DNA from: an uncultured delta proteobacterium
Lineage (GTDB): Bacteria; Desulfobacterota; Binatia; DP-6
DNA: 64,000 bases
Direction: 5' to 3'
Assembly: GCA_963746505.1 (NCBI GenBank)
Contig: CAVVBN010000010.1
Location: 1,142,846 to 1,206,845, forward strand
Shown here: positions 1 to 64,000 of the stretch, one piece after another
Layout of the letters: each line of letters begins with the position of its first letter
How positions within the stretch are numbered: position 1 is the first letter of the stretch
Made by a program: the position numbers and the translations under genes
The notes under the pieces: generated by a model
Told to the model about the DNA's origin: nothing
What the model saw: the letters and a program-made list of their open reading frames with translations, nothing else
Database searches by the model: none

Positions 1-804
1 CGCTCGAGCACGCCGCCCGACGTGATGCTGACGGCGCACGGTCATGATGCCGAGCGGCTGGTTGAACGTGTGCCACATCATGAGCTTGTCGAGGATCTCG
101 AGGGAGAAGTCGGGACGCAGGTACGTCTGCCCGCCACCGTGGAAGGTGATCGGCACGTCCAGCCGCTCGCACTCGGCCCACAGCGGATCGTAGGCGCGGT
201 CGTGCCAGGGGCGTCGGTTCACACTGCCCGGTGCGAGGAAGATCGCCTTGAAGCCGAGCTGCTCGACGGCGCGCCGCGCCTCCGCGACCGCGGACGGCAC
301 GTCGTGCGGCGCGACCATCGCCGCGCCGAGGAAGTGCTTCGGGATACGGCTTGCAGTAGTCGGCGAGCCAATCGTTGTAGGCACGGGCGATCGCGGCGGC
401 GCAGCTCGCCCTCGAGGCCGTCGGTGCCGATCACCTGCGGCGAGTCGAGGCCGAGGACGAACAGTCCGCGGCTCGGGAAGAGGATCGCCAGGTCGAGTCC
501 CTCGGCGTCCATCGCGTCCTTCTGCGATGTGCGGGTCCCAGCCGTGCGCCTCCGAGTGCGCGTACACGCGGTCCTGCTCCGCGCTCCACGCGGCCGGTGC
601 CGCCGTCGGTGCCGTTCACCGCCCGCGCCGGCCGACGCGGAGCATGACGCGCGACTTCACCTTCACCCGCATGTCGCGCCGCATCTCGGTGAGCCCGACG
701 GGCGCCGCGTGCTTCCACGCCGGGTCGATGTAGCGCTGCCAGAGGTCCGGCGGCTCGAGGATGTGCATGTCGCTGTCCGCGACGCGGAGGCCGTGGCTCG
801 TCAC
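1..804 (-). pseudogene. amidohydrolase family 2 (metal-dependent hydrolase); C-terminus beyond window start; frameshifted as assembled
   Basis: Three minus-strand pieces read as consecutive parts of one amidohydrolase_2-type protein. They are 616-804 (MTSHGLRVADSDMHILEPPDLWQRYIDP), 219-512 (MDAEGLDLAILFPSRGLFVLGL) and my own translation of 1-218 (FKAIFLAPGSVNRRPWHDRAYDPLWAECERLDVPITFHGG). The frames differ, so there are at least 2 indels. Confidence 0.7.
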
Positions 805-923
805 GGGCTCCGCCTACCATCGAGCCGGATCCGCGATCAAGATCGACCGACCCAGAGACGCATTGAGGGCGCGAGCGGCCTACGATCCCTCGTAGCCGCT
901 CGCGCCCCAACCGGAAAACGCCG

Positions 924-3324
924 TCAGGGTGCCTGACGGTCGAACTCGAGCACCTGCTGGAACGTCGGACGGTTGGTGGTCGGGAACGTGTTCGGGAGGA
1001 GTCCCGGCACGAAGCCGGTCCGTGCCGCCGTCTTGCGCCACAGGGACGGGTCCGCCTGACCCTGCTGCGTGGCGAGCGCGTCGGCGGCGTCGTGGATCGC
1101 CTGCCACAGCGAAGCGGCACAGGCCGGCAGCGACCCGCCGCCGCAGTACTTGAGGTTGAAGGGACCCACCACGGGGTCGCCGAGCAGCGTGCGCAGATCC
1201 TTGTCCACGTAGGACTCGCCCTCGAGACCGTCGAGGTTGCGGACGTTGTCGAGGTCGTCGAGGAGGGCGCCGAACGTCGAGCGCCATGACGGCGTTCGCG
1301 ATCGGCCGCCAGACCCCGTCCATGATCACCGGGCCGGCCTCGTCGTAGAACGTGTCGTTGTCGGCATCGAGGCGCGGGGCATCACGCCCGACCCAGTCGT
1401 CGAGCAGATCGACCACCTGCTGATCGCGGGCGCTCGGCGCCGTCCCCGTGCGCGAGCACCCGGCTGACGATCGGCCACACGGGTGAGCGCACGTCCTCGG
1501 TCGCCGCGCGGTTCATGATGCCGACGTTGTCCGTGATCACGGCGCTCGCCGGCCAGCGGTCGAACATCTCGACCCGCTGCACGGACCCGTACGGCTCGTC
1601 GTCGCCGTGCATGAACCCCGGGGCCGAGCGGTTGTTCCAGTTGAGCAGCAGCCCATCGGGGCCGGTGGCGTCGTGCGGGTGTTTGCCGGCCTTGAGGAAG
1701 CCCGTCCACTCGTATTCGCCCGTGCCGATCGTCGGCAGCCGCCGATCGAGGCCCTTCGGACGCTTCGGGAGGTACCCGGAGGAGAAGTACGCCGTCTTCC
1801 TCCGGGACACGTAGGCCCAGTTGAAGGTGAACCCGAACTGGTTGGCGGTGCGGTAGAAGCGCCCCGGCGTACTCGCCTTGCCCTCGGTCATGTCCTTCAG
1901 CGCGGCGAGGTTGAGGCCGTCGCGGCCGAACGTCGAGCGTCGGCGCGAGAGCGCGTACGGCTTCCCGCCGATCGTCGCGGTCGCGAACACGGGCCCGTGC
2001 ACCGTGACGTGATAGATGAGCGGGGTCGTCCCGAGGAGGCCCGCGTTGAAGGTGTCCATGGCGCGGCACTGACCGTTGAAGAGGTAGTGCGTCGAGGCGC
2101 GCGTCGGCGGCGAGGCGTCGGGCTCGCAGAGCTCCTCCGCGTACACGTCGCGCACGTCGTGTCCGGCGGAGGTCAGGCTCCAGGCGTAGTTCGGCGTGCG
2201 CCCGATCAGGATGTACAGTGCGAGACCGGGCACCGCGGCGCCCTGCGCGGTGAAGTCGGGGCCGTGGAGATCGATCTGCTGCACGATCTCCGGATAGTAG
2301 TAGCCGAGCTGCGGGACCCATGACCGCGAGCGAGTTCCCCGACGCCGAGCGCTTGGGCGCGGTGACGAGGAAGTTCGACGCCCGCAGCCGGAAGGGCGCC
2401 GCGGCCGCCAGCGCGAGCGGCTGGCGCGGGTCGATGCTCTGGATGGAGTCGGGATCGAGGACCACCGACCCCGTCACGGGGCCGCCCGTCAGCGGACCGT
2501 ACTTGAAGACCTTGGTGATGGTGGTCGGCGCCTCGGGATCGTCGGCCAGCATCACGTCGACCCAGGCCTTGTAGCCCTGGTCGGCGCCGAGTTGCTGCTG
2601 CAGCTTGGCGAGGAGATCGGAGTTGGCCGCCTCGCCGCCGCCGCCGGCGCCGAAGATCGATCCGATGAACGCCGTCACCGCGATGACGTCGTTCACGGTG
2701 AACGGGGGCGGACGGGTTGCCGGTCGACGCCCAGTAGGCGTTGACGCCGTCGGCGTAGGCCTGGGCGTCGTCGAGGATCTGCTGGCCCTTCGCGCCGTAC
2801 GTGTCGACCAGGAGCTGTCGCTGCTGCGTCACCAGCGCCTCGGCCTCCGCGCTCGGGGTGAAGGACTGGACGCTCGTGACCAGCGAGAAGGCGTTGATGT
2901 TGGGCACGTCGGCGACGGCGACGCGCGCCGGACCGCGTCCGATCGCGATCAGGAGCCCGCGGTCGCGCGCCGTCGCCCAGCCGGCGCCGAACGAGACGTC
3001 GCCGCGCGTCTGCCCGTAGACGTGCGGGATGCCCCAGGCGTCGTAGATGAGCTGCAGACCGGGCCGGCCGGTCACCTCCTCATGGGTGGCGCCGATCGGC
3101 TGGAAGTCCTCGGGAAGGTAGAACTGATCGATGTCCGCGAGGGTGACGTTGTCGCGCAGCGGCGTGAGGCCGCTGTACAGCGCGAGCTGATCCGTCGAGT
3201 TCGCGGTGAACGGTAGGCCGCCGAAGTTGCCGGGCGGCAGGATGTAGCGGGCGAGATCCACGGCACCCGCCGGGTATGCGGCGAGCACGGTCAGGGCCAA
3301 CACGGCACTCAGCAAGCGTTTCAC
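924..3324 (-). pseudogene. penicillin/AHL-acylase family Ntn hydrolase, secreted; frameshifted as assembled
   Basis: Collinear pieces lie in different frames. 2206-3324 has a signal peptide (MKRLLSAVLALTVLAAYPAGA) then IYDAWGIPHVYGQTRGD. 1326-2696 is the middle. 1382-2284 contains NWNNRSAPGFMHGDDEPYG. 924-1208 is the C-terminal end. At least 3 indels. Confidence 0.75.
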
Positions 3325-3596
3325 AGGCGTCCCCCTTCAGCGTTCGGCCCTCGGAGCGTACCGCGTCGGGCCCGCAAGCGTCTACTGCACTTCGACGACC
3401 TGGAAACTAGATGCAATAGCACCCATCCCTCCGCCCCGGTCCCGGACGGCCCCCTCGCTGCCTTGACGCAGCCGGTCGACGGAAAGCGCCGGACGGACCG
3501 GCCGGGCCTGCGAGTGTCAAGCGCGGCCGCCCCCCCCGAGGCTGCAGCCTGTGCTGGAGACTCGGCGTAGCGCCCGGTACCAGAAAAGGACACCTC

Positions 3597-4508
3597 ATGC
3601 AGGGGATCTGGTCGAAAAACGGCCTGGTTGCCGGGGCGCTGCTGTGCCTCCTGTGCGCCGCGGTCGGCGTGACGGGCACGCGGCTGCGCTCGATCGGCGA
3701 CCGGCGCGAGCGGGAGGTCGTCTACCTCCCCGACGCCCGCCATCTCCGACCGCTGATGCTCGGCTGGAACAACGTCCTAGCCGACGTCCTGTGGTTCCGA
3801 GCCATCAGCTACTTCGGCGACCACTACGAAAGCGACCATACGTACCCGTGGCTCGCGCACATGTGCGAGATCGTCACCGATCTCGATCCGAAGGCCGAGC
3901 ACGTCTACCGCTTCGCGGGCGTGATCCTCCCCTGGGAGGCGCATCAGGTCGATGCCGGCATCCACCTCCTCGAGAAGGGCGTGCACAACCTCCCCGACTC
4001 CTGGCTGCTGCGCTACCAGCTCGGGATGGCGTACTTCTTCTTCAAGCACGACACCGCGAAGGCGTCCGAGCACGTCGCGGTCGCCGTAACGCTTCCCGGC
4101 GTCCAGCCCGTGGTGGCGCGACTCGCCGCGCTGCTTTCGGCCGAACACCAGGGGGCTACGACCACGCTCGAGATGCTGAAGAGCATGCGCGAGCAGGCGG
4201 ACTCGCCGCAGCTGCGCGACGTGCTCGACCAGACCATCCGCGAGGCGCAGGCAGCCGCCGACATCGAGCGCCTGAGACCGCTCGTGGCGACCTACCGCGA
4301 ACGGACCGGGCGGCTGCCCGCGACCCTCGCGGATCTCGTCGCCACCGGCCTGCTCCGCGGCGTTCCGCCCGACCCGCTCGGCGGCCACTACGTCATCGAC
4401 CAGACGAGCGGTCGCGTGTCGTCGTCGACCGGACGCACGCCGCTCCAGCTCCATCGGACGCCGCTCCAGCTCCGCGGCGGGCCGCTCGCCGAGGACTCCC
4501 ACCCATGA
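3597..4508 (+). CDS. hypothetical membrane-anchored helical-repeat protein, first gene of ABC-2 exporter operon
   Basis: Intact 303-codon ORF. It has one N-terminal TM helix (LVAGALLCLLCAAVGV) followed by a soluble helical part. Its stop overlaps the ATG of the ABC ATPase (ATGA at 4505-4508). No family recognised. Confidence 0.6.
   Translation: MQGIWSKNGLVAGALLCLLCAAVGVTGTRLRSIGDRREREVVYLPDARHLRPLMLGWNNVLADVLWFRAISYFGDHYESDHTYPWLAHMCEIVTDLDPKAEHVYRFAGVILPWEAHQVDAGIHLLEKGVHNLPDSWLLRYQLGMAYFFFKHDTAKASEHVAVAVTLPGVQPVVARLAALLSAEHQGATTTLEMLKSMREQADSPQLRDVLDQTIREAQAAADIERLRPLVATYRERTGRLPATLADLVATGLLRGVPPDPLGGHYVIDQTSGRVSSSTGRTPLQLHRTPLQLRGGPLAEDSHP
4437..4473. repeat. 21-nt-period tandem duplication inside the 3' end of the 3597-4508 ORF
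   Basis: acgccgctccagctcc occurs at 4437-4452 and again at 4458-4473. The copies encode RTPLQLH / RTPLQLR. Confidence 0.8.
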
Positions 4509-5438
4509 GCGTGCTGCTCGAGGCCCGCGGCCTCACCAAGGACTTCCGCAACCACTGGACGTACCGGCGCACCCGCACGCTCGACGGATCTGGATCTCAC
4601 GCTGCACGAGGGCGAGATCTTCGGCCTCGTCGGGCACAACGGCGCCGGCAAGACGACGGCGTTCAAGCTCCTCCTGGGCTTCCTCCGGCCGACCGCGGGC
4701 ACGGTGACGTTCCGTGGCGCGCCCCTCGACACGGCCGCACGGGCACACATCGGCTTCCTCCCCGAGCAGCCGTACTTCTACGACTACCTCACCGTCGAGG
4801 AGATGCTCGGCTTCTACGCCGACCTCTACGGCCTTGCGGGCGCCGAGCGCCGCCGCAGGGTGGCCGACGTCATCGAGCAGGTGCGCCTCGGTACCAAGCG
4901 ACGCGCGACGCTGCGGACGCTGTCGAAGGGGCTCCTGCAGCGCGTCGGCATCGCCCAGGCGATCCTGAACCAGCCGGCGCTGCTGATCCTGGACGAGCCC
5001 ATGTCGGGGCTCGATCCCGCCGGGCGCGCGCAGATGCGTGAGCTGATCCAGGCACAGCAACGCGCGGGGACCACCGTCCTGTTCTCGTCGCACATCCTCC
5101 CCGACGCGGAAGCGCTCTGCACCCGCGTCGGGATCCTCGCCCGCGGCACCCTCCGCGACGTCGTCGACCTGCACGGGCACGACGGACCCCACGCGTACCT
5201 CATGGCCGTCCGCCGCATCGGTGCCGAGACCCTGGCGGTGCTGCAGGGCATCGCCGTCGCCCCTCCGGCGGCCGAAGGTGATACCTGGCGCGTGCGGCTG
5301 CCCGACTCGGACGCGGTCCGGCGCGCGCTCGACGCCGTGCGCGGGGTGAACGGCACGGTCGAGAGCCTGGTGCCCGTGCACCCCACGCTCGAGGAGCGCT
5401 TCCTGGCGCACATGAAGGACGTACCCTCCACGGAGTGA
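4505..5438 (+). pseudogene. ABC transporter ATP-binding protein; one frameshift as assembled
   Basis: The gene starts at ATG 4505 (MSVLLEARGLTKDF). Walker A GHNGAGKTT comes from my own translation of about 4621-4662. ORF 4704-5438 then carries the signature LSKGLLQR and Walker B LLILDEP. There is a single indel near 4580-4590. Confidence 0.8.
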
Positions 5439-6211
5439 CGATGCGGAAGGTCGGAGCCATCGCCCTCAACACCGCGCGCGAGGCGCTGCGGAACAAGCTG
5501 CTCTACTCGATCCTCGCCTTCGCGGCGCTGGTGGTGGCCATCTCGGCGCTCTTCGGCTCGGCGTCGATCGGCGACCAGATGAAGTTCGTGAAGGACTTCA
5601 GCCTGATGACGATCTCGCTCTTCGGCGTCGTGATCGCCACCAGCGTGGGCGTCAACATGCTGTCGAAGGAGCTCGGCCGGAAGACCATCCTGAACATCCT
5701 GTCCAAGCCCGTCAGTCGCTGGGAGTTCATCGTCGGCAAGTTCCTCGGGCTGGTGGGCACGCTCGCCGCAGTCGTCGCGCTCATGTGCGTGGCGTTGGTC
5801 GGCCTCGCAGCACTGTTCGAGGGGCACCTCGACTGGGGCCTGGTGGTCGCGGCCGCCACCGTGATGATCGAGCTGACGCTGGTGGTCGCCGTCGCCCTCT
5901 TCTTCTCCGCCTTCGTCGTGACTCCGACGCTGGCGGGCATGTTCACCATCGCCGCGTTCATCGCCGGGCGCTCCGTCGGCTACCTCGACTTCTTCGCCGA
6001 CGACCGCCATCCGCCCCTCCTGCGCGCGATCGCGCGGGTCCTCTACTGGATCCTGCCGCACCTCGACAGCCTGAACGTCGCCGATCGCGTCGTGTATGGG
6101 GAGCACATCCCGCTCGCCTACCTGGCCGCGATGCTGGCATACGCGGGCGCCTACGCCGGCGTCCTCCTGCTCCTGACCCTCGCCCTCTTCTCGCGCCGCG
6201 AATTCGTCTAG
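5435..6211 (+). CDS. ABC-2 type transporter permease
   Basis: Intact 258-codon ORF with multiple hydrophobic segments. GTG 5435 overlaps the upstream stop (GTGA); the alternative start is ATG 5441. It lies directly after the ATPase. Confidence 0.75.
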   Translation: MTMRKVGAIALNTAREALRNKLLYSILAFAALVVAISALFGSASIGDQMKFVKDFSLMTISLFGVVIATSVGVNMLSKELGRKTILNILSKPVSRWEFIVGKFLGLVGTLAAVVALMCVALVGLAALFEGHLDWGLVVAAATVMIELTLVVAVALFFSAFVVTPTLAGMFTIAAFIAGRSVGYLDFFADDRHPPLLRAIARVLYWILPHLDSLNVADRVVYGEHIPLAYLAAMLAYAGAYAGVLLLLTLALFSRREFV

Positions 6212-6360
6212 GGGCGCCGAGCCCGCAGCGGTCGCACGGCAGGCGGGGCGGGGCGCGCGCGGGGGGCGCCAGGCGCGAATGCCTCTCTGAGCGCAGGCGC
6301 CTCCCGCGCGCGCCCCGCCCCCGCCTGCCGACACGCGGCCTGGCACCCGCTCGGCGCCCC
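6211..6360. repeat. nested GC-rich inverted repeat (about 150 nt) between the permease stop and the crotonase start; putative terminator or REP-like structured element
   Basis: The outer arms ggggcgccgagc (6211-6222) and gctcggcgcccc (6349-6360) are perfect complements. The inner arms 6238-6270 and 6296-6329 are about 33 nt long and complementary apart from one extra c and one G:T position. The loop is 25 nt. Confidence 0.75.
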
Positions 6361-6376
6361 ACGCTAAGAGGAGCAG

Positions 6377-7168
6377 ATGGGCGATCTCCTCTTCGAGAAG
6401 GACGGCCGCGTCGCGCGCATCATCCTCAACCGGCCCGACCGGCTGAACGCCATCAGCATCGCGATGGTCGAGGAGCTGGGGGCCGCGCTCGCCGATGCCG
6501 ACGGCGACCCGAACGTGCGGGTCATCGTGCTCACCGGTGCGGGCCGCGGCTTCTGCAGCGGGCTCGACCTGCAGGAGGCGGCAGCGGGCAAGGGCATCGG
6601 CGGCGCCCTGTCGGGGGGCGGTGCGCAGCATCTCAGCACCCGCGACCTCGCCACCGTGACGCTGCAACGGATCGACACGCCGATCCTCTGCGTCCTCAAC
6701 GGCCCGACGGCGGGATACGGCCTCGACCTGGCACTCGGATGCGACCTCCGCCTGATGAGCGATCGGGCGAAGCTCGTGCCGGGGTTCGCGCGCCGCGGCA
6801 TCGTCCCGGAGAGCGGGGGCACCTGGTACCTGCCGCGTCTCGTCGGATGGGCGAAGGCGTGCGAGATCGGCTTCCTCGCCGACGACATCTCCCCCGCCCG
6901 CGCGCTCGAGCTGGGCCTCGTCAACGCGGTGGTGGCGCACGACCGCCTCGAGGCGGAGACGACGCGCTGGGTCCTCAAGATCGCGGACAACGCGCCGCTC
7001 GCCCTGCGGGCCATGAAGCGACTCTTCCGCCACGGCCTGACCGAGGACTTCGAGTCGCACACCCATCACGTGCTGATGCAGCTGTTGCTCCTGTTCCGCT
7101 CGCAGGATTTCCAGGAGGGCGTGGCGGCATTCATCGAGCGCCGCGACCCCCGGTTCACCGGACGCTAG
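6377..7168 (+). CDS. enoyl-CoA hydratase/isomerase (crotonase) family protein
   Basis: Intact 263 codons with RBS aagaggag upstream. Crotonase motifs are present: RIILNRPDRLNAI and VIVLTGAGRGFCSGLDL. Confidence 0.9.
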   Translation: MGDLLFEKDGRVARIILNRPDRLNAISIAMVEELGAALADADGDPNVRVIVLTGAGRGFCSGLDLQEAAAGKGIGGALSGGGAQHLSTRDLATVTLQRIDTPILCVLNGPTAGYGLDLALGCDLRLMSDRAKLVPGFARRGIVPESGGTWYLPRLVGWAKACEIGFLADDISPARALELGLVNAVVAHDRLEAETTRWVLKIADNAPLALRAMKRLFRHGLTEDFESHTHHVLMQLLLLFRSQDFQEGVAAFIERRDPRFTGR

Positions 7169-7174
7169 GAGGCC

Positions 7175-8128
7175 ATGATGGCGACGAAACATCCGATCCG
7201 CTTCGGCATTCAGACCCCGCAGCAGTACGTGGAGTGGGCCGACCTGCTCGACGTGTGGAAGAAGGCCGACGCGTGGGGCTACGACTCGCTGTGGAACTTC
7301 GACCACTTCTATCCGATCTTCGCCGACCCGAACGGCCCGTGCCTGGAGGGATGGACGACGCTCGCGGCGCTCACCGGCGCGACCCGTCGCGCCCGCATCG
7401 GCACGTTGGTGAACGGCAACACGTACCGTCATCCCGCAGTCACCGCGAAGATGGCGGCCACCGTCGACCAGGTGAGCGGCGGACGGCTGAACCTGGGCAT
7501 CGGTGCGGGATGGTTCGAGCAGGAGCACCGTGCGTTCGGCATCGACTTCAAGACGGTGCGCGGACGGCTCGAGGCCCTCGACGAGGCGTGCCGCATCGTG
7601 AAGGGGCTCCTCACGCAGGACCGGACGACGGTCGCGGGGCGGCACTACACGGTGACCGACGCCATCGGCCTGCCGAAGCCCGTGCAGCAACCGCATCCGC
7701 CGATCCTGATCGGTGGGACGGGCGAGAAGGTCCTGCTGAAGCTCGTCGCCCGGCACGCGGACATGTGGAACGCGTCGGGCAGCGCCGAACACATGGGGCG
7801 TCTGGTCGACGTCATCGCCCGTCACGGCGACGCCGAGCGGCGCGACACGACCCGCATCGAGAACACCGTGATGATGCCCTTCTGCTACGACGCCGCTGCC
7901 GACCGCGAGGCCTTCATGCTGCGGATCGCCGCCCAGATGGCCCAGTCGTCTCCCGAAGAGGCGCGGCGCTCATCGTTCATCGGGCGCAAGGCCGAGTGCC
8001 TCGACACCGTCGCCCGCTATGCGAAGGCCGGGGTCACGCATTTCATCCTGATGGTCTTCCCGCCCTACCATCTCGACGAGGTGCAGGCGTTCGCCGAGGA
8101 GGTACTGCCGGCCGCGCGCGCCGCCTGA
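7175..8128 (+). CDS. LLM-class (luciferase-like) F420-dependent oxidoreductase
   Basis: Intact 317 codons with RBS aggagg. Motifs: IRFGIQTP, LNLGIGAGWFEQEH, PPILIGGTGEK. Confidence 0.85.
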   Translation: MMATKHPIRFGIQTPQQYVEWADLLDVWKKADAWGYDSLWNFDHFYPIFADPNGPCLEGWTTLAALTGATRRARIGTLVNGNTYRHPAVTAKMAATVDQVSGGRLNLGIGAGWFEQEHRAFGIDFKTVRGRLEALDEACRIVKGLLTQDRTTVAGRHYTVTDAIGLPKPVQQPHPPILIGGTGEKVLLKLVARHADMWNASGSAEHMGRLVDVIARHGDAERRDTTRIENTVMMPFCYDAAADREAFMLRIAAQMAQSSPEEARRSSFIGRKAECLDTVARYAKAGVTHFILMVFPPYHLDEVQAFAEEVLPAARAA

Positions 8129-8190
8129 GCACGGCCGGCTCGACCCACGTCGCGTCCGATCGCCGGCCGTAGTATGCACTCGGAGCGTCG

Positions 8191-8526
8191 ATGCTGCTGA
8201 TCCGCCTGCCCCTCGCCCTCGTCTGCTTCGTCGTGGCCGTGGTGCTGATGTTCATCCCGGGTCCGGCCTTCGTGTTCTGGATCCTGGGGCTGATGCTGCT
8301 CGGATTCAGCGTCGGGCAGATCCTCCTCTCGGTGCGCCGGGGCCAGCGCCTGCTCCACCGTCACGTGCCCGCGTCCCGGCGGGTCGTCCCGCGCATCCGC
8401 CTGCGCCACATGAAAGCCGTCCTCCGCAATCGATGGATCCGGTGGCTCGACGGCCTGTCGAACAATCGGGACCAGCGGCAGCGCTCGCGCGCGGCGCGGC
8501 GTGCCGCACGGCGCGCCCGGGGCTGA
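8191..8526 (+). CDS. small two-TM membrane protein (PGPGW-like), basic C-terminal tail
   Basis: 111-codon ORF with two hydrophobic helices flanking IPGPAFVFW and an Arg-rich tail. The family assignment is tentative. Confidence 0.45.
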   Translation: MLLIRLPLALVCFVVAVVLMFIPGPAFVFWILGLMLLGFSVGQILLSVRRGQRLLHRHVPASRRVVPRIRLRHMKAVLRNRWIRWLDGLSNNRDQRQRSRAARRAARRARG

Positions 8527-8659
8527 GCGCCCCACCTACCCCTTTTGCGGCAGGGTGTTCGCGCCGATAGGTACCTGAGGTGGTGGCAGACGGAGCGACG
8601 GCAACCCGCCGGGGGACACCGCGGAGTTCGCGTTCGGCGAGCACGGGCCGTGGGAGGTC

Positions 8660-10194
8660 GTGCCGGCAGAGCTGACGTGGCGCGAGGGCATCGAGGCCCT
8701 GCGTGCGGCCTCGCAGGCCGAGGTGCCGGAGCTGGTCCGCCGCCGCGTATTCCCGCCCCTCGGCCGCTTCACCGAGGCCCTCGCGCTCGTCGGCAGCGCG
8801 CTCGTCCGCTGGGGCGTGGGCGCCCGTCGGACCGGCGGCCCGGCGTCGCGCGCGCGGATCTGTCGCGCCGGCTGCGTCTCGCCTTCGAGCGGCTCGGCCC
8901 GGCGTACATCAAGCTCGGGCAGATCGTCTCGTCGGGCCAGGGCATCTTTCCCGACGAGCTGGTCGAGGAGTTCAAGCGCTGCCGCGATCAGGTGCCGCCG
9001 GAGCCGTTCGCCGTCGTCGAGCAGGTCGTCGAGGAGGACCTCGGCGCGTCCGCTCGACGAGCGTGTTCGCGCGCTTCGACGAGCGAGTGCCTCGCCGCCG
9101 CGTCGATCGCGCAGGTGCACGCGGCGCGCCTGCGCACCGGCGAGGAGGTGGTCGTCAAGGTGCAGCGGCCGCGCGTCGCGCAGCTGGTGCGGCGCGACAT
9201 CGCGGCGATGGCGTGGATCGCGCCCGTTCCTCGTCGGTCGCATTCCGGTCGCCGCGCTCGCCAACCCGCCGGCGCTGGTCGAGCTCTTCGCCGAGACCAT
9301 CATCGAGGAGCTCGACTTCCGCCTCGAGGCCGAGAACATGCTCGACATCGCGCGGGTGCTGCGCGAGGCGGGCCAGACGATCATCGTCGTGCCGCGGCCG
9401 CATCCCGAGCTGGTCACGCGCCGCGTGCTGGTGATGGAGCGGCTGCGCGGCTTCAAGTACGACGACGTCGAGGGCATGCGCGCCGCCGGCATCGACACCG
9501 CCGCGGTGCTGCGCGTCGCTGCTGATCTCGTTCCTCGAGGGCGCGATGATCTACGGCGTCTTCCACGGCGACCTGCACGGCGGCAACCTCTTCGTGATGC
9601 CCGACGGGCGCGTCGCGCTCTTCGACTACGGCATGACCGGGCGCATGGACGAGCAGCAGCGACTCGCCTTCCTGCGCATGATGATGACCGGCGCGGTCAA
9701 CGACATGCGCGGACAGCTCGACGCCTTCCGCGATCTCGGCGCGCTCGCCCGCCGACGCCGATCTCGACGAGCTGATGCGCGTCCTCAAGCTCGACCAGCC
9801 GGTCCGCGATCCCGACCAAGATGTCCAGCGAGGAGCTGGTGCGCGAGATCCAGCGAGGTGCTGAACGGCCTGCTCGAGCACGGCGCGCGCCTGCCGAAGC
9901 ACCTGATGCTCTACGTGAAGAACATGCTCTTCTTCGACGGCGCGATCGCCCAGCTCGCGCCCGACGTGAACATCTTCGACGAGGTCGCGCAGATCTACGG
10001 CTACTTCGCCGATCAGCCACGGCGAGCGCATCATGCGCGACATCGGCTTCGACCCGGCGCAGATCCCGCTCGACCTCGAGGGCATGAAGCGCTCCCTCGG
10101 CCTCGAGGGCGACGTCGAGTCGCTCACCCAGCGCGAGCTGCTGCAGCGCCGCGAGCAGATCCAGAAGCGGCTCGACGGGAGCGGCGGGTCCTGA
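8660..10194 (+). pseudogene. ABC1/UbiB-family atypical kinase; heavily frameshifted as assembled
   Basis: Collinear pieces lie in three frames: LGPAYIKLGQIVSSGQGIFPDELVEEFKRCRDQVPP, ASIAQVHAARLRTGEEVVVKVQRP, FAETIIEELDFRLEAENM, MIYGVFHGDLHGGNLFV..DYGMTG, with the C-terminal end LQRREQIQKRLDGSGGS*. GTG 8660 is preceded by gggagg. At least 6 indels. Confidence 0.7.
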
Positions 10195-10240
10195 CGTCGC
10201 CCCCCTTCCCAGCGGCCGGCCCACCGACTATCGTCGGCCC

Positions 10241-11112
10241 GTGCCCGCGTCGCGGACGACGGTCCTACGCAACGCGCCCGGCGATCTGGCGTGGGAGCTG
10301 TGGCTCCGCACCCCCGCCCCCGGCCTGACCGATCTCGTGGCCGGCCTCTGGGCCGGCGATGCGGACGCGACGTCGGCCTCGCACCGCCTGCTCCCCAACG
10401 GTGAGCTGTGGGTGATGTTCAACCTGGGCCCACCGCAGCGGGTCATCACCGATGATGCCGGGGCCGAGGGCGAGACTACCGTGCCGCGCTGATCTCCGGC
10501 CTGCAGGGCCGCCCGCTCCGATTCGATTCCGTCGTCCGCCATCCCCGCGTCGTCTGCGTCCGCCTCGCGCCGCTCGGCGCCTGGGCGTTCTTCGGGGGAC
10601 TGCCCCTCGACGATCTCGCCGACCAGGTGATCGACCTCGAGGCGGTCCTCGGGCGCGCCGCGGGCACCGAGCGACTGCGCCAGGAGCTGATGGAGACGTC
10701 CGACCTGGGCGCCGCGCTGGATCGCGTCGAGACGTGGCTCTGGGCACGCATCGGCGCCGGCCCGGCGGCGCATCCGGTCACACGCGCCGCGATCACGCTG
10801 CTCGGGCGCCTCGACGCGCGCGTCGACGGCGTCGCGCGCGAGCTCGGGGTCTCGGCCCGGCACCTGCACGGGTTGCTCCGGCGCCAGGTGGGCGTCTCGG
10901 CGAAGCGGATCGCCCGGCTGTTTCGCTTCGAGCGGGCGCAGGAATGCCTCGCCGACGCCCCGACGTCCGACCTCGGCACGATCGCCCTCGACTGTGGCTA
11001 CTACGATCAGCCGCACCTGAACCGCGAGTTCCGCGAGCTGGCCGGCCTCACGCCGGCCGAGTACCGCGCCCGCGTCTTCCGCGCCCCCGGCTGGCGCGAG
11101 ATCCGGGGCTGA
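10241..11112 (+). pseudogene. AraC-family transcriptional regulator; one frameshift as assembled
   Basis: The 10241-10492 piece is followed by the 10627-11112 piece, which carries the AraC HTH region (VARELGVSARHLHGLLRRQVGVSAKRIARLFRFERA ... GYYDQPHLNREFRELAGLTPAEYR). Confidence 0.75.
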
Positions 11113-11169
11113 GCCCCTTCGCCGATTCGTCCAAGACCCACGCCCGCGTTCCCGTCGTACAAGGCCCCC

Positions 11170-12214
11170 ATGACGACGTCGCCGCCACCCCAGCTGCCCC
11201 CGGCGTTCCGGCTCTCCCGGATGATCACCAGCTACTGGATACCGCAGGCGATCCACGCCGCGGCCCAGCTCGGCGTCGCCGACGCCCTCGCCGACGGACC
11301 GCAGGCCGAGCGCCACGAGTCGCGGCCGCGGTGGAGGCGCACCCGGGCGCGGTGCATCGCCTGCTGCGCGCCCTCGCGACCATCGAGGTCTGCGCCGCTC
11401 GCGACGACGACCGCTTCGAGCTGACGGCGCTCGGCGAGGTGTCTCCGCGCCGACGCGCCGGACTCGGTCCGCTCGTGGGCGCTGCTGATGGGCGGCCGAT
11501 GGTCTGGCCGTCTGGGGACGACTCACCGAGAGCGTGCGCACCGGCGCCCGGCGCCGAGCTGCTGGACGGTCTCGACACCTTCGAGCAGCCTGCGCCGCCA
11601 TCCGGCCGAGATGGCGATCTTCAACCGCTCGATGGTGGAGCTGACCCGCGGCCTCTCGGGCAGTCGTCGCGACGGCATACGACTTCGCGGACGCCGGTAC
11701 CGTCGTCGACGTCGGCGGCGGGCACGGGGCGCTGCTGCCCGCCGATCCTGAGGCGCACACCCGCGGCTGCGCGGCGTCGTCTTCGACCTCCGAGCGCTGT
11801 CGTGAGGGCGCCCGCGCTCTCGCCGAGAAGACCGGCGTCTCCGACCGCGGTGCACGTTCGTGGGCGGCGACTTCTTCGCGACCCCTCCCACGGGGCGGGA
11901 CGTCTACCTGATGAAGAGCGTCATCCACGACTGGGACGACGAGCGCAGCGTCGAGATCCTGCGTCGCCGATCGGGGCCGCCATGAGTACCCAGGCCCGGC
12001 TCCTCGTCGTCGAGCCGATCCTTCCCGTGCGCCCCGGGACGTCGCCGTTCGATGCCATGATGGCCCATACCGATCTCAACATGCTGGTGGTCGTGGGTGG
12101 CCGCGAGCGTACCGAAGCCGACTTTCGCACGCTGATCGAGCGGCCGGTCTCCGCGTCACCCGCATCATTCCCACGCCGTCGGCGTTCAGCCTGATCGAGG
12201 CGTCGCCGGTATGA
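11170..12214 (+). pseudogene. class I SAM-dependent O-methyltransferase (family 2 type); heavily frameshifted as assembled
   Basis: The N-terminal segment is LSRMITSYWIPQAIHAAAQLGVADALADGP. The SAM motif VVDVGGGHGALL comes from my own translation of about 11700-11740. C-terminal pieces are YLMKSVIHDWDDERSVEIL, LLVVEPILP and DLNMLVVVGGRERTEADFRTLIE. At least 5 indels. Confidence 0.7.
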
Positions 12215-12225
12215 AGGAGGAGTCC

Positions 12226-12693
12226 ATGTCGAAGAAGCCGAACCCCATTCCCGAGGGACAGGATACTGCCGTTCCGTATCTCTGCGCGCACGACGCGGCC
12301 GAGGCGCTGGCCTTCTACGCCAAGGCCTTCGGCGCCGTCGAGACGATGCGCATGGCCGGACCAGACGGCCGCGTCGGACACGCCGAGTTCCGCATCGGCC
12401 GCGCAACGTTCATGCTCTCCGACGAGCATCCCGAGCTGAGCAGTGCTCGCGCGCACGCTCAAGGGGTCATCTGTGGCCATGCACCTCTACGTCGAGGACG
12501 TCGACGCACTCGCCCGCCGGGCCGTGAGAGCGGCGCCGCCCTCGTCCGACCGATCAAGGACGAGTTCTACGGCGATCGCTCGGCGGTGCTCACCGATCCC
12601 TTCGGACACAGGTGGTTCCTCGCGAGCCGCATCGAGGAGGTGTCGGCCGAGGAGTTGCAGCGCCGCCACGACGCCATGACGAAGGACACCTGA
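12226..12693 (+). pseudogene. VOC/glyoxalase-family protein (PhnB-like); two compensating frameshifts as assembled
   Basis: RBS aggagg lies 5 nt before ATG 12226. The frame-1 ends (AVPYLCAHDAAEALAFYAKAFGA and LVRPIKDEFYGDRSAVLTDPFGHRWFLA) flank a frame-2 middle (SSVAMHLYVEDVDALARRAV). Confidence 0.75.
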
Positions 12694-12706
12694 TCGCACT
12701 TGCGAG
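12638..12706. repeat. left copy of an imperfect direct repeat (3' end of the VOC gene)
   Basis: aggtgtcggccgaggagttgcagcgccgccacgacgccatgacgaaggacacctgatcgcacttg matches 15266-15334 with 5 substitutions. Confidence 0.85.
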
Positions 12707-12822
12707 TGAAGCGCTCATCAAGACGCCAAGTGAGTAACTAGTAGAACGAGGTGGGTTGCAGGCGGTACCGGGAATCGCCAGCGAGAACAGCGCCATCATC
12801 AGGGCGCCTAGCGACAACGTGT

Positions 12823-13587
12823 CTACTGGGCCACGAGGCCGGCCGCGATCAGCTCGCGAGCGATCTTCCGCTTCGCCTTCTCGGCGCGGTGGAAGAGTCT
12901 TCTCGATCTTGGCGATGGGGCCACTGCCTCCGACGACCTTCAGGACCGTCATCGCCTCCTCATCCCTTGCCATGGCCTTCTTCGCCTCGGCGGCAACCGC
13001 CGCAGCGACTCCCGGTTTGGCCTTCGCACGCACCTCGTTGACCAGATTCGTCAGAGCCTCCGAGGCCAGCGTCGGATTCCTCGATGGCGCCCGCGGGATC
13101 GGTGTACTGGTCCGTCGCCTTCTCCTCCGCGCGGATTTCGAGCATCGTCGACTCGGACAGGAAGCCGAGACTGTCGCTCGCCATGTCGAAAGGGATCGCT
13201 TCGCCCCAGCCACAGTCGTCGCCGGTATCCTCGGCATCGAAGATTCTCCCCATGATAGTGCCACTTGTCGGAGCAGCCATGGAACGGTCCGGGGCCGAAG
13301 ACGATTCCGTCGGCACCGGTGGTGGGGTTGAGATCGCTGGTGATGATCTGGGGGAACAGCGCCGAGGCGTGAATCTGAAGCCCGACCTGCTCGCCTGCCA
13401 GATGGCCGGCGTTACCCCGTTGCTCGGGGTGTGCCTTCGATTTGCCCTGGAGGCGCAGATTCTTGCCGCCGATCAGTATCCAGCTGACCGTGTTCGGCGG
13501 TGACCCACCTGCCCAGGCCATGCGAGCCGACGCCAGGAGGCCGAAGCTGCACAAGAGCGACAGTACCGTCAGCATCCGCATTTTCAT
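12823..13587 (-). pseudogene. hypothetical secreted protein; frames must be joined 2-3 times, and it could be two genes
   Basis: The signal peptide MKMRMLTVLSLLCSFGLLASARMAWA starts at 13587. Protein-like segments continue in other frames: IFDAEDTGDDCGWGEAIPFDMASDSLGFL, LTNLVNEVRAKAKPGVAAAVAAEAKKAM, and LFHRAEKAKRKIARELIAAGLVAQ* ending at 12823. No family recognised. Confidence 0.35.
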
Positions 13588-13741
13588 CGTGACATCCTCC
13601 CGAGTTGCAGAACGTACACGCCATGCTAGCGCGCGCGGTCGTGGCGCTTCAAGATTGTTCGCTCCTGGCTGCTGCCGACGTCCAGCCAGCGCGCCCGTTG
13701 TACGTCGAGACCCGCGCGCAGGCGCGAGGGCAGCTCGCCTC

Positions 13742-14286
13742 TTACGAGGCTTCACGGACACGTGGAATCTTCCACGTCCCATTGAGGATCGACGGCGACT
13801 TGGCCTTCGGCCAGTACCTTCGCATCATCAGATGAAGGCAGGCGGGCGCCGGGAGCCAGTTGGCCTCGTTGTCCGGTCCCGGGGAGTCGTGCTGGATGTA
13901 GAGGACCGAGCCGTCGGGGTTCGTCCGCAGCGGGTTGCGCTGGCTCAGATTGTAGCGGCTGAGCGGGTTGTCAACGAAGAAGTAGTTGGCGTCGTACGAC
14001 CAGGAGGGTCCCGGGCACCGAGCGCAACGAGTGCATCCGCGAGCTGATCAACGCGTGCGACGGCGTGGCCGGGGCCTCCGGCGGGCTCGAAGCTCCTCGG
14101 CATCGGGCGCGGCGTCCGGGTGTACGAGGAATGCCTGCTCGGAGCTGACGCGCCGCGCCGCAGCCGTCCGGCGGGCCCGGCCTCTTCAGCCCCCGCCCGT
14201 CGCCGAACAGCTCGTCGTACAATGGAGCGACCTTCGGTGTGCGCGAGGGGATCGTGGGGCCGACCAGCCGGCCGCTCCGAGTACAT
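13742..14286 (-). pseudogene. DUF1214-type protein remnant (C-terminal part only; frameshifted)
   Basis: My own minus-strand translation of 13742-13990 gives SWSYDANYFFVDNPLSRYNLSQRNPLRTNPDGSVLYIQHDSPGPDNEANWLPAPACLHLMMRRYWPKAKSPSILNGTWKIPRV*. This fits the DUF1214 C-terminal consensus. Only about 180 codons are available, whereas DUF1254-DUF1214 proteins usually have more than 400. Confidence 0.5.
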
Positions 14287-14396
14287 TCGATTTTGCGAAA
14301 AGAGTTATTGCAAGCCGCTTGGCGGGCGGTGTAGCCTCCGCGCGCTTTTGACGGAACCCCAAGGGGAACTCAACCTAAACACTATGGAGGGATCGA

Positions 14397-15040
14397 ATGA
14401 AGGGTAAAATCGCAGTGCTGGTCGGAACCGCGCTGCTCGTAGGCGCTCTGCCCGCGGGCGCAGGCGCACCGCCCATTGACGGGACCGGTAGCGTCGGCAC
14501 GTGTGCAACCGTGACGCAGATCAAGATCAAGCCCGCGCTCGTGACCGGCGGGACGAGTCCGATTACGCTTTCGATCAAGACCAAGCCACCGAAGGGCGCC
14601 CCTGCTCCCTGCCCGGGTGCAACGGGTGACGGCCTCAACGTGCTATCCGGCAAGGCGAAGGGCAGCGGAACCGACACGACCAACGACTGTGCCAACCTCG
14701 TTGGCGTGAGGACGCCAACCTGACCCTGACGGTCAAGTGGAAGGCGGCCAAGGGCACACCGAAGCTGAACCCGTCCACCGTCGTGATCACCTCGCAGACG
14801 GGTGGCCTCAGCACGACTCCGGCGGGTCATGGTCAATTCGACGCGACGGGCACGATCACCGCTGGCTCGTTTGCGGGTAGCACCGTGACCGCGCACGTCG
14901 TAACCGACCAGGACGCCGTGGAGCTCGGCGCCGCCTGCACCGGTAAGGGCCTGAAGAAAGAGACCTCGGCTGGCCAAAAGGCGAGCAAGGACGACGGCCT
15001 GATCGGGAGCGGATCGACGACCTACACAGCAGCACCCTGA
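14397..15040 (+). pseudogene. hypothetical secreted beta-rich protein; one frameshift as assembled
   Basis: RBS ggaggg precedes ATG 14397, and the signal peptide is MKGKIAVLVGTALLVGALPAGAGA. The 14397-14723 piece joins the 14783-15040 frame through LTLTVKWKAAKGTPKLNPSTVVITSQ. Four Cys residues. No family recognised. Confidence 0.5.
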
Positions 15041-15053
15041 CCGTCCGTCCATG

Positions 15054-15089
15054 CATGGAAGCGCGGGGCGTCGGCCCCGCGCTTCCATG
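15054..15089 (+). terminator. perfect 16-bp stem / 4-nt loop hairpin just after the 14397-15040 ORF
   Basis: catggaagcgcggggc (15054-15069), loop gtcg, gccccgcgcttccatg (15074-15089). There is no T-tract, so intrinsic-terminator function is inferred only from structure and position. Confidence 0.55.
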
Positions 15090-15179
15090 CAACACATCGA
15101 ACGCGATCCCGAAGCGCCACCTCCGACAGCCGCAGTTGGGCCGACGTCACCAGTGGGAACCTGGTCGACCACGGCCCCG

Positions 15180-15321
15180 AGGCGGGACGCCACGCGGCAT
15201 GCCGCGTCGCTACTGTCCGTCGACCTCCCGCGTCCCCTGCGGGCATAGGCAGCATAAAGCCGAGCAGGTGTCGGCCGAGGAGTTGAAGCGCCGCTACGAC
15301 GCGATGACGAAGGGCACCTGA
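15180..15321 (+). pseudogene. decayed remnant of a second VOC-family gene (3' end only)
   Basis: The last codons QVSAEELKRRYDAMTKGT* parallel EVSAEELQRRHDAMTKDT* of the 12226-12693 gene. Weaker nucleotide similarity continues upstream (ccctgcgggcatagg versus cccttcggacacagg). No start or N-terminal part is present. Confidence 0.6.
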
Positions 15322-15334
15322 TCGCCCTTGACGA
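15266..15334. repeat. right copy of the imperfect direct repeat (VOC 3' end)
   Basis: aggtgtcggccgaggagttgaagcgccgctacgacgcgatgacgaagggcacctgatcgcccttg. See 12638-12706. Confidence 0.85.
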
Positions 15335-15362
15335 TCCCGCCCGGCCGCGCGACTCTGGCGGC

Positions 15363-16057
15363 ATGGGACTCCCGAACGGCGTGCATCACCTCGCGATCGC
15401 CACGCGCGACATGAAGGGGCAGATCGAGTTCTTCACCCAGGTGGTGGGCATGGAGCTGGTCGCGCTCTACTGGATGCACGGCGTGCCGAACACCGTGCAC
15501 GGCTTCCTGCGGCTCGGGGACAGCTCGTCGATCGCGTTCGTGCAGGGCCCGGAGATGGCGACGATCACGCCGCAACCCGGGGTCTCGCACGCCGGCTTCA
15601 CCGCTGGCCCGGTGGCGCCGGGCGTGATGCAGCACGTCGCGCTGAACGTCGATTCCGAGGCCGACTGCTCGCCATGCGCGACCGCCTCCGCACCCACGGC
15701 CACTGGGTGATGGGACCGATCGATCACGGCATGTGCCAGTCGATCTATCTCGCCGCCCCCGAGGGCATCATGCTCGAGTTCGCGACGTCGGCCACGCCGA
15801 TCGACGCCGCACAGTGGATCGATCCGGAGGTCGTCGAGCGGTGTGGCATCACGCCGGGCGACCTCGCCCGCTTCGTCAAGCCGCCCGCCGTCGCCACCCG
15901 CGGCGGCGCCGTGGCGCAGCCCGATCCGCATGCCCGCCCGAACTTCGAGTTCCCCACCGAGTGGCGCGATCGCGGCGAGGCGCTCTTCCAGATGTCGGAC
16001 GACGCGATCGCGGCGACGATGAGCGTCCCGACCCCGCCCGTCAGTCCAGCGCGCTGA
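15363..16057 (+). pseudogene. VOC/glyoxalase-bleomycin resistance-dioxygenase family protein; one frameshift as assembled
   Basis: 15363-15710 (GVHHLAIATRDMKGQIEFFTQVVGMELV ... MQHVALNVDSE) continues in frame 15674-16057 (MRDRLRTHGHWVMGPIDHGMCQSIYLAAPEGIMLEF). The indel is near 15665. Confidence 0.7.
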
Positions 16058-17310
16058 AGTCGATCGCGACCACCGTCGCGACCTCGTCGACCGCCGCCGG
16101 CGGCACCTCGATCACGAGCTCGCCGGTCGGGTCGGGGTTGAAGAGCTGGTCGACGACCGCGGTGCGGCTCGACCACGCGAGCGGCGCACCGGTCCCCACC
16201 ACGTGCACGCCCTGCACCCGAGCGACCGGCACGCCGCGCACCGCCACGGAGTCGTAGGGGCGCATCAGCAGGTGCAGGTAGAGACGGTTCGCCGCGGCGC
16301 GTGCTCGGGCCGTAGAACTGCCACGGCTCCAGCCCGGGCGTCGTGCCGACGATGCTCTCGCCGTGGCGCGCCATCCAGCCGCTCGATCGCGTCGAGCCGC
16401 TCGACGTCTGCTCCGGCGGCAGCGCTGCCGTCGCCGCGTCGGGCTGACGTTCAGCAGCAGGTTGCCGCCCTGCCGGCGACCTCGCAGAGCGTGTGCACGA
16501 GCGCGCGCGCCGACTTGTAGTGCGTGTCGCCGGGTTGCCAGCCCCAGCTGTCGTTCATCGTCAGGCAGGTCTCCCACGGCGCGCGCCGGCGGCTGCGGCG
16601 GGACGAACTGCTCGGGCGTGTCGAAGTCGCCGCGCCCGGGCAGGCGGTCGTTGATCAGGATCTCCGGCTGCAGCGCGCGGATCGTGCTCGCGCAGCTCGG
16701 TCGCTCGCGCCATGCTCGCGCGCTGCGCTCCCAGCCGCCGTCGAACCACAGCACGTCGATCGGCCCGTAGTCGGTCAGCAGCTCGCGCACCTGCGCGAAC
16801 AGGAACGTCGACGAAGCGCTGCCCACTGCTCCGGCGTCGGCCGCGGCACGCGTGCCGAAGCGCGTAGGGGCGGTCGGCGTCCGTGAACGGCGGGTAGTCG
16901 GGATGGTGCCAGTCGGTCAGCGAGAAGTAGAGGCCGACGCGCAGCCCCTCGGCGCGCACGGCGTCGACGAACTCGCGCACGATGTCGCCGCCGTACGGCG
17001 AGCGCATCGACCGAGAAGTCCGACACGCGTCGTGTCGAACAGCGCGAAGCCGTCGTGGTGCTTGGTGGTGAGCACGGCGTACTGCATGCCGCGCGCTTCG
17101 CGCCAGCGCGCCCACTCGCGCGGGCGTCCCGGCCGCGGCGCGAAGGTGGCGGTCGTCGCGATAGTACTCGTCGACCGGCACGTCCTGGCACGCGCGGCAG
17201 CGCCGGCATGCCGCCGACCATCGGCCACGACAGCTCGAAGCCCTGCTGGCTGAGCAGTGGCCCCAGTGGACGAACAGGCCGAAGCGCGCCGTGTCGAACC
17301 AGCCGCTCAC
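16041..17310 (-). pseudogene. alpha-L-fucosidase (GH29); frameshifted as assembled
   Basis: GTG 17310 overlaps the upstream stop (GTGA). The N-terminus is SGWFDTARFGLFVHWG, followed by PYGGDIVREFVDAVRAEGLRVGLYFSLTDWHHPDYP. ORF 16041-16826 supplies VRELLTDYGPIDVLWFDGGWE and GGNLLLNVSP. At least 4 indels. Confidence 0.7.
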
Positions 17311-18075
17311 GCGCGACGCGCCGCGAGCTCCTCGGCGTAGCCGCGCGCGTACGTCCCGAAGACCCGGTCCATCCAGGTGAGGAACCCGGCGTAGTTGCCC
17401 CTTCACGCGCGCGTGATGCCAGTCGTGATGGCGGGCGCCGTCGTTGCCCGGCAGCAGGTGCGTCGGCGTCCACGGGAGGTCGTAGCCGCAGTGGCCCTCG
17501 GCCGCCTCCCACTGCCGGAACGCGAACCAGATCCAGACCGTGACCACGTGCGAGCCGAGCAGCAGCGGACCGATCAGCGCCACCGACGCCGGTGAGCGTG
17601 AACTCGATCGGGTGCATGTAGTGCCCGGTGATCGCCCACGGCGTGACGATGCGGTGGTGCCAGCCGTGCACGCGCTTGTAGAGCCAGGGCGGTGCATCGT
17701 GCGGTGGAACGAGTAGTAGAGGACGTCGTCGAGGTAGATGAAGAACGACGACCTGAGCCGACGATCACCCACCAGGGCGGCAGCGGGCCGGCGTGGACGC
17801 CGGTGAGCCGCAGCAGCGGCCACGCCGCGATCACGCCGACGAACGCCCAGGCGTTGTTCACGAGCCAGCTCTTGACCGACGCGCCGACCAGCTGCTGCTC
17901 GCGCGGCGGACGGCTCTGGATGCGGTAGCGCCGCAGCGATTCGGGATCCCGGGCCGCCAGCCAGGTGAGCGGTGCCGGCGAACACGATGAACGAGAGCAT
18001 GCTCACCAGCATCGTCGCCACCGGGAACAGCCAGAAGAGCGGGTCGCGGTAGCTCTCGATCAGGTACTGGGTCAC
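17307..18075 (-). pseudogene. fatty acid hydroxylase / sterol desaturase superfamily membrane protein; frameshifted as assembled
   Basis: GTG 18075 begins TQYLIESYRDPLFWLFPVATMLV. His boxes are found across frames: SFHRTMHRP, HGWHHR, ARHHDWHH. The C-terminus GNYAGFLTWMDRVFGTYARGYAEELAARRA* comes from my own translation. Confidence 0.65.
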
Positions 18076-18109
18076 CGGCGCCGATCTTCGACGTCCGGCC
18101 CCGGCCGTG

Positions 18110-18454
18110 TCAACCCGCGTCCGGCGGTTGGAGCGTGATCGCCCGCTCGGGGCAGGCCACGACGCAGAGCCCGCAGGCCTGGCAGCGGTCGGCGCGCGGC
18201 GTGTAGGCACTCTGGCGTCCGTGGACGAACACCTTCACGCGGTTCAACAGCGACAGGGCGGCCCAGTCGGCGTCGTCGATGCGGCGGACCTCGAAGACGT
18301 CGTACGGACACACGTCGACGCAGTCGCGCTCGGCCTCGCAGCGCGCGTGATCGACGATCGGACGCCACGTGCCCGGTGGTGCCTTGCACTCGGCACCGGG
18401 ACGATCGGGATGCGCGGCGGCGCGGCGAGCCTTCTCTGCCGGTGTGCAGGCCAC
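18110..18454 (-). CDS. 4Fe-4S dicluster ferredoxin
   Basis: Intact 114 codons with two Cys clusters (CEAERDCVDVCP and CQACGLCVVACP). Confidence 0.8.
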   Translation of the reverse strand: MACTPAEKARRAAAHPDRPGAECKAPPGTWRPIVDHARCEAERDCVDVCPYDVFEVRRIDDADWAALSLLNRVKVFVHGRQSAYTPRADRCQACGLCVVACPERAITLQPPDAG

Positions 18455-18457
18455 GCG

Positions 18458-19284
18458 CTAGGTACGATCGAGCAGCAGGCTCTGCACGCGCGCGGCCGAC
18501 GACGCCGCGGCCGTCCCAGAGACGGCTCTCCGCGAGCCCGACGCCGTGCTCGGCGACGTGCGTCACCGCGTCGAGGCACACCCACTCGCCCTCCAGCGGG
18601 CGATGCACGTAGACGGTCAGATCGGGATTGATGAACTGCCAGCCGTCGAGACGCGACAGCACCCAGCTGACGCCGTTGCCGAAGTCGGCCGCGGCGACGA
18701 CGCGCGCCAGCGGCGAGGTCGGCTCGCCGGCCACGAGCGGCACGCGCAGGCGGATCCAGTCGACCGCCGGCCCCGGGCCGGTCGAAGCTGCCGCCGACGA
18801 AGCGATGCTCGACGCCGTCGGAGTGGAACGCCGGCCGCGCGAGCCCGTCGCCCCACGGCGGCTGCTCCCACCGTCCCTGCTCCGGACCGGCGGGAGGCGG
18901 CGGCGCGCTCGGGGGCAGGTCGGCCGGCAGCGGAAGGTCGAGGCGACGGATGCGCAGCGCCGTCGCGCGCGCCACCTCGACGTCGCCGGCGCGCAGCGTC
19001 GCCTCGACCAGCTGCACCTTGCGTCCCGGCCGCGCGAACGACGAGCGCGACGGTGAGCGGCGCCAGCGGCACGCGGACGGAGCAGCTCGACCGTGAGGCG
19101 CGCGACGTGCATCCGCTCGCCGTCCTCGTAGCGCTCCACGCAGCGCGCGAGGAGCGCCGCCGGAGGGCCGCCGTGCTGCGCGTCCGGAGTCCAGGGACCG
19201 CGGCAGAGCGGCGTCGGCACGAAGCCGCTCGCCGTCGGGCCGCTTGCCGTCCGGAAGGAAGAGCGCGGTCGGGACGTCGGCCAC
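18458..19284 (-). pseudogene. thioesterase-like superfamily protein (acyl-CoA thioesterase type); frameshifted as assembled
   Basis: GTG 19284 lies 2 nt after the P450 stop. Pieces are ADVPTALFLPDGKRPDGE, PTPLCRGPWTPDAQHGGPPAALLARCVERYEDGERMHVARLTVELLRP, and VDWIRLRVPLVAGEPTSPLARVVAAADFGNGVSWVL..FINPDLTVYVHRPLEGEWVCLDA. At least 3 indels. Confidence 0.6.
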
Positions 19285-19286
19285 GA

Positions 19287-20495
19287 TCAGCGCGCGCGGA
19301 ACGTGATCGGCAGGCGACCGGGGACGCGGAAGAGCGACGGCCCCCACTCGACGGTGTCGGAGACGAGCGCCAGGTCGTCGAAGCGCTCGACCAGGCTGCC
19401 GATCGCCAGCTGCGCTTCGGTGCGCGCGAGGTGGGCGCCGAGGCAGTAGTGCGGGCCGCCGCCGAAGGCCAGGTGCTCGTTCGGCGTCCGCGCGACGTCG
19501 AAGCGGTCCGGATCCGGGAAGTGGGCGGGATCCCGGTTCGCCGACGGCGAGCATGCCCCAGACCTTGGCGTCCTTCGGAATGACGCGGCCCTGGAACTCC
19601 ACGTCGGCGTGCAGGACCCGCGACGTGAGGATGATCGGCCCGTCGAAGCGCAGGCATTCCTCGACCGCGCTGGCGATGAGCCCGGGATCGCGCGCGGAGC
19701 TTCGCCAGCTCGTCGGGATGACGGATCAGCTGCCGGACGCCGTTGCCGATGAGGCCGATCGTCGTCTCGAAGCCGGCGATCAGGAGGCCCATGGCCTGCG
19801 ACATCAGCTCGAGCGGCGACAGGCGATCGCCGGCCTCCTCGGCACGGATGAGCGCGCTCAGCAGGTCGTCGGTCAGGTGCGACCGGCGGGCCTCGATCAG
19901 GTCCTGGAAGTACGCCGCGAGCGCCATCGCTCCGGCCATCGCATCCTGCATCAGCTCGGGCGGGGCGACGCCGGCGGCGAGACCGAAGGTGGCCTTCGCC
20001 GTCCACTCGGTGAACCGGTCGCGGTCCGCCACCGGGACGCCCATCATCTGGCAGATGAGCGTGGCGGGGACCGGGAGTGCCAGGTCGGCGATGACGTCCA
20101 TCTCGCCACGCGGGGCGACGCGGGCGAGGCAGTCGTCGACGATGCGCTGGATCTCGGCGCGCCAGCCGCCGACGGCGCGCGGCGTGAACGCCGTGGCTCA
20201 CCAGCTTGCGGAGCCGGGTGTGCGTCGGGGGATCCTGCTGCAGCATGAACAGCCGCGGCCCGAAGTGCTGCTCGTCGACGTTCGGCAGCTCGCCCGCCGT
20301 GGTGCGCACGCCCGCCGGGACGTCGTGCAGCAATCGGTTGACGTCGTCGTACCGCAAGAGCCGCCAGAACCCGACCGGCGTCTCGTTGACGGGATCGATC
20401 TCGCGCAACCGCGCGAGGAAGGGGTACGGATCGTTCCGCACCTCCGGGTCGAAGGGGTTCGCGCCGAGCCAGGGATCCTCCGCGGCGACCGCCAT
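19287..20495 (-). pseudogene. cytochrome P450; frameshifted as assembled
   Basis: The N-terminal piece is FMLQQDPPTHTRLRKLV. The I-helix piece is LLIAGFETTIGLIGNG. The heme loop is FGGGPHYCLGAHLAR in the C-terminal piece ending at 19287. At least 4 indels. Confidence 0.8.
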
Positions 20496-20504
20496 GGGCT
20501 CCCG

Positions 20505-21728
20505 CTACGGGGCGGGCTCGGCCGAGTCAATGCGGTACGCGCGGAGCTGTGGCAGCGCGGTGGCCACGAGCGCGACGACGAGGAGGCAGCCGATCCCCCC
20601 GCTCACGACCGCGAAAGGTGCGCTGGTGAGTGCCGCGAGGAATCCCGACTCGGCCGCGCCCAGCTGGTTCGAGGCGTTGATGAACACCATGTTGACGCCG
20701 CTGACGCGCCCCCGCAGCGCGTCCGGCGTCGCCAGCTGGATGACCGTCGAGCGCAACACGACGCTCACCTGGTCGGCCGCACCCACCAGCAGGTAGGCGG
20801 CCACCGACAGCGGGAACCAGCGGGAGAAGCCGAAGACGATCGTCGCCACCCCGTAGATGGCCACCGTCACGAGCAGCACACGTCCGGCGTTGCGGATCGG
20901 CGGGATCATGGTGAGGACGATGGACGTGCCGATCGCGCCCAGCTCCAGCGTCGACGACAGGAGCCCATAGCCGCGCGCACCGACGTGCAGGATCTCGTTC
21001 GCGTAGATCGGCAGGAGGGCCGTCGCCCCGCCGAAGATGACGGCGAACATGTCGAGGGTCATGCATCCGAGGACGACCGGGCGGCGGCGCACGAACCCGA
21101 GGCCCTCGCGGATCGCCTGCACGCTCACGGCGCGGTGCCCCGGGACGTGAGCCGGGGCACGGAGGAACGCGATGCCGACCAGCGCCATGGCGGTGAGGGC
21201 CGCCAGGAGGGCATAGGCGGCTCCGATGCCGAACGCGGCGATGACGACGCCACCCACCGCCGGCCCGGAGGCGAACGCGAGCGCCTGGACGGTGGCGCTG
21301 AGGGTGACCGCACGAGGGAAGACCTCGCGTGGAACGAGGCTCGGCAGCAGGGCCTGGCGGGCCGGGCTGTCGAAGGCGAGGGCCGACTGCTCGAGGAACA
21401 CGACCGCGTAGATCGCCGCGAGCGTCGCCGCCCCGGAGAGCGTGATCGCGCACAGCACGACGGCGCCCACCAGGGCCGCGGCCTGGGCACCGAGCATCAT
21501 GCGCCGCCGATCCCGCGCATCGGCCATCGCGCCGGCGACGAGGGTCAGGCTGACGGCAGGGACGAACTGCACGACGCCGATCAGCCCCAGATGGAACGCC
21601 GAGCGCGACAGCTCGAACACGTGCCAGGCGACGGCCGCCCGCAGCATCGTCATCGCGCTCGCGGCACAGAACCGGCTCGCGAGGTAGAGAAGCAGGTTGC
21701 GGGAGCGCAGGACCTCGCCGCTCGTCAC
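20505..21728 (-). CDS. MFS transporter
   Basis: Intact 407 codons with about 12 hydrophobic segments and an MFS-type loop (MADARDRRRMM). Its stop lies 9 nt before the P450 start. Confidence 0.85.
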   Translation of the reverse strand: MTSGEVLRSRNLLLYLASRFCAASAMTMLRAAVAWHVFELSRSAFHLGLIGVVQFVPAVSLTLVAGAMADARDRRRMMLGAQAAALVGAVVLCAITLSGAATLAAIYAVVFLEQSALAFDSPARQALLPSLVPREVFPRAVTLSATVQALAFASGPAVGGVVIAAFGIGAAYALLAALTAMALVGIAFLRAPAHVPGHRAVSVQAIREGLGFVRRRPVVLGCMTLDMFAVIFGGATALLPIYANEILHVGARGYGLLSSTLELGAIGTSIVLTMIPPIRNAGRVLLVTVAIYGVATIVFGFSRWFPLSVAAYLLVGAADQVSVVLRSTVIQLATPDALRGRVSGVNMVFINASNQLGAAESGFLAALTSAPFAVVSGGIGCLLVVALVATALPQLRAYRIDSAEPAP

Positions 21729-21989
21729 CCGCGCCCGCCCCCTCCCATGCGCCCGGGCTACCGGTGCGGGTAGACCGGGTCAAGGATGCACCGCTGCGCC
21801 TCCTCCACGGCATCTGCGAGGTGCAGGTCCGCACTGTGCCACCGGCGCACGCGCCGCGGGCGACACGTCGGCTGTCCGGTGGGCCCACGGCCCGTCGCCA
21901 AGTGCCTGATATTCCGACGCGCGCGTGGGCAGTGTGTCATCGGGAAACGGGAACGCGGCTTGCAAATTCGTCCACCCGAGAGCCACCGC

Positions 21990-23834
21990 ATGTCGTTCCG
22001 CGCCACCCACCTCCGCCGCCCGACGGCCATCGAGACGCCCGTGGATTCGTACGTCGCCGACCGCCGTCGCATGGTCACGGAGCGGCTCCGTCTGGCCGCC
22101 ACGCTCGGCGTCGTCCCGTTCACCCTCTCGGCCCTGATGGACGGGGTGATCTTCCCCGACCGCCACCCGCACGGCTTCACGGCGAGCGTGATCCAAGCGG
22201 CCCTGTGCGTCGTCGTGGCCCTGCTCACCCTGCGCAAGCGGTCGGAGCGCGGCGCGATCGTCCTCGCCGCCTCGTCGGTCGTCGGCCTGGTCGCCATCCA
22301 GCTGATCGCGACCTTCGAGCACGCGGCCGATATCGCCGGCGTCCTCTACCCGATGGTCGCGACGCTTCTCGGTTCGGCCCTGCTCTTCCCCTGGGGCATC
22401 GGGCCGCAGCTCGTCGTGTCGGTCGCGGTCGCCCTGCTCTACCTCGTCATCCTCCCCGAGTGGATCACCCTCGACTTCATGTCGATCTGCACGCTGCTGA
22501 TGGGCACGGGCATCGGCGTCGCCATCGCCGTCACGGGCGCGTACCTGCTGGACCGCCAGCACCGCACGACCGACGAGCAGCAGCGCGCGACCACCCTCGC
22601 CCGCGAGCGCGTCCAGGCGGCGGCCCGCCAGACGCAGATCCTCCTCGAAGTCGGCCGCGAGCTGAACGCGACCATCGACCTGAGCCAGCTCGTCCGGCTC
22701 GTCACGCGCCTCGGCCAGCGCATCGTCGTCTGCGACGTCGCCATGCTGTCGGTGCTCGACACGCGGCGCGGCGTGTTCCGCACGATCGCCATTTCCGGCG
22801 ACGATCCCGCCATGGCGGAGGCGCTGCGCGGCGTCGAGATGCCGGCCGACCCGCTCGTCGTCGAGGAGCTGATGCACCATCGGGTCGTGGCCGTGCCGGG
22901 CGGCACGCCATTCGATCGCCTGCTGAACGTCGGCGCCCGCTACGGCGTGCAGCAGATGCTGCTGGCAGCGGTGCGCCGCGACGGTGATCTGCTCGGCGTC
23001 CTCACCTTCATGCAGCGCGCCGGCGTCCCGCGCTTCGGCGAGCACTGCACGCGCCTCGCCGAGGGCATCGCCCACCAGGCGGCGATCGCGCTCGCCAACG
23101 CCCGCCTGTTCGAGCAGCTCCGCAGCGCCAGCCAGGTCAAGTCGACGTTCGTCTCGACGATGTCCCACGAGCTGCGCACGCCGATCAACATCATCCTCGG
23201 CTTCGCCGAGATCGCCCGCGACCACGGCGTCGCCGAGGGCGAGCGCACCGAGTGTCTGACGAAGATCGACACCGCTGCCCGCGACCTGCTCGAGCTGGTC
23301 GAGAGCACGCTGGCCATCGGCAAGATGGACGCGGGACGCGACGACGTGCACCTCGAACCGGTGGGCCTGCAGGAGTTCTGGGACGCCCTCGGGTCCTTCT
23401 GCGGCCGCCTGCCGCGCAAGCCCGGGGTCAGCCTCGACTGGAGTCGCGACGTCGCGGCCGAGACCCTGGTCACGGACCCGCGCAAGCTCACCGTCGTCCT
23501 GCGCAACCTCGTCGGCAACGCGCTCAAGTTCACCGAGCGCGGCAGGGTGCGCGCGTGGACGCACGTCGTCGGCAACCGCCTCGTCATCGCCGTCGCCGAC
23601 ACCGGCATCGGCATCCGCCCCGAGGACCAGAAGAAGGTCTTCGAGATGTTCCGCCAGGCCGACGGCTCCGATTCGCGGCGCTTCGGCGGAACCGGCCTCG
23701 GCCTCTTCATCTGCCGGCAGTACATCGAGCAGCTCGGCGGCACGATCGAGGTCGAGAGCGTCCCGCAGCGCGGGTCGACGTTCCGCGTCTCGCTGCCGCT
23801 CCGGTCCGTCGTCGCCGCCCGCAACGCGGCGTAG
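21990..23834 (+). CDS. membrane-bound GAF sensor histidine kinase (no cognate response regulator in the window)
   Basis: Intact ORF; I prefer ATG 21990 (MSFRATH) to the table start 21786. TM segments are followed by a GAF-like region, the H-box STMSHELRTPIN, and HATPase boxes NLVGNALKFT, DTGIGI and GGTGLGL. Confidence 0.85.
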   Translation: MSFRATHLRRPTAIETPVDSYVADRRRMVTERLRLAATLGVVPFTLSALMDGVIFPDRHPHGFTASVIQAALCVVVALLTLRKRSERGAIVLAASSVVGLVAIQLIATFEHAADIAGVLYPMVATLLGSALLFPWGIGPQLVVSVAVALLYLVILPEWITLDFMSICTLLMGTGIGVAIAVTGAYLLDRQHRTTDEQQRATTLARERVQAAARQTQILLEVGRELNATIDLSQLVRLVTRLGQRIVVCDVAMLSVLDTRRGVFRTIAISGDDPAMAEALRGVEMPADPLVVEELMHHRVVAVPGGTPFDRLLNVGARYGVQQMLLAAVRRDGDLLGVLTFMQRAGVPRFGEHCTRLAEGIAHQAAIALANARLFEQLRSASQVKSTFVSTMSHELRTPINIILGFAEIARDHGVAEGERTECLTKIDTAARDLLELVESTLAIGKMDAGRDDVHLEPVGLQEFWDALGSFCGRLPRKPGVSLDWSRDVAAETLVTDPRKLTVVLRNLVGNALKFTERGRVRAWTHVVGNRLVIAVADTGIGIRPEDQKKVFEMFRQADGSDSRRFGGTGLGLFICRQYIEQLGGTIEVESVPQRGSTFRVSLPLRSVVAARNAA

Positions 23835-23882
23835 TCGGAGCGGCTTCTTGACGCTCTCGGCCGGATCGGCGACAAGTGCGCC

Positions 23883-24434
23883 GTGATCCGCGAGGACTGC
23901 ATCCTGTTCAGCGGCGCCGCGGCCGGCGCCGAGGCGGCGTTTGGCGCCACCGCCGAGCGCCACGGCATCGACGAGGTGAACTTCACCTTCGCCGGCCACA
24001 ACGACGCGCGCCAGCGGGGGCTGCGCGTCCTGACCCGCGCCGAGCTGAAGCAGGGCGACGTCAACCTCGCCACGATCGGCCGGCTGATGAACCGCCGCTA
24101 CCCCGAGACCCCGCTCTTCCGCAAGGTCCTGCAGACGATCTGGCATCAGGTGCATCACGGCGAGGAGCTGTTCGTCGTCGGGCGGATCCAACCGGACGAT
24201 ACGGTCGTCGGCGGCACCGGGATCGCCGCCGAGTACGCCAAGCTCTTCATGAAGCCCGTGCACGTCTTCGATCAGACGCGCGCCGCGTGGTTCCACTGGG
24301 GAGGCGAGCGCTGGGAGCCCGCACCCGATCCGGTCATCACCCGCGAGCGCTTCACCGGGACGGGAACACGCTTCCTCGAGCCGAGCGGCCAGCAGGCGAT
24401 CGCCGACCTCTTCGCGCGCAGCTTCAGAGCTTGA
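23883..24434 (+). CDS. hypothetical Rossmann-like protein with SLOG/LOG-like glycine motifs
   Basis: Intact 183 codons. Motifs ILFSGAAAGAEAAFG and VVGGTGIAAEYAK resemble the two Gly-rich motifs of SLOG-superfamily proteins (LOG, DprA, YpsA). The assignment is from memory only. Confidence 0.4.
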   Translation: MIREDCILFSGAAAGAEAAFGATAERHGIDEVNFTFAGHNDARQRGLRVLTRAELKQGDVNLATIGRLMNRRYPETPLFRKVLQTIWHQVHHGEELFVVGRIQPDDTVVGGTGIAAEYAKLFMKPVHVFDQTRAAWFHWGGERWEPAPDPVITRERFTGTGTRFLEPSGQQAIADLFARSFRA

Positions 24435-25902
24435 AGAAGGTGCGGATGCGCTCGCCGAGCGAGCCGGCGCGCTCCGCTGCGGCGCGTGCCCGCGCACGGG
24501 CCTCGCTCGACAGGCCCTCCCGCTCGCCCGCCAGCTCCATCTGGCGCCGGGCGAGGATCAGCGAGATCTCCTCCACCAGCTTCGGGCGGGCGGCGAGCAA
24601 GGGGCGGAGCACGCGGTTGTCGATCACCCAGCAGACGACGTCCGTGTGCGCGAGGCACGTCGCCGTCCGCGGCTCGCCCGTCATGAGCGACATCTCGCCG
24701 ACCACCTGCCCCGGGCCGAGGTGCGCGATCTCCCGCTCCACGCCGTCCACCGAGAGCCGCACGGCGACCTCGCCTTCGTGGACGAGGTAGAGCGAGCCCC
24801 CCGCCTCCCCCTGGCGGATCATCTCCTCCCCCGCCGCGAAGCGGACGCGCCGCATGGCATCGGCCACGAGTTCGCGGTCGTCGTCCTCGAGCGGCGCGAA
24901 GAGCTCCACCCGGGCCAGCGCACTCCGCCGCTCCGTACGCTGCGTGTCGGCCACATCGTGCGGCATGACGAGCGTCCGGATCGGGAAGGGAATCTCCAGG
25001 CCGAGTCGGGCGGCCCCGTACCACACGCGGGTGCGCGCCGCGTCCAGGATGGGTTCCTCGCGGAACATGTCGTCGATCCAGATGCGGCAGAGATAGGTGA
25101 CCGCGCTGTCGCCGAACTCGTCGAGGAGGCAGTCGGGCTCGGGCACGGCGAGCACGCCCGGCACGCCATGGACGGCCTCGACCACCATCCGCTTCACCTC
25201 GTTCGGCGGGTGGCGATAGTGGAAGCCCACGCGGAAGGTCGTGCGATGGGTGCGCTGCGGCCGGGAGTAGTTGAGCACCTCGCCCGTCACGAGCGCACTG
25301 TTCGGCACCACCAGCAGATCGCCGTCGCGCGTCAGCAGGGATGTGGCGCGCCAGCCGATCTCGGCGATCCGGCCCAGACGGTTCCCGACCTGCAGCCAGT
25401 CACCGATGCGAAGCGTCCCCTCCATGTGCAGGCCGAGACCGGAGAAGAGGTTCGCCAGCATGTTCTGCAGCGCGAACCCGATGACGGCCGTCACCACCGC
25501 CGACGTGGTGACCAGGGAGACCAGGTCGACCCCGGCGCGCCGGAGCAGTGCCAGCCCGGCGAGGAACGCCAGAGCCCACTGCGCGAGCCCACGGAGCACC
25601 GAGGGAACCCGGACGCCGGCGCGCGCGAGCCCCAGGTCGAACACCGCCATGAGCAGGAGCGCGATCGCGCCCATGGCGAAGACGAACGACGCCGCGAGGC
25701 CGAGCATGCGCGCGGCGCCGGTCCCCTCGGCAGCGACCGCGGCAGCGCGGAGCGCCAGCGCGAGCAGGAGCCAGCGCAGGACCGTGGGGCCGCGCCACTG
25801 CTCGCCCGCGGGCACGATCCGCCGCGAGAGCAACGCGATCAGCGCCAACACGACCAGCGCGATCACGTCGTGCTGCGCGAGCACCGCGGCGATGTCCGGC
25901 AT
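24424..25902 (-). CDS. MscS-family mechanosensitive channel with C-terminal cyclic-nucleotide-binding domain
   Basis: Intact 492 codons. The MscS core is LANLFSGLGLHMEGTLRIGDWLQV..LLVVPNS. The cNMP domain is FAAGEEMIRQGEAGGSLYLV and GEMSLMTGEPRTATC. Confidence 0.85.
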   Translation of the reverse strand: MPDIAAVLAQHDVIALVVLALIALLSRRIVPAGEQWRGPTVLRWLLLALALRAAAVAAEGTGAARMLGLAASFVFAMGAIALLLMAVFDLGLARAGVRVPSVLRGLAQWALAFLAGLALLRRAGVDLVSLVTTSAVVTAVIGFALQNMLANLFSGLGLHMEGTLRIGDWLQVGNRLGRIAEIGWRATSLLTRDGDLLVVPNSALVTGEVLNYSRPQRTHRTTFRVGFHYRHPPNEVKRMVVEAVHGVPGVLAVPEPDCLLDEFGDSAVTYLCRIWIDDMFREEPILDAARTRVWYGAARLGLEIPFPIRTLVMPHDVADTQRTERRSALARVELFAPLEDDDRELVADAMRRVRFAAGEEMIRQGEAGGSLYLVHEGEVAVRLSVDGVEREIAHLGPGQVVGEMSLMTGEPRTATCLAHTDVVCWVIDNRVLRPLLAARPKLVEEISLILARRQMELAGEREGLSSEARARARAAAERAGSLGERIRTFFKL

Positions 25903-25904
25903 CG

Positions 25905-27116
25905 TCAGAACGTGTACTCGATGACGCCTGCGGGAATCACCGACGCCCGCAGGCCGTCGTTGGTGAGCGGCACGATGGCGTTGAGCGACACGACGAGGTT
26001 CTGCCAGGGGTTGGCCTTCACCCCGACGGCGATGTTGATGACGTTGCTCTGCGGCACGACCGCCAGGATGTGGTCCGGCTGCACGGCCTTGACGAACTCA
26101 GTCGGCAGGACGGTCGGCACGATCTGTCCCGTGGTCGGGATGATGAAGTCGTCGTCGCGGAAGGACGAGCTGCCGATCAGGTCGATCGGGAACGCGACGC
26201 GGTCCCACGGCTGGACGGTGACGCCCAACGCGTAGCGCGCACGGCAGCGCTGGAGGTCGTCGGCGTTGATGTCGAGCCCCAGATTCACATGCACGTCGTT
26301 GCGGCCGAACGCCCGCGACGCGACCACGCCTGGCGTCAGGACGTAGTCGCCGAGGCCGCGGAAGTCGAGCGTGTTGCCGGTCGGGAAGCGCAGCGCGAAG
26401 GTGCCGGCGACCTGGATGCCCTTGGGCGCTGCGAAGCGGTACTTCGTGCGCACGAGCAGATCGCCCGGGCCGAAGGCATTGGCACTCGTCTGGACCGGCT
26501 GCTCGATTCCGGCGTTGCCGACCAGCGCGATGGCCGTCCCGCTGACGAACAGCTGGCTCGAGTAGAGCGGGAGCAGCAGGTTGACGTCCCACCGATCCGT
26601 GAGACCGTAGGTCGCCGAGAACGAGTAGACGCTGTTCTTGAGCGAGAAGTCGTTGCCGAAGAGCCCCGTGAGCGTGGGGACGCCGTCGACCTGCGACTGG
26701 AACCCCTGCGTTATGAGCTTCCCGAAGGGCTCGCCGTCGAAGTCGGTCAGATTGGCGTAGAGGTACGCGAAGCCGAGGCCGAGCTGCTTCGCGCCGATCG
26801 TCTCGGCCCGCTCCGCGAACACCGGCCCGAGCGAACCCTGGGTGCGCTCGAAGGTGCCGAACTCGGGATTGAAGGTGTAGGTCACCCCCGGCGTGGTCCC
26901 GGTCACGGGGAAGTCGATGCCCTGCAGGGCCTCGCGCTCGACGATCGGCGTGATGACGTCGGCGACCTGTGGCGCGTTGGCGAAGATCAGGGTCAGGCTG
27001 CGGTAGAGGTAGCTGTTGAGCGCCCCGGCCAGCGTGCCCGCGCCCACAGGCGCCGGGCGCCCCAGCGCCATCACCCCGAGGAGCGCGCCCGCCGTCGCTG
27101 CTCGCCACCGCCGCAC
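25905..27116 (-). CDS. outer-membrane beta-barrel protein (MetA/phenol-degradation-like transporter family look)
   Basis: Intact 403 codons with a signal peptide, an alternating beta-strand pattern and a C-terminal aromatic residue (IEYTF). Its stop lies 2 nt before the MscS start. It is a paralog of 38735-39880. Confidence 0.75.
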   Translation of the reverse strand: MRRWRAATAGALLGVMALGRPAPVGAGTLAGALNSYLYRSLTLIFANAPQVADVITPIVEREALQGIDFPVTGTTPGVTYTFNPEFGTFERTQGSLGPVFAERAETIGAKQLGLGFAYLYANLTDFDGEPFGKLITQGFQSQVDGVPTLTGLFGNDFSLKNSVYSFSATYGLTDRWDVNLLLPLYSSQLFVSGTAIALVGNAGIEQPVQTSANAFGPGDLLVRTKYRFAAPKGIQVAGTFALRFPTGNTLDFRGLGDYVLTPGVVASRAFGRNDVHVNLGLDINADDLQRCRARYALGVTVQPWDRVAFPIDLIGSSSFRDDDFIIPTTGQIVPTVLPTEFVKAVQPDHILAVVPQSNVINIAVGVKANPWQNLVVSLNAIVPLTNDGLRASVIPAGVIEYTF

Positions 27117-27160
27117 GGCTGCCTCGTGGCACCTCTCACGGCGGATCGCAAGCCCGCGTC

Positions 27161-28861
27161 ATGCTTGCCGATTCGGAATCGATGTGCGATCTACCCTCCG
27201 GGAAAGGTGCCGTGGTCCCGCCCGAGGACGAGAGCCTCACTCGCCGACTGAGCGCCGTACTCCACGCTGACGTCGTCGACTTCAGCGCGTTGATGGCCCG
27301 GAACGAGCGGGATGCCATGGCGGCGGTGCGCGCCGTCCGGGAGTTGTTCGAGCGCGTCGTGCCCCAGCGCGGCGGCATGTTCAAGGGCAAGGACGGCGAC
27401 GCCTTCGTCGCCCTCTTCGACTCCGCCGTCGAGGGCGTCCAGGCGGCCGTCGACATCCAGACCGAGCTGGCGGAAGCGGCCGACGGTCAGCCCGGCCACC
27501 CCCAGATCCGGATCGGCATCCACCTGGGCGAGGTCGTGCACACCCCCTCGGGTCTGCTCGGTGATGCCATCAACGTCGCCGCCCGCATCCAGGCCGACAC
27601 CCATCCGGGATGCGTCGGTGTGTCGGAGGACGTCTTCCGTGCCGTCCGCAACCGGCTCTCCCTGGCGTTTCGCGATCTCGGGCTGCGCCGCTTCAAGAAC
27701 ATCGACGCGCTCCGCATCTACGAGCTCGACCCCGCGAACCTGCGTGTCACGCAGGAAGCGCAGGCCGCGCACGTCGAACCACCTCCCACCCCGGGACGGG
27801 TCGGCCGGGGCCCACTGTCCGTCGGCATCGGCGTCGGGGCCATCGCCCTGGTGATGCTCACCGTCGGCTACTACTGGCTGCACACACCCGTCGAACCCGG
27901 ACGCACCCCCGCGGCGGCCAAGGGCGGCATTCCCGCGACGGGAGGGCCGGTGGTGCTCGGGGTGATGCAGATCCAGACCCGGGGCAATGCCCCGGCCTGG
28001 ATGTCCGATACCACGCGTGACGGACTCAACACCGTGCTCAGCAAGCTCGCCGAGGTCGGCAAGTTCGAGCAGCTCCGCGTGTTCTCGAAGGAGAAGATCG
28101 ACTTCCTGCGCGAGAAGCGCGGCCTGAAGGAGATCGAGGCGGCCGAGGAGCTGGGCATCCAGAAGATGATCTCGGGGACGATCGTCGAGAACGATTCCAA
28201 GGTCCTGCTCGAGGTCCGGATCGTCGACATCGCCACCGGGTTCCTCGAGTCGTCGGACGAGGTGTCGGGGAACGAGTCGCAGCTGATCGAGATGCAGAAC
28301 CAGGCGGCGATGCACGTCGCCAAGTCGCTCCGGGTCACGGTCAAGCCCGAGGAGGCCACCAAGATCCTCGCGGCGCGCACCAACGATCAGCTCGACGACT
28401 ACAAGCTCCTCGCGGAGACGATGGGCGGCTTCGACGAAGGATCGCCCGACCCGCCCAAGCCCAGCGGAACGCCGCCGGGCGCGTGGAACCTGCTCGGGCC
28501 GCGGGCCGCGTACGCGGAGGGCACGGCCGCGGATGGAGCGGTGCGCGCCCTGCTCGAGCGGTATCGCCAGGCGCTCGAATCGAAGGACCTCGAGGCCCTC
28601 GCCGGCATCTACGTCGCCATGCCCGATGCGATGAAGGATGCGCTCGGCCGCTACTTCCAGAATGCCGACAGCCTGAAGGTCCAGTTCTCCAACGTCGACA
28701 TCCTCGTCGAGGGCGACGAGGCCCTCGCGACGTTCACCCGCACCGACGACTTCAAGGACGCCCGCAGCGGACGCGACCAGCACCTCGAGGTGCGGGTGAG
28801 CAGCGTCGTCGCCAAGCAGGGCACCGACTGGAAGATCAAGGGGCTCAAGAAGCCGTCCTGA
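27161..28861 (+). CDS. class III adenylate/guanylate cyclase, membrane-anchored, with periplasmic domain and C-terminal NTF2/SnoaL-like domain
   Basis: Intact 566 codons. Cyclase motifs are RRLSAVLHADVVDFSALM, GDAFVALF, RIGIHLGEV and GDAINVAARIQ. There is one TM helix (VGIGVGAIALVMLTVGYYWL). The C-terminus is NTF2-like (LLERYRQALESKDLEAL). The exact start is uncertain. Confidence 0.8.
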   Translation: MLADSESMCDLPSGKGAVVPPEDESLTRRLSAVLHADVVDFSALMARNERDAMAAVRAVRELFERVVPQRGGMFKGKDGDAFVALFDSAVEGVQAAVDIQTELAEAADGQPGHPQIRIGIHLGEVVHTPSGLLGDAINVAARIQADTHPGCVGVSEDVFRAVRNRLSLAFRDLGLRRFKNIDALRIYELDPANLRVTQEAQAAHVEPPPTPGRVGRGPLSVGIGVGAIALVMLTVGYYWLHTPVEPGRTPAAAKGGIPATGGPVVLGVMQIQTRGNAPAWMSDTTRDGLNTVLSKLAEVGKFEQLRVFSKEKIDFLREKRGLKEIEAAEELGIQKMISGTIVENDSKVLLEVRIVDIATGFLESSDEVSGNESQLIEMQNQAAMHVAKSLRVTVKPEEATKILAARTNDQLDDYKLLAETMGGFDEGSPDPPKPSGTPPGAWNLLGPRAAYAEGTAADGAVRALLERYRQALESKDLEALAGIYVAMPDAMKDALGRYFQNADSLKVQFSNVDILVEGDEALATFTRTDDFKDARSGRDQHLEVRVSSVVAKQGTDWKIKGLKKPS

Positions 28862-30321
28862 TGGCGCCCGAGAGCGAGCTCGACCGGCGCCTCTCCGAGC
28901 TGAGCGCCATCCACGAATCGCTCCGTGCGCTCACCGCGACCCTCGACCTGCCAGAGGTCCTGCGCACCGTCCTCGCCCGCATCAAGACGGTGACGCGCGC
29001 GGAGGCCCTGTCGCTCATGCTGTACGACGCCGAGCGCGACGAGCTCGTCTTCGTTGCCGCGGAGACGCTGCGCGAGCGCGGACTCGTCGGCCTCACCGTG
29101 CCGCCCGCGTCCGGGATCGCCACCTGGGCGGCCCATCACGCCAGCAGCGTCGTCGTCCCCGACGTCACCCGGGACGCGCGCTTCAACGCGGAGTTCGACC
29201 GTATCTCGGGCTTCACGACGCGGTCGGTGGTCGCCTCGCCGTTGCGGCACGACGGCCGCGTCGTCGGCGTGATCGAGCTGGCCAACCCCTACGGCGGCGG
29301 GGTCTTCCACGAGGCCGACCGCCTGCGCCTGGACGCCGTCACGGCGGCGCTCGGGCCGCGCGTGGTGTGCGACGCGATCGCGCACAACCCGTCTGCGCTG
29401 CAAGCCATGTTCGCCGAGATCGCCACCGCGGTCCCGAGCGAGGCGGCGTCGCTCCTCGTCCACGACGCCGCCGGACACGCGCTCGTCTTCACCGCGTCGC
29501 GCACGCTCCTGCCGGGCGGGATCGACGGGGTGCGGCTCCGGCTCGATCAGGGGATCGCCGGCTGGGTGGCCCGCCATCGGGTCGCGCTCCGGCTCGACGA
29601 CGCCAGCACCGACCCCCGGCACTTCAGCGGCATCGCCCAGGAGACGGGCTTCGTCCCGCACGGGATGCTGTGCGTCCCGGTCGTCTGCCACGATCGCCTG
29701 CTCGGCGTCGTCGAGGTGATGAACAAGCTCGACGGATCGCCGTTCACCGACCAGGAGCTGGGGCTCGTGCAGACCCTGGCGGACCACGCCGGGATCGCGA
29801 TCGAGCACGCGCGCCTGTACCGCGAGGCCGAGGTCGCGTCGATCACCGATGATCTCACAGGCCTCGGCAACACCCGGCGCTTCAACCGGCTGCTGCCCGA
29901 GCTGCTGGCGACCGGCGCGCCGCTCTCGCTGATCGTCCTCGACCTCGACAACTTCAAGGCGGTGGTCGACACCCATGGCCACCTCGTGGGCAGCCGAACG
30001 CTCGCCTACGTCGGCCACCTGATCGCCGGTGCGATCCGCCCCGGTGACCATGCCGCCCGGTTCGGCGGTGACGAATTCGTCGTCATCCTGCCGCACACAG
30101 ACCCCGCCGACGGGGTCGTCGTCGCAGAGCGGATCCGCGCGGCCATCGCCGACGCTCGCATCCTCCCGAGCGACGGCGTCGACATCTCGGCGGTGACCGC
30201 CAGCGTCGGCGTCGCCAGCTATCCCGAGGACGCCATGACGTCGGAGGCGCTCTTCAAGCGGGCGGACGCTGCGATGTATGCCGCAAAGCGCCACGGCAAG
30301 AACGCCGTCGCTGGGGCGTAG
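28861..30321 (+). CDS. GAF-GAF-GGDEF diguanylate cyclase
   Basis: ATG 28861 overlaps the cyclase stop (TGATG). There are two GAF-like regions. The active site RFGGDEFVVIL is intact, and an RxxD I-site (RPGD) lies 5 residues upstream. Confidence 0.85.
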   Translation: MAPESELDRRLSELSAIHESLRALTATLDLPEVLRTVLARIKTVTRAEALSLMLYDAERDELVFVAAETLRERGLVGLTVPPASGIATWAAHHASSVVVPDVTRDARFNAEFDRISGFTTRSVVASPLRHDGRVVGVIELANPYGGGVFHEADRLRLDAVTAALGPRVVCDAIAHNPSALQAMFAEIATAVPSEAASLLVHDAAGHALVFTASRTLLPGGIDGVRLRLDQGIAGWVARHRVALRLDDASTDPRHFSGIAQETGFVPHGMLCVPVVCHDRLLGVVEVMNKLDGSPFTDQELGLVQTLADHAGIAIEHARLYREAEVASITDDLTGLGNTRRFNRLLPELLATGAPLSLIVLDLDNFKAVVDTHGHLVGSRTLAYVGHLIAGAIRPGDHAARFGGDEFVVILPHTDPADGVVVAERIRAAIADARILPSDGVDISAVTASVGVASYPEDAMTSEALFKRADAAMYAAKRHGKNAVAGA

Positions 30322-30433
30322 CGCGCATGGATCCTTCCCCTTCCTGGGAAGACGGGACGCCCCATTCCCAGCGCTGGGAGACGAGCACGGTGCGAACCGA
30401 CACGCCGGACGGCATCGGCCCTGCTACGCTGGT

Positions 30434-33400
30434 GTGACCCTTCCCGAAGCCGCCACGATCGACGGTAACGAGGCCGCGGCGCGGATCGCGTACCTCGCCT
30501 CGGAGGTGATCGCGATCTACCCCATCACGCCGTCGTCCCCCATGGGGGAACTCGCGGACGAGTGGGCGAGTCTCGGACGGCCGAACCTCTGGGGGCTCCC
30601 CCCACGCGTGGTGGAGATGCAGAGCGAGGGCGGCGCGGCCGGCGCCGTCCACGGGGCGCTTCTCGGTGGGGCACTCGCCACGACGTTCACGGCGTCGCAG
30701 GGCCTGCTGCTCATGATCCCGAACATGTACCGGATCGCGGGCGAGCTGACGCCTGCCGTCATCCACGTCGCGGCGCGCGCGCTCGCCGCGCAGGGCCTGT
30801 CGATCTTCGGCGACCACAGCGACGTCATGGCCGCGCGCGCCACCGGGTTCGCCATGCTCGCCTCGACCTCCGTCCAGGAGGCGATGGACATGGCCCTCGT
30901 CGCCCACGCGGCGACGCTCGCGTCGCGCATCCCCTTCCTCCACTTCTTCGACGGCTTCCGTACGTCGCACGAGGTGACGAAGATACTCCCGCTCGTCGAC
31001 GACGACGTCCGCGCACTCATCGACGACGATCTGGTGCGCGCCTGCCGCACCCGCGCGCTCGCCCCGGAGCACCCGTCGATCCGCGGGACGGCACAGAACC
31101 CGGACGTCTACTTCCAGGGCCGCGAGGCGGTGAACGCGTTCTACCGCGCATGCCCGACGATCGTCCTGGACGCGATGGCCACGCTCGCCGCGCGGACCGG
31201 CCGCTCCTACGGACTGTTCGACTACACCGGCGCGCCCGACGCCGAACGGGTCGTGGTGCTCATGGGGTCCGGTGCAGAGACGGCCGCCGAGACCGTCAGG
31301 CATCTCGCGGCCGGCGGCGAGAAGGTCGGCGCCGTGACCGTGCGACTCTACCGGCCGTTCTCCGTCTCCCACCTCCTCGCCGTCCTGCCGCCGACCGTGC
31401 GCACGATCGCCGCCCTCGATCGCACCAAGGAGCCCGGCAGCGTCGCCGAGCCGCTCTGCCTGGACGTCACCGCCGCGGTCGCCGGGAGCGGCCGGCCGAT
31501 CCGGGTCGTCGGCGGACGCTATGGGCTCGGCTCGAAGGAGTTCACGCCGGCGATGGTGAAGGCGGTGCTGGACGAGCTCGCGCGGCCGACGCCGCGAGGC
31601 GGCTTCACCGTCGGCATCGTCGACGACGTGACCGGGACGAGCCTCGACGTCGATCCCGCGTTCGCCCTCGACGAGTCCGACACGGTGCGTGCGATCTTCT
31701 ACGGCCTCGGATCGGACGGCACGGTCGGGGCCAACAAGAGCACCATCAAGATCATCGGCGAGGAGACCGACCGCTGGGTGCAGGGCTACTTCGTGTACGA
31801 CTCGAAGAAGTCCGGCTCGACGACCGTCTCGCATCTGCGCATCGCGCCCCGGCCGATCCGGGCGCCCTACCTGCTCCGCGATGCGACCTTCGTCGCCTGC
31901 CACCAGTTCGCGCTGGTCGAGCGCCTGGACGTGCTCGCACTTGCCGCGCCCGGTGCCACCGTACTCCTCAACACCCCGTACGGTCCCGAGGCGGTGTGGG
32001 ATCGCCTGCCGCGCGAGATGCAGGAGACGATCCTCGCCAAACGGCTCCGCCTCTTCGTCATCGACGGGGATCGCGTCGCCAGCGACGCCGGCATGGGTGG
32101 TCGGGTGAACACGGTGATGCAGACCTGCTTCTTCGCCCTGGCCGGGGTGCTCCCGACCGAGGAGGCGATCACCGCCATCAAGCGTGCGATCGAGAAGACG
32201 TACGGGCGGCGCGGCCAGACGATCGTGCGGAAGAACTGGGCCGCGGTCGACGCGGCACTCGCCGCCCTGCACGAGGTCACGATCCCAGCCGAGGCCACCA
32301 GCGTCGTCACCCGCCGGCCGGCCGTCCCACCCACCGCCCCCGCATTCGTCCGCGAGGTCACCGCCCGGCTGCTCATCGGCGAGGGCGACCAGCTGCCCGT
32401 GAGCGCACTCCCTGCCGACGGCGTGTGGCCCGTCGGCACGGCGCGGTGGGAGCGCCGCCGCATCGCCGAGGCGGTGCCGGTGTGGGACGAGCAGCTCTGT
32501 ATCCAGTGCGGGAAGTGCGTCCTCGTATGTCCGCACGCGGTGATCCGCGCCACGCTCTATCCGGACGCCACGCTCGGCGGGGCACCCGCGGGCTGGAAGT
32601 CGGCACCGGCGCGGTGGCGCGATCGGACGACCGAGCGCTATACCCTCCAGGTCTCACCGGATGACTGCACCGGGTGCGCGCTCTGCGTCGAAGCGTGCCC
32701 CGTGAAGGACAAGAGCCAGGTGCGCCGGAAGGCGATCAACATGACGCCCGATCGACGACGTCCGCGGACGCCGAGCTCCCGTGCTGGGAGTACTTCCAGA
32801 CGATCGCCGAACCGTCGCGCGAGCCGCTCAACCTGACCCAGGTGAAGGACGTGCAGCTCCTGACGCCGCTCTTCGAGTTCTCGGGGGCGTGCGCCGGCTG
32901 CGGGGAGACGCCCTACCTGAAGCTCGTCTCGCAACTCTACGGCGACCGCGCCATCATCGCCAACGCGACGGGCTGCTCCTCGATCTACGGCGGCAACCTC
33001 CCGACGACGCCCTGGACGACGAACGCGGACGGCCGCGGGCCGGCGTGGGCGAACTCGCTCTTCGAGGACAACGCCGAGTTCGGCCTCGGCGTCCGCCTCG
33101 CCCGTGACCGGCAGGAGGCGATGGCGCGCGCCGGGCTGCGCGCGCTCGAGACGCGCCTGGACGGCCCCCTCGTCGCCGCCCTCCTCGGGGCGGACCAGTC
33201 GACCGACGCCGGCATCGCCGCGCAGCGTTCCCGGGTCGCGACGCTGCGCGAGCGACTCCGCGCCATCGACGATCCCGCAGGCGCGAGCGCTCGACGCCGT
33301 CGCCGATGCGCTCGTGCGGACGAGCGTCTGGATCGTCGGCGGCGACGGGTGGGCGTACGACATCGGCTTCGGGGGGCTCGACCACGTGCTCGCCTCGGGC

Positions 33401-33967
33401 GCCGACGTGAACGTCCTCGTCCTCGACACCGAGGTCTACTCGAACACCGGCGGCCAGATGTCGAAGGCGACGCCGCGCGGCGCCGTCGCCAAGTTCGCCG
33501 CGGGAGGCAAGGCGGCGCCCAAGAAGGACCTCGGCCTCCTCATGACGACGTACGGCTCCGTCTACGTCGCGACCGTCGCGATGGGCGCCGACGACGTGCA
33601 CACGGTCCGCGTGCTGCGCGAGGCCGAGTCCTACCACGGGCCCTCGCTCGTCATCGCCTACAGCCACTGCATCGCGCACGGCTACGACCTCGTGCACGGA
33701 CTCGCGCAGCAGAGCGCGGCGGTGAAGTCCGGCGCCTGGCCGCTCTTCCGCTACGATCCGCGACGGCGTGACGCGGGCGAGAACCCGTTCCAGCTCGACT
33801 CGAAGGCGCCGTCGATCCCCTTCAAGCAGTACGCGTACAACGAGACGCGCTACACGATGCTCGCGCACGCCGATCCCGACGGCGCACGCGCTGCGCTCGC
33901 CGCCGCCGAAGGCGACATCGCGCGGCGGTGGCAGCTCTACGAGCGGCTCGCCGGAGGTGCGGCGTGA
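30434..33967 (+). pseudogene. nifJ: pyruvate:ferredoxin (flavodoxin) oxidoreductase, single-polypeptide type; two frameshifts as assembled
   Basis: GTG 30434 begins TLPEAATIDGNEAAARIAY. Ferredoxin-like clusters are CIQCGKCVLVCP and CTGCALCVEACP. The TPP region is WIVGGDGWAYDIGFGGLDH. The pieces are 30278-32836, 32674-33771 and 33104-33967, with indels near 32745 and 33270. Confidence 0.85.
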
Positions 33968-34981
33968 TCGACCTCGGCACGACGTACCTGGGGCTCGACC
34001 TCTGCACGCCGCTCGTGGTGTCGGCGTCGCCCATCTCCGAGGATCTCGACCTGATCCGGCGGGCCGAGGACGCCGGTGCCGGCGCCGTCGTGCTGCCCTC
34101 GCTGTTCGAGGAGCAGCTCACGATCGACAGCCACGACCTCGACCATCATCTCTCACGTCACGCCTACAGCACCGCCGAGGCGCTCACGTACTTCCCGGAG
34201 CCGGCATCGTACGCCCGCGGACCGGAGGCGTATCTCGCGCACGTGCAGCAGGCCAAGGCCGCCGTCGACGTGCCCGTGATCGCGAGCCTGAACGGCGTGT
34301 CCTCGGGAGGCTGGATCGAGTACGCACGCGCGATCGAGCAGGCGGGCGCCGACGCCCTCGAGCTGAACGTGTACTTCGTGCCGACCGACCCGTTCGTCAC
34401 CGGCAGCGCGGTCGAGAGCCATGTACCTCGAGCTCGTCCGCGACGTGCGCCTGCACGTGGGCATCCCGCTCGCCGTCAAGCTGCCGCACTTCTTCAGCTC
34501 CATCCCGAACATGGCGCACCAGCTGGATCTGGCGGGGGCCGACGGGCTCGTGCTCTTCAACCGCTTCTACCAGCCGGACTTCGACCTGGACGCGCTCGAG
34601 GTCGTCCCGAACCTCACCCTGTCGAGCCCGGCCGAGCTCCGGCTGCGGCTGCGCTGGGTCGCCATCCTGTACGGGCACGTGGGGGCCGATCTCGCCGTCA
34701 CCGGCGGCGTGCACGACGCGCCCGACGTGCTGAAGGCGATGATGGCGGGGGCGAGCGTCGCGATGATGGCCTCGGCCCTCCTGCGCCACGGCGTGGAGCA
34801 CCTGGCGACCGTGCGTGCACGACCTCCATCGCTGGATGGAAGAGCGCGAGTATGCGTCGATCCGCCAGATGCGCGGCAGCATGAGCCAGCAGCACGTCGC
34901 CGAGCCGGCGGCGTTCGAGCGCGCGAACTACCTGAAGGTGCTCCGGTCCTACGCACCCGGAGCGCGGTCGGGGGCGCGGTA
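33964..34981 (+). pseudogene. dihydroorotate dehydrogenase-like (PyrD-fold) protein; frameshifted as assembled
   Basis: GTG 33964 overlaps the PFOR stop (GTGA). Pieces are [33 protein letters not shown] and [54 protein letters not shown]. My own translation of the end gives [19 protein letters not shown]. Confidence 0.7.
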
Positions 34982-34986
34982 GCGCG

Positions 34987-35807
34987 ATGCTCTGGCGCGA
35001 CGCCTTCCGCGACCGCTCCGTGCTCGTCACGGGAGCGTCGAGCGGCATCGGCCTGGCGACCGCGGTCGCCTTCGGCGCGGCGGGAGCGCGCGTCGCCCTC
35101 GTGGCGCGGCGGCGGGCCGAGCTCGAGGAGGCCGCGGCCCGGATCGTCGCCGATGGCGGCCATGCGGTCGCGGTTCCGGCCGACGTCACCGACCCCGCCC
35201 AGGTGGCCGCGGCCTTCGACGCCGCCACGAGCGCGTGCGGCCCGGTCGACGTCGTCGTGAACAACGCCGGCATCCTGCGATCCCGCGCCGGTCGCCGATC
35301 TCACCACGGACGACCTGACCGCCATGCTCCGCGTGAATCTCTTCGGTGCCCTCTACGTCATGCAGGCGGCAGTCGCACGCATGCGTCCGCGCGACGCGGG
35401 GACGATCGTCAACGTGGCGTCCCTCGCCGGACGCCGCGGGCGTGACGCCGCTCGGCGGCTACTGCGCGACGAAGTTCGCGCTCGTCGGCCTCACGGAGGC
35501 GCTGCGCACCGAGCTCGACGGCAGCGGCGTGCACGTCTCGCTCGTGCTGCCCGGCGTCGTCGACACGCCGATGGTCGAGGCGGTCGAGCACGATCCCGAG
35601 TTCCTCGAGCTGTGGCCGGCGATGCTCAACATGCCGCCGTCGTGGGTCGTCTGGGCGATCTTCGCGGCAGTGCGCTTCCATCTGGTCGAGGTCTCGGTCC
35701 CCCCGGGCGCGGCGACGATCGAGAAGCTCGCGGCGCTCGCCCCGTCGGTCGGCGACGCGATGGTCCGGTGGATCCGCGCGATGTCCCATTGGGCGGCCGG
35801 CACATGA
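34987..35807 (+). pseudogene. short-chain dehydrogenase/reductase (SDR); frameshifted as assembled
   Basis: Motifs are [22 protein letters not shown] and YCATKFALVGLTEALR (the YxxxK motif in frame 35346-35807). About 2 indels. Confidence 0.75.
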
Positions 35808-37012
35808 CCCCACCGCCCGACACCCTCCAAGAGCTCCTCGATCGCTTCGATCCGAGCGCCATCGACATGCCGCTCGGCCGTGCACGGATTCGACTCTCGG
35901 TCGAGGGTGAAGGCGAATGGGATGCCCTCGTCATGACGGGCGGCGTGCTCCTCCAGCCCGCCACCCAGACACCGGACGCGATCCTGAGCGCCGACGCGGC
36001 GACGTGGGATCGCATCGCCGCCGACCTGCGCGGCGGGATGGACGCCTATCGAGCCGGGCGACTCGTCATCCGCCACAACCTCCACCTCGGCGTCGGCTTC
36101 CTCGCCGCGACGAGCGGGACGACCGGCCGCGGACCGCCTGCGATTCGAGCGCGTCGAGACGGCCGTCGGGCCGCTCTCCATGATGACCGCCGGGCGCCGG
36201 CGACGCCGGTGCTCCTGCTGCACGGGCTCGGCGCGACCAAGGGCTCGTTCCTGCCGACGGTCGCCGCGCTGGCCGGCTCGTTCCGCACGATCGCGCTCGA
36301 CCTCCCCGGCTTCGGCGATTCGTGCAAGCCGCTCGGCGCGCGCTATCATCCGCCGTTCTTCGCGCGCGCGGTGGTCGACGTTGATGGACGCGCTCGGGCA
36401 TCGAGCGCGCGCACGTCATCGGCAACAGCATGGGCGGGCGCGTCGCGCTGGAGCTCGGCCTGCGCCATCCCGGAGCGTGTCGGACGCCTGGTGCTGCTGG
36501 CGCCGTCGCTCGCCTGGCGGCGCGAGCGGCCCGTGGGCGCCGCTCGTGCGCGTGCTGCAGCCCGGAGCTCGGCCTGGTGCAGGTCACGCCCGCGCTGGGT
36601 CGTCGAGGCGATCGTGCACCGGATCATTCCCGTGGCCCGAGACAGCTGGGTGCGCGCCGGCGTCGACGAGTTCCTGCGCGCCTACCTCACGCCGCGCGGC
36701 CGCGTCGCCTTCTACGCCGCCGCGCGCCAGATCTATCTCGAGGAGCCGCACGGCGCGAAGGGTTTCTGGACGCGTCTCGCGCGACTCGAGCCGCCGGCGC
36801 TGTTCATCTGGGGCACGCACGACGGCCTGGTGCCGATCGCCTTCGCGGCGCACGTGCGCAGCACGCTGCCGTCCGCGCGTCACCTCGAGCTCGACTGCGG
36901 TCACGTGCCGCAGATCGAACGCCCGGACGAGACGCACGCGGCGATCGCCGCGTTCCTGCGCGAATCGGCGCCCATCGTCGCGGCGGGCCGTCCGTCATCA
37001 GCCGATGCATGA
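35804..37012 (+). pseudogene. SCP2-like domain fused to alpha/beta hydrolase; frameshifted as assembled
   Basis: ATG 35804 overlaps the SDR stop (ATGA). The N-terminal roughly 110 aa are SCP2-like (DAILSADAATWDRIAADLRGGMDAYRAGRLVIRHNLHLGVGF). The hydrolase part has LLLHGLGATKGSF, the nucleophile elbow IGNSMGGRVAL (my own translation of about 36420) and DCGHVPQIERP. Confidence 0.65.
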
Positions 37013-38724
37013 CGACGGCCGATGGCCAGCGGATCCGTGCGGCGTCGATCGCACAGCTGCTGCACACGGTCCGCACGTCCCTCTGGCACGACACGGACTA
37101 CCCGAGTCCCGTGCCCGACAACCCGCGCTTCGTGAGCGCGCGCGCAGCGGTCGCACTGATCGGCGACGGCGACGTCGTCGCCGTTTCGGGTCTCGGCGCG
37201 AACCAGCGCGCGTCGATCATGTTCTGGGCCATCCGCGAGCTGTTCGAGGCGACCGGACACCCGCGGGGCTCACCCTGATGAACCTCGGCGGGCACGGCGG
37301 CCGCGGGCTGCGCGCCGGGCACGCTCGAGGAGCTCGGGCGATCGGGGCTCTGCCGGCGCCTCGTCACCGGCCACTTCGAGACCTTCCGCGCGATGCTCGA
37401 CCTCGCAGTCGCCGGCGAGTGCGAGCTGCAGTGCATTCCGCAGGGGACGATGGCGCTGCTCATCGACGGCCTCGGCCACGGTCGGGACTCGCTGCTCTCG
37501 AGCACCGGGGTCGGCACGTTCATCGATCCCCGCGTCGGGACGGGCTCGCGGGTGGCGTCGACCGGCGAGCAGCTCGTCACCGTCGAGGGCGACCGGCTGC
37601 GCTACCGCATCCCGCCGATCGACGTCGCCATCTTCAACGCACCGGCCGCCGACCGTCACGGCAACATCTACGTGAAGCACTGCGCCATGATCGGCGAGAC
37701 GGCGGAGATGGCGCGCGCGGCCAAGCGCCGGGGCGGATGCGTCATCGCCAACGTCGGCCTGATCGTCGACGAGGGCTACGATCGCATCTACCTGCCCGCG
37801 CGACATGGTCGACGCCGTCGTCTACCATCCCGACACCGAGCAGGCAGGCGGGATCACCCACCGCGCGTACTGGCCGGCCCTGACGACGGAGAGCGACGTG
37901 CCGATCGGTGACGCGCTGGCGCAGGTGCGCGCGGTCAACCGGCTCGTCGGACTCGGACCGCGCCGCAATGCCGTCTGACGACGCCGTCGCGCGGCTCGCG
38001 GCAGCGACGCTGGTCGCGCACGTCGGGCCAGGGGCGCACGTGAACATCGGCACCGGCCTTCCGGAGTCCGTCGCCGAAGTGCTCTTCGAGGCCGGCCTGC
38101 ACGAACGGCTGACGCTGCTGGTCGAGAGCGGGCCGGTCGGCGGGGTGCCCGCGTCGGGCGTCTACTTCGGGGCGTCGCTCTCGCCGCAGCGCATCCTCTC
38201 CTCCGCGGAGATGTTCCGGCTCTGCGCCGAGCGACTCGACGCCACGTGCCTCGGCGTGCTCGAGGCCGACGGCGAGGGCAACGTCAACGTCTCGCGCCGG
38301 AGCGAGGGCGTTCGCGACTACGTCGGACCCGGCGGCTTCATCGACCTCACTACGGCTGCCCGGACGATCGTCTTCGTCTCCGACTGGATGGTGCGACGGC
38401 GAGATGCGGGTCGAGAACGGCGCCGTGCGCGTCGTCCGGCGGGGCGCGCCGAAGTTCGTCGCGCGGGTGCGCGAGATCACGTTCAGCGGACCGCGCGCCC
38501 TGGCGGCCGGCAAGCGCGTGTTCTACGCGACCCCGGTCGGCCTCTTCCGGCTCACCGAGCGCGGCATGGAGCTCACCAGCGTCATGCCGGGAATCGACGT
38601 GCGGCGCGACGTCCTCGAGGTGGCGGCCATGCGGGTGGTCGTCCCGGCCACCGGGCCGATCCCAGTGGTCGCAGACGCCATCGTCACCGGCGAGGGTTTC
38701 GCGCCCAGCGCGACGACCGCCTAG
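37009..38724 (+). pseudogene. acyl-CoA:acetate/3-ketoacid CoA-transferase family protein (fused alpha-beta type); frameshifted as assembled
   Basis: ATG 37009 overlaps the upstream stop (ATGA). Pieces are GDVVAVSGLGANQRASIMFWAIRELF, FNAPAADRHGNIYVKHCAMIGETAEMARAA, HVNIGTGLPESVAEVL, VNVSRRSEGVRDYVGPGGFIDLT and FYATPVGLFRLTERGMEL. At least 4 indels. Confidence 0.65.
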
Positions 38725-38734
38725 CGTCCCGTCT

Positions 38735-39880
38735 CTAGAACACGGCCTCGACGCCGACGAGCGGCACCGGCTTCGTCTGGATGCCCGCGTCGTTCAGCGG
38801 CAGGAGGACGTTCGTGAAACCGATCACCGTGTCCCGCCAGAGGTTCACGCGCCCGCCGAGCGAGAGGGTGTAGTAGTCGGGCCGGGCGGTGCTGAACCCG
38901 AAGAGCGGCAGCTCGGTGTTGCAGTTGGTGGCGCTCGTGCAGCGGGCGAAGTCGAAGAAGCCCGGCGGTGCGATCCGTTGGAACTGGTTGCGGCCGAGCA
39001 CGGCGAGCGCCGCCGTCACGCTCGGCAGCGGCGCCCAGTCGACGCCGACGCCCCACCGCGCCTGGCTGTCGTCTACGTTCCCCGCGTCGAAGTCGACGCC
39101 AGCGTTCAGATAGCCCTGCAGGCGCGCCCACGCCGCCGGCTCGAATATCCGCGTCGAAAAGTACACCATCGGCGACGCCTCGAAGCTGCCGGTCCCCTGG
39201 TAGCTGGCCTTGTCGCCGGACGGCAGGCGCAGCACGACGCCGAGCGCGCCATGGATCGGATCCCAGTCGAGGAGCCGGTACTTCCCGCGCAGGAAGATGT
39301 CGCCCACGCCGAATGGACGCTCCTTCGCGCTGAGCGTCCCCGCATCGACGACCGGGCCGGTGGCGAGCACGACGATGCGCGCGAAATCCACGGATACGTC
39401 GAGGATGCTGTAGATGAGCGGCACGGTCAGGTTGACCTCGAAGTCGTCGGTCACTCCGTAGGTCAGACTCGCCGTGAACTGGTTCGCCTGCACGCCCACG
39501 TCGGCCTTCGGCAACAGGAGAAGCGGCACCTGTGCGGTGCCCCGGATCGGGACGGGGTCGCGCAGGTCGTCCGCTGGTTGGCCGAGCAGCGACTTGAGCG
39601 CCACCCATTGGTAGCTGAGCGACGCGTTCCATCGTCCCTTGCCGATCGGGTCGGCGCGCTCGAGGAAGAGCTGGCCCGTGATCGACGGCTCACGGTCGAA
39701 GCTGCCGGTCGCGGGGTCGAAGTGATAGCGGACGCCGGCCGAGGCCGCGATCAGGGGGAGCGAGCCCCCGAAGCTCTCAGCGAGGACGTCGTCGATGAGG
39801 TTGAACGCCTCCTCGATCGTCGCCGCCTGTGACACCGCCACGCCGAACGCCAGCGCGAGACCCATCGCGATCCCCCGCAC
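38735..39880 (-). CDS. outer-membrane beta-barrel protein, paralog of 25905-27116
   Basis: This is the last roughly 380 codons of table ORF 38735-41935. GTG 39880 gives the signal peptide (V)RGIAMGLALAFGVAVSQA; ATG 39865 is the alternative start. It shares motifs with the other barrel: SLTYGVTDDFEVNLTVPL, FGVGDIFLRGKYRL, LRLPSGD and the C-terminal EAVF. Confidence 0.75.
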   Translation of the reverse strand: MRGIAMGLALAFGVAVSQAATIEEAFNLIDDVLAESFGGSLPLIAASAGVRYHFDPATGSFDREPSITGQLFLERADPIGKGRWNASLSYQWVALKSLLGQPADDLRDPVPIRGTAQVPLLLLPKADVGVQANQFTASLTYGVTDDFEVNLTVPLIYSILDVSVDFARIVVLATGPVVDAGTLSAKERPFGVGDIFLRGKYRLLDWDPIHGALGVVLRLPSGDKASYQGTGSFEASPMVYFSTRIFEPAAWARLQGYLNAGVDFDAGNVDDSQARWGVGVDWAPLPSVTAALAVLGRNQFQRIAPPGFFDFARCTSATNCNTELPLFGFSTARPDYYTLSLGGRVNLWRDTVIGFTNVLLPLNDAGIQTKPVPLVGVEAVF

Positions 39881-39903
39881 CCCGCCTCCCACGTCTCTTC
39901 CCG

Positions 39904-41292
39904 CTACTCCGTCGCGCCCACCCGCCCGCGTACCCAGCGAGCGAAGAGAATGACCATCGCCGCCGCCGAGGCGATGTTTCCCGCCGCCACGGTGGCGAAC
40001 ACGGCACCATCGGCGTACCCGAACCCGCGCGTGAGCACCAGCGCCACGGCGAGCACGACCGTGACCCGGAACACCATCAGGATCAGCGGTGCCGTCGCCC
40101 GACCGAGTCCCTGGAAGGCGAAGGCGAGCACCATGCTGAGGCCGAGGAACGGGTACGACGGCCCGATCCAGCGGAAGTACTCCGTGCCGACCGCGAGGAT
40201 CGCGGGGTCGCTGGTGAAGAGGCCGAGCCACAGGCCCGGACGCCAGCAGAGCAGCAGGCCCGGCACCGCCAGTAGTGCGACGACGATCGCGCCCGTCCGC
40301 ACCACGTAGGACACGACCTGGTCGTGCCGCTGCGCGCCCGTCGCCAGCCCCACCAGCGTCAGCACGGCGGCGCCGAATCCATAGCCGAACGAGAGCATCA
40401 GGAAGTCGAGTCGGGTCCCGAGTCCGTAGGCCGCGAGGTGGGCGTCGCCGAGACGGGCGAGCACGCCGGTCAGCACCATGAGCCCCACCTGGCTGAGCGC
40501 CGTCGACAGCGACGCCGGCACGCCGACGCGCAGGATCTCGCGCAGCGGCGCCTGCGCCGGGAGCCGCGGCCGCGGCGCGAGCCGCACGACCCCGCGGCCC
40601 CCGAAGACCCATCGCGCGCGCGGCAACGCGGCGAGAAACTGCGCCGTGAGCGACGCACAGGCGGCACCGGGGAGCCCCCATCCGAAGACGATCATGAACA
40701 GCGGCGTGAGGGCTGTCTGCAGCACCAGCGACGTCGTCGACCAGATCGCCGGCACCCGGACGTTGCCTTCTCCGCGCATGATGCTGTCGAACATGCCCGC
40801 GACGAACGTGATCGCCGCGCCACCGAACAGCACGCGTGCGAACTGCAGCGCGTGGGCCAGCACGTCGCCGCGTCCTCCCATGACGCCGAACAGCGCCGGT
40901 CCTGCCACGAAGATGGTGAGGCCGAACGCGACGCCCACGACCGCCGCCAGCGTCAGCGCCTGCTCGCCGATGACGATGGCCTCGTGGCGACGGCCGCCCC
41001 CGAGTGCGCGGGCGATGGCCGACGAGACGCCCGCCCCGAGACCGCCCCCCATCGCCGTGATCGCCAGCAGCGAGATGGGGAAGACGAGCGAGATCGCCGC
41101 GATCGCATCGCTTCCCAGCCGGCTGACGAAGAACGTGTAGCTGACGTTCGATGCCGCCGCGACCAGCATGACCAGGGTCGTCGGCGTCGCCAGCCGGACG
41201 ATGGCGCGCAGCGGGGGCAACGTGAGCAGGTGCTCGGGTTGCGGGCGGGGGCGACCGTGTGACGGCTCGGTCGTCTTGGCGACGGCGGACAT
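39904..41292 (-). CDS. MATE-family efflux transporter
   Basis: Intact 462 codons with 12 hydrophobic segments and a typical MATE N-terminus (LATPTTLVMLVAAASNVSYTFFVSRLGSDAIAA). Its stop lies 23 nt before the barrel start. Confidence 0.85.
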   Translation of the reverse strand: MSAVAKTTEPSHGRPRPQPEHLLTLPPLRAIVRLATPTTLVMLVAAASNVSYTFFVSRLGSDAIAAISLVFPISLLAITAMGGGLGAGVSSAIARALGGGRRHEAIVIGEQALTLAAVVGVAFGLTIFVAGPALFGVMGGRGDVLAHALQFARVLFGGAAITFVAGMFDSIMRGEGNVRVPAIWSTTSLVLQTALTPLFMIVFGWGLPGAACASLTAQFLAALPRARWVFGGRGVVRLAPRPRLPAQAPLREILRVGVPASLSTALSQVGLMVLTGVLARLGDAHLAAYGLGTRLDFLMLSFGYGFGAAVLTLVGLATGAQRHDQVVSYVVRTGAIVVALLAVPGLLLCWRPGLWLGLFTSDPAILAVGTEYFRWIGPSYPFLGLSMVLAFAFQGLGRATAPLILMVFRVTVVLAVALVLTRGFGYADGAVFATVAAGNIASAAAMVILFARWVRGRVGATE

Positions 41293-41375
41293 GAGCGCCC
41301 GACCCTACCGTCCCGCCCTGCTCGATACCAATCCGGCGTTGCCTCCCGCCGCCGGGCCCGCGTATACGGCGGGCC

Positions 41376-42779
41376 ATGCACCCGCTGCTCCGCCTGACCC
41401 TCACCGAACTGTGCGCCATGCTCCACGCCGGCGCCGCGTCGCCCGTCGAGCTCATGGACGCGGTCCTCACCCGCATCGACGAGACGAACCCGGTGTTGAA
41501 CGCGGTCTGCTCGCGCCGCGATGCGGATGCCTGCCGTACCGATGCGCGCGCCGCGGAGGCCCGCATCCGGCGGGGTGACGCGCGTCCGCTCGAAGGCGTC
41601 CCCCTCGGCGTGAAGGAGCTCGAGGAGACCATCGGGCTCCCCGCCACGGAGGGCTCCCTCCTGTTCAAGGACCGCGTCGCCACCCGCGACTCGATCCAGG
41701 TGTCGCGCCTGAAGGCAGCCGGGGCGATCGTGGTGGGCAAGACGAATGCCCCGGAGTTCGGTGCGCCGGCGATCACGAAGAACCTCGTGTACGGGGTCAC
41801 GCGGTCGCCGTGGAATCCCGACCTCAGCCCCGGCGGCTCGAGCGGCGGCTCGTCGGCCGCGATGGCGGCTAGCGTCATCCCGCTGGTCACGGCGGGCGAC
41901 GGTGGCGGGTCGATCCGCATCCCGGCGAGCTTCACCGGCTGCTTCGGCCTGAAGACCTCCTACGGGCGCATCGCGCGCGAGCACGAGCAGTGGGAGTACG
42001 GCGACACGGCCGTCTACGGGCCCCTCACGAAGACGGTCGGCGACGCGGCCCTGTTCATGGATCAGGTGGTGGGGCCACACCCAATCGACCCGAAGAGCCT
42101 GCCGCATCCGGGTCACTCCTACGTCGCGCGCCTCGAGGAACGTCTACCGCCGCTGCGCATCGGCTACTCTCCCGACCTCGGCTACGCCGTCGTGCAGTCG
42201 GACGTCGCGGCGGCGGTGGAGGACGGGGTCCGCGTGTTCGAGCGCCTCGGACATCGCGTCGAGCGGATCGCCGGCGGACCGCCGGAGCTGGGCCGCACGT
42301 GGGGACTGCTCGGCGCCTTCCTCCTCGGGGCCAAGCTGCACGACGTGCTGCCCGGCCGTGAGGAGCTGATCGGGCGCGGGCTGCTGCAGGGCATCCGACT
42401 GGGCAGCGAGATGACGCCCGAGCGGTGGGCCGTCCAGGCCAGGCTGCGCGCGCAGCTGAACACCTGGTGCGCCGAGGTGTTCGACCGCGTCGACGTCCTG
42501 GTGACGCCGACCGTCCCCTTCGACCCGTACGCGGCGCCGGGGCCATATCCCACCGAGACCGAGGGGCGTCGCCAGCCGGCGGCCAACGTCGGCTCGTTCA
42601 CCATCCCCTTCAACCTCTCGTGGCACCCGGCCGCGACCGTCCGGGTCGGCCTCTCCCGCGCCGGGCTGCCGATGGGGATGCAGATCGTCGGTCCGCGCCA
42701 TCGTGATGATCTCTGCCTCCAGGTCGCGCGCGCGTTCGAACGCGAGCGCCCGTGGCACCCGCACTGGCCCGGCGTCTAG
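41376..42779 (+). CDS. amidase (amidase-signature family)
   Basis: Intact 467 codons. Motifs are GKTNAPEFG and the signature GGSSGGSSAAMAA..GDGGGSIRIPA. Confidence 0.9.
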   Translation: MHPLLRLTLTELCAMLHAGAASPVELMDAVLTRIDETNPVLNAVCSRRDADACRTDARAAEARIRRGDARPLEGVPLGVKELEETIGLPATEGSLLFKDRVATRDSIQVSRLKAAGAIVVGKTNAPEFGAPAITKNLVYGVTRSPWNPDLSPGGSSGGSSAAMAASVIPLVTAGDGGGSIRIPASFTGCFGLKTSYGRIAREHEQWEYGDTAVYGPLTKTVGDAALFMDQVVGPHPIDPKSLPHPGHSYVARLEERLPPLRIGYSPDLGYAVVQSDVAAAVEDGVRVFERLGHRVERIAGGPPELGRTWGLLGAFLLGAKLHDVLPGREELIGRGLLQGIRLGSEMTPERWAVQARLRAQLNTWCAEVFDRVDVLVTPTVPFDPYAAPGPYPTETEGRRQPAANVGSFTIPFNLSWHPAATVRVGLSRAGLPMGMQIVGPRHRDDLCLQVARAFERERPWHPHWPGV

Positions 42780-43897
42780 AGCGGAACGCGCAGGCCGCGG
42801 CGGCAGAGGGAGAGCGTCAACACGCTCAGCAGAGACGTGACCGCCCCCATCGCCAGCAGGCCCGACGGCAGACCGAGTCGCTGCCAGTCGGGGAACCCCA
42901 GCCACGCCGGGTAGTAGACGAGCACGTGCAGCAGCACCCATGCGGTGAGCGCGTTCGCGCCGACGCTCGAGAGCCATCCGGGCGCGGAATGGCCGTGGCG
43001 CTCGAGGTGCAGGAGGAGCGCCAGCACCGCGCACGCGACGGCGATCGCGAGCGCGACGAAGCTGCTCGTGCCCGTCACCTTGTTGAAGGGAACGCCGGCG
43101 GCGAAGGTCATGATGGCGAGGAGCAGCGCCGCGGCGCCGACGGTCAGCGCCCGCGTCGCCATCACGTCCGGCGTCCGCCCGCGACCGACCAGTACCCCCG
43201 CGAGCGTCAACGGGACGAACGCCAGACTGGCGAAGACGTCCTGGTGCACGACCCCGTTCCAGAGTCCGGAGTAGCCCGCGAGCAACGCCAGCCCGGTGCC
43301 GACGCTCACGCCAAGGGGCGCCCCCTCGAGCAGCGTCGCCGCGATGCCACCGAGCCCGAGCGTCTGCAGGACGCCCCAGCGCGGCACGAGGTGGAGCGCC
43401 GCCACGGCGTCCAGGAGCATCCCAAGCCCGATCAGGAGCACGAAGCGTTGAACCGCCTCGCGCCGCGCGTTGACGGCGGAGAGGCCACGCCGCTGCCGAC
43501 TCGCGAGGAAGAGCGGCAGCGAGAGCCCCACCAGGAACTGGAACAGCGGGGCCGGGAAGTCGAAGAGCCGCAGCGTGTCGCCCTGGTTGTGGCGGAGCAC
43601 CGGCGGGACGTCGTGGAGGAAGACGTTCAGCAGGTTGGCGACCAGCATGCCGACCACGGCGACGCCCCGGCAGGCATCGACCGCCGCGAGGCGCCCGCGA
43701 GGCGACGGGTCGGGCGGTCCGATCAGGCGCCGCGGCGTCGAGGACCGCGGGGGCGAGGCCGATGGCGGTGATCGCCATGCTCCGAGCAGCTGCAAAAGCG
43801 CGACCAGGATGCCGCCGCGACGGAATCGGACGGGACGCCCGTCGCGTGGCCGATCATGCTCACGCGACGGGCGGCGCCGTGCCGGAGGAATCGGCAC
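42776..43897 (-). CDS. DUF1624 / heparan-alpha-glucosaminide N-acetyltransferase-like membrane acyltransferase
   Basis: The ORF has about 10 hydrophobic segments and the family-typical start RLAAVDACRGVAVVGMLVAN. The true start is probably internal to the table ORF because the leading part is Arg/Pro-rich. Confidence 0.65.
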   Translation of the reverse strand: MPIPPARRRPSREHDRPRDGRPVRFRRGGILVALLQLLGAWRSPPSASPPRSSTPRRLIGPPDPSPRGRLAAVDACRGVAVVGMLVANLLNVFLHDVPPVLRHNQGDTLRLFDFPAPLFQFLVGLSLPLFLASRQRRGLSAVNARREAVQRFVLLIGLGMLLDAVAALHLVPRWGVLQTLGLGGIAATLLEGAPLGVSVGTGLALLAGYSGLWNGVVHQDVFASLAFVPLTLAGVLVGRGRTPDVMATRALTVGAAALLLAIMTFAAGVPFNKVTGTSSFVALAIAVACAVLALLLHLERHGHSAPGWLSSVGANALTAWVLLHVLVYYPAWLGFPDWQRLGLPSGLLAMGAVTSLLSVLTLSLCRRGLRVPL

Positions 43898-43915
43898 CGA
43901 GCGGTGCCGCGAAGG

Positions 43916-45770
43916 TCAGTCGAGGAACGCGGCGCTGGCCGAGCTGATGCAGGCGATCGGATTCACGCCGGGGTAGTCCGTGACGAGGGTACCCTCGTCC
44001 ACGCGGTCGGTGACCGCGTTCGGGTTCACGATCGCGTCCGCGAGCCAGTCACGCACGGTGATGCCGCCCGCGAGCAGCGTGTTGTACTGGCCCGACTGCA
44101 GGATCGTGTGGAAGGGCGCCGTGCGCGCCGGGAGCCAGTAATGGATGCCGTTCAGCCCCTGGGTGTCGCAGTAGGCGGTCCGGAGTCCGTTGATCCAGGC
44201 GACGTCGTTCGCGAAGTAGGTCGTGCCCACCTGGGTCTCGTCGATCTGGTTCGAGATGTTGAGGATCTGCTGCTCGGGCACCGCCTTCAAGCGGACCGAG
44301 TTCGCGGTCTGCAGCTCGGGACCGACGGCGCATCCACCTTCGTTGCAGTAGGTCGGCAGCATGGGTCCGACGTTCCAGCTGAACGTCCCCACGTTGCCCA
44401 CGATCAGCGTGCCCAGCGTACGAACGCTCAGCCCACCGCCGTTGTCGAGGGCGAGCCCGGAATCGGGAGCCGCCGTCGTGTGCTGCCACCGGAGGTCGTC
44501 GAGGACCCAGTGGTAGTTGTAGTTGATGCCGAAGCCGCCGGCCGACTCGCCGGCGAACAGCGCCTGGAGCGTATCGGGCCGGTAGCCCTCGGCGCCGTCC
44601 GCCTCGAGCACGGTCCAGACGAGGTCACGCACGTAACCCAGCGAAGCGCGAACGTTCACCCCACCGAAGCGGTTGACGGTGATGGGGGCGGGGGGGTCGG
44701 TGAACACGCTCTGGCCGCCGCCGCCGATGTGCACGTCCTGGGTGCAGTAGGGCAGGAAGACTCGCGTCCAGTCGGCAAACGGATTCGATGGGTCGTCGGA
44801 CTGGTAGCCGGTGGTCGGCGCGCCGTGGCCGGCCGCACTCAGGAGACCGACCGACGCCGAGAAGTTGCAGTCGCTCTCGAACAGACAGACCCCGCCGCCC
44901 TCGAGATCCACGACCACGCGGTCGACCGGCGATCCGGTCGGGGCGAGGTGCACCCAGAAGGCATAGGAGCTGCCATCGCCACAGCGCGTCCCGTAGGTGG
45001 CCTCGTCGAGCACCACCTGCACCCACTGATCGCGGGCCGGTACCGGCACCGTCGAGCGGGGGCCGCAGTCGAGCGTCAGCGGCCCCGAGTCGCCGTGCGA
45101 GGTCGCCACCATGCAGCGGGCCTGGGCGGAGGCGCGGGAGACGTAGTCGTCGGTGACGAGCCCGAGGGTCGCGAAGAAGTCCGTACACGCCGCGTTGACC
45201 TTCTGCACCGCCGTGCTCTCGGCCGCCGCGACGTTGGCCGTGGTCTTCGACGTGACGCAGGTCTTGCCGCGATGGGCCTTGCGGATGCACGCGCTGTCGA
45301 GCTTCAGCACGCGACGCGCGAGCTTGACGGATTCGAGCATGGCCGTTCCGAGACACTGCTTCGTCGCGGCGTCCGCGCCCGTGAGCAGCGCGCCCTGCGG
45401 GCCGCCGAACGTCCGCGCCGCGATGGTGGACGGGTTGCCGCTGCAGGCCTCGGCCAGCCGCGCCGCCAGCGCGGCCGGTGTCGCGAGGGCGCCGAAGCCG
45501 GCGGCCTGCACGGTCGCGGCGTCCGGGCACTTGTCGAGGACCTTCTTCTGCAGCTTGGCGAGGGCCGTCGTCGTCCCGTTGTCGGTGCTCGGGACAGGGT
45601 GCCCCTGTCTCGACATAGCAGTTGCGTGTCCGGCCCCCCACCTTGAACACGCACGACGCCAGCCCGGAGGAGGCGGCGGTCTCGCAACGCTGCGCCGGGG
45701 TGGACGCCGCGAGGGCCGGGGAGACGAGGCAGAGGGTCAGAAAAGCGCCCAGGGCGCCGAGGGTCCGCAT
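43916..45770 (-). pseudogene. secreted pectin-acetylesterase (PAE/Notum)-family esterase with Cys-rich N-terminal region; one frameshift as assembled
   Basis: The signal peptide MRTLGALGAFLTLCLVSPALA is in frame 44625-45770. It joins ORF 43916-45616, which contains VVDLEGGGVCLFESDC and the serine motif FAGESAGGFG. Confidence 0.7.
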
Positions 45771-45833
45771 GGTTTGGGCCTACCGCGGCGCGGCCCGCAG
45801 AGTCAATGCGCATCCTGGCGCGACTCTGCGTGA

Positions 45834-46583
45834 TCAGCCGCGTTTTGCGGCGATCGGCTCTGGCGCCGGCTCGAACGACTCGTGCAGGCCGCACTCGCGC
45901 TTGAGACCGAAGAAGCGGGTCTCCTCCTCCTCGACGCCGTCGGTGAGCTTCGCCGAGGTGTGCCAGTCGCCGATCGAGACGTAGCCCTGCTCCCAGAGCG
46001 GATGGTACGGCAGGTCGTGACGCGTCAGATAGTCGTAGACGTGCTTGTCGTTCCAGTCGACGATCGGATGGACCTTCAGGTAGCCGTCCTGGAGGCCGAG
46101 GACGTTCAGGTGTCGCCGGGAGGACGACTGGCTCCGACGCAGGCCGACGATCCACCCGCGCGCGTCGAGCTCGTCGAGCGCCCGCTGCATGGGTTCGACC
46201 TTGTTGAGCCGGTTGTAGCGGTTGATACCGTCCAGGCCCTGCTCCCAGAGCTTCCCCCAGCGGGCCTCCTGCCAGGCGGGGCCGATCGGGCTGCGGTAGA
46301 TCTTGAGGTTCAGATGCAGCCGCTCGGTCAGCTCGTCGACGAAGCGGTAGGTCTCCGGAAAGAGGTAGCCGGTGTCGGTCAGCACCACCGGAATGTCGGG
46401 CCACTGCCGCGTGACCATGTGCAGCAGAACGGCCGCCTGCGCGCCGAAGCTGGACGAGAGGATGATGTTGGGACGGAACCGCTCGAGCGCCCACGCCACG
46501 CGCGCCTCGGCCTTCTGCCCTTCCAGCTCGGCGTTGGCGCTCGGCAGGTCGACGTCCGAGACCTCGAGAGGGGTCCCCATCAC
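45834..46583 (-). CDS. cysH: phosphoadenosine phosphosulfate (PAPS) reductase
   Basis: Intact 249 codons with [15 protein letters not shown] and the C-terminal KRECGLHE. There is no Cys-pair Fe-S motif, so this is the PAPS type rather than the APS type. Confidence 0.9.
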
Positions 46584-46614
46584 CGTCCGGTTGTCGGGTA
46601 GAACTCGTCCCGAG

Positions 46615-47061
46615 TCAACGACGACACGGGCCCGACGCCTTTCTGAGAATGCCGCACAGCCGGCGCAGATCGGCCGCCCCGAGGCGGTGGATGGGCTCGG
46701 GCGGCTCCGCCAGCCGGTCGAGGACGCGGGCCCGGAGCGTCGCGCCGCGGGCGGTGACGACGAGGGCCTTCACCCGCCGATCGTGGGCAACCGGCGCCCG
46801 GGAGACCAGACCTCGCTGCTCGAGGCGATCGACCAGGCCGGTGACGTTCGAGGCGTGACACGCGAGCGCCTCGGCGAGCTCGCGCATGGGTACCGGGCGT
46901 CCCGGCTCGAGCAAGCGCAGCACGTGGCACTGGGCCGGGGACAGGGCGAACTCGGCGGCCACGGCCGGGAGCTGCGCCCGCTGGGCGGCCATCAGGTCGA
47001 AGAGGAGCCGCCAGGCCTCGCCGGCTGGTCCAGTGACACGTCTTCGCACGGTTTTTCCCAT
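46615..47061 (-). CDS. MarR-family transcriptional regulator
   Basis: Intact 148 codons with a winged-HTH region ([42 protein letters not shown]). It ends 31 nt upstream of cysH on the same strand. Confidence 0.85.
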
Positions 47062-47114
47062 ACCCGAGACTCCCGATGGTTGACAATCTCAATAATCGAC
47101 ACACAGTGGCCACC

Positions 47115-49383
<2,269 letters not shown>

Positions 49384-49400
<17 letters not shown>

Positions 49401-49899
49401 ACGTCCAGTACTTGCTGGCGACGAAGTTCCACAGCACCACGAAGGGCACGGCACAAACGGACGCCAGGACCACGGCGTTCGCCTCGGGATGCTCGCCGAA
49501 CTGGAAGAGCCGTCCCGTCCAGGCGACGAGGAACGCCTTGGTCAGCGCGAGGTTCAGCCCCAGGCCGACCAGGTTGGTGGTGAGGAACATCGAGTACTGA
49601 CGCCGCGCGCGCGCGTGGTCGCGGGCGCGGAACGTCCAGGTCCGGTTCCAGACGAACCCGTTGGTGACGGCGAGCGCGAACGAGATCGTCGCGCTCACCC
49701 ACCATGGCGTCCGCGGCAGCACGTCGTTGACGAGGACCCATAGCGTGCCCTTGTCGATGACGGTGCTGGTGGCGCCGACGAGGCAGAACTTGACCAGCTG
49801 GCGCACGCCACGCCGTTGCGCCAGCGCCGAGGCGCGGTCCGAGAACGTTGCGGTTCTGCCGGGCGGGGGCGCCATCGTGGAAGCCCGCACTATAGACAT
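49384..49899 (-). CDS. GtrA-family membrane protein
   Basis: Intact 171 codons with LVKFCLVGATSTVIDKGTLWVL, NRTWTF and KYWTF. Confidence 0.8.
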
Positions 49900-49926
49900 A
49901 CTTGCGGGTCCGCTCCCAATCGCCCG

Positions 49927-51071
49927 TCAGCCCGCCGCGTCGTCGCCGGGCCACGAGCCCATCGCGGGCGTGTCGAGCCGATCGGGTCGCGACTCGCCGC
50001 GCGCGACGCGCGCCAGCAGCTCATCGAGACAGGCGAACGTCGTCGCGTTGTCCCGCGAGCGATAGCCCTCCAGGGCCTGTGCGTGGCGGCCGGCGCGCTC
50101 GAGGAACGCCTGCGACCGCATCCGCGTCGAGGGTGCGCGTCCATTCGCCGTAGCCCAGGTGTGCCAGCCAGCGGGCGTTCAGCTCCTGCTCGAACTGGCC
50201 GTCGATCGGCTGCACCAGCATCGGCACATGGAGGTGGACGGCCTCGCTCATGAACGAGAAGCCGCCCCCGGCGATGACGGCACGGGCGGTGCGAAAGTCG
50301 TCGACGAATCCCTGCTCGGCGAACGGCCGGACGGTGACCGTGCCACCGCTCCCCGTGCCGCCGAAGCCGTAGACGATGAACCGGCCCGGGCAGCCGGCGC
50401 AGCACGTCGAGGAGCTCCGGGCGCATCGCGGCCGATGGATAGACGAGCACGTGATCACGCGGCTCGCGCACCGCCGCCAGGATCGGCGGACGCAGGATCG
50501 GTGGCACCAGCGTCGTCCGCGCCTTCCGCACCGGAGGGAAGAAGAAGCTGGTGACGAGATAGTGGTACGCCCCGGGCAGCTTGGCCTTCACCGCCAGGCG
50601 GGCGATCAGGAAGTCGCGCCGCTCGGGACCCAGCACCGCGGGATCATGACGACAGCGGTTCAGCACCTGCATGTTGTCGATGCTGATGACGGGCTTCCGG
50701 TGCACGCGGGCGTAGACGTAGGCCCAGGACTCGAAGTCGCTGATGACGACGTCGGGCGCGAAGCCGGCCTCGGCGACGCGCCGGTACACGCCGACGTTGT
50801 GCAGCAGCCGCTTCGGCGCGCGCTCGAGGTTCTCGCGCAGGCTCTCGAGGAGGTCGAGGCCGCCGCCGTCTTCGAACTGGAGCGTCAGGCCGGCGATCTC
50901 CTCCACCGTCGCGCGAGGGAACGCGCGCAGCCGCTCGCGCAGCAGCGCGTGGGCGCGACCCGACACCACCACCCGCACCTCGTGGCCCGCGCCGAGGAGG
51001 TGCTCGAGCAGCACCAGGCTGCGGGTCGCGTGCCCCATCCCCTCGCCGACCACGCCGTAGAGGACTCGCAT
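49927..51071 (-). pseudogene. glycosyltransferase (GT1/GT28-like, MJ1255 type); frameshifted as assembled
   Basis: ATG 51071 begins MRVLYGVVGEGMGHATRSLVLLEHLLGAGHEVRVV. The C-terminal half is in other frames (FIVYGFGGTGSGG..VIAGGGFSFMSEAVHLHVPMLVQPIDGQFEQELNARWL). At least 2 indels. Confidence 0.65.
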
Positions 51072-51126
51072 GCACCGAGGGTAGCGCCCGTTCCCGCGGG
51101 TTGCCATCCGGTGTAGGAGAGCCGGC

Positions 51127-51928
51127 ATGACGCTCTCCGGACAGACCATTCTCGTCACCGGCGCCTCCTCCGGCATCGGCGCCGCGCTCGCCCCCATGCT
51201 CGCCGCGCGCGGCGCGACCGTCGGCATCGTCGCCCGGCGGAAGGACCGGCTCGAGGACGTGCTCGCCGCGTGCCGGCGGCACGCGCCCGCGTCGCGCATG
51301 TGGGCCGCCGACCTCGGCGATCTCGACCGCGCCGAGCAGGTCGCGCGCGAGGCGTGGGACGCGTTCGGCGCGCTCGACGTCCTGGTGAACAACGCCGCCA
51401 TGGGCAAGCGACAGCCCGTCCAGCGCCTCACCACGGCGGAGATCACGCAGGTGATGGACCTGAACTTCCATTCGCCCGTGCGGATGGGCCAGGCGTTGCT
51501 GCCGCGCATGCTGGAGCGGCGGCGCGGCACGATCGTCAACGTCGCCAGCCTCGGCGGTCGGGTCGGCATCGTGAACGAGGCCGCGTACTGCGCCGCCAAG
51601 TTCGCGCTCTGCGGCTGGAGCGAGGTCATGGCCATGGATCTGGCCGGGACCGGGGTGCGCGTCTGCGTCGTGCTGCCCGGCCCGATCGCCACCGAGATCT
51701 GGGAGACGCGTCCCGGCGACGTGCCGGCGCTCTACCAGGGACCGTTCGTCTCCGCCGAGGATTGCGCGGCCGACATCGTCCGCGCGATCGAGGGCGACCG
51801 CTTCGAGTACTACGCGCCGGAGACAGGTCGCGGGCGGCTTCGCACAGAAGGACGTCGTCCTCGGCAAGACGCAGGACCCCGACGCGTTCATCGCATCGAT
51901 GCAGGCGATGGCCGCGAGCGCACGCTAG
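51127..51928 (+). pseudogene. short-chain dehydrogenase/reductase (SDR); one frameshift near the 3' end as assembled
   Basis: Motifs are [23 protein letters not shown] and YCAAKFALCGWSE. My own translation of the end gives QKDVVLGKTQDPDAFIASMQAMAASAR*. Confidence 0.75.
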
Positions 51929-52282
51929 ATGGACGAGCCCGGCGAGACGCGGTTCCGGGCGCTGGCGGTGCACGGCTCCGAGGCCCGCGCCACGCTGACG
52001 CCGGCGCACGCGGAACGCCTGTGCGCCGGACACTTTCCCGGTCAGCCGCTGCTGCCGGGGGCCGCGCTCGTCGGGCTGATGGCGGAGATGGCCGCACGCG
52101 CGGCGGGACGACCCGACGCCACGCCGATCGAGGTGGTCCGCGCCGTGTTCGTCGCGCGCGTGCATCCCCGCGATCCGATCGAGATCACCGCGCGGGCCCG
52201 CGCTGGGCGCGTGGACGCGGACGTGCGCTGCGCCGGTCGCCGGGCCGCCCGAGCGACGTTCCGCTTCGGCGCACCGCGATGA
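51929..52282 (+). CDS. FabZ/FabA-like hotdog dehydratase subunit (carries the HFPG motif)
   Basis: Intact 117 codons with GHFPGQPLLPGAALVGLMAEMAA. The ATG directly abuts the SDR stop. Confidence 0.65.
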   Translation: MDEPGETRFRALAVHGSEARATLTPAHAERLCAGHFPGQPLLPGAALVGLMAEMAARAAGRPDATPIEVVRAVFVARVHPRDPIEITARARAGRVDADVRCAGRRAARATFRFGAPR

Positions 52283-52671
52283 GCCTGCCGCGGCCGGACG
52301 AGCTGCTGCGGCACCGGCCGCCGGCCCTGCTGCTCGAGGCCCTCGACCGCCTGGAGGACGGACGCCTGTCCTGTACGACGACGACCCGCGCCAGGTGGAC
52401 GTGGCCGGACGTGCTGGAGAGCGCCGCCCAGGCTGCCGGCCTCGCGGCGGGACTCCTCGACGAGGGCCTCGACAACACCGCCGTGATCGCCGAGTACCGC
52501 CACGTCCGCATCCACGTCCCCACGCACGCCGGCGCGCTCCGCGTGACGGCGGCGCTCGAGCGCCGCGTCCTCCACTTCCGGCGCTGTCGCGTCGAGGCGC
52601 GCACCCTCGACGGCGCGCTCCTGCTCGAGGCCACGGTCACGCTGGCACCGGGCGAGCGACATGACGGATGA
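52279..52671 (+). CDS. FabZ-like hotdog protein (carries the LxHRPPxLLL motif, no HFPG)
   Basis: It lies in the frame of table ORF 51127-52671. ATG 52279 overlaps the upstream stop (ATGA). The sequence is MSLPRPDELLRHRPPALLLEALDRL. Confidence 0.6.
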   Translation: MSLPRPDELLRHRPPALLLEALDRLEDGRLSCTTTTRARWTWPDVLESAAQAAGLAAGLLDEGLDNTAVIAEYRHVRIHVPTHAGALRVTAALERRVLHFRRCRVEARTLDGALLLEATVTLAPGERHDG

Positions 52672-53798
52672 CGTCTACGCCGTGCTGGCGGAGGCGGGCT
52701 TCGGCGCCGACCTGTTCAACCCCGCGCAGCACGCGGCGTTCGAGCGGATCGACCGCTACGCCGAGGCGCTGGCCGCCGGGCTGCTCGATCGGCTCGAGCT
52801 GACGGCGCTGCTCGACGACGCCCCGGACTCCCGGCGAGCTCGTCGCCGCGCGCGGCTTCGCGCCCGCGTTCACGCCGATCCTCGGCTGGCTCCTCGAGCT
52901 GCTCGTGACGACGGGCACGCTCACCGCGTCCGCCGGCCGCTTCGCACTGTCGACGAACGCGCTGCCCATCGGGGCGGACCCATCTCCCGATCCGGATCCG
53001 GCCTACGCCCCGGCGTACGCGCTCCTCGACGAGGCGGCGGCACTCTACCCGCGCGTCGCCGCCGGCGAGACGACCGGCGAGCAGGCGCTCTTCCGCAAGC
53101 TCATGCTGTGGACGAGCTACTTCAGCAACGCGAACCGCTACTACGCGCTCAACAACCGGGTCGCCGCCCGGGCCGCCGCGGATCGGCTCGGACTCGCCGC
53201 GTCGGTGCTCGAGCTGGGCGCCGGACTCGGCAGCGCGACCGAGGCGCTGCTCGAGGCGATCGCCGCACGGGGTGCCGCGGATCGCATCGTCGCCTACCGC
53301 GTCACCGAGCCGGCCCTGCTCTTCCGCCGTCGCGCCGAGCGCGCGCTCGCCGGGCGGCATCCGGCGCTCGTGTTCGACGCCCTCGACCTGAATCAGCCCT
53401 GGGCCGGTCAAGGGATCGCGGAACGGAGCCAGACGCTCGTGTGGGGCGTCAACGTCTTCCACCTCGCCCGCAACCTCGACGCGGTGCTGCGCGAGGCGTA
53501 CGCCGCCCTCGCGCCGGGTGGGTGGCTGGTCGTCGGCGAGGGCGTCCGCCCGACCCCCGATCACCCCGTCGCCGCGGAGCTCCCGTTCCGCCTGCTCGAG
53601 AGCTTCGTCGCGGTGGAGATCGATCCGCGCCGCCGGCCCACGCCGGGGTTTCTCGCCGCCGAGCAGTGGCGCGATGCGTTCGTGGCCGCAGGCTTCACCG
53701 AGATCGCGCTGGTGCCGGACGTGATCCGGCTGCGCGCGATCCACCCCGCCCTCTACGCCGCCGCGATCTGCGGGCGGCGCCCACTCACACCATCGTGA
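52661..53798 (+). pseudogene. class I SAM-dependent methyltransferase; one frameshift as assembled
   Basis: The 52661 piece (MTDDVYAVLAEAGFG) joins ORF 52905-53798, which has the SAM motif VLELGAGLGSATEAL and GGWLVVGEG. It overlaps the upstream gene by 11 nt. Confidence 0.7.
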
Positions 53799-54540
53799 GG
53801 CCGCCGTCGACGTGCACCGTGGTTCCGGTGAGGTACGACGCCGCGGGCGAGGCGAGGAACGCGATGACCTCTGCGACCTCCTCGGGGCGGGCGAAGCGGC
53901 CGAGCGGAATCTGCTTCTCCAGCTCCGCACGCGTCGCGGGCGGCATGTCGGCGATCAGGTGCGTGTCGACGAAGCCCGGCGAGACCGCCGTCACCGTGAT
54001 CGCGTAGCGCGCGACCTCGCGCGCGAGGGATTTCGTCAGCGCCACCAGGCCGCCCTTCGCCGCGGCGTAGCTCGACGCCCCCTCCTTGCCGAAGAAGGCC
54101 GCCGGCGAGACGACGTTGACGATGCGGCCCCAGCGCCCGGCGATCATGCCGCGCAGCGCGGTCTTGCAGCAGAGGAACGCCCCGGTGAGGTTCACGTCGA
54201 GGACGCGGGCCCAGGCGGCGTCGGGCAGCATCATCACGAGGCCGTCGTGGCTGACCGCGGCGTTGTTCACCAGGATGTCCGGCGGGCCGCCGAGCGGCTC
54301 GCGGATGGCCAGGAACAGGTCCTTCACCGCCTCGGCGTCGGCGACGTCGGCGCGGCTCGCATGTCCCCGCGCACCGAGCGCGCGGAGCGCGGCCAGGGTG
54401 TCGTCCGCCTCGCCCTCGTCCTCGCTGCGCGAGTAGTTGAAGGCCACGGCCGCGCCGGCCTGCGCGAGCGCCAGCACCGTCGCGCGCCCGATGCCGCGCG
54501 ATCCGCCCGTGACCAGCGCGCGCCGTCCCGCGAGCGTCAT
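53785..54540 (-). CDS. fabG: 3-oxoacyl-ACP reductase (FabG-type SDR)
   Basis: Intact 251 codons with [34 protein letters not shown] and HVDGGLTM. Confidence 0.85.
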
Positions 54541-54589
54541 GCCCGGGCTCTACACCAAAGTCCAGGCCGCGCACACCCGGTCGCCGATA

Positions 54590-55229
54590 GTGCCGTGCCG
54601 CGATTGCCCGTATACCGTCGTCGTGGCCGCGTACGCCCTCGTCGGCTGGCTGCTGTTCGCCACGCTCGCGTTCGGCCTGCGCAGCCTGGTGCACTGGTGG
54701 CAGACCGGGACGAGCGGGTTCCTCGGCATCGCCGGCCGTCCCGGATCGGTCGAGTGGCTGGGCGGCGTGGGCTTCACCGTCGCGGCGCTCCTCGGGCCAC
54801 TGGCCCCGGCGCTCGTCCTGGCCGGCGCGTCCGACACCTGGCCGGCGCTCGACGTCCCGCCGGTCCACACCCTGGGGATCGTGCTCTACGTCGTCGGCGT
54901 CGTGGCGACGCTCTGGGCGCAGCTCGCGATGGGGCGATCGTGGCGCGTCGGCGTCAGGAACGACGAGCGCACGGCGCTGGTCACCGCCGGACCGTTCCGT
55001 TGGATCCGCAATCCCATCTACACGGCGATGCTGCTCGCCGTCGCCGGACTGGCCCTCGATGGTACCGACCGTCGTCTCGGCCCTCGCCATCGGCGCGCTG
55101 CTCGCGGCGCTCGAGCTGCACGTCCGCGCCGTCGAGGAACCGTACCTCACGCGGGTCCACGGCCGGGCCTATCGCGACTGGGGACGCCGCACCGGTCGTT
55201 TCCTCCCCGGCATCGGCCGCCTCTCGTAG
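54590..55229 (+). pseudogene. isoprenylcysteine carboxyl / phospholipid methyltransferase-family membrane protein; one frameshift as assembled
   Basis: GTG 54590 is followed by TM segments and [20 protein letters not shown]. My own translation of the end gives [40 protein letters not shown]. Confidence 0.6.
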
Positions 55230-55240
55230 CCGAGCCTCGG

Positions 55241-56661
55241 ATGCCCGTCGCCGCGACCTATCGTCCCGCGCCCCTGCATCCGCAGCTCGGCGACGCCTTC
55301 TACGACGTCGTCGAGCCGGCACGGTTTCCCGCGGCACACGCTCCGCCACCGCAACCAGCGCTGGGCCGAGCGCGTCGGCCTCGGCGCGCTCGACGGACGC
55401 CGAGTGGGAGGACCACTTCGCGCGCTTCGCGCCGCTGCCCGACAACCTGCCGCGAGCCGCTCGCGCTGCGCTACCACGGCCACCAGTTCCGCGCGTACAA
55501 CCCCGCGCTCGGCGACGGCCGCGGCTTCCTCTTCGCGCAGCTGCGCGACGTCGAGGACGGCCGCCTGCTCGACCTGGCGACCAAGGGCAGCGGGCAGACG
55601 CCGTGGTCGCGCGGCGGCGACGGCCGGCTGACGCTCAAGGGCGGCGTGCGCGAGGTGCTGGCGACCGCGATGCTGGAGGCGCTCGGCGTCCCGACGTCGA
55701 AGTCGTTCAGCCTGTTCGAGACCGGCGAGCACGCTGGAGCGCGGCGACGAGCCCTCGCCGACGCGGTCGTCGGTGCTGGTCCGGCTCGTCGCACTCGCAC
55801 GTCCGCTTCGGCACCTTCCAGCGCCTCGCGCTACCACGGCGACGTCGACGGCGCTGCGCGCGGCTGGTCGAGTTCTCGGTCGCGCACTACCTGCCCGAAG
55901 CGCCGCAGGCGCCGCCGACACGCCCGTCGCCTTCCTGCGCGCCGTCGCCGCGCGCAGCGCGCGCCTCTGCGCCGCGTGGATGGCCGCCGGCTTCGTCCAC
56001 GGCGTGCTCAACACCGACAACATGAACGTCACCGGCGAGAGCTTCGACTACGGTCCGTACCGCTTCCTGCCGACGTTGCGACCCCGACTTCGTCGCCGCC
56101 TACTTCGACGCGAGCGGTCTGTATGCGTTCGGCCGCCAGCCCGCGACGGTGCAGTGGAATCTCGAGCGCCTCGCCGAGACGCTGACGCCGCTCGCGCCGG
56201 CGGCCGCGCTCGGATCGGCGCTCGCCGCCTACGGACCCGCGTTCCGCGACGCGTTCGACGCCGCGATGCTCGATCGCCTCGGGATCGGCTCGGCGGGTCC
56301 GGACGAGGATCATCTCCTCGTCGAGTCGATGCTCGCGTTCCTCGAGGCGAGCCGGGTGGGCTTCGACCGGTTCTTCTTCGACTGGTACGGCGGCCCGGCA
56401 AGCGCCGGGCGCGCCGCCCGGAGTCCCTTCGCCGCGCACTACGCCGGGGCGCCGCTTCGCGGCCGCTCCGTCGGCGCCTCGACGAACACGCCATCCGTCG
56501 CTCGCCCCGCGCAGCCGTACTGGCAGCGCCAGGCCCCGTGCTCGCTCCTGATCGACGAGATCGAGGCGCTCTGGGCGGCCATCGCCGAGCGCGACGACTG
56601 GACGCCGTTCGACGCCAAGCTCGACGCCATCGACGAGCTGCGACGCGCCGTCGCCCGCTGA
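55241..56661 (+). pseudogene. selO: protein adenylyltransferase SelO (YdiU/UPF0061); heavily frameshifted as assembled
   Basis: Pieces lie across three frames: [99 protein letters not shown], and the intact tail in ORF 56149-56661. At least 5 indels. Confidence 0.75.
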
Positions 56662-56664
56662 CGA

Positions 56665-58683
56665 TCAGGGGAGACGCGGGGTCAGCCGCTCGACGATCCG
56701 GTCGATGGCCGCGGCCAGCATCGTACGGTCGAGCAGGAGGCCGCCGTCGCCGCCGACCTCGGGGTCGAGCCATCCGCACGCGAACTCGTCGCGCACGGCA
56801 TGGAAGGCGGACCAGTCCCAGCGGTGGAGCACGGGCGTCGGCTGCATGGCGCAGGGAATCGGCACCCCGCGGGCCCGGTGGTCGTGCAGGAAGGCTGCGG
56901 CACGCTCCGCGGTGCTGAAGAGCGCGCAGCAGTCGGCGCGTCCGGGAATCGTCAACAGCTGCGCGCTGCCGGTGTCGGTCTCGAGCCCGAGGTACCAGCG
57001 CGGCCAATCGGCGACCAGACGGGCCGCGAGGGTCGCGGGTATCCGCCGCGCATCGAGGAGCCGCCGCGTCGTGACGACGAGATCGCCGCCGTCGGGCTGG
57101 CGCCCTTCGAGCCGCACCCAGGCGTCGAGCATCGCCAGGTCCACGTGCTCCAGCGGCAGCGGCCGCCCATCCGGCGTCGTGAGCAGGATGCCCGCCACGT
57201 CGCGCGCCGCGGCGAGCCAGTCCGTGAACGGCGCCGCGGCGTGCAGGTCCGACGAGGCGACCTGTGCCCCGAGCCAGCGGCGTCCGTCGTGTTCGACGAT
57301 CGCGTCGCCGCAAGCGAGCCGCGGCCAGGCCGCGAGCAGCGCCCGCACGACCTCGGGCTTGAGCCCCCGCGCACCGGCGAGTCGTCCGAGACCATCGACC
57401 GGCACCGGCGTCACGTGACCGAGGTCCGCCACCTCGTGACAGAGCGGATACACGGCGGGCAGCACCCACGCGCTCGGCGCCACGGCCCAGCCACCGGTTC
57501 CGGTGTGCGCGTCGATGGCGAGTGCGTCGATCGGCGCAGGGCACGCCCAGATCCACCGCAGGAGCTCCACGCCCGTCGCATGCACGAGCCGACGCTCGCC
57601 AGGCGGGTTGGCGGCGACGAGCGCCCGCGCGACCGATTCCTCGGTGCTCGCGTGCACCACCCGCCGTCCGGGCTCGCTCGGATGGGGCCATATCTGCGGC
57701 CAGGCGCGTCCGCCCGCGGGAAGTCCCGCCACCGGAACCCACAGGTCGATCTCGAAGGCGAGCGCCTCGATCCACTCGGCCGCCGACAGCGAGTCCACCG
57801 CGGCGCTTCGCCGATAGCTCTCGAAGAGCGCGCGGGCGTCGTCGTCCCGGCGACCCGCCGGCGGGACAACGATCCCGGACGCTGCTACCGGCGGTGGGCT
57901 CGCCTGGGCGGCTGCCGCCAGCTCGTCCACGTCCAGCAGGCGCGCCGTCGGGAGGGCGGCGTCGACGACGATGCGCGTCGCCCCCGTGCTGCGGGAGAAG
58001 GCCACGAGCGCGCCGACGTCGCACGGCTGGGTCGCGATCGTGGGACGCAGCTCGTGCAGGCGGAGCACGCCCTCCGCCGCCGCGTCGGTCGACTCGTAGG
58101 CGAGCATCTCGGCAGCACCGTCGGCGCCGGGCTGCACGAGCATCGCGCCGCGGTCGGTGACGACCTGGAGGATGCCGCGCGCAGCCAGCTGCTCGATGCT
58201 GAGCAGCGCGTAGAGGCGCGTCAGCGCCTCGCGCGACAGCCGCAGTGCGTGCGCCGCGCCCTCGTCGAACGCGACGCCGGCCGCGTCCGATGCGAGGCAG
58301 TCGCGCAGGTGCTCGACGGTGGCGCGGCGCTCGAGCGCGAGCGAGCCGGCGAACGGCTGCGCGCTCACCCAGGCCTCGGCGAGCTGCGGATCGGTGAAGA
58401 CCATCGGGAGCACGCCGTCGGGGCTCGGAAGGGCCATCCCGGGCGGCACGCCGAGCTCGGTGAGGAAGTCGAAGGCCTCCGCCGGCCGCTCGACGAGGAT
58501 CAGCTCCGGCAGGCGCGCCAGCGCATCGGCCAGCTCGCGCGGGGTCGCGTCGCCGCGGCGCGCTCGCCGCAGCGCCTCCTCGAGCGGTGCGGCCATGGCC
58601 TGCGTCACGGCTGGGGGCGTGCCGACCGAGTCCAGCCGACCGCGCTCGTGCACGAGCGCGGGGCTGTCCTCGAGTCGCGACAT
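56665..58683 (-). CDS. large hypothetical protein built of about 4-5 degenerate SseB-like modules
   Basis: The frame is intact, with 673 codons from ATG 58683. The table ORF extends to 59001, but that leader is Arg/Ser-rich. A recurring module signature is present: [50 protein letters not shown]. There is no TM helix or signal peptide. Confidence 0.55.
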
Positions 58684-58738
58684 CCTCCTATGTCGGCAGA
58701 TCGCACCCGAACCTTGAGCAGGGTAGCCTTCATGTCGG

Positions 58739-61261
58739 ATGCAGGACCTGAACCAGCGCGCCCGCCGGGGTATCCGGGTGCTCCTGCTTCGCCAGGGCCT
58801 CCTGCAGCTCATGGCGCTCGGCGGCGGCATCGTCGTCGCGCGCCGGCTGGGCCCCGGGCCGCTCGGCGTGTTCGGGATCGTGGTCTTCGTCGCCAACGTC
58901 GGCGGGCTGCTCGCCGAATTCGGCCTGAAGACCGCGCTCGTCCGTCGGGCCGACCCGGTGACCGACCGCGAGCTCGTCACGAGCGTCACCCTCCGCCACA
59001 TCCTGGTGACGGTGATCGTGGGCGCCCTCCTCGTCGGCGCACCGTCGCTCGCCGCGCTCTATCCGCGCGTCCCGCCGGACCTCGCGTGGCTGCTGCGCCT
59101 GATCGCCGTCGATCTCTATTTCCGCGCGTGGCGCGCGACGAGCGAGGTGCAGCTCGAGCGCGCGCTCCGCTTCGAGGCCCTGGCGTTCGCCGACGTGGTG
59201 GCGACCGTCGGCTACCAGGTCGTCTCGGTCGGGCTCGTGCTCGCCGGCTGGGGCGTCGAGGGTCTGGTCTGGGGCGTGCTCGTCGGGGATGTCCTCCGCG
59301 TCGTCCTCCTCTATCGGGCCTCGCCGTGGCCCATCCGCCTCGCGCTCGATCCGGGCATCACGCGCGAGCTGCTGCAGTTCGGAGGATCGGTCCAGGCGAG
59401 CCAGCTCATCAGCCAGGCCCCCGCATGGGTCACGCCGACGCTCGTGGCGGGACTCGTCGGGCCCGAGGCGGTCGGCCTCCTCAACTGGGCCGCGTGGATC
59501 GGACGGAAGCCGTTGGAGGTCCTGGAGAGCGTCGTGCGGGTATCGGTCTCGCACTTCGCCCGGCTGCAGGACGACGTCGCCGCGATGGAGCACGTCCTCG
59601 GCCGCTACGTCGTGGCCTCCCTCCTCGCCTGCGGACTGTGGGTCGCCGTTCTCTGCGTGGCCGGCAACGACCTCGTCCGACTGATCTATTCGGAGCGGTG
59701 GGTGCCGGGCATGCCGGCGCTCCTCATCTTCGCGGCGGCGACGATGCTGGCCACGGTGCGATGGATCGCCTCGTCGGCGCTCGTCGGCCTCGGCCGCATG
59801 CGCTTCACCGCGCAGGTCATGACCGTGACGTCGCTCCTCGCCGTCGGGTCGAGCGTCCTCCTCGTGCTCTGGCTCGGCGTGCTGGGCGTCCCCCTCGGGC
59901 AGCTCGTCGGGATGGCGGTGTCGGCGCCGTGGCTGCTCGCCGGTCTCCGCCCCGGGACGTCCGCACGCGTGCTGCGGCAGGCGTCCCGGGTGTTCATTCC
60001 CATGGGCACGTCGATGGCCGCAGGAGCCGTCGCGGCGTTGCTCCCGGTCGAGCCGGCCGCTCGCGGGGTGATCACGGCCGGAGTGGTGACCGTCGTCTAT
60101 TGCGGTGTCGCCTGGCGCCTCGGCGCCGACTGGCTGCGGGCGATCGCGCGCGAGGAGCTGCAGCCGATGTGGCCCGAGGGCTTCCTCAGCGCCTGCGTCG
60201 TCGGATCGCGACGGATGGAGGACGGGCTGCGCTCCGCGTACCTGCGCGCCTTCCCCGCAGCCGTCCTCGCCGTCGTCGACCCACCGCTCCGGCGCGCGGC
60301 CGCCACCGCGCGGAAGGTCGCGGCGATGCCCTTCTACCTCCGGCAGCGGGTCGCCGTGTGCACGGGAGCCTGCGCGCGCGGCCCCATGCGGATCGCACTC
60401 TGGGGCAAACCCGACTCCCCCCGTGCGCTGTTCGACCTGCTCTTCGACGGCGTGCCCGCCGTCGAGTGGCGCGAGACGCGACTCCTGCCAGCGGTCCTCG
60501 ACGAGGCCCCCGCATTCGACGCCGACCTCCTCGTCGCCGAGACGACGCCGGCCCTCGCTCCCGCATTTCGCCGACGGGGATGGCTCGTGGTGCCGAACCA
60601 GGTCCGCTTCGGCGCGAGTCTCACGGCGCTCCGCGCCGCGGCCGCCCGCCCCTCGAAGTCGCTGCGATCGGATTTCCAGCTGATCGCGCGGGCCGGCTAT
60701 CGAACGGAGGTCCGTCCGTACACGACGGCCCTCGGCCGCCGCAGCTTCGACGACTACATCCTCCCGCATGCCCGGGCGCGCTTCGGGGCGGCCTCGGGCG
60801 TGTCCGCATTCCGGTGGTTCGACGTGCAATCCCGCCCCAGCCACGTCCTCGCCGTGTTCGCGCCCGGCGCCCGGGAGCCCGACGCCGTCGCGATCGTCAT
60901 CCCGCGTGGGCGGGTCCTCTGGTTCAAGAGCCTCGGCACGCGCGGCGGCGACCCCGCGATCGCGCGCGCCGGCGCCATCCATGCCCTCTACGAGGCCGCG
61001 ATCGGCTTCGCCGCGGAGCACGGCTTCGCGGCGATCGATGCCGGGCGGTGCCGGCCGTGGCGTCGGGACGGCGTCGCGGCATACAAGTGGAAGCGCGGCT
61101 TCCGCCCGATCCCCGACGGCGCACAGACGATCGAATACGCCATTCGCATCCTGCGTCCGGAATCCGCCGCAGCGCGGCGGCTCGGCGAGGCCGGTGTGTT
61201 CGTACGCGTGGGAGCCGGGTTTCGCGTCCTGGGCCTGGACGGCGCGCTCACGGACGCGTGA
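58739..61261 (+). CDS. fusion protein: Wzx/MOP-type polysaccharide flippase (N-terminal, about 470 aa) + CelD/BcsL-type GNAT (FemAB-fold) domain (C-terminal, about 350 aa)
   Basis: Intact 840 codons. The N-terminal half has at least 10 hydrophobic segments and a Wzx-like start (LLLRQGLLQLMALGGGIVVARRLGPGPLGVFGIV). The C-terminal half is soluble, with GAIHALYEAAIGFAAEHGFAAIDAGR and AAYKWKRGFRP, which are reminiscent of Acetyltransf_6/FemAB-like GNATs. Confidence 0.65.
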   Translation: MQDLNQRARRGIRVLLLRQGLLQLMALGGGIVVARRLGPGPLGVFGIVVFVANVGGLLAEFGLKTALVRRADPVTDRELVTSVTLRHILVTVIVGALLVGAPSLAALYPRVPPDLAWLLRLIAVDLYFRAWRATSEVQLERALRFEALAFADVVATVGYQVVSVGLVLAGWGVEGLVWGVLVGDVLRVVLLYRASPWPIRLALDPGITRELLQFGGSVQASQLISQAPAWVTPTLVAGLVGPEAVGLLNWAAWIGRKPLEVLESVVRVSVSHFARLQDDVAAMEHVLGRYVVASLLACGLWVAVLCVAGNDLVRLIYSERWVPGMPALLIFAAATMLATVRWIASSALVGLGRMRFTAQVMTVTSLLAVGSSVLLVLWLGVLGVPLGQLVGMAVSAPWLLAGLRPGTSARVLRQASRVFIPMGTSMAAGAVAALLPVEPAARGVITAGVVTVVYCGVAWRLGADWLRAIAREELQPMWPEGFLSACVVGSRRMEDGLRSAYLRAFPAAVLAVVDPPLRRAAATARKVAAMPFYLRQRVAVCTGACARGPMRIALWGKPDSPRALFDLLFDGVPAVEWRETRLLPAVLDEAPAFDADLLVAETTPALAPAFRRRGWLVVPNQVRFGASLTALRAAAARPSKSLRSDFQLIARAGYRTEVRPYTTALGRRSFDDYILPHARARFGAASGVSAFRWFDVQSRPSHVLAVFAPGAREPDAVAIVIPRGRVLWFKSLGTRGGDPAIARAGAIHALYEAAIGFAAEHGFAAIDAGRCRPWRRDGVAAYKWKRGFRPIPDGAQTIEYAIRILRPESAAARRLGEAGVFVRVGAGFRVLGLDGALTDA

Positions 61262-62561
61262 CGAGCCCGAGCGTGCCGACGCGCGCACGCAGGTGCGCGA
61301 GGTGCGCCGCATCGCGACCGAGCAGCAGGAGCCACGCGAACGTAGAGCCCACGGGTCCGACGTGTCGGGTCGTCAAGAAGGTCGGGAGCACGCCGCCGCG
61401 TTCTGGCGCCTCCGGCCGCAGGAACTCCTCCCCGAAGTGCCGCCGGAACCGTGCCAGCGTGAGCGGCACCCCGAGCATGCGACGGGCCTCGAACTGCCAG
61501 ACGAACCCGCGGCCCGCCCGCTCGCTGAGGGCAACCACCGCCGCCCAGGGGAACATCATCCCGGTCATGCGGATGTTCGGGTCGAGCGCCAGGAACCGCG
61601 GCCTGTCGACGCCCTCCACGAGGAAGCCGTCGATCCCCGCCGGCGCGTCCACGTAGCCGAGGTCCCTGAGCCAGCCGGCGATTCCTGCGAGCGCGCGGCG
61701 GATCGGCGCGATCTCGTCGGCCTTCCACTCGGGCTCGACGAGTCCGCCGCGGAACACGTGCCGGCGGATGATCTGCTCGGAGAAGAAGAGCGGCGCGAAC
61801 CCCGCGGCGGTCACGAACCCGTGCGTCGCGACGTTGCGGAGGATCCGCGTCGCGGGAACGTACGCCGAGACGAGCACGTCGCCGCGCGCGCGGAGTCGCC
61901 GCCAGACGCGGCGCGCCGCGCGGAGCGTCGGCGCGTAGTGGACGTCACGGCCGGCGGAACCGCGGCGCAGCCGCAGGATGCACCCCGCGCCATACGGCTC
62001 GTGCAGCGCGCGAAATGCGTCCTCGAGCCCGCCGCGCTCCGTCACGCGGCGCATCGGTACCGCCTCGAAGCCGTAGCGAGATGCCGCCTCGGCGAGCGCG
62101 AGCTTGTCGTTCGCGGCGTCGTACGCCGCCGACGGCGGTGCCCATGCTGGCGTGAGACCGAGCCGCGCGACCAGGGCGTCGGCCGCTGCGTCGTTGTAGG
62201 CGAGGACGAGCCGCGCGATCCCACGGTCGGCGCGGAGACGCTCGCAGAGCGCCGCGTCCTTGAGGACGAGCCGCACGACGCTCGTGCGCGCCGTCGGCCC
62301 GGCGGGACAGAAGACGCGTGCCGGACCGAGCCCGAGGCTCCGGTGATAGTCGAGCACCTCCTCGGAGATCGGCGTGGCGGTGACGACGCTGGCGCCGACG
62401 TGGATGCCATGACCCCGGAAGTGCTGCCCGGCCGACGCATTGTCGCCCTCGCCGTCGAGGGCGCTCACGACGAGCGAGTCCGGCGCCCGCAGGGCCGCGA
62501 GCATGCGATCCGCGGCCGGGACGTCGGTGATGCCCAGCTGGACCCACGGCGGCGCAGTCAC
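61248..62561 (-). CDS. ATP-grasp domain protein (peptide/amide ligase type)
   Basis: Intact 437 codons from GTG 62561. ATP-grasp features are [35 protein letters not shown], and [26 protein letters not shown] (the Mg/ATP loop in an ExNxR-like position). Confidence 0.6.
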
Positions 62562-62671
62562 GAGACGGCAGCCATGCCCGAACCCGCACCGGAAAGCGAG
62601 CCCGCCCTCGGGGCTGGCATCGACTGTCGACTCCCCGCATGAGAGGAGAGGAGACCGACGAGGAGGACTCG

Positions 62672-63355
62672 ATGATCGACCTGTACACCGCTCCCACCCC
62701 GAACGGCTGGAAGGCGTCCATCACGCTCGAGGAACTCGAGATCCCGTACGAGGTCCACATCGTGAATCTGATGGCGGGAGACCAGAAGCAGCCCGCCTAT
62801 CTGAAGATCAACCCGAACGGCCGCATCCCGGCGATCGTCGACCGCGACGAGGACGGCTTCGCGGTCTTCGAGTCGGGCGCGATCATGATCTACCTCGCCG
62901 AGAAGGCAGGCCGGCTCCTGCCGAGCGATCGGCGCGGACGCTCGCGCGTGATCCAGTGGCTCATGTTCCAGATGGGCGGCGTCGGCCCGATGATGGGCCA
63001 GGCGAACGTCTTCTACCGGTACTTCCCGGAGAAGCTGCAGCCGGCGATCGACCGCTACCAGAACGAGTGCCGCCGGCTGTTCGAGGTGCTCGACGGCCGG
63101 CTCGGCGAGAGCGAGTGGCTCGCCGGCGACTACTCGATCGCCGACATCGCCAACTGGTCGTGGGTGCGCACCTACAAGTGGTCGGGCGTCTCCGTCGACG
63201 GTCTCGACCACCTGCAGCGATGGATGACCGCGATGTCCGCGCGTCCCGCGTGCCGGCGCGGCGTCGACGTCCCGTTCCCGCTGCCGGCGCTCACCGACGA
63301 CGACAAGGGCGCGGAGGAGTTCGCGAAGAACGCCTCGACCATCGTCCAGCGCTGA
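62672..63355 (+). CDS. yfcG: Nu-class glutathione S-transferase (YfcG-like disulfide reductase)
   Basis: ATG 62672 begins [62 protein letters not shown]. This is close to the E. coli YfcG layout as I remember it. Confidence 0.8.
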
Positions 63356-63401
63356 CCGCCGAGTTGTCCGAGGCCGGGGCCCTGGGCTACGAGCGAGTAG
63401 T

Positions 63402-64000
63402 ATGGCCGTGCTCGCAACCCAGGTCGACCCCCGCTCCGAGGCGTACCGCACCAACCACGCGGCCATGGCCGCGCAGGTGCGCTTCCTCGACGAGCAGCTC
63501 GCCCTCGCCCGCGCGGGGGGCGGCGAGAAGTACGTCACGCGGCACCGCCAGCGCGGCAAGCTGCTGGCGCGCGAGCGCATCGAGCTGCTCGTCGACCGCG
63601 ACAGCCCGTTCCTGGAGCTCTCGCCGCTCGCCGCGTGGGGCACCGAGTACGCGCTCGGCGCGAACGTCGTCACCGGCGTCGGCGTGGTGAGCGGCGTCGA
63701 GTGCGTGATCACGGCGAACGACCCGACGATGAAGGGCGGCGCGATCAATCCGATCACGCTGGCGAAGACCGTCGCGCGCGATGGAGATCGCCGCGACGAA
63801 TCGGATGCCGGTCATCAACCTGACCGAATCGGCCGGCGCCGACCTGCCCGAGCAGGCGAAGATCTTCGTCCCGCGGCGGACGCGCAGTTCCGCGAGCTGA
63901 CGCGGCGCTCGGCCGAGCGCATCCCGACGATCTGCCTCGTCTTCGGCAGCTCGACCGCCGGCGGCGCCTACATCCCCGGCATGTCGCGACTACGTCGTCA
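63402..64000 (+). pseudogene. acyl-CoA carboxyltransferase beta subunit (methylcrotonyl-/propionyl-CoA carboxylase type); 3' end beyond the window; two compensating frameshifts
   Basis: My own translation from ATG 63402 gives [89 protein letters not shown], then ICLVFGSSTAGGAYIPGMS. The middle segment ([25 protein letters not shown]) is in another frame. Confidence 0.75.

Follow-up and report, generated by a model that had tools for sequence, protein, structure and literature searches.

A Wzx-type flippase fused to a predicted Fem/MprF-like tandem-GNAT transferase and its convergent ATP-grasp partner gene in an uncultured bacterium

Does one gene of an uncultured bacterium truly join a membrane flippase to a Fem-like transferase in a single polypeptide and, if so, what would such a protein accomplish together with the ATP-grasp ligase gene that meets its 3' end? 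This question is raised by a locus within a stretch of 64,000 nucleotides (henceforth "the window") from an organism of soil or groundwater, in which a sequence-only reading had recognised three intact genes as a candidate envelope-modification module. The list of open reading frames agrees with the extents given there for gene A on the minus strand (56665-58683, part of a frame running from 56665 to 59001 in which an internal ATG at 58683 yields 672 amino acids plus stop), gene B on the plus strand (58739-61261, ATG start, 840 amino acids) and gene C on the minus strand (61248-62561, GTG start, 437 amino acids). Likewise present are the gap of 55 bp between A and B (58684-58738), which results when the start of gene A is taken at 58683, and the 14 nucleotides (61248-61261, of the form TCA-N8-TGA) which B and C share where they converge stop to stop, while the motif AAYKWKRGFRP is indeed found near the C-terminus of the gene B product. 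That neighbouring genes are frameshifted is true locally, the ICMT/PEMT-SelO region (54437-56661) being broken across several frames. Comparison of the window with its 95%-identical relative L002 reveals 93 indels in 14.8 kb, mostly of single bases and located outside homopolymers, which points to noisy assemblies of both, so that the frameshifts may be either errors or genuine pseudogenes.

The fusion might accordingly be suspected to be an assembly artefact, created by a missed stop codon or an indel at the junction which merges two separate genes, the more so as both assemblies are rich in indels and gene B of L002 is broken into ORFs of 558 and 391 amino acids. The breaks in L002, however, are indels of one to two nucleotides at five scattered sites, none of which is located at the junction. 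Moreover, L003, which stems from a different organism and a different sequencing run and shares 88.6% nucleotide identity with the window, encodes the same 840-residue fusion ORF, which aligns with that of the window gaplessly at 86% amino-acid identity. Finally, the methyltransferase domain of 265 residues which separates the two parts in unfused relatives is simply missing here. The artefact reading is thus already effectively refuted and retains next to no probability, and L003 shows that no stop was missed. Gene B encodes a genuine single polypeptide which consists of a MOP flippase, a linker of about nine residues and a Fem/MprF-like tandem-GNAT transferase.

Homology breakpoints place the junction with its linker at residues 476-484 (PMWPEGFLS; 60164-60190, plus strand). 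Homology to the flippases of L004 and L001 in tblastn stops at window position 60160 and homology to the C-terminal domain, here called X, begins at position 60173. Since the internal Met478 is not kept in L003, there is no conserved internal start within gene B. Of the unfused relatives, L004 is the nearest in each of its three genes (70, 63 and 60% identity), and in it the flippase gene is directly followed by a methyltransferase-X gene (4-nt overlap) and then by gene C (convergent 14-nt overlap). Relative to this arrangement about 836 nt are missing in the window, namely the tail of the flippase and the methyltransferase domain. Judged from these alignments, the fusion arose via loss of the methyltransferase domain between two neighbouring genes: a deletion of about 0.84 kb took the last approximately 11 codons and the stop of the flippase gene plus the methyltransferase part of the gene next to it, and the same event joined X directly to the flippase in the lineage of the window. 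The fusion is a rare, derived and lineage-specific trait of the two lineages which have it, the window and L003, which are about 0.25 apart in dS. Between them dN/dS amounts to 0.275 (bootstrap 0.18-0.39) for the flippase half and 0.34 (bootstrap 0.24-0.51) for X, with a nearly neutral value of about 0.8 for the linker residues. As both bootstrap intervals exclude 1, both halves of B are under purifying selection, the constraint, at a dN/dS of about 0.3, being of moderate strength only.

The assignment of the N-terminal half of B (residues 1-475; 58739-60163, plus strand) to the Wzx/MOP-like flippases, proposed before, is confirmed by Pfam, NCBIfam and orthologue alignments. Polysacc_synt_3 is matched with E 5.5e-42 (144.4 bits versus a cut-off of 23) and Polysacc_synt with E 8.7e-15 (55.3 bits versus 28.2), and this half can, with both cut-offs exceeded, be assigned by profile to the Wzx/PST flippases of the MOP superfamily. 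The NCBIfam matches include MOP flippase, TuaB and O-glycosylation Wzx models, all of them below the equivalog cut-offs; the specific Wzx cut-offs are not reached for WzxC (PRK10459; 78.9 versus 273 bits), TuaB (67.4 versus 580 bits) or O-glycosylation Wzx (68 versus 720 bits), which rules out that the flippase half is an orthologue of any of these three. It nevertheless shares with WzxC and TuaB both Pfam domains and orthologues residing within glycosyltransferase clusters, and differs from them, apart from the scores, by the enzymatic domain of 356 residues added at its C-terminus. The stand-alone orthologues measure about 487 residues, and 21 stand-alone flippases of 464 to 518 residues are 47-70% identical to the flippase half. 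Flippases of this type within the MOP superfamily possess 12 to 14 transmembrane helices and have both termini in the cytoplasm. A crude Kyte-Doolittle hydropathy scan of residues 1-458 yields only nine clear helices, and the half is rich in arginine at both ends, which fits an in/in topology.

Domain X (residues 485-840; 60191-61261, plus strand) had been held to adopt a GNAT/FemAB-like fold, and structure prediction bears this out. The AlphaFold2 model of its 356 residues (pLDDT 92.2, pTM 0.88) is predicted to be a tandem, i.e. duplicated, GNAT fold of the Fem/MprF-like kind. The top 21 matches obtained by Foldseek against the PDB comprise FemX, Sba18/Sbb17, MprF, A-PGS, L-PGS and DUF2156, all with probability 1.0 and E 1e-9 to 3e-7, although with TM-scores of only 0.32-0.41, those to Fem and MprF spanning 0.35-0.41. 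FemX is the best match (E 1e-9), MprF/aaPGS lie at about 1e-7, and acyl-CoA-using tandem GNATs (the clavulanate tandem GNAT and Eis-like enzymes) occur lower in the same list. Sequence profiles respond far less: for X as encoded in the window neither Pfam (at E ≤ 1) nor NCBIfam gives a match, phmmer against the PDB returned none, and the FemAB model of Pfam matches 0 of 29 family members. Acetyltransf_6 is matched by three of the 29 homologues (best 27 bits, cut-off 22), as is LPG_synthase_C by three (best 23.8 bits, below the cut-off of 27.5). X conforms to all 27 invariant columns of its family, and it can be aligned gaplessly with the methyltransferase-X protein P0039 (residues 274-628, 62% identity). 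The motif DGVxxYKWKxGxxP is invariant throughout the family, and its aromatic-Lys-x-Lys-x-Gly core near the C-terminus of X (YKWKRGF) is, as we assume, akin to the F-K motif of the Fem family. The net charge of X, +22, is compatible with the binding of tRNA or of an anionic membrane.

Gene C (61248-62561, minus strand) is predicted to encode an amide or peptide ligase of the PGM1/BesA-like ATP-grasp type. Its AlphaFold2 model (pLDDT 91.9, pTM 0.91) suggests a three-domain, PGM1-like ATP-grasp fold, in line with the original call of an ATP-grasp ligase: Foldseek finds 8ynd, 8yi6 (BesA) and 3wvr/3wvq with TM-scores of 0.65-0.73 and E 1e-15 to 1e-17, and most of the 493 matches at E ≤ 1e-3 are ATP-grasp enzymes. 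PreAtp-grasp scores below its cut-off (E 3.5e-4, 21.5 bits versus 27.5) and is matched by 16 of 40 homologues, while the ATP-grasp core models of Pfam match neither C nor any of these 40, and a profile built from them found none of the PDB sequences. Lys153, Asp311, Asp327, Asn329 and Arg331 (LDPNIR; D-x-N-x-R) are invariant in the 40 homologues; by analogy with the E-x-N-x-R of biotin carboxylase, we presume catalytic or metal-binding roles for Asp311 and for Asp327-x-Asn329-x-Arg331. PGM1 (the pheganomycin peptide ligase), BesA and ATP-grasp peptide ligases of Streptomyces, which form amide bonds via acyl-phosphate intermediates, are the nearest full-length folds and have the pre-ATP-grasp domain and the intact D/E-x-N-x-R motif in common with C. 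They differ from it in sequence (about 16% identity) and in context, C lying beside a flippase and a Fem-like cassette instead of within an actinomycete natural-product cluster.

Comparison with related loci reveals which of the three genes belong together. Of 11 informative loci, 10 have X and C side by side, usually joined by the stop-to-stop overlap, so that the proposed synteny of these two is strong, and the identical 14-nt overlap recurs in L003, L004, L005/L006, L008/L019 and L017 despite proteins which are merely 46-60% identical. B and C thus form a tightly linked convergent pair. X itself occurs fused to a methyltransferase, to a GNAT acetyltransferase or to a flippase, or alone; in relatives it usually carries a SAM-methyltransferase or GNAT acetyltransferase domain at its N-terminus and stands beside C plus one to three CapK/PaaK-like adenylate-forming ligases. 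In loci which contain a flippase, this cassette is inserted into a glycan cluster (GT4, GT2, FAD oxidoreductase, PMT_2-type GT-C), and orthologues of the flippase occupy GT4-GT2-p97-FAD-GT2-PMT_2 clusters whether the cassette is present or absent. The 64-kb window holds neither CapK-like ligases nor the GT4/GT2/PMT_2 genes seen with orthologues elsewhere, and a search in it for the cluster orthologues of relatives returned no initiating phosphoglycosyltransferase, GT4/GT2 or polymerase. By gene order, the B-C pair is a reduced remnant of the larger cassette known in relatives. Other cores dispense with flippase and glycosyltransferases altogether: the X-C-CapK core adjoins a lipid-A-type acyltransferase (Lip_A_acyltrans) in L005 and L019, and lies beside methyltransferases, an amine oxidase and a P450 in L020. 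Because of these three loci the acceptor could be something other than a glycan. The family is rare, the scan having found it, at the sensitivity used, in three of about 185,000 species representatives and in nine JGI metagenome contigs, and every named member of the X or C family is annotated as "hypothetical protein".

Gene A does not share this linkage. It directly adjoins the pair in L002 only, has a further gene between itself and B in L003 and is missing beside flippase or X in eight loci (L001, L004, L005, L008, L011, L012, L021, L023), so that the trio cannot be maintained as a conserved unit. Being adjacent in close relatives only, A is not counted as part of the module; by gene order it appears to be a neighbour of the B-C pair rather than a demonstrated component. 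Its description as a protein of SseB-like repeats stands. Although the window sequence itself scores below the cut-off of the Pfam SseB model (PF07179; E 0.025, 15.2 bits versus 21), the model is matched by 28 of 30 homologues (E ≤ 0.01, the best at 2.4e-13), copies of an F/Y-S/T-S/T-like motif occur at residues 96, 196, 345, 486 and 589, and hhalign relates module 1 (residues 30-160) to segments 161-275, 276-440, 441-560 and 561-672 with probabilities of 95.9, 87.5, 93.0 and 94.1%, although just 24 columns are aligned in the case of the fourth segment. A search for hydrophobic segments found none in this acidic, presumably soluble protein of about five modules. The start at 58683, by contrast, is to be revised: an 80%-identical homologue (P0106) aligns from residue 31 only, the family consensus begins near Met30, and L003 has a 1-nt deletion within the first codons of the longer version. 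For these reasons translation probably starts at Met30 (ATG at 58596), resulting in about 643 amino acids and an intergenic region of 142 bp.

The sequence-only reading knew of no characterised fusion of a flippase with an aminoacyl- or acyltransferase fold, but such a fusion is not without precedent, as MprF couples an aminoacyl-tRNA-dependent tandem-GNAT synthase to a flippase domain, albeit a different one, in one protein (PMC13534887, PMC6103681). Like MprF/LysPGS/AlaPGS, B would combine an N-terminal polytopic flippase with a C-terminal cytoplasmic tandem GNAT in a single chain, an arrangement which in MprF couples synthesis to translocation, and the X model matches MprF, A-PGS and L-PGS with Foldseek E-values of 4e-8 to 1e-6. 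In contrast, the membrane half of B is a Wzx/PST-type MOP flippase (Polysacc_synt_3) instead of the membrane domain of MprF, X itself lacks a significant match to LPG_synthase_C and shares 12-17% identity with MprF synthase domains, and MprF systems lack a counterpart of the partner ligase C. The membrane half and the missing LPG_synthase_C match rule out that B is a member of the MprF family, though it may work like one. Among the structures matched, FemX/FemABX and Sba18/Sbb17 come closest to X (E 1e-9 to 7e-8) and share its tandem-GNAT fold, yet with TM-scores of only 0.37-0.41 and 15-17% identity. Fem enzymes act on lipid- or nucleotide-linked cell-wall precursors at the cytoplasmic face before flipping; unlike B, they are soluble, stand-alone proteins, separate from the flippase of lipid II. 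A further parallel in theme is presumably offered by PEP-CTERM/exosortase exopolysaccharide loci, which we take to unite a Fem-like GNAT (Acetyltransf_6), adenylate-forming ligases, glycosyltransferases, a flippase and a polysaccharide deacetylase. The latter is found in L001. PEP-CTERM-associated NCBIfam models match neither B nor C, however, no exosortase was seen in the examined loci, and the family described here stands apart, with a conserved ATP-grasp partner of its own.

By analogy with these systems, B probably adds amino acids to an envelope precursor ahead of its export. X would lie in the cytoplasm, since the flippase half is rich in arginine at both ends and the termini of MOP flippases are both inside the cell. 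At the inner face of the membrane C would join a carboxylate to an amine through an amide bond at the expense of ATP, for example by placing an amino acid onto the uronic-acid or peptide carboxyl of a lipid-linked precursor. X would load the same precursor with an acyl group or with an aminoacyl group, the probable donor of the latter being aminoacyl-tRNA, and the tethered flippase would then carry the lipid-linked intermediate, now decorated, across to the outer side of the membrane, much as MprF couples synthesis and flipping. We infer that envelope modification is coupled to export. This interpretation of B and C is supported in part, because MprF already sets the precedent of flippase plus tandem GNAT while the chemistry is a prediction. 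That a flippase-tethered Fem-like transferase and a ligase modify an envelope precursor before export, by means of the deletion-born and maintained fusion, appears to us an evenly balanced proposition. A farther-reaching version is possible but rather doubtful: B would be a convergent re-invention of the MprF design, with a Wzx-type flippase and an aminoacyl-tRNA-dependent GNAT, C would be a dedicated ligase helping to decorate a polyprenyl-linked envelope precursor with an amino acid or short peptide before it is handed directly to the flippase, and the wider cassette would serve a tRNA-dependent peptidylation of glycans or lipids, as yet undescribed, in uncultured bacteria akin to the Binatia.

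Three other readings compete with modification of a lipid-linked precursor by B and C. X could aminoacylate the head group of a phospholipid or glycolipid in the manner of MprF, with C extending or amidating the product and the MOP half flipping it. Synthase domains of MprF, A-PGS and L-PGS match X nearly as well as FemX, three X homologues match LPG_synthase_C, and the order of membrane domain and synthase is that of MprF; furthermore, glycan-synthesis genes are missing around the pair in the window, and methyltransferase-X adjoins Lip_A_acyltrans in L005 and L019 with neither flippase nor glycosyltransferase nearby. We nevertheless deem such lipid aminoacylation unlikely, given that B has no MprF-type membrane domain, that the characterised relatives of its Polysacc_synt_3/Wzx-type half carry polyprenyl-linked glycans and that its flippase orthologues reside in GT4/GT2/PMT_2 glycan clusters. 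This flippase family and its glycosyltransferase-rich context also speak against a small-molecule pathway, in which X and C, in relatives together with CapK-like ligases, would build a cytoplasmic non-ribosomal peptide or amino-acid conjugate for MATE-like export by the MOP half. Such a role would accord with the natural-product ligases (PGM1, BesA, the Streptomyces ATP-grasp peptide ligase) being the closest structures to C, with Sba18/Sbb17, streptothricin-type aminoacyl-tRNA-dependent peptide synthases, as second-best matches of X, and with the extra methyltransferases, amine oxidase and P450 flanking the L020 core. The tethering of an enzyme with a soluble product to its exporter would, however, be of no obvious benefit, and the window near B and C contains neither a precursor peptide nor other typical natural-product genes, which makes this reading, in our estimation, distinctly unlikely.

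It is conceivable, too, that the fusing deletion disabled the cassette, leaving B as a mere flippase or as a dead protein, and X and C as passengers on their way to loss. Gone from the lineage are the methyltransferase domain, every CapK-like ligase and the glycosyltransferase genes once linked to them, the neighbours ICMT and SelO are frameshifted, and dN/dS values of about 0.3, or about 0.58 for the 97-codon tail of C, do not betray strong constraint. Set against this are the purifying selection on both halves of B, the retention of the 840-residue frame, the 14-nt overlap and all family-invariant residues across the divergence of the two fusion-bearing lineages, and the full length of C with its catalytic motif retained; decay strikes us as quite improbable.

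If the proposed chemistry of B and C holds true, the fusion, rare as it is and known from two lineages only, would be the second, independently evolved case after MprF of a precursor-modifying enzyme tethered to the flippase which exports its product. The series of X fused to a methyltransferase, to a GNAT acetyltransferase or to a flippase, or occurring alone, offers a natural comparison for the benefit of flippase coupling. The cassette, made up of a Fem-like transferase, a PGM1-like ATP-grasp ligase and ligases of the CapK kind, would in that case represent an uncharacterised system for the decoration of glycans or lipids of the envelope in an uncultured lineage about which little is known.

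The window, with a G+C content of ~72%, contains all three open reading frames proposed by the sequence-only reading at the positions it had assigned. According to the ORF list, gene B, the flippase-X fusion, runs on the forward strand (58739-61261, ATG start, 840 aa), and gene C, the ATP-grasp ligase, on the reverse strand (61248-62561, GTG start, 437 aa), both overlapping tail to tail by 14 nt. Gene A, which codes for an SseB-like repeat protein, lies divergently on the reverse strand at a distance of 55 bp from gene B (stop at 56665, ATG at 58683, 672 aa from that ATG). The N-terminal half of gene B is a flippase matching Polysacc_synt_3 (E 5.5e-42, residues 32-323) and Polysacc_synt in Pfam. 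The NCBIfam models for MOP, TuaB and O-glycosylation Wzx match this half far below their equivalog cut-offs, and the flippase alignment, run as a profile against the PDB, gave no match. Twenty-one stand-alone flippases (464-518 aa) are 47-70% identical to it and all stop ~10 residues past window residue 475. Three longer proteins considered as further flippase-enzyme fusions (P0027-P0029, 1093-1119 aa) turned out to be duplicated flippases. P0025 (564 aa, on a 2398-bp JGI contig), a chimera from the same flippase family, combines flippase residues 1-212 (61% identity to the window) with a C-terminal AMP-binding_C_2 domain of the PaaK/CapK type; it could have arisen by assembly error or by another rearrangement within this cassette. 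The flippase orthologue of the related locus L021 (4370-7927), directly downstream of a TIR_2 gene, is called as 1185 aa, the first ~690 residues of which resemble an NTPase and a nucleotide-cyclase-like region. The flippase keeps its own Met (MQDLHE...) within that frame, so the long call may reflect read-through by the gene caller and no true fusion.

Domain X (gene B residues 485-840) alone yielded no match in Pfam or NCBIfam, nor in a phmmer search of the PDB. Its AlphaFold2 model (29-sequence alignment, pLDDT 92.2, pTM 0.88) retrieved from the PDB by Foldseek, at E 1e-9 to 3e-7, Weissella FemX, the aa-tRNA-dependent peptide synthases Sba18 and Sbb17, MprF, A-PGS, L-PGS and DUF2156. As TM-scores are low (0.32-0.41), kinship to the FemX/MprF group is at the superfamily level. 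Acetyltransf_6 or LPG_synthase_C of Pfam is reached by three of 29 X family members, and the invariant block D-G-x-x-x-Y-K-x-K-x-G-x-x-P contains the motif noted in the sequence-only reading, whose FemAB-like GNAT assignment is borne out by the model and Foldseek as a tandem-GNAT fold of the FemX/MprF type. By sequence, gene B is not a FemABX member. The model of gene C (40-sequence alignment, pLDDT 91.9) aligns in structure, from end to end, with the ATP-grasp peptide ligases 8ynd, BesA (8yi6) and PGM1 (3wvr/3wvq) with TM 0.65-0.73 and E 1e-15 to 1e-17, in agreement with the earlier guess of a "PGM1-like" enzyme. D311 and D327-x-N329-x-R331 are invariant in its family. Pfam reveals solely a sub-threshold pre-ATP-grasp domain, which is matched in 16 of 40 homologues, and a PDB profile search with the gene C alignment returned a chance match only (E 0.99). 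X and C constitute two unmodelled, unnamed families.

The start of gene A at 58683 probably lies 29 codons too early, as homologues begin near M30. This judgement rests on P0106, a protein 80% identical to gene A whose alignment begins only at residue 31, on the family consensus, which likewise begins at residue ~31, and on the closely related locus L003, where a 1-nt deletion falls within the putative first codons of the longer gene. Codons 1-29 (58596-58683) are probably non-coding; an AGGAGG box runs straight into the 58683 ATG, leaving no spacer. The protein is acidic and devoid of hydrophobic segments. It matches Pfam SseB only below threshold (E 0.025), while 28 of 30 tested members of its family (78 representatives) match. 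The motif occurs in five copies (residues 96, 196, 345, 486 and 589), and the N-terminal module recurs in all four later segments with a probability of 87-96% in profile-profile comparison, in support of the multiple SseB-like modules claimed. A link of this family to X through one Acetyltransf_6 match was rejected, the X-family HMM reaching a best E of 0.16 on the 78 gene A homologues. The proposed A-B-C trio does not hold as a conserved unit: gene A adjoins gene B only in L002, the other close locus, is present in none of the more distant loci, and in L003 its 5' end is separated from gene B by an inserted gene. SseB-like gene A is probably unrelated to the B-C module. The 1.1-kb insert of L003 (51-1155) codes for a 342-aa Cys-rich secreted protein which has a signal peptide, no Pfam match and no similarity to the window or any fetched sequence; its interpretation as a mobile element was dismissed. 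Neither PADLOC on genes A, B and C nor Rfam over window positions 54000-64000 gave a match, and a scan for promoters and terminators remained at background level.

Among 27 homologues of X, 17 carry an N-terminal SAM-methyltransferase (~625 aa in total; "methyltransferase-X") and five an N-terminal GNAT acetyltransferase (~595 aa), the other five being short or stand-alone; a flippase is attached to X only in the window and L003. X and the methyltransferase-X protein P0039 (residues 274-628) align without gaps at 62% identity. For flippase, X and gene C alike, the nearest unfused relative is locus L004 (70, 63 and 60% identity), in which a flippase of 487 aa is followed directly, with a 4-nt overlap, by a methyltransferase-X of 627 aa, on which gene C, preceded by two CapK-like ligases, converges with a 14-nt overlap. 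In the window flippase homology stops at 60160 and X homology begins at 60173. Compared to L004, ~836 nt are absent, comprising the last ~11 codons and the stop of the flippase and the first ~265 codons of methyltransferase-X. The alignments identify the fusion as the product of a deletion which has since been retained.

X and gene C are linked, occurring together in 10 of 11 independent loci with available flank. They are usually convergent, and the stop-to-stop TCA-N8-TGA overlap of 14 nt is kept at 46-60% protein identity (window 61248-61261, L003 3687-3700, L004 10343-10356, L005 11316-11329, L019 10891-10904, L017 248-261), an arrangement that points to transcripts overlapping at their 3' ends or to a constraint that holds the two genes together. 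Wherever the flanks of an unfused locus could be read, X is accompanied by CapK/PaaK-like adenylate-forming ligases, which complete the cassette of the relatives. In L001 methyltransferase-X faces convergent "AMP-binding-like" genes; these are such CapK-like ligases, a component separate from gene C, to which they are not homologous (E 0.045 and 2.3). The flippase orthologues belong to a glycan cluster (GT4, GT2, a 97-aa protein, an FAD oxidoreductase, GT2 and a PMT_2-type GT-C) which occurs with the cassette in L021 and L004 and without it in L023 and L022; from this distribution, the cassette resembles an optional addition to a glycan pathway. In one sub-lineage, which has two CapK-like ligases, flippase and methyltransferase-X are separated by inserted genes for an HTTM-domain membrane protein (~465 aa) and a GNAT acetyltransferase of 221 aa (L001 11458-13546, L010 1-1539, L021 7935-10004); gene C was not found within 10 kb where flanks were searched (L001/L007). 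The family is rare; at the sensitivity of the scan, three loci came from ~185,000 species representatives (each a MAG with a delta-proteobacterial label) and nine contigs from JGI metagenomes. One flippase relative is labelled Candidatus Binatus.

An artefactual origin of the fusion is highly improbable. L003, from another organism (run SRR19175045, 88.6% nucleotide identity), encodes a gapless gene B of 840 aa, 86% identical, and shares the 14-nt overlap with gene C; in L002 gene B is split into 558 + 391 aa through five scattered 1-2-nt indels, none of them at the junction. The fusion has no missed stop. Window 48990-63807 is 94.7% identical to L002 1-14778 with 93 indels in 14.8 kb, mostly single-base, outside homopolymers and in places clustered (e.g. 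61275-62311, 62697-63772), and at least one of both assemblies has a high indel error rate. Given such noisy assemblies, the frameshifts in neighbouring genes, which had been claimed and are indeed present upstream in the window, would need raw reads to be accepted as true pseudogenes. The ICMT/PEMT and SelO genes (54437-56661) are broken across at least three frames and fragmented in L002, too; in frame 54437-56185 SelO profile positions 12-159 come after a PEMT/ICMT segment, while positions 295-372 lie in another ORF. Either genuine pseudogenisation or a systematic error of assembly could account for this region. That the cassette in the window is a decaying remnant appears improbable. CapK/PaaK-like ligases are absent from the whole 64-kb window, as are the glycosyltransferase genes of the relatives' cluster, and the only glycan-related genes seen near the module, ~8 kb upstream (49384-51071), code for a small GtrA-family membrane protein (49384-49899, reverse strand) and a Glyco_trans_1_3 glycosyltransferase. 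At a dS of ~0.25 between window and L003, dN/dS amounts to 0.275 (bootstrap 0.18-0.39) for the flippase half and 0.34 (0.24-0.51) for X, indicating purifying selection on both since the two lineages split; the 25-codon linker region reaches ~0.8. The Wzx-Fem-like fusion is real, selected and has a dedicated ATP-grasp partner.

Both termini of MOP flippases reside inside the cell. Since, in addition, the flippase half is Arg-rich at both ends and X is strongly basic, we take X to be cytoplasmic. Gene C would form an amide via an acyl-phosphate, and X would load a lipid-linked envelope precursor, subsequently translocated by the tethered flippase, with either an acyl group or an aminoacyl group, the latter probably delivered by tRNA; where relatives have X joined to a methyltransferase or acetyltransferase, that enzyme would cap the newly added amine. 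We tentatively favour a glycan precursor as the acceptor, a reading whose chance we place at even or somewhat below. A lipid version resembling MprF seems unlikely. MprF itself combines a membrane flippase domain with a tRNA-dependent tandem-GNAT synthase (PMC13534887, PMC6103681), and thereby supplies the precedent for a flippase-aminoacyltransferase fusion that the sequence-only reading did not know of. Gene B has a comparable domain layout, and X ranks structures of MprF among its best structural matches, but gene B is not an MprF: its membrane half is a Wzx-type MOP protein and X has no significant LPG_synthase_C match. In L005 and L019 the X-C-CapK core adjoins a lipid-A-type acyltransferase without a flippase, a hint that a lipid may be the target of the cassette in these organisms. 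There, methyltransferase-X is divergent from Lip_A_acyltrans and an unannotated protein of ~400-420 aa (L005 13732-14283, L019 7837-8805). A soluble peptide handed to an exporter we consider rather unlikely as well; in L020 the core adjoins methyltransferases, an amine oxidase and a P450, again without a flippase.

Of the module originally envisaged, the Wzx-Fem-like fusion with its ATP-grasp partner stands, while the inclusion of gene A is not borne out and MprF sets a precedent; the observation is confirmed and its overall interpretation partly supported. The fusion goes back to the loss of a domain within a larger decoration cassette that is as yet uncharacterised, and the architecture of gene B is unusual and open to experiment.
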